Of a DNA stretch of 20,000 bases, positions 1-20,000 are shown in pieces. The stretch lies in the IMG/VR virus record IMGVR_UViG_3300030106_005234, one strand, 5' to 3'. The notes beneath the pieces are model-generated. The model saw only the letters and a program-made list of their open reading frames with translations, did not search any database and was not told the DNA's origin. Source of the stretch: an uncultured virus (IMG/VR IMGVR_UViG_3300030106_005234). Lineage: Duplodnaviria > Heunggongvirae > Uroviricota > Caudoviricetes. The position numbers and the translations under genes were made by a program. Positions within the stretch are counted from its first letter, which is position 1. Each line of letters opens with the position of its first letter.

Positions 1-175
1 TTCGAGGTTCACACCATGCGGTTATTTCGACTTGGCTTTTTCTGTTTTTGTGGGGCTGTGCCACCTCCTTAGCGTAATCGTTACATATCTTTACGGATGC
101 GAATAACGGCTCATCGCCTCGGTTGACGATAAGCACGCCATCGACCATGACCATCAATGCAAATGCGAGTGTCAT
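1..175 (-). CDS. Hypothetical phage protein, partial (runs off the left edge)
   Basis: ATG at 175-173 overlaps the TGA of the upstream ORF (ATGA coupling). Frame is open to position 1: MTLAFALMVMVDGVLIVNRGDEPLFASVKICNDYAKEVAQ...WCEPR. Confidence 0.65.
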   Translation of the reverse strand, partial: MTLAFALMVMVDGVLIVNRGDEPLFASVKICNDYAKEVAQPHKNRKSQVEITAWCEPR

Positions 176-384
176 ACATAGACATCGTGGGTACTTTGTG
201 ACAATCCAATGTTGCTGACCTTCAATTGAGAGCCTTGCAACTCGTACAGCGTAGCTTCTTGCACCTGGGTAACGCGCTTAACTGGCTTGCCACTAGATGC
301 AGAAATTAGTTCTTCAATTTTATTATTGGCCACCTGCTTCCATGCGACGGCAGGAGGTTGAGACACGGGATCAATCGTAGCCAT
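172..384 (-). CDS. Hypothetical phage protein (70 aa)
   Basis: ORF tightly packed in the minus-strand operon, with a GGAG RBS upstream. No recognisable family. Confidence 0.65.
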   Translation of the reverse strand: MATIDPVSQPPAVAWKQVANNKIEELISASSGKPVKRVTQVQEATLYELQGSQLKVSNIGLSQSTHDVYV

Positions 385-387
385 ACC

Positions 388-597
388 TCACTCCATAAAT
401 CGTAGTGCCTGGGGAACTAACACCGTGAAAAACAATGCAATGTAAATGCCCCACAACATATGTTCAATTTTATCGAATCGCTTAGAACCACGTTCCAGAC
501 TGTTTTCAATAGCTTTGTAACGCAGAACACATTCTCGCTCATGCGCTCTAATTTCAGTTAGCGCCTCTTGGCCTGTGTCACTCATACTGTCAGCCAT
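388..597 (-). CDS. Small membrane protein with coiled-coil and C-terminal TM helix (hemolysin XhlA-like / possible lysis accessory)
   Basis: AHERECVLRYKAIENSLERGSKRFDKIE followed by hydrophobic MLWGIYIALFFTVLVP. This is a common small gene type downstream of tail fibres. The start may be the second Met. Confidence 0.6.
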   Translation of the reverse strand: MADSMSDTGQEALTEIRAHERECVLRYKAIENSLERGSKRFDKIEHMLWGIYIALFFTVLVPQALRFME

Positions 598-793
598 TTA
601 CGACTTCAACAATATTTTCTTTGTCTTCCTCAACAGTTTCTTTTTTAACGGCAGCTTCTTCAGGCTCAACTATTTGGGCATCAGCTTGCGCCTTGATTTT
701 GAGAATCACAGACCAAGCGCCGGTCTTACTAGGTAGCTCGCCCAGTACGTTAAGAATAAAATTTAACTCTTCTTTCTCAAGATTGATGTTCAT
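590..793 (-). CDS. Hypothetical protein, tail-associated (67 aa)
   Basis: Strong AGGAG RBS upstream of ATG 793. The LNFILNVLGELPSK...ILKIKAQADAQ pattern is typical of small genes following phage tail fibres. Confidence 0.75.
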   Translation of the reverse strand: MNINLEKEELNFILNVLGELPSKTGAWSVILKIKAQADAQIVEPEEAAVKKETVEEDKENIVEVVNG

Positions 794-818
794 ATTTTTT
801 CTCTCCTATGGTTTTGCT

Positions 819-1166
819 TTAAGTCCAAGGTACGCCTTTTGCATTTGACCCTGCGCTGTCAATTTGTCCTTGCACCTTTGCTGTTCTGTCAGTCTCAATG
901 CGAGCCTTTGCCTCATTAGCTGTTTCATCATCCTCAACAAGACTGGCATAAACCCAGCCAAGTACGTCAGACTCTTTTAAGTCCTTGTAAGCGATGAAAT
1001 CTGAAGCTGAAGGATCAGGTGTAACCCACAACTTACCGCTTTCTTGGGCGCTAAACGTGGGGTTGCCATCATTTTTAGCGGTCAGGCTCCAATATATTAA
1101 GGTAACGCCACCATCAGCGGTGTTACGCATCATGTCGTCAACTGACCACGTTGTGTTTATTGCCAT
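819..1166 (-). CDS. Tail-fibre-associated protein (putative assembly/chaperone-type, 115 aa)
   Basis: AGGAG RBS. TWSV...DFIAYKDLKESDVLGWV...GVPW pattern. Lies directly downstream of the tail fibre gene. Confidence 0.75.
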   Translation of the reverse strand: MAINTTWSVDDMMRNTADGGVTLIYWSLTAKNDGNPTFSAQESGKLWVTPDPSASDFIAYKDLKESDVLGWVYASLVEDDETANEAKARIETDRTAKVQGQIDSAGSNAKGVPWT

Positions 1167-1175
1167 TTTTATCTC

Positions 1176-4100
1176 CTAATTTTCTAAAGTTGCAATTCTG
1201 GATTCTAAGTTTTCAATTTTTGCAATTGACTCTTGAAGCGCAGCCGTTAGCAACGGTACATATTTGGCATATTCAATTTGCTGATACACAGGATTGCCTT
1301 CATCGTCTACCGCATTGGCCTCTCCTTTTACGGCTTCTGGCACAATTCCGTCTGCTTCATCAGCAATAAATCCTTCAGCGGCAAAACTTGTTCCAACCCA
1401 TTTATAACTTCGTGGCTTTAGTTGTTTTAGTCGAGTAATTCCATCGTCAATGTCAACAATGTTGTCTTTTAGCCTTCGGTCTGACGACGTGTTGTATTCG
1501 ACTTGCGTACCAGCCGCGTTTAATTGCAGCGTTGCTAAAGCTCCACCATTAACGTACCACGCAATGTAACGGCGGTCGTCGCCGGACGTGTATGCGTATT
1601 TGTTCGCGTACATCATTGACCAGCCGTTGTCCGCATTATTACTTAGCATGAAGGTGCCATATGCCGACCCGTCATCTATTCGATACGCCAGTTGCCCAGC
1701 ACCTGACGTCTGCGTGTAAGGCGTTGCGCTAGTTCCGCCGGAATGCAAAACACCGGCATTCTGACCTGCATCTACGAAAAAAGCGTGCGTGGTTGATCCG
1801 CTTTCGACCCTAAAATCTACTCCAGTCGCTGATGATTCGTTGACAACAATCTCAGCACGTTTCACTTGAAAAATTGAAGAGTTATCGTCGCGCACACTCA
1901 GGATGTAATTCGGCGGTGTTCCATCGGCATCGATGATGCAGACGTTACCGTCTGTATGACCAACTACGTGAAGTGGCACACCGGGGGTTGTCGTGCCTAT
2001 TCCCACATCACCACCAGAATCAATACGCATATGCTCCGCATTATTAGTGCGGAAGGACATAAAGTTATCTGTGTGATCGTAAATCAAAAGACCTATGTTT
2101 GAGTCACCCTCATCTTGAAAGTTTATTGCCGACAGTCCTGATGAGTTTCCAATCAGCCTCAACCTTGCGTCACCGCCAGAATTAGTCGACTCAAGACTTA
2201 TTTCTGCATCGGCCGAGGTTGATTTTATGTGTAATAAGTCGTTAGGTGCCGTAGTGCCTATGCCAACGTTTCCAGTCGGCCCATCAATTGTAAACAACCC
2301 GAGCGTGTAATTAGACGTAGACTCTGCGTGTGAAGTAGTTGATTGACGGCTTATCGTGAAATGATCCGAATCGTTGTAGGGATTTCCGGCGAACCACTCC
2401 AAATCTGTATCTTGGTTAAAGTAAAACGAACCAATACCGCGACCATTGCCGTTGCTCTCAAAAATCAAGCGGCTATGCGTAAAGCCAGATCCCCCGTCTG
2501 CACCAATGTGGATGGTACTGTCCACGTCCAACACATAAGCAGGTGCTGTCGTGCCTATTCCCACAGTTCCGTTGTCAGCAAGTGTCAATCTCGTACCAGT
2601 GCCACCGCCTTCATCCCAATTATCAATAAACTCAAGTTTTCCACCGTCAGCTTTGATGTCCCAATAATTATTGAGCGTGTCACTTGAACCAGATTCTGCA
2701 AGACGTAGCGTTGCGTTGCCGCTTGCGCTAGATGTCTCTGTGTCTCTTATGGTTAGTACTGGGTCGGCATCGCGGATTTCAAAAACAGTGTCTGGCGTAC
2801 TGGTATTAATGCCGACACGGTTAGTGGAAGCATCAACGAAGAACATATTGGCTTGACCATCCGATTCGACACGGAAATCAACACTTTTGGAATCCTCATT
2901 GATAACAGTTTCAGTACTATCTATTCCAATACGCTCAACCATATTGCCATCGAGTTTAGTTTCTATCCGTAGTTGACCGTCTTCTGAACCGTCAGTTGGG
3001 TCACTAATTATCGAATCAATATGAGCATATGCTGTTTCGGTACCACCAGCATCTTCTGCTAAGAATCTAATTCTTCCAGTGAAATCACCCGCAGTGGGGC
3101 TTGCTGAGTTTCTAAACAAATCAAGACGCGGCCCAATGGAGCCGTCATCATCTGTAGATATAAGCCTGACTTGGGTTAAATTATCCGCAGTGGTAAATGT
3201 TGCTGTTGTTCCAATAATTCCTGCGTTAAAAGTAGCTTCACCTGCTGCACTTGTATCCAGCGTGAGCATGTTGACACTTGAACCCCCATCGTTTCCGCGC
3301 AGGATAATGTCGCTATCTTGTTTGGCGGCTTGAATGTAGTTGGCCGAACCATCGTGGTAGATAAGAAAGTCTGCATCTGCACCCAACTGAACTTGTTTAG
3401 AATCTCCAAGTGCTATGTGACTATTGAAAATAGCCTTACCTTCTGCTGACATATCTAAGGTAAGAGCGGTAATAGTTGAACCACCATCATTACCTTTGAA
3501 GACAATATCACCGTTTGAAATACTTGAGTGAATGTTCAGACTATTGCTTAATAAATTAAATTTTCCATACTCCGAACCTGAAACTTGTAAACTTATATCA
3601 GCGCCACCTGCGTCTAAATTGATATCACCAGCAACATCCAGCGTTAAATCGCCAGAGGATAGATCAATCTCCGTGCCATCAATCGTGATGTTGTCTACTA
3701 CCACGCCAGCATTAGCAGTTAAAACACCAGTCACTCCTAGTGTCTCGCCTATGGTGGCTAAACCAGAAACTGTAAGATCATCGCCAACTGTCAGATCGTC
3801 ATCGATAAACAGATCAGGAACTGACAAATCTTGGAACGCATCGACCATCGCTGCGCCAGATCCTGCACCGTCACTGTAGATGGCTTTGGTCTGACCATTG
3901 GCAATAGTGACACTCGCACCAGAGCCTTGGCTGATGATGATGCTCTGTGAACCGCTAGTTGCATTCTCTATGAACCACAACTTACTGACGGTATTAGGAC
4001 CGATGGTTATGGTGCAAGTCGAGTCTAGGGTGCCTGTGTATTTCAGAAACAAAGAACGACCGGGATCGGTGAGACCCTCGGCAATCGTAGTGCCATGAGT

Positions 4101-4247
4101 GTCTGCGTTTGTGGCAATCGCTTCGGTGCCAAAGGAAAATGCCTCACCTATCAACTCAAGGTTCGTGTTCGTAGTGGTTCCCCACGTGCCGGAACCTTCT
4201 CCGGTGGCCAACTCGGTCAAAACGAGATCGTTTGTGTAAACTGCCAT
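1176..4247 (-). CDS. Long tail fibre / tail spike protein with C-terminal intramolecular chaperone (peptidase S74-like) domain
   Basis: 1023 aa, Gly/Thr/Ser/Asp-rich. N-terminal anchor motif GEGSGTWGTTTNTNLELI; repeated VGIGTTxP beta-motifs; C-terminal SSDRRLKDNI...LKQLKPRSYKW...GFIADE...YAKYVPLLTAALQE followed by a coiled coil. Confidence 0.9.
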   Translation of the reverse strand: MAVYTNDLVLTELATGEGSGTWGTTTNTNLELIGEAFSFGTEAIATNADTHGTTIAEGLTDPGRSLFLKYTGTLDSTCTITIGPNTVSKLWFIENATSGSQSIIISQGSGASVTIANGQTKAIYSDGAGSGAAMVDAFQDLSVPDLFIDDDLTVGDDLTVSGLATIGETLGVTGVLTANAGVVVDNITIDGTEIDLSSGDLTLDVAGDINLDAGGADISLQVSGSEYGKFNLLSNSLNIHSSISNGDIVFKGNDGGSTITALTLDMSAEGKAIFNSHIALGDSKQVQLGADADFLIYHDGSANYIQAAKQDSDIILRGNDGGSSVNMLTLDTSAAGEATFNAGIIGTTATFTTADNLTQVRLISTDDDGSIGPRLDLFRNSASPTAGDFTGRIRFLAEDAGGTETAYAHIDSIISDPTDGSEDGQLRIETKLDGNMVERIGIDSTETVINEDSKSVDFRVESDGQANMFFVDASTNRVGINTSTPDTVFEIRDADPVLTIRDTETSSASGNATLRLAESGSSDTLNNYWDIKADGGKLEFIDNWDEGGGTGTRLTLADNGTVGIGTTAPAYVLDVDSTIHIGADGGSGFTHSRLIFESNGNGRGIGSFYFNQDTDLEWFAGNPYNDSDHFTISRQSTTSHAESTSNYTLGLFTIDGPTGNVGIGTTAPNDLLHIKSTSADAEISLESTNSGGDARLRLIGNSSGLSAINFQDEGDSNIGLLIYDHTDNFMSFRTNNAEHMRIDSGGDVGIGTTTPGVPLHVVGHTDGNVCIIDADGTPPNYILSVRDDNSSIFQVKRAEIVVNESSATGVDFRVESGSTTHAFFVDAGQNAGVLHSGGTSATPYTQTSGAGQLAYRIDDGSAYGTFMLSNNADNGWSMMYANKYAYTSGDDRRYIAWYVNGGALATLQLNAAGTQVEYNTSSDRRLKDNIVDIDDGITRLKQLKPRSYKWVGTSFAAEGFIADEADGIVPEAVKGEANAVDDEGNPVYQQIEYAKYVPLLTAALQESIAKIENLESRIATLEN

Positions 4248-4261
4248 TTTTTGTCCTCGCG

Positions 4262-4918
4262 TTACGCGGCTGAGCGCCCTGCATCAAGTTCGGTATAGCC
4301 GGGCGACTGACTGGTGCTGATTTCCGAGAAACTGGGCGTCTGACTGTCATTCACAGTTGAAAAACTTGGCGACTGACTGGTGCTCACCGCAGAAAAGCTC
4401 GGGGTCTGGCTATCGTTAATCGTAGCATAGTCTGGAGTTTGCCCTGTATCAATCTGGCCGTAGACGTTCGTTGTGCCGACCGCAGCGGTGATTTCGACCC
4501 CTGGCAGTTGCACAACTGCGCCAGCAACCGCTTGCGCTGCGCCGATATCCGTTGTGATCTGTTGTCCATCGACCGCAATGTTGTTGAAACCGCGTGTGGT
4601 GACAGAGCCAACGCCTGCCGAGGCTGCAACGCCTGCGGGAGACGCAGTAGCCTTGGCCACCGTGGTGACAGATCCAACCGCAGCCGTTGCGCTGACGCCT
4701 GTGCTGATTTGCGTGATCGCTTTTGCAACGATCTGGATGGCGCCGGTAGATGCGGTAGCTGCCTGCCCCGTAGGTACGACATTGGCTTTGGCAACAACCG
4801 ATACTGAGCCAACTGATAGGGTGGCGCCGAGACCTGTAGGCTCGACGGGCAGAGAGGTGCCCCATGCGCCCTCACCCCATGTGCCTCGGCCCCATCCTGT
4901 AAGCGTTTCGTCGGACAT
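4262..4918 (-). CDS. Virion structural protein (Ala/Val/Thr/Gly-rich, tail-associated, 218 aa)
   Basis: N-terminal GWGRGTWGEGAWG motif, internal PTGxxATxxVGxV repeats and a C-terminal 11-aa tandem repeat. Immediately upstream of the tail fibre gene. Confidence 0.8.
   Translation of the reverse strand: MSDETLTGWGRGTWGEGAWGTSLPVEPTGLGATLSVGSVSVVAKANVVPTGQAATASTGAIQIVAKAITQISTGVSATAAVGSVTTVAKATASPAGVAASAGVGSVTTRGFNNIAVDGQQITTDIGAAQAVAGAVVQLPGVEITAAVGTTNVYGQIDTGQTPDYATINDSQTPSFSAVSTSQSPSFSTVNDSQTPSFSEISTSQSPGYTELDAGRSAA
4295..4455 (-). repeat. Coding tandem repeat, about five 33-bp (11-aa) units
   Basis: QIDTGQTPDYA / TINDSQTPSFS / AVSTSQSPSFS / TVNDSQTPSFS / EISTSQSPGYT. The DNA GGGCGACTGACTGGTGCT-like unit recurs at 66-bp spacing. 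Confidence 0.8.
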
Positions 4919-5053
4919 TTAGTCGCTTTGGGCGCTTTTCAGATTTTGAACAGCGCGGGTCATGATGTCCCGTACCGAATCCGTCATGAAATCCGTGGCG
5001 AGTGAGTCCTCAAGGATGCGGATGGTTTCAGCAATTTTTTCTTTGGCCGTCAT
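4919..5053 (-). CDS. Small hypothetical protein (44 aa), not in the ORF track
   Basis: MTAKEKIAETIRILEDSLATDFMTDSVRDIMTRAVQNLKSAQSD*. AGGAG RBS upstream; its stop abuts the ATG of the 218-aa gene. Confidence 0.7.
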   Translation of the reverse strand: MTAKEKIAETIRILEDSLATDFMTDSVRDIMTRAVQNLKSAQSD

Positions 5054-5054
5054 C

Positions 5055-5104
5055 GGTGGCTCCTGTTGAAGCCACCATCATATCCGTCAGGCTGCGCTGG
5101 GCAA
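5055..5104 (-). promoter_or_regulatory. Candidate sigma70 promoter followed by an RBS-sequestering hairpin
   Basis: Minus strand TTGCCC-16 bp-TATGAT, then GGTGGCT-TCAACAGG-AGCCACC (7-bp stem) overlapping the AGGAG of the 44-aa ORF. Confidence 0.45.
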
Positions 5105-5878
5105 ACCCTGAAATTTGCGCTTCAAGATTCGCTGCACTTTTGAGTGCGTGAGCGGCGGGATGTCGTGCAAGCTGTTGACTTGGTTTGCGATTTTGCGAGG
5201 GCCGAGACCGCGCTTGTTGAGACGGTAGATTGTTTTGAGCACCGCCTGCTCTTCTGGCACCTCTTCAAGATACTTGCGCGTCTTGCTGCCAGTCTTGTGC
5301 TCGACGTGGCGGTAGCCATACGGAGCTGAGCCACCAATGGCGTAGCCGCGAGATGCCCAGTCGAGTTTGCCGGCGGCAAAGCGATCCTTGATCGTCGCGT
5401 GCTCGATCTCGGCAACCGCCGACAACACCATCAGCATGATCTGGTTCGCCATGTGGTTCATATCAAATTTAGCATCCAAGCCCTTGGTGCGTGCGGCATC
5501 TGGATAGACAATCGGCATCTCGCCAAACTGCTCACAGAAAAACAGGGTGATCCCAATCTCTTGCAACTTGGGAATCAAGGCAAGCAGGTCGGAGCTGGAG
5601 CGTGACAGTCGGTCGAGCCGGGTGCAAACCACCACATCGTGCTCGTCAATCACGTCAGTCATGTCTCGACTGGCAGGACGATCCAGCACCGCGTGAGTAC
5701 CAGAGACGCCCTCGTCCGCGAAGAACTGATCAACCTCGCGATTGTATTTCTCATGCACAAATTCGCTGATCTGCTGCATCTGCGTTTCGAGCGAGATGCC
5801 CGACTTTACCTGCTCGTCTGTGGACACACGCACATATCCGTAGATGTTGTTGATCTGCCGTAATGGGTTGCCGCTCAT
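5087..5878 (-). CDS. Serine recombinase (resolvase/invertase catalytic domain plus short C-terminal recombinase-type DNA-binding region)
   Basis: YGYVRVSTDEQ (catalytic Ser), DEGVSG...RP, VVCTRLDRLSRS, AVAEIE...IKDR, GGSAPYGY and a KIANQVN helix. The likely start is ATG 5878, coupled to the upstream stop (263 aa). Confidence 0.92.
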   Translation of the reverse strand: MSGNPLRQINNIYGYVRVSTDEQVKSGISLETQMQQISEFVHEKYNREVDQFFADEGVSGTHAVLDRPASRDMTDVIDEHDVVVCTRLDRLSRSSSDLLALIPKLQEIGITLFFCEQFGEMPIVYPDAARTKGLDAKFDMNHMANQIMLMVLSAVAEIEHATIKDRFAAGKLDWASRGYAIGGSAPYGYRHVEHKTGSKTRKYLEEVPEEQAVLKTIYRLNKRGLGPRKIANQVNSLHDIPPLTHSKVQRILKRKFQGLPSAA

Positions 5879-6153
5879 TACTCGACCCTCCACATACGAA
5901 TTGCGCCTTTGTCCTCGCTTGTTCTTTGAGCTATCTTCACCCCTTGTTTTCTAGCCATTGCCTTGAAAACATTGCCCTCTTTCGAGTATCGCTGTGCTTT
6001 GTTGCCCTCGCCCCATATTGTGTCCACAGCAAACTCGACGCTATCTCCAATCTCCATAACATTCAAAACGTCCTGAAACTCTTGGTGTCTTGGGGTTCGC
6101 ATGTGGCTTCGGTTTTCGGGCATCGGTATGCCTTTATCAATCTTCAACATCAC
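5878..6153 (-). CDS. Small phage protein of the KIDKGIPMP type (possible DNA-binding protein)
   Basis: N-terminal KIDKGIPMP, middle MEIGDSVEF and C-terminal IRMWRVE. This is a recurrent small phage protein pattern. GGAG RBS. Confidence 0.75.
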   Translation of the reverse strand: MMLKIDKGIPMPENRSHMRTPRHQEFQDVLNVMEIGDSVEFAVDTIWGEGNKAQRYSKEGNVFKAMARKQGVKIAQRTSEDKGAIRMWRVE

Positions 6154-6383
6154 TTCACTCCACCTTTGTAGCCGTAATCGGCCATCTCTTCGTGCAGCCG
6201 CTGCCAGTTGATATCCAGCGGCATGTTGTCGGTGCTGCGGTCAGCGAACATCACCTGACCATCCTTGACCAGCTCCACGCCAAACACTGCCTTAGGCATC
6301 CCATCGTACCGAATGTCGATGTCGTGCTTGAGGCAGGTGCGGCGCACCCGGTTATAGAAAATCTTCTTTTCCTGTGCAGTCAT
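6150..6383 (-). CDS. Hypothetical protein (77 aa)
   Basis: GGAGG RBS; translationally coupled to both neighbours. Confidence 0.75.
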   Translation of the reverse strand: MTAQEKKIFYNRVRRTCLKHDIDIRYDGMPKAVFGVELVKDGQVMFADRSTDNMPLDINWQRLHEEMADYGYKGGVK

Positions 6384-6661
6384 TACCCTGCCTCCTTCTG
6401 TAAAAATTCGTCGTAGATCTCCTTCACCGCATCGGTTGCGCCAAGCTCGCGAGCTTGCTGTGCAAGATATTTGCCCACCTCTGTGATCTTGAAAGCCTTA
6501 TAAGTGAAGCTCCACAGCTCCTCTTCCGTCATCACTGCGCCGCGCCGAAATAGCTCAGGCAAAACCATTGCCTCGATGGGGGTCAGGTTGTGTTTGAGGG
6601 CAAACTTGTTCAGGTCGGCCATGAATAATTGCTCGTTAGAAGTTTTTTCGTCTTTGGTCAT
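6383..6661 (-). CDS. Hypothetical protein (about 92 aa; start reassigned to MTKDEK)
   Basis: The ORF-track start at 6769 runs through the divergent promoters. ATG 6661 follows a GAGAGA RBS just downstream of the leftward promoter. Confidence 0.7.
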   Translation of the reverse strand: MTKDEKTSNEQLFMADLNKFALKHNLTPIEAMVLPELFRRGAVMTEEELWSFTYKAFKITEVGKYLAQQARELGATDAVKEIYDEFLQKEAG

Positions 6662-6688
6662 CACTTGATCTCTCAACAGGAAAATCAA

Positions 6689-6717
6689 AGAATACCGCAT
6701 CGCGTGTCGATGTGCAA
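6689..6717 (-). promoter_or_regulatory. Leftward sigma70-type promoter with GACACG spacer motif
   Basis: TTGCAC-atcGACACGcgatgcgg (17 bp)-TATTCT, followed by a hairpin TTGATTTT...GAGATCAA. Confidence 0.7.
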
Positions 6718-6750
6718 GTGTTAATTCAACATGCACATAAATATGGAGCT

Positions 6751-6779
6751 TTGCATATGGACACGGCATGTGTTAAAAT
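6751..6779 (+). promoter_or_regulatory. Rightward sigma70-type promoter with GACACG spacer motif
   Basis: TTGCAT-atgGACACGgcatgtgt (17 bp)-TAAAAT, followed by hairpin TTTGTG-CGTCAC-CACAAA and an AAGGAG RBS. Confidence 0.75.
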
Positions 6780-6808
6780 GTTTGTGCGTCACCACAAAGG
6801 AGAACGTG

Positions 6809-7006
6809 ATGAAGACCGAAATAAAAAACCCCACCAAGCGCAAAATTCGCAAACGAGGGTTTACACCGATACGCTATTATCATGACTCTGGCATCCACCA
6901 CGGGTGGATCTACAAAGTTGGCACAAAATACAGCCACGCTCGCTTCCCGAGTTTGGGCAACGTGCGAATTAGCAAAGATGACATGCGTTTTGTGAGGGAG
7001 CTGTAA
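6809..7006 (+). CDS. Basic hypothetical protein (65 aa; start reassigned to MKTEIK)
   Basis: AAGGAG at 6797-6802 precedes ATG 6809. The stop overlaps the next ATG (TAATG). Confidence 0.75.
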   Translation: MKTEIKNPTKRKIRKRGFTPIRYYHDSGIHHGWIYKVGTKYSHARFPSLGNVRISKDDMRFVREL

Positions 7007-7512
7007 TGACTATACGTTCAAAGCGCGGCCCCAACGTGACACCCGACGAGCACAAGCTCGTTGTGAAGTTTGCAAAGCAGTGCCTGAAAGAAATCTGCAA
7101 GAAACAATATGAGATCGAGTATCAAGGCAAGCCTGTCGTATACGCCGAGGCTCTCAAGCGGATTCACGTACGGACCAAGTATCGTAATCAACGCAGCTAC
7201 GGCTCCTACGATCACATCTCTATCGATATGAAACGCTATCGACGGAGCCTTACCTCATTCACTGAGTACCGCTCGTTTGCTGATGATCCTGTTATAGGCA
7301 CCATCAGCAACTGCGATGACCGCGAGCTTCTGCTGAAGTGCTTGGTCGCTCATGAGGTGGCGCACCACATTCAAATGCGGTACGGCCTTTTTACTCGTTA
7401 TCTCAAAAAGACATATCGCAAGCCGCATGGCGATGCGTTCAAGACGATCTATCGTGAGTTGCGGCGCACATTGGTCAACCCTTACATCGAACCAATGCAG
7501 GAGGTGGCGTGA
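7006..7512 (+). CDS. SprT-like zinc metallopeptidase-domain protein
   Basis: LVAHEVAHHIQ (HExxH) followed by KPHGDAFKTIY (HGxxF), the SprT-like signature. Confidence 0.75.
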   Translation: MTIRSKRGPNVTPDEHKLVVKFAKQCLKEICKKQYEIEYQGKPVVYAEALKRIHVRTKYRNQRSYGSYDHISIDMKRYRRSLTSFTEYRSFADDPVIGTISNCDDRELLLKCLVAHEVAHHIQMRYGLFTRYLKKTYRKPHGDAFKTIYRELRRTLVNPYIEPMQEVA

Positions 7513-7625
7513 TGACCCTGCTGAAAACACAATACGTTCAGTTCACCAACGAAGAGATCGAGATGCTGTCTACGCTTATGCGTAGCAGCTCCGACGTTTA
7601 TGGAGGATCAAGATGGAAAAGCTGA
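7512..7625 (+). CDS. Possible small ORF (37 aa)
   Basis: GGAGG RBS and TGATG coupling. MTLLKTQYVQFTNEEIEMLSTLMRSSSDVYGGSRWKS* fills the gap between flanking genes. Confidence 0.45.
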   Translation: MTLLKTQYVQFTNEEIEMLSTLMRSSSDVYGGSRWKS

Positions 7626-7828
7626 TTAAGCTGCTGCGAAACCACGACTGGTATTACCAGTATTCAGATGACCCCGGCGTGTGGCAGCGTGGGACGAAAC
7701 AACGGGCCGAGATCAACGCCGAGGCTAAGCGCCTTGGCAGGCCGGAGCTGGTCGAACAAGCGTTCGAGGAATACAAGGCTGGGGATCTTGATTGGTGGCT
7801 GGCCGAGCTAGAAGAAATCCATGGATAA
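7613..7828 (+). CDS. Hypothetical phage protein (HDWYYQYSDD motif, 71 aa)
   Basis: GGAGG RBS. LRNHDWYYQYSDDPGVWQRG is a recurrent small phage protein motif. Confidence 0.8.
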   Translation: MEKLIKLLRNHDWYYQYSDDPGVWQRGTKQRAEINAEAKRLGRPELVEQAFEEYKAGDLDWWLAELEEIHG

Positions 7829-8012
7829 GTATTTTTCATCGCTCGACCAAGCCGCTATTCTCATGGTCCATGAAATTGACTCACCAAAGGCGCAGAAATT
7901 GTTTCGGCACGTTCTGCAACTAGAGCATGACGCTGGACCTGAAGCCGACCACATCATCCGCACTTGGAAGCGAGAACGAGGGTTCGATGAAGAATCTAAC
8001 GATCACGTTTGA
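7821..8012 (+). CDS. Hypothetical protein (63 aa)
   Basis: Overlaps the upstream gene end in a packed operon. Confidence 0.65.
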   Translation: MDKYFSSLDQAAILMVHEIDSPKAQKLFRHVLQLEHDAGPEADHIIRTWKRERGFDEESNDHV

Positions 8013-8157
8013 GACTTATGTCCGCGACATTCACGACATGGATGAGCTGCATGACTTGATCCAAGATTTGATGGATCAATTTGTGTACGAGGACGACCAG
8101 GTTACGGTGAAGATTACTGCTGAAATTGCGGCCAACCTTACAGCGCCACATCCATAG
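7987..8157 (+). CDS. Acidic hypothetical protein (56 aa; start MKNLTITF)
   Basis: GAGGG RBS before ATG 7987. Ends convergently, overlapping the 3' end of the large minus-strand gene. Confidence 0.6.
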   Translation: MKNLTITFETYVRDIHDMDELHDLIQDLMDQFVYEDDQVTVKITAEIAANLTAPHP

Positions 8158-11100
8158 CACTTTTGATGGCCTCACGTTCCGACTCGCCAAAGATATCTTC
8201 GTATAGATACTTGCCGGCTTCATACCCCGGAAGCGTTCTTAAAAAAGCCCTTGCCATGGGCAGTTGAGGCTGAACGGCCTCTACAATTGGCCTTGTTAGT
8301 TGCGCTATACCCTCTTGAGCCTTCCGGCTCATCTCCCTCCCCTCGGGTGTTGACGGCTCATAATCTAATGCTTCGGTCACTTTTTGCTTTACCGCTCTTG
8401 CCCTTGCCGCCGACAACTCATCCATCATGTCTAACGTATCACGATCTGCCCCGTACAGTTTAGCGGCCAATCTGCGCGGCAAATCTGTTGTGTACGACCC
8501 AAAACCTGCCGCACCTCCGACCGCCGGAGAATACATGGCTGAAAGCGCATCAAGCCCTGCTTCAACACCGGCAAGATTTTTTTTCATTTCTTTTACTTTG
8601 GCTTGAGTTTCCGGCGTCATTGTCGCTGCGCCAACACCTACGCCAGCCGGAATCAATACTGGTGGTGCGCTTGCGAGTATGTTGGCAGAGTCTTTTTGAG
8701 CAGGATCAAACTTCGCATTGATTGAGCGAATCAGATTCTCGTTACCGGGGAAGACGATGGTGTGCATTTTCCCTGCACCCATACCTGCAAACTTTTCGCC
8801 CGCCGTATTGTCAACGACGCCCTTGTAGCCTAAATCAACCAGCACGTCCTGCATGATCTGGCCGTTACTCAAATACTCACCAGTTTCAAAGTCTGGGTTC
8901 AAATAGCCGCGAACAATATCATTGATCGTAGTAAAATCTATTTGACCGTCTTCCATGACGGACTCAATTACATCGTCAACCGCTTCCTCTCTTGCGCCTG
9001 CCTTTCTAAGGCTGTATGCAAGTTCTGCGGTTTGGCTTTCATAGTCAGTGTTTTCGAGTTCGTTAGCGTACTCGAATACAGCGTCCTCATAATCATTATC
9101 GCTTTCAAAGTCAGATCGGTTAATTTCCTCTCTGGCGGATTCGTAATACTGATCTCGATCAATCTTAATAACGGTTTTGTTTTTGCCGCCTATCACTGCG
9201 AAATCTTTGTTATTTACAAAAACCGGGTAAATAACCCCATCATTCGGGCCTTTTAAGATAGTTGTGGCCGCGAGTTCTACTGCTGTTGTAAGCGCGTTAA
9301 GGTCTCGCTTTTTATAAAACTTATCGACCAGCCCCTTAATCTTGGCAACTACTTTTGGATCTCCTATCTTGTCCCAAAATTCGGGATTAAGCTGCGCTTT
9401 CAGCATCGAATCGCCTTTCAAACTTTCTTCTATTTTTTCAGCAAGATCACTTATACGCACGGCCAAGTCTGGCCCCTTGCCTGCATAGTTTCTTGAAGCA
9501 TCGCTTGGAGAAACTGTGAAATAAGTGCCTTTTCCAAAATCATTGTCTGCATAGAGGCTGGGGGCAAACTCTGTGATATTAAACGTGGAGCCATGGTACA
9601 AGATTTGATCGGTGTCCATATCCATTCGATCTGCCTTCAGCATTTGCTCGGCAAATTGTTTTAAGGCACCAGCCTCAACCTCTTGTGGGGTCACCAATCC
9701 AGCCGATAGCAACGTAAACGTCAAAGCACCGCCGGTCATTCCGGTGATTGAATTTACGTCTACGCCGCGAGCCTCCATACGACGCAAGATGTCTTCAGTG
9801 ATCGTGCCGCCATAAGGCTTCATCTGTAGCGCCCGAATCTCTTTCTTTGTTGGGCTGGCTGGGTCTTTTACTTTTTTCTGAGCTTTTCCAAACCGAGCTT
9901 CTGGCAACAAGTCAAAAGCCGTTGCCGCGCCTGCCTTCCTGAGCACGCCGAGACCAGTGCCGGGTACTGCATAAGGATACGAGGGGTGATCAGACTCAAA
10001 TATATCGATGTCGGCAAAAATGCGGCCTACGTTCTGAATGCCTGCGTCTCTGGCCGTGAGCTGCGTGGGGTCAGCATTGATCAGTCGCGCCGCGCCGATG
10101 GACAAGCCGCCTTTATTGCGGAACTCCACGTCCATCATGTTCATGAGTTCTTTCCGAACAGAGTCCGGGGTGTTACGCCAAACTTCCACCGAGCTTGGAT
10201 CATCTATGCCCTTCCACCCTTCAATCTTTCGGCCAGCGCCAACCCGCTTACCTTTGACCATTTTGCCTGTGGTTTCATAAGACCTTATAGCCTTGTCCAA
10301 AGCCTTCTTCGTCGTCTTGGTCATATTGGCTGCGGCATAACCGAGCATCAATTCACCTGTCGTTGTAGAAAAGTCTCCGCCTGTTGGGGCCATGCGCCAC
10401 GGGATGTACAGCGGGTCTTTGCCAGACTTGGATTTTAAATCCCTGGCTAACTGTAAAATTTCACGGGACGGTTTCTCTGCTGATGACCACACCGCGCTGG
10501 GGTTGTTGAACATAAAGTCCTGACCGCCCGGCAGGTAGATAGGATCGACTAGCTCAACTCGATTGATGCTTTTCACGTCGCCACCGGCACGGGTTCTGTC
10601 GGTCATCGAGGTGACAAAGTCTTCACCCTCAAGTTCTGATAGCGCCAGCCGAGGCATAGGCCGCGTGTAATTGCTGCCAATGATCTCAGCCTCAAGGTTG
10701 CGGAGCATTTCCTGCTCCCTTTTCCTTGGATCAAACCGTGGGTCGAAATCACCTTTGATGATTAGGTCGGCAATACCGCCGCCTCTGGCAAATTTGCGTA
10801 TCTGCCCACCTTCCGCTTTCAACAAATCTGGCGAATCAAGGTCTTCAAACTCAGCATAGATTGAGCGAATATCGGAAGGCTCGAAAACGGCGAAGGTCGA
10901 GTATTCGGGCGATTCTATATCCGCCTTTGTCGCGGTGCTTTCTTTCAAAAACATTGAGTCATAGCCCTTGGTCTTTAGAAACCTTACGACCTCTGGGTTC
11001 TCATACAGCAAATAGTTTCCCGACTTGTAGCCATCTCTAAGTTGCGGAAGGTCTTGGCTAAACGGAGAATCCATTCTTTCTTTCCCAAACAGCTCTTCCA

Positions 11101-11869
11101 GCACCTCGTAATCTTTATGCGGCACAAATGGTTTTTTGGCTCTTGTGACCACGGGGTAGATGGCGCTGTCGGCCTCTCGCTCTTCTTGATATAGTTGTTG
11201 TCTCTTGGGCCTTAATACTTCTTCGTAATACTGGCTACGTTGATCTTCTGGCAGTGATCTTAGTATCTCCTCTGCTTCTTCGTTGAGCTGTTCTATCTCT
11301 TTCCTCACGCCTTCAATGGCACCAGTGCCGCCTTGCCTTTCTTTAAATTTGCCCTTGCCAAGCCAGTTGTTTGCAAATTCTTTGTTTGGAGTCAGGAAAA
11401 CAAGCCCGTCATCATAACCGGGCACGAACTCATCGATGTCTTGCTTGCTGGCGTGGTACATGACGTTGTCGAAATCAAAACCCGCTTCTTTGGCTCGCAA
11501 TAACCGTTGCGCTGCCCTCGGAGCCTTCAAAACGCCACCAATAAGCGGCCCGGCGACAGGAATTACACTCGCGACATCGCCTACGCCGCCCAATCCCTGC
11601 AATAACGCGGACAGATAATCGCCTTCGCGCAAATTTTCACGCAGGCTGGGTGCCCTCGGACCCGACATCATCTGCTCCACCGTCATGTTCCCTCGCGGAA
11701 ACTCTGGAAACTCTCCAAAAATATCTATGGTTGCAGATTTCGGCGCAAAAGACGCTGCCAGGTTCGCAAGTTGCGCTGGCGTTAGCGAAGGAAGAGGACT
11801 GGTGGCGCGAGAACCCCTGACGCGGCGAGGTTCAGGCTCGAAAATATCAACGTCATCCATCGAAGACAT
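8138..11869 (-). CDS. Large polyvalent protein with two ADP-ribosyltransferase-like (ART-PolyVal-type) domains; probably virion-packaged/injected
   Basis: Two copies of the pattern YH[AG]S...F...G[LT][VY]F...IYPV...GY.....VF.P...IRSI.A.F: about 11490-10845 and about 9620-8700. They are separated by a KAEGG...FARGGG linker and an unassigned domain of about 350 aa. Confidence 0.75.
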   Translation of the reverse strand: MSSMDDVDIFEPEPRRVRGSRATSPLPSLTPAQLANLAASFAPKSATIDIFGEFPEFPRGNMTVEQMMSGPRAPSLRENLREGDYLSALLQGLGGVGDVASVIPVAGPLIGGVLKAPRAAQRLLRAKEAGFDFDNVMYHASKQDIDEFVPGYDDGLVFLTPNKEFANNWLGKGKFKERQGGTGAIEGVRKEIEQLNEEAEEILRSLPEDQRSQYYEEVLRPKRQQLYQEEREADSAIYPVVTRAKKPFVPHKDYEVLEELFGKERMDSPFSQDLPQLRDGYKSGNYLLYENPEVVRFLKTKGYDSMFLKESTATKADIESPEYSTFAVFEPSDIRSIYAEFEDLDSPDLLKAEGGQIRKFARGGGIADLIIKGDFDPRFDPRKREQEMLRNLEAEIIGSNYTRPMPRLALSELEGEDFVTSMTDRTRAGGDVKSINRVELVDPIYLPGGQDFMFNNPSAVWSSAEKPSREILQLARDLKSKSGKDPLYIPWRMAPTGGDFSTTTGELMLGYAAANMTKTTKKALDKAIRSYETTGKMVKGKRVGAGRKIEGWKGIDDPSSVEVWRNTPDSVRKELMNMMDVEFRNKGGLSIGAARLINADPTQLTARDAGIQNVGRIFADIDIFESDHPSYPYAVPGTGLGVLRKAGAATAFDLLPEARFGKAQKKVKDPASPTKKEIRALQMKPYGGTITEDILRRMEARGVDVNSITGMTGGALTFTLLSAGLVTPQEVEAGALKQFAEQMLKADRMDMDTDQILYHGSTFNITEFAPSLYADNDFGKGTYFTVSPSDASRNYAGKGPDLAVRISDLAEKIEESLKGDSMLKAQLNPEFWDKIGDPKVVAKIKGLVDKFYKKRDLNALTTAVELAATTILKGPNDGVIYPVFVNNKDFAVIGGKNKTVIKIDRDQYYESAREEINRSDFESDNDYEDAVFEYANELENTDYESQTAELAYSLRKAGAREEAVDDVIESVMEDGQIDFTTINDIVRGYLNPDFETGEYLSNGQIMQDVLVDLGYKGVVDNTAGEKFAGMGAGKMHTIVFPGNENLIRSINAKFDPAQKDSANILASAPPVLIPAGVGVGAATMTPETQAKVKEMKKNLAGVEAGLDALSAMYSPAVGGAAGFGSYTTDLPRRLAAKLYGADRDTLDMMDELSAARARAVKQKVTEALDYEPSTPEGREMSRKAQEGIAQLTRPIVEAVQPQLPMARAFLRTLPGYEAGKYLYEDIFGESEREAIKSAMDVAL

Positions 11870-12280
11870 CTACGCGGCCTCTCGATGTGCATCAAACCGA
11901 GACTTCAGCAGCGAAAACCACTCGTCAAGAGTAATCACCGCTGTCCGAGAGTTGTCTCGCGCCATATTTTCGTTGATCGCATACAAGGGCAGGCATACCC
12001 GGATGGCTTTGTTGTTGAATTTGTAGATTAAAACAGGCGTATCATCACCGCACGCTTCGCACACTTGGTCCCACCAGGCGGGTGCGTACCACCAACCAGA
12101 TTTATATGCCTTACACTCGATAGCGTGGCCGGGGATCTGGATGTCACAAAGGTCGGCGGTCTGATATTGATCGAGGTTTCGTTTGCAACTAAAACCAAAT
12201 TCGTTCTCGCTGGCAAAAGCATTGATTCGCTTCACGATATCGCGCTCGAATGTCGCGCCCTTTGTGCGTGAGTCTGCCAT
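11870..12280 (-). CDS. Holliday junction resolvase-like PD-(D/E)XK nuclease
   Basis: SRTKGATFERDI...CDI...IECK...WWDQV...PVLIYK, the Hjc-like pattern found in phages. Confidence 0.85.
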   Translation of the reverse strand: MADSRTKGATFERDIVKRINAFASENEFGFSCKRNLDQYQTADLCDIQIPGHAIECKAYKSGWWYAPAWWDQVCEACGDDTPVLIYKFNNKAIRVCLPLYAINENMARDNSRTAVITLDEWFSLLKSRFDAHREAA

Positions 12281-12304
12281 CGATACATCTTAAAAAATTA
12301 AAAT

Positions 12305-12333
12305 TTGGAAATACATCTCAGATGCGGTACCTT
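12305..12333 (+). promoter_or_regulatory. Candidate plus-strand promoter (opposite orientation to flanking genes)
   Basis: AT-rich UP-like tract, then TTGGAA-17 bp-TACCTT. Shares GATGCGGTA with the leftward promoter at 6689-6717. Confidence 0.4.
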
Positions 12334-12339
12334 GAGGGC

Positions 12340-12418
12340 GCCTGTCTGGGCAAATGCCTGTCTACTCGGCCACACGTTTCATCCTCTCCCAAAAAAACCG
12401 GGTAGGCAGGTATCTTTT
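12340..12418 (+). ncRNA. Candidate small RNA: 16-bp stem with C/U-rich loop
   Basis: ATGCCTGTCTACTCGG (12354-12369) pairs with CCGGGTAGGCAGGTAT (12398-12413) using 3 G-U wobbles that exist only on the + strand. The loop contains TCATCCTCTCCC; CTTTT follows. Confidence 0.5.
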
Positions 12419-13313
12419 ATCTGAAGCCGCTACCACGCATCATCGCTAGTTGTCTTGGGCCTTGCTGTTGCGCGAAATTCATTGGCGGTTGCATCGATCC
12501 GATGCCCATTTGGGTCGAACGAAGGCGGTTCAAACTTTCTGGGCCTTGTGTTCTCAACATCGGCATGGGGCGTCCGCCTTGTTGTTGCAATGATCTCATG
12601 ATATCTGGACCAAAGAAGTCTCTTGCCCGGTCTTGTGATGGTAAGGTCGGGCCTCCGCCTTGTTGTTGCAGTTGTGCTTGCGCTCTTAAACCCGCCCCTT
12701 GGTCCACGGGTTGGCCTCTCAGCCTTCCTAACTGCTGCCCTAACTGCTGCCCTAACTGCTGTTGCCGCAGCATATTTTGCCTCGCTTGCATCATTGGGTT
12801 GCCCATCATTGGGTTGCCCATCATGCCGCCAAACCGTTGGTTCATGCCGCCAAATTGGCCCATCTGGCCTCCGAAACGGTTACCAAAGCCGCCCATACCG
12901 CCCATACCGCCCATACCGTACATCGGCTGGGGCTGAGGTCGCATCATGCCGCCGAACTGGTTGCCAAAGCCGCCAAATTGGCTTGGCATTCCGCCAAATT
13001 GATTGCCCATACCGCCGAATTGGCCTCCGTAGCCGCCCATTCTGCCAAATTGGCCACCCATGCCTCCGGGCTGGCCGCCAAAACCGCCAAACTGACCGCC
13101 AAAACCGCCCATGGGGCGCTGGGGCTGCATCATGTTGCCATACATGCCGCCGCCAAAACCGCCCATCGGTTGTTGCGGTTGCATCATGTTGCCGAATTGC
13201 TGTTGTGGTGGCTGAGCAGGTCGCGCTTGGAATGATTGGAATTGCTGCGGTTGCAACGGTTGCGGTTGTGCCAACTGAGCACGGGATGGAGATTGCGAAA
13301 ATGGGCTGAACAT
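12417..13313 (-). CDS. Gly/Gln/Met/Pro-rich low-complexity, probably disordered protein (298 aa)
   Basis: Repeats GGQFGG, NQFGG, GGMGGM, MMGNP and QQLG with synonymous codon variation that keeps this frame. Same strand as its neighbours. Confidence 0.75.
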   Translation of the reverse strand: MFSPFSQSPSRAQLAQPQPLQPQQFQSFQARPAQPPQQQFGNMMQPQQPMGGFGGGMYGNMMQPQRPMGGFGGQFGGFGGQPGGMGGQFGRMGGYGGQFGGMGNQFGGMPSQFGGFGNQFGGMMRPQPQPMYGMGGMGGMGGFGNRFGGQMGQFGGMNQRFGGMMGNPMMGNPMMQARQNMLRQQQLGQQLGQQLGRLRGQPVDQGAGLRAQAQLQQQGGGPTLPSQDRARDFFGPDIMRSLQQQGGRPMPMLRTQGPESLNRLRSTQMGIGSMQPPMNFAQQQGPRQLAMMRGSGFR

Positions 13314-13637
13314 CGCTGGCGCCTGTGATGGTTGTGGAAACCATGATGGCGCAAGGGGGTGGGTGAGGTCAATCGGGATTTGCGTTGGGGATTTTTGGGG
13401 ACTGAATGTCCCAAACCTTGCTATAGCTATCGCGCTCGCCGCGCTCGCTATATAGGGGGGTGCGGGGGTCGCAATCTAACGCGATTTGACTGGCTTTTTC
13501 TGGACCCATAGGGTTCCTTATGCCGTGACACCGACCGCCTGTGCGCCTCTTGTGTGCGTTCTGACGCACAGAAACCAGTAGATCAGAGGTTACCGGGCAC
13601 ACCGCGTATCGCCCCTGCTCAGGCAGGGCCAATCCAA

Positions 13638-13849
13638 GTTAGTAATCACTAACATAAACGCAATTGTAACTAATTGATTTAACTAATTTTTCTTAAAAAT
13701 TTAACATAATTCGGGATTTTCCCCAGATTCTGAGGTTCTGGGCGGGAGGAGGGGCTAGAACGATGTTGAGCCTTAGCAGGACTGCGATACGCTAACCCAG
13801 CCAACCTCTAATCTTATGTTAGTGATCACTAACGTTAGTGGTTACTAAC
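13638..13849. repeat. Three copies of a 16-bp palindrome GTTAGTGATCACTAAC
   Basis: 13638-13653 GTTAGTAATCACTAAC; 13818-13833 GTTAGTGATCACTAAC (perfect); 13834-13849 GTTAGTGGTTACTAAC. Confidence 0.85.
13667..13679 (-). promoter_or_regulatory. IHF-consensus binding site
   Basis: Minus strand AATCAATTAGTTA matches WATCAANNNNTTR and lies in an AT-rich patch. Confidence 0.55.
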
Positions 13850-13856
13850 TTTAGTG

Positions 13857-14387
13857 CTAGTGATCTTTATCGCTCATCTCGCTATCTACGCCGAGCAGCT
13901 CGTTCAGCCGGTGCTTGATATCTTCCTTCGTCATTTTCTGGAGGTCAGCGTTGATGTTCAAGTTTTGACTGCGGTGGATTGTCAAGCCGGCAAGCTGGTT
14001 CAGTTCTTTGACCGCGCTCACCGCTGCGTTAAATGCGCCGCTCTCAAAAGCCGTTTCGGCAATGTTCCACAACATGGCCCCAGTTTTCTGAGGTGTCACC
14101 GCGTACTTCTCGCGCAGCTCATCCTGCTTTACCCGCACGGCTCTCGTCACCTTCGGGAAGTCGTTGCCGTTCAGCATCTTCGTCGCGGCGCTCGCCGGGA
14201 AAGAGAACCCAGCTCTCCTTGCCGCTTCCGTTTGCCCACACGCACCTTCCGTGTAGTGCCACACGAAAGCCGCCTGCATGTCTGTGATGCCAGCCTCGTC
14301 ATCCGCAAGGAAAGTTTGCGGCGTCTCGACCAGTTGCCTCCGCTCTTTCTTTGGCCGACCTGGTTTTCTCTTTACATCGTCAGCCAT
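13857..14387 (-). CDS. terS: Terminase small subunit
   Basis: ITDMQAAFVWHY...QTEAARRAGFS..ASAATKML (HTH), then AAVSAVKELNQLAGL. This is the classic TerS pattern. Confidence 0.85.
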   Translation of the reverse strand: MADDVKRKPGRPKKERRQLVETPQTFLADDEAGITDMQAAFVWHYTEGACGQTEAARRAGFSFPASAATKMLNGNDFPKVTRAVRVKQDELREKYAVTPQKTGAMLWNIAETAFESGAFNAAVSAVKELNQLAGLTIHRSQNLNINADLQKMTKEDIKHRLNELLGVDSEMSDKDH

Positions 14388-14545
14388 CCACTCCTCCGCA
14401 GCTCGTCAAACAATCGTCTCGCCTCCGCTTCCGTGAGCCTAGCAAGATCGAACGCTTCACGCTCGTCAGCATTCATGATTGCCCAGCACCTGAAGTTTTG
14501 GTCGTCGGTTTTGTCGTTATCCCACTCGAACTTATCCATCTCCAT
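14372..14545 (-). CDS. Small acidic hypothetical protein (start MEMDKFEWD or the second Met)
   Basis: GAGG RBS near 14550. FEWDNDKTDDQNFRCWAIMNADERE motif; overlaps the terS start. Confidence 0.7.
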   Translation of the reverse strand: MEMDKFEWDNDKTDDQNFRCWAIMNADEREAFDLARLTEAEARRLFDELRRSGWLTM

Positions 14546-14554
14546 TTCCTCGAA

Positions 14555-14760
14555 ACAGGGTACAAGAGTACAGGGTACAGCCATCAAAAACTTCCGTAAC
14601 TATTCCCAACATCCAAACTCTACGCGGCGTCCTCCCACTACTATATATATATGATATTATTTCTTAAGTAAGGTACCCTACCCTCCCTGTCCCTAAATAA
14701 ACCTATTAATCAATAACTTAGCAAAATCAAAAATAGGGTACCCTTTTTCCATGCCCTGCA
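14555..14760. other. Candidate replication origin
   Basis: Non-coding region downstream of the primase-helicase. ACAGGGTACA occurs twice (14555, 14570), inverted TACCCT/CCCT repeats at 14672-14694, palindrome AGGGTACCCT at 14735-14744, a central TATATATAT AT-rich tract, and IHF consensus AATCAATAACTTA at 14708-14720. Confidence 0.55.
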
Positions 14761-14766
14761 AAAAAA

Positions 14767-16926
14767 TCAATCCCAACCGCCAGAAAACTTATCGCCAACA
14801 CTTATGTCTACTTTTGTGTAGTCGAGGTCATACACCTTCTTCCCATTACTCTTTCGCGGCTCCTTGCCGTTAATAGACAGTACCCTGCTCGCGTCCTTGA
14901 TGTCGGGCATCCTCGGCTGGCTTATTCCGAGGTCGCGCAGCAGCTTCGTCATCTGCACAGGCTTGGTTTTGATACTGTCGAAATTGACGTGTTCGAGGAT
15001 CAAATCCTCGACGCTCGACTGCGTCCGATAATACTCATTCGAGTCCTGCAACATCTCTCGTTCTTCCGTCGTCAGGTACCAATTGAAGTTGGTGTTCGCA
15101 TACAGCGTCTCCCTCACCTCGGCCCACACCTGCTGCATGTCCAACCCATGGTCCGCGTCGATGGCTGTCACCGGGACGACCCAGAATCGACGGTTGCCGC
15201 TGGTATCGGTCAGGAACTCACGGGCGTTGACGCTCGCGTAAAAAGCGGTACGCCGCTGATAAACGGTAAACGCTCGGTCGTAAGGCAACCTCAACTCATC
15301 GTTCTTCTTGGTGACAAACGCTTTGAGCTGATCGATGTCGCTCTTCTTAAAGGTTGACTCAATCTCCCCCAGCTCCACAATCCAATGGGACACCGCCTGC
15401 TTGACGCTGTCTTTGTCACTCGGGTTCAACGTCGCACCTTCGAGCAACCACCCCCTGTCGTAGTCAGCCAGCCGCTTGAACCACAACGTTTTACCCAGTC
15501 CTTGCGCCCCTTGAAACACCAGTATTCCTTCCAACGCGACCCCGTCCGGTTCGCACGCCGCTGCCACGCAGCTCACCAACCACTTGGTCATCAGCATCTC
15601 TTTCAGCGGCTCGTTGCTGCTCTTAATCGTGTCCAGAAATGCTTGCAGGCGGTTCGTGCCGTCCCACGGCTTGCTCTCCATCCACTCCTTCACGGGGTTG
15701 TATTCCCTGGCCAGCAGCTTCAAGTAATCCCTGACGTTGGTGGCTGGCACGCCCCGATGGCGGCACCGATTCTCGACCTCAACAAGCGCCGCATCTTTCT
15801 TCAGGTCAGCGACAAAATCTTGGTGCGGTATCAATATCTCCAAATCTTTTTTGATGGCGTTGTAACGCAAATCGATCTTATTCATCTCCAGCACCGCCCT
15901 GACGTTTTCTTTGACGTTCAAGATCCGGTTCTTCTCGCTCTTGACTAGCGCCAGCTCGGACGGCACCTCGACGTTGCTCAACTCGGGCATCAGCTCGCCC
16001 TCAAGGGCGTGATCGTTATAGTCGCCCACGCTTTGCGGCATCAATACCTCAGCCTGCGACCCTTTCTGTTGCACCACCTGCGCCGCCTTGACTGCCGCCT
16101 TTTCTCCAGCCTCGCTTTCATCGAAATCCGCAATGAAAACGTGCTTTGCTTTTGGGAAATAACCGCTGATGATGTCTGCGACGACAGCGAGATTGTTGGC
16201 GCTGAAGCACACCACAACCGGCTGTCCGAGGTCCGCGTAGTAGCTGGCTCCCGTTGCATAGCCCTCGACGTAATTGATCGTATGCGCTTCTCGCATTTGC
16301 CCCGGATCGATAACGAAGAAGGCGCCGGATGTCTTGCTGCCCTTCATGAACAGCTTCGATCTTTCAGCGCCGTCGTTAATGAACTGAAGCCCAACGATAG
16401 CGAGCTGTGCATCGAGCAGCGGAATCACCAAAGTCTTGCCCTGCTCGCGCAAACCGTAACTCACCACGCCCTTTCGCGTCAGGTAGGGGTTGTCGTTGGA
16501 CGCCTCTGGCAGCGTTTCCCACAACTCCTTGGCTCGCTTCGCGGCCTGCGCCTGCTCGTCCTCCTTCTTCTGCGCCGCTCGCTCACGGTTAAGGCGTCTT
16601 TCCTCTTCCTGTTCAGGTGTCGGCTTGTGCTTGGCCGCGTTCTCAGGTTTCCACTTAGCGATTGGTTCATCGTTACTAATTGTGCGATCACCGCACCGTC
16701 CGAAGGGTATCTCTTGGTCAAGCCACACTTGATACCAGCCGACGAGTTTCTGCCTGCCGGCGACATCCATGTAAGCCCTGCCCACATCGCCACCGACCAC
16801 CAGACCCTTCTTCGGGTCAGGCGTCATGCCGTTGTCGACCAGGAACGCCTCAAACTCAGCGCGGAGATCTCCGCTCAGCGGCCTGCTGAAATCTTTGCTG
16901 TTGCCACCCGGTATTTTTAACGACAT
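14767..16926 (-). CDS. Primase-helicase fusion (TOPRIM primase + VapE/VirE-type P-loop ATPase)
   Basis: YLTRKG, GLQFI, EGYATGAS and IADFD (TOPRIM); Walker A GAQGLGKT, WIVELGE, LRLPYDR and FLTDTSGNRRFW (VapE-like). Confidence 0.92.
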   Translation of the reverse strand: MSLKIPGGNSKDFSRPLSGDLRAEFEAFLVDNGMTPDPKKGLVVGGDVGRAYMDVAGRQKLVGWYQVWLDQEIPFGRCGDRTISNDEPIAKWKPENAAKHKPTPEQEEERRLNRERAAQKKEDEQAQAAKRAKELWETLPEASNDNPYLTRKGVVSYGLREQGKTLVIPLLDAQLAIVGLQFINDGAERSKLFMKGSKTSGAFFVIDPGQMREAHTINYVEGYATGASYYADLGQPVVVCFSANNLAVVADIISGYFPKAKHVFIADFDESEAGEKAAVKAAQVVQQKGSQAEVLMPQSVGDYNDHALEGELMPELSNVEVPSELALVKSEKNRILNVKENVRAVLEMNKIDLRYNAIKKDLEILIPHQDFVADLKKDAALVEVENRCRHRGVPATNVRDYLKLLAREYNPVKEWMESKPWDGTNRLQAFLDTIKSSNEPLKEMLMTKWLVSCVAAACEPDGVALEGILVFQGAQGLGKTLWFKRLADYDRGWLLEGATLNPSDKDSVKQAVSHWIVELGEIESTFKKSDIDQLKAFVTKKNDELRLPYDRAFTVYQRRTAFYASVNAREFLTDTSGNRRFWVVPVTAIDADHGLDMQQVWAEVRETLYANTNFNWYLTTEEREMLQDSNEYYRTQSSVEDLILEHVNFDSIKTKPVQMTKLLRDLGISQPRMPDIKDASRVLSINGKEPRKSNGKKVYDLDYTKVDISVGDKFSGGWD

Positions 16927-16937
16927 CTATTTTTCCC

Positions 16938-16967
16938 TTGCATCGCTTTTCCAAAGAAGTGCATAAT
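16938..16967 (+). promoter_or_regulatory. Candidate promoter in the 75-bp divergent intergenic region
   Basis: TTGCAT-18 bp-CATAAT upstream of AAGGA/AAGGGA and ATG 17002. Confidence 0.45.
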
Positions 16968-17001
16968 AGTATTGAATTATACAACTACACAAGGAAAAGG
17001 G

Positions 17002-17712
17002 ATGGCAATTTTAGCTTCAGAAGATTCAGGGGGCGAGTATGAACAAGTTCCTACCGGCACGCATAATGCCGTGTGCTACCAGCTCGTTGACGCTGGCACG
17101 TCAATGGACGAGTTCCAAGGCACCGAAAAGAAACGCCACTTCGTGTACATCTTTTGGGAACTGCCAGATTTGCCGATGGCGGATGGCCGACCCATGTCGA
17201 TAAGCCTTAAATACAACCTGACGCTGCACGAGTCGGGAAAGCTGCGGCGGCATTTGCAATCATGGCGCAACCGGGCGTTCACCGAGGAAGAGCTGAAGTC
17301 GTTCGACCTGACGCAGATCTTGGGCACAAACTGCAAAATTGACGTTGGCCTCAATAGCAATAACAGAGCGAAAGTGCTGAACGTGTTTGCCGCAGACGGC
17401 GGCTCGAAAAAGGTTGAAACGGTCAACGAACAGACGGTTTTCGATCTTGAGGACTACTGCCTTGAATATTCTGGGCAATCGAACGAAGCCAGCAAGCACG
17501 CCTGTGATGTGTTAGAGGCATTGCCAGTTTACATTCAGTGGGACATCGCAGGATGCGACGAACCGGGGCGTGATCCACGACCACCGTGTTTTGAGGTGCA
17601 GGCAGCAATGAAGAAGGCGCAAAAGCCTACAGCTAAGAAAAAAGCTGCGCCGAAGAAGGACGATCCTGCACCAGATGACGGGGCACCGTTTGACGACGAC
17701 ATCCCGTTTTAG
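17002..17712 (+). CDS. Phage single-stranded DNA-binding-like replication protein
   Basis: VPTGTHNAVCYQLVDAGT...LRRHLQSWRNRAFTEEELKSFDL pattern and the acidic C-terminal tail FDDDIPF typical of SSBs. Lies between the primase-helicase and the exonuclease. Confidence 0.75.
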   Translation: MAILASEDSGGEYEQVPTGTHNAVCYQLVDAGTSMDEFQGTEKKRHFVYIFWELPDLPMADGRPMSISLKYNLTLHESGKLRRHLQSWRNRAFTEEELKSFDLTQILGTNCKIDVGLNSNNRAKVLNVFAADGGSKKVETVNEQTVFDLEDYCLEYSGQSNEASKHACDVLEALPVYIQWDIAGCDEPGRDPRPPCFEVQAAMKKAQKPTAKKKAAPKKDDPAPDDGAPFDDDIPF

Positions 17713-17715
17713 GGG

Positions 17716-17874
17716 ATGGTGATGCAAACAATCCTACAAATTGTGATGCGTATGCGTGGTTTCATGGCAGAATGTCACGACAAAATGATGACAGGTAGGA
17801 TGTCGCACCTGACCGGATATGCGGTGGTCGCAACGTTCGTGGCAGGATTGGTCATTGGAATGTTGATTGGCTAA
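17716..17874 (+). CDS. Small membrane peptide (50-52 aa), not in the ORF track
   Basis: MVMQTILQIVMRMRGFMAECHDKMMTGRMSHLTGYAVVATFVAGLVIGMLIG*, with a C-terminal hydrophobic helix and AGGGG RBS. Confidence 0.6.
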   Translation: MVMQTILQIVMRMRGFMAECHDKMMTGRMSHLTGYAVVATFVAGLVIGMLIG

Positions 17875-17999
17875 GGGTTCATCACGCCCTCCAACGGTGC
17901 CCCGCCCACCGAGCCAGAAGGCGGGACTATTTAGAGCAAGGGTCTACCCCCTTTCCCGCGTGTCGCCCGGCCCACGTGCTCGACAGGTCGGGTTTTTTT
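17873..17999 (+). ncRNA. Tandem pair of hairpin + H-type pseudoknot RNA-like motifs
   Basis: Unit 1: AGGGT..GCCCT, CGGTG/CACCG, CCCGCC/GGCGGG. Unit 2: AAGGG..CCCTT, CGTG/CACG, CCCGGCC/GGTCGGG, followed by T7. Confidence 0.5.
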
Positions 18000-18782
18000 A
18001 TGGAAAAAATTATGGATTTCGAACCCGGCATTTATGAAGACCTTGATTACCCGACTTACGACTCGATCCCCGCTTGGCGCAGTCATGACCTGACCGCCAT
18101 TGCCAAGTGCCCGTATACGTGGAAGTACGGCGTTTTCAACGAGTCGCCAGCCTTGTTGGAAGGTCGGGTGCAGCACTCGGTGTTCCTGGAGCACCACAAA
18201 TTTTTTGATGAGTACGCCATCCAACCGGCGGTTGATAGGCGCACCAAGGCCGGCAAGGCCGAGTATGCCGAATGGCTTGAGGATGTCGGTGACCGCACCC
18301 CGGTCAAGCAGGATCTGTACGACCTGTGCATGGAGCGGCGTGAGATTGTGTCCGACTACATCCCCAAGCAGAGCGATCACGTTGAGCTGACAATATGTTT
18401 CATGTGGAACAATCAGCAGTGCAAGGGCAAGCTCGACTGGCATACCGGCACAGACATTTGGGATCTGAAGACGTGTCGTGACGCTTCACCCCGTGGCTTT
18501 CGCAGCGCGATCAATACGTTCAAGTACCACCAGCAAGCCGCGTTCTATCTGGCCGGGTGCAGGGCCGTGGGGCTGCCCACTGAAAAGTTCTACTTCTTGG
18601 CGCAAGAGAAAACACACCCCTACCCGTTCGCGGTTTACACCCTGTCTGATGAAGCCGTGGCCTACGGTGACGCTCAGAATGAGCAGGCAATGGCGACAGG
18701 TCTGCGCTGCAAGGAGCAAGACGTGTACCTACCCTATGACGTTGTTGGGGTGACTGAGTTTGACCTCTCCGACCTTTACTGA
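18000..18782 (+). CDS. RecE/exonuclease VIII-like PD-(D/E)XK nuclease (DUF3799-type)
   Basis: PGIYEDLDYPTY, ALLEGRVQHSVFLE, VDRRTKAGK, CKGKLD...IWDLKT, YHQQAAFY and FYFLAQEK. Start is ATG 18000 or 18012. Confidence 0.88.
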   Translation: MEKIMDFEPGIYEDLDYPTYDSIPAWRSHDLTAIAKCPYTWKYGVFNESPALLEGRVQHSVFLEHHKFFDEYAIQPAVDRRTKAGKAEYAEWLEDVGDRTPVKQDLYDLCMERREIVSDYIPKQSDHVELTICFMWNNQQCKGKLDWHTGTDIWDLKTCRDASPRGFRSAINTFKYHQQAAFYLAGCRAVGLPTEKFYFLAQEKTHPYPFAVYTLSDEAVAYGDAQNEQAMATGLRCKEQDVYLPYDVVGVTEFDLSDLY

Positions 18783-18957
18783 TCAGGAAGAGCTGTGGGC
18801 GGAGCAGATCAAATATCACTGTGCCCGTCGCATCTGGTTCCAACGTAACGAGAAAACCCCTTCTGGCAAAAGTACCTGGGCTGATTGGTTCAGCAAAAAG
18901 TTTGGCGAGCCATACCATGAGTACGCCGAGCGTATGCGAAAAAAGAAGCTCGAATAG
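18760..18957 (+). CDS. Hypothetical protein (about 65 aa)
   Basis: TTG start overlapping the exonuclease end; TPSGKSTWADWFSKKFGE. Its stop TAG is the first 3 nt of the promoter repeat. Confidence 0.6.
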   Translation: MTSPTFTDQEELWAEQIKYHCARRIWFQRNEKTPSGKSTWADWFSKKFGEPYHEYAERMRKKKLE

Positions 18958-19036
18958 TATACTTTTTTGCATTTATTTGCATATATATGTAGACAACGAC
19001 ACGGCATTGTGGGATACTTCTTTTGTCGGGGCAATG
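18955..19036 (+). repeat. Promoter-stem-loop cassette, copy 1
   Basis: 82 bp, 75/82 identical to 19856-19937. Contains an AT-rich UP element, TAGACA (18990)-17 bp-GATACT (19013), GACACG in the spacer and a downstream hairpin. Confidence 0.92.
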
Positions 19037-19066
19037 AGGCCAAGGCACAAAGGGAAATTGGAGAAG

Positions 19067-19351
19067 ATGATGTACGAGAAAAAAGTATTTAACGAATACA
19101 TAATTGATCGGATGTTTAGGCACTTCGTTGAAGGTGATTTGCAGTACGGTGTTCTTCATCTTGCTATGCGCATGAGCGAACACTTCATCAAGGAAAAGGT
19201 AGAAAGTATGAGCGGCCCGTGGAACGGCACCCCGATTGAAGCTCGAACGGCTGAAGAGAATGAGTTGTTGCAAGAAATGCTCGACTACCTGCTTGATCGT
19301 GTTGATCTGTATTACGCAAACGCAGAAGACATCCGAGCAGTTTTCGAATAA
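19067..19351 (+). CDS. Hypothetical protein (94 aa; start MMYEKK)
   Basis: GGAG RBS at 19060-19063 directly downstream of cassette copy 1. Confidence 0.8.
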   Translation: MMYEKKVFNEYIIDRMFRHFVEGDLQYGVLHLAMRMSEHFIKEKVESMSGPWNGTPIEARTAEENELLQEMLDYLLDRVDLYYANAEDIRAVFE

Positions 19352-19371
19352 AAGGTTGCGTAAGCGGCTCG

Positions 19372-19432
19372 ATCCAACTGATGAGCTGGGCGGGTGGTTC
19401 CCGCCCCGAAACCTTCGGGTCTTGGATAACCA
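19372..19432 (+). ncRNA. Hammerhead ribozyme, type I, with loop II pseudoknot; predicted cleavage after C19421
   Basis: Stem I ATCCAA/TTGGAT; core CTGATGA (19378-19384); stem II G-ct-GGGCGGG-TGGTT-CCCGCCC-C; GAAA (19408-19411); stem III ACC-TTCG-GGT; GTC triplet. Loop TGGTT is complementary to AACCA (19428-19432). Confidence 0.95.
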
Positions 19433-19443
19433 AATTGGAAAAG

Positions 19444-19851
19444 ATGATAATGTTTTACAACCTAGCCATATATCAATTAGCAAAAAGAAAATTAGGCGAC
19501 GAGCTGTACGCTAATGACTCAGATGAGCACACAAGACGCAACCGCCGAGCCGTCAGAAAAGACGCGCCGGTAGATTCTTTGCAGGTTCGCGCAGATCTGA
19601 AAAATGAACTCGCCGAACTACAGTGTGACGGCATGGTGCCGGTATACGTGTGGCAAAGAGACTGTGATGGATTTGCACGTTCATCAGTGGAACTGATCCC
19701 GGCTACGGTTATGGCTTACGCCAAGTATGAGGACAGCGAATATCGCAATGCTGAGGGACAGATTACCGTCTACCCCATCAGCCATGAAGAGGCCATAGAA
19801 TATGAGCCATCCTTCCGTGACCGCAAAATTGTTCAGCACCTCAATTACTAA
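19444..19851 (+). CDS. Hypothetical phage protein (about 135 aa; start MIMFYN)
   Basis: GGAAAAG RBS before ATG 19444/19450. The ORF-track ATG at 19381 lies in the ribozyme core. Contains VYVWQRDCDG. Confidence 0.8.
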   Translation: MIMFYNLAIYQLAKRKLGDELYANDSDEHTRRNRRAVRKDAPVDSLQVRADLKNELAELQCDGMVPVYVWQRDCDGFARSSVELIPATVMAYAKYEDSEYRNAEGQITVYPISHEEAIEYEPSFRDRKIVQHLNY

Positions 19852-19855
19852 CAAT

Positions 19856-19937
19856 TAGTATACTTTTTTACATTTATTTGCATAAAAGTGTAGACAACGA
19901 CACGGGATTTTGCGATACTTCTTTTGTCGGGGCAATG
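19856..19937 (+). repeat. Promoter-stem-loop cassette, copy 2
   Basis: TAGACA (19891)-17 bp-GATACT (19914) with GACACG in the spacer; hairpin TTTTGTCG-G-GGCA-ATGG-TGCC-AA-CGGCAAAA. Confidence 0.92.
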
Positions 19938-19972
19938 GTGCCAACGGCAAAACGGGAAAAAGAGGAACTGCC

Positions 19973-20000
19973 ATGCAAGAACGAATCGAATTAAAAGTAG
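19973..20000 (+). CDS. Start of the next cassette-driven gene (partial)
   Basis: GAGGA RBS at 19962-19966, then ATG CAA GAA CGA ATC GAA TTA AAA GTA, running off the window. Confidence 0.6.

Follow-up and report, generated by a model that had tools for sequence, protein, structure and literature searches.

Two tandem elements of about 60 nt in the DNA of an uncultured tailed phage (IMG/VR IMGVR_UViG_3300030106_005234) belong to a genuine, uncatalogued family of structured RNAs. The stretch analysed, hereafter the window, is 20,000 nucleotides long and forms the terminal part of a 72.5-kb virus record (G000). The fold, the arrays, the exchange of arms between units, the complementarity of the first unit to gene starts and the restriction of those starts to non-late genes are all established by comparison with relatives. 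From sequence comparisons, we consider it somewhat probable that the units are processed antisense RNAs acting in trans, and that unit 1 blocks translation of several non-structural, probably early, genes belonging to the phage itself.

The window encodes a tail fibre, a serine recombinase, a small terminase, a primase-helicase, an SSB-like protein and exonuclease VIII (genes were called with a simple script of our own). The array lies in an operon whose first gene (17002..17712, +) probably encodes an SSB, judging by an acidic DDDIPF tail and a weak phrog_862 match. Directly upstream of the array is a 50-aa ORF with a hydrophobic tail (17722..17874, +), of which relatives are known, and downstream is an exonuclease VIII-like gene (18012..18782, +; DUF3799, phrog_412). 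An alternative ATG for the latter lies at 18000, but relatives begin MDF/MEF, so 18012 is the probable start. The DNA holders listed for the stretch are marine metagenomes, with no RNA holder among them, and the stretch is covered piecewise by contigs from four marine DNA runs, one contig carrying unit 1 and then a different second unit. The capsid of the window genome is 62–63% like those of DSL-LC04 and Pelagibacter phage HTVC023P. The first 20 kb of the record contain an N run and a repeated primase-SSB-exonuclease module (58–67% identity); over G000:C1:1-20500 the primase-SSB-exonuclease, recombinase and tail modules of the window are repeated at 58–74% identity, and the first primase-SSB-exonuclease module is without a unit. 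The record is probably a scaffold built from two related phages, and we handled its halves separately (G000a and G000b).

Elsewhere in the window, a 1243-aa protein (8138-11869, −) matches an ART-PolyVal (ADP-ribosyltransferase) domain, and a 298-aa low-complexity ORF rich in Q, G and M (12417-13313, −) gave no family match. A non-coding element adjoining the small terminase gene (about 13395-13475; …GCTATAGCTA…AGGGGGGTGCGGGGGTC) is kept in many relatives and is possibly a packaging or promoter signal. Two AT-rich direct repeats of about 100 bp, 88% alike, precede small genes at 18955-19057 and 19856-19959 and resemble cassette leaders.

Both units fold as a three-way junction, P1[P2, P3], in which the P3 loop, usually UUCCCGUC, pairs with a 3′ strand, GGCGGG or its counterpart, lying immediately 3′ of P1. 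Unit 1 (17867..17925, +; arm type A) scored 48.9 bits with a model of the family, R1. Its P1 (TTGGCT/AGCCAG) joins 17867..17872 (+), a strand that runs into the stop codon of the small gene upstream, to 17912-17917. The P2 hairpin occupies 17874..17890 (+), with its loop at 17879-17885 and, at 17880-17885, CAUCAC, the complement of GUGAUG. Parsing of the sequence placed an anti-Shine-Dalgarno (anti-SD) tract CUCC (17889-17892) and the junction CCAA within 17889..17894 (+), two of the CUCC bases being inside the P2 stem and two inside the P2/P3 junction. P3 (CGGTG/CACCG, 17895..17911, +, loop 17900-17906) is supported by pairing tests in relatives, and the alignment pairs the 3′ strand GGCGGG (17920..17925, +) with 17901-17906. 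An AU-rich linker (17926..17933, +; linkers in the family are mostly 7–8 nt), which may be a processing site, leads to unit 2 (17934..17993, +). This fits the family descriptor, with P1 (GAGCA/TGCTC) at 17934-17938/17977-17981, P3 at 17959-17962/17973-17976 around a loop at 17963-17972, the 3′ strand at 17986-17993 and an arm at 17939-17958 (loop UCUACC, junction UUCCCG), all on the + strand. Unit 2 is divergent, being missed by model R1 at E≤0.01, and recurs in one other locus (L001). Since there is no spacer between P3 and P1 in 127 of 133 units, and the return to the pseudoknot runs through just 1–5 nt, P1 and the pseudoknot helix may alternate rather than coexist.

All helices named in an earlier note on this DNA are present where it placed them. 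Its unit layout of hairpin, stem A and pseudoknot stands, but what it took for a linker holds the 3′ strand of P1, which closes a three-way junction that it missed; both first hairpins exist, but that of unit 2 was given inexactly and has five C's. Its broader claims, that the element is a structured RNA with covariation and that it fits no recognised family, are borne out by the tests that follow.

Within the window alone the motif was at chance level, with folding z-scores of 0.09 to −1.46, and a loose H-type pseudoknot descriptor returned about 46 rows across the 72.5-kb contig, so the motif is unremarkable there. The case for the fold therefore rests on relatives, in which one to several copies of the unit precede homologous exonucleases and follow homologous SSB genes. 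When matches were anchored on sequence only (GTTCCCGTCC..GGCGGG), the first three P3 pairs held in 78/117 distinct viral matches vs 8/120 bacterial chance matches; sliding the partners by 1 or 2 left 3 and 24 matches. P1 (4 Watson-Crick pairs) was present in 68/78, compared with 27.3±3.7 when upstream halves were permuted (maximum 36, 200 permutations). In a plain MAFFT alignment of 93 units, the rows of which had been chosen by a descriptor that demanded the helices, 85% of cells were paired (97% in the pseudoknot helix) and slid controls dropped to 39–56%. Fifteen of 20 pairs showed double changes, exceeding all 500 shuffles, with 187 doubly changed cells vs 73±8 shuffled.

Compensated variants of the pseudoknot include GCCGUC/GACGGC, CCCCAGUC/GGCUGGGG, UUCCGUC/GGCGGAA and others, most of them selected by the pairing-requiring descriptor, but it was model R1, in which the pseudoknot is not paired, that recovered a CCCAGC/GCUGGG unit in two loci (L409 and L204). 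Alternation of U·G, C-G and U-A at one pseudoknot pair fixes the strand of the RNA as +. RNAalifold, applied to 20 type-A units, returned just the pseudoknot helix, as a simple hairpin. Rfam gave nothing at gathering score for the window; its only matches, locally at E≤10 and across 10 array loci at E≤1, were sub-threshold and due to chance. The motif was not described in the literature searched. In the set of 10,006 viral candidate RNAs of PMC10690425, four of the six listed supplements held no match, and the motif may be included in its alignment files; the accessible text of PMC5737381 contains no such motif.

Among relatives, the descriptor gave 304 matches, 126 of them distinct and about 10 spurious, and five runs of model R1 on sets of loci that overlapped in part gave 106, 22, 14, 16 and 68 matches. 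The core pattern occurs in about 490 viral stretches, roughly two thirds of them genuine judging by a sample. We dropped about ten GC-rich or isolated descriptor matches (L141, L144, L145, L176, L194, L200, L205, L206, L253 and L390); the omission of L200 applies to the late/non-late, spacer and U-tail counts and to the anti-SD arm test, from which L389 and L407 were dropped too. The 123 distinct arrays, from partly redundant loci, hold one unit (56), two (53), three (12) or four (2), and second units are swapped between close relatives. Carriers are several phage lineages; some have 21–23 gene families in common with the window's group, and G016 has a single one. Arrays usually begin at, or a few bases from, the stop codon of the upstream gene. 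The genes 3′ of them are diverse (exonuclease VIII, a protein of about 500 aa, small hypotheticals), arrays also occur in phages lacking the window-type exonuclease, and in most arrays the downstream SD lies outside the unit. The T7 run reported before the exonuclease is indeed seen in the window sequence (17993..17999, +) but is not a family trait, U-rich tails following 37/90 last units and 14/43 internal units.

We found no copy in bacterial chromosomes (0/201 genomes in a sample of one proteobacterial phylum, and 0/5 with the model). A scan of one of 64 parts of the bacterial genomes gave 121 loci in which GC-rich chance matches drowned any signal, and these were reused as a control. Ten of 100 metagenome loci searched, out of 120, carried units, none on a contig listed as >50 kb (sizes for L763 and L774 are not given). 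The annotated phage collection held no credible copy, and DSL-LC04 held none. A partner protein was considered and rejected, no family being common to all 8 near-complete carriers. A conserved minus-strand ORF was likewise rejected: an SD+ATG there opens 3 codons in the window and other frames in relatives.

The P2 hairpin and P2/P3 junction vary between units, with at least 35 types. Within a type, the loop and junction are constant while the P2 stem covaries (39 rows for type A), which points to an arm sequence that is read by pairing. The unpaired parts of arms are G-poor, and UCC, CUC or CCU is unpaired in 25/35 types vs 13.0±2.3 shuffled (0/2000 as high). P2 loops are 4–10 nt long overall and 7–9 nt in type A, a length on which we rejected mimicry of the initiator-tRNA anticodon. 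Type A, represented by window unit 1, is usually the first unit of an array; its loop CAUCAC and then CUCC are the complement of GGA-N2-7-GUGAUG, that is, of a Shine-Dalgarno sequence followed by GUGAUG. No credible own-genome start motif was found for ten other arm types (B–K), which include window unit 2; one type-G match (1/72) was unconvincing. Four type-B arms each ranked a unit-less locus, L474, first among 100 genomes and loci, with 6–7 of 27 L474 starts in the top 2%. Pseudo-genes on the antisense strand of units were removed in the trimer test described below and in later analyses, but some are left among the top matches of the B–K and type-B target searches.

The complement of the type-A arm recurs at gene starts. 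Across the window's group, which has 17 type-A genomes, starts such as GGAGAAC-GTGATG and GGAGAA-GTGATG are common to small genes of those genomes that are otherwise unrelated. GTG was the commonest of the 64 trimers before ATG (24/258 vs 5/445 without the unit, P = 3 × 10−7, kinship ignored), each gene family being counted once per trimer and the 17 genomes being set against 10 genomes and 49 loci without a detected unit, many of them fragments. GTGATG sites span 23 unrelated gene families, mostly without stop-start overlap. They occur at 45/600 non-late vs 0/289 late genes (families 23/258 vs 0/47, P = 0.03). One 65-aa gene has the site in 6/6 unit-carrying vs 0/2 unit-less homologues, and G008, a complete unit-less genome, has 0/79 sites, though its exonuclease is sister to that of the window. 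Another genome, G032 (4/76 sites), was kept out of the with/without counts as its array site is lost at a contig end.

Of 79 genes in the window genome, those with the top three predicted unit-1 duplexes all lie within a block of small genes (5087-7625). The strongest (−31.5 kcal/mol) is at the candidate target GGAGGTGGC-GTGATG (7500..7514, +, start 7512). The second, GGAGAAC-GTGATG (6799..6811, +; −22.7 kcal/mol), is the start of the 65-aa gene at the head of the rightward small-gene block, and there (6809) arm and site are in exact register, with nine pairs followed by a 2x2 loop and four more pairs. The third (−22.1 kcal/mol) covers the serine recombinase start region (5876..5892, −, start 5878), which is without GTGATG. 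Two further candidates fit by sequence: GGAGTGAA-GTGATG at the start of a 90-aa gene (6148..6161, −), outside the top 10 duplexes, and GGATG-GTGATG at the start of the 50-aa ORF upstream of the array (17714-17724, +). The predicted cost of opening P2 is 6.9 kcal/mol. As separate observations, ORF 7512-7625 encodes 37 aa in the window vs 72–80 aa in relatives and looks truncated. At 6661 (−), the gene that opens the leftward block of small genes also starts GTGATG, with no GGA within the pattern (GAGAGATCAA-GTGATG), and is a possible further unit-1 site. A 14/15 match to the unit-1 arm complement before a 14-codon ORF in the other module of the record (G000:C1:3700-3714) is probably due to chance.

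Kinship and replication bear on how far this association reaches. The exonuclease tree gave 3 supported independent pairs, about 2 of them as expected and none contrary, and two other trees gave 1 each; with just 3 independent pairs, a sign test cannot reach significance. Replication in other type-A lineages, outside the window's group, was weak: 7/144 vs 11/755 (P = 0.016), then 2/203 in fragments near the array and 0–2 sites per contig in eight more. The complete genome G270 had 2/84 sites, the best at a lysis-region gene, and G271 had 0; the unit-A fragments G004 and G020 had none, and G006 mostly has a near-cognate word, ATGATG. As type-A arms are kept in lineages with few own sites, their main target there may lie elsewhere. 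The best duplex in the own genome did not surpass the best in other phages, and inspection showed no evident base-for-base covariation between arm and site.

Shared start words are common among these phages, and may be partly due to cassette duplication. In two cases, array-less relatives appear, from their sequences, to rely on a different RNA matched to a different word. The unit-less half of G000 has a hairpin at C1:11840-11910 (+) whose loop is complementary to AACCGGAG, a word at three starts there. L474, which is also unit-less, has a hairpin on its minus strand (about 5485-5555, counted from that strand's start) holding CUCUCUCCU, which is complementary to six or seven of its own starts (word AGGAGAGAG). 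Both hairpins lie near the small terminase gene; the window has a Q/G-rich ORF at that place. No hairpin-word pair was found in G008 or L509. L509, G006, G033, G270 and G015 have further lineage-specific start words (GAGGAAGTATG, GGAGAAGATGATG, AAGGAGAAG, GCAGGAGTGCAA), for which we identified no complementary RNA.

Of the candidates in the earlier note, small RNAs exposing anti-SD tracts are thus the one we favour: such tracts are unpaired in 25 of the 35 arm types, GTG is enriched before start codons and no late gene has a site. On this model, the units would be transcribed together with the SSB-exonuclease operon, and host RNases would free RNAs of about 60 nt by cutting either in the AU-rich linkers or where the tRNA-like P1/P3 stack has its base, the ends being shielded by P1 and the 3′ pseudoknot. 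The loop CAUCAC would seed on GUGAUG, P2 would open and CUCC would cover the SD. The predicted outcome is shut-off of early genes once the replication genes are on, and unit 1 may also damp the small gene immediately upstream. Other arms would have targets mostly outside the phage's own start sites, in the host or in other phages.

The same antisense mechanism could instead be directed mainly at host mRNAs or at the start words of rival phages, own sites being secondary and clade-specific. We regard this as rather unlikely as the main account, but several observations lean towards it: type-A arms are kept where own sites are few, no own targets are seen for ten other arm types, phages with no more than a single gene family in common can carry the scaffold, and four type-B arms agree on L474. 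The L474 sites, however, are one repeated word, some chance matches are expected when 28 arms are compared with many words, and L474 owns a hairpin with that complement. An unlikely alternative is that the units act in cis on mRNA stability or processing, the pseudoknot blocking 3′-to-5′ (or 5′-to-3′) decay and setting the levels of operon parts, with the arms incidental. The junction-plus-pseudoknot topology recalls viral xrRNAs, but the 5′-end base triple and P3/P1 junction of class 1 xrRNAs are without counterpart in the units. Such a role would suit units that mostly start at or near an upstream stop codon, and pseudoknot repeats of the STAXI family lie near ssb genes too (PMC2864571). It leaves unexplained the kept unpaired arms, their anti-SD bias, the presence of up to four different arms in an array and the GUGAUG enrichment.

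A protein-binding decoy, in which the near-invariant core binds a host defence nuclease or toxin in the manner of pseudo-ToxI or tRNA mimics, seems to us improbable. The core (loop UUCCCGUC with GGCGGG) is strongly kept, in part because the search pattern required both, the units are in tandem, G-UUC occurs as in the tRNA T-arm, and the P1/P3 stack resembles acceptor plus T stems (9–12 bp together). Likeness to tRNA ends with that loop start and stack, however: ARAGORN finds no tRNA and there is no free CCA, type-A loops of 7–9 nt are unlike an anticodon loop, the units are not near-identical repeats, and the matching start sites stay unexplained. Neither a nuclease block nor a ToxI-like decoy, both raised in the earlier note, accounts for the 35 kept arm types or the matching start sites. 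Its suggestion of a cis-regulator of the exonuclease finds no support: different genes follow the array from case to case, and phages lacking this exonuclease have arrays too. A riboswitch, attenuator or terminator of this kind, or a self-cleaving ribozyme, is very improbable. It would fit the ending of window unit 2 in T7 directly before the exonuclease, the RNAalifold result, and a short terminator-like hairpin called at 17978-17993 (3 found vs 1.5±1.4 shuffled). The downstream SD, however, is mostly outside the unit, U-tails are no commoner after last than after internal units, and no ribozyme or riboswitch family matches. HDV-like, hammerhead, twister and pistol ribozymes gave no Rfam match, and no nested second pseudoknot was found in parsed units.

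The closest systems are two phage antisense RNAs, C4 RNA and P4 CI RNA. C4 RNA is a three-stem junction that recognises its target through two elements, a′ and b′. The units are like it in having a three-stem junction with two unpaired target-complementary elements in a loop-plus-junction layout, although the sequence differs; they depart from it in their 3′ pseudoknot, in arrays of up to four arms and in dispersed candidate targets, C4 having one icd-ant operon. In phages P1 and P7, C4 is described as an operon-embedded RNA that represses phage genes by pairing (PMC8198154), and as processed by RNase P (PMC11143913). The 9–12 bp of P1 and P3 without a spacer would be compatible with such processing of the units. 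The C4 model (RF01695) matched 0/5 carrier genomes at E≤10, control genomes also falling below the cut-off, and the array neighbours (SSB-like gene, small hydrophobic ORF, exonuclease VIII) are not a c4-icd-ant operon. The units are therefore not C4 members; on the antisense reading that we prefer, they work like C4 but belong to a different family.

Shared words comparable to those found here are described as the start-associated sequences (SAS) of Cluster K mycobacteriophages, at the ribosome-binding sites of numerous non-structural genes; in four genomes a single copy is reversed in orientation, and the source leaves open whether the binding factor is RNA or protein (PMC3203893). SAS differs in word and hosts and has no RNA described in the accessible part of that source, whereas here the complement is divided between two elements of a defined, covarying scaffold. 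In STAXI (RF01728), 2–3 tandem copies of a pseudoknot lie close to ssb and other genes for DNA handling, and the source gives the function as unknown (PMC2864571). Tandem pseudoknots lie near a probable ssb here too, but the unit loops are without UUCG tetraloops and the units add a three-way junction with a variable arm; the RF01728 model matched 0/5 genomes and gave no candidates, controls also being below the cut-off. Cuckoo/CcsR RNAs of Alphaproteobacteria show an anti-SD in the loops of repeated modules (PMC4615179). As far as that source describes them, these are 2–4 plain hairpins with one fixed CCUCCUCCC loop, whereas here the loops vary by unit on a pseudoknotted scaffold in phages, and the unit loops do not hold CCUCCUCCC in every hairpin.

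ToxI and CptI type III antitoxins are tandem pseudoknot RNAs cut into monomers (PMC4627078). As portrayed there, their repeats stand upstream of a cognate toxin with a terminator, while the present units diverge, are larger and branched and precede varied genes; the near-identical tandem repeats typical of type III antitoxins are absent, with 35 arm types and array neighbours that differ. A toxin check gave DUF3799 for the downstream gene, PF13958 in 0/5 genomes (controls silent too) and no PADLOC hit in 10 proteins. Class 1 xrRNAs have a three-way junction and a loop-to-3′ pseudoknot, as the units do; in those RNAs a P3/P1 junction of several nucleotides pairs with the 5′ end to form a ring, and in the units this junction is 0 nt in 127/133. 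TIGR and VIPR, as far as described, share with the units phage arrays in which a constant scaffold carries variable guides, but they need a cognate protein and target DNA, whereas the units share no carrier-wide protein and have arms that fit the start sites of mRNAs. The distinctive feature here is a shared pseudoknotted scaffold, in arrays and with exchangeable arms, across unrelated phages. The T4 RegB endonuclease shuts off early phage mRNAs at GGAG Shine-Dalgarno sequences (PMC1702504); the outcome proposed for unit 1 is the same, but RegB is a protein nuclease and not an RNA.

The RNA family defined here, which Rfam does not include, combines a fixed scaffold with at least 35 natural arm types. 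If unit 1 acts as proposed, the finding would identify what recognises the start words common to phage early genes, a question that the account of SAS leaves open (PMC3203893), and would show an RNA counterpart to shut-off of the T4 RegB type. More tentatively, and with doubt, the portable, protein-independent scaffold could be a natural programmable antisense cassette, loaded by unrelated marine phages with different arms, in which arm 1 would time the phage's own early genes and the added arms would be directed at host transcripts and at the start words shared within rival phages; superinfection exclusion would then be RNA-based, and arrays would acquire and exchange arms in the manner of spacers. 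A 60-nt scaffold with a swappable arm, and a predicted stability to nucleases, would suit the design of bacterial translational repressors.
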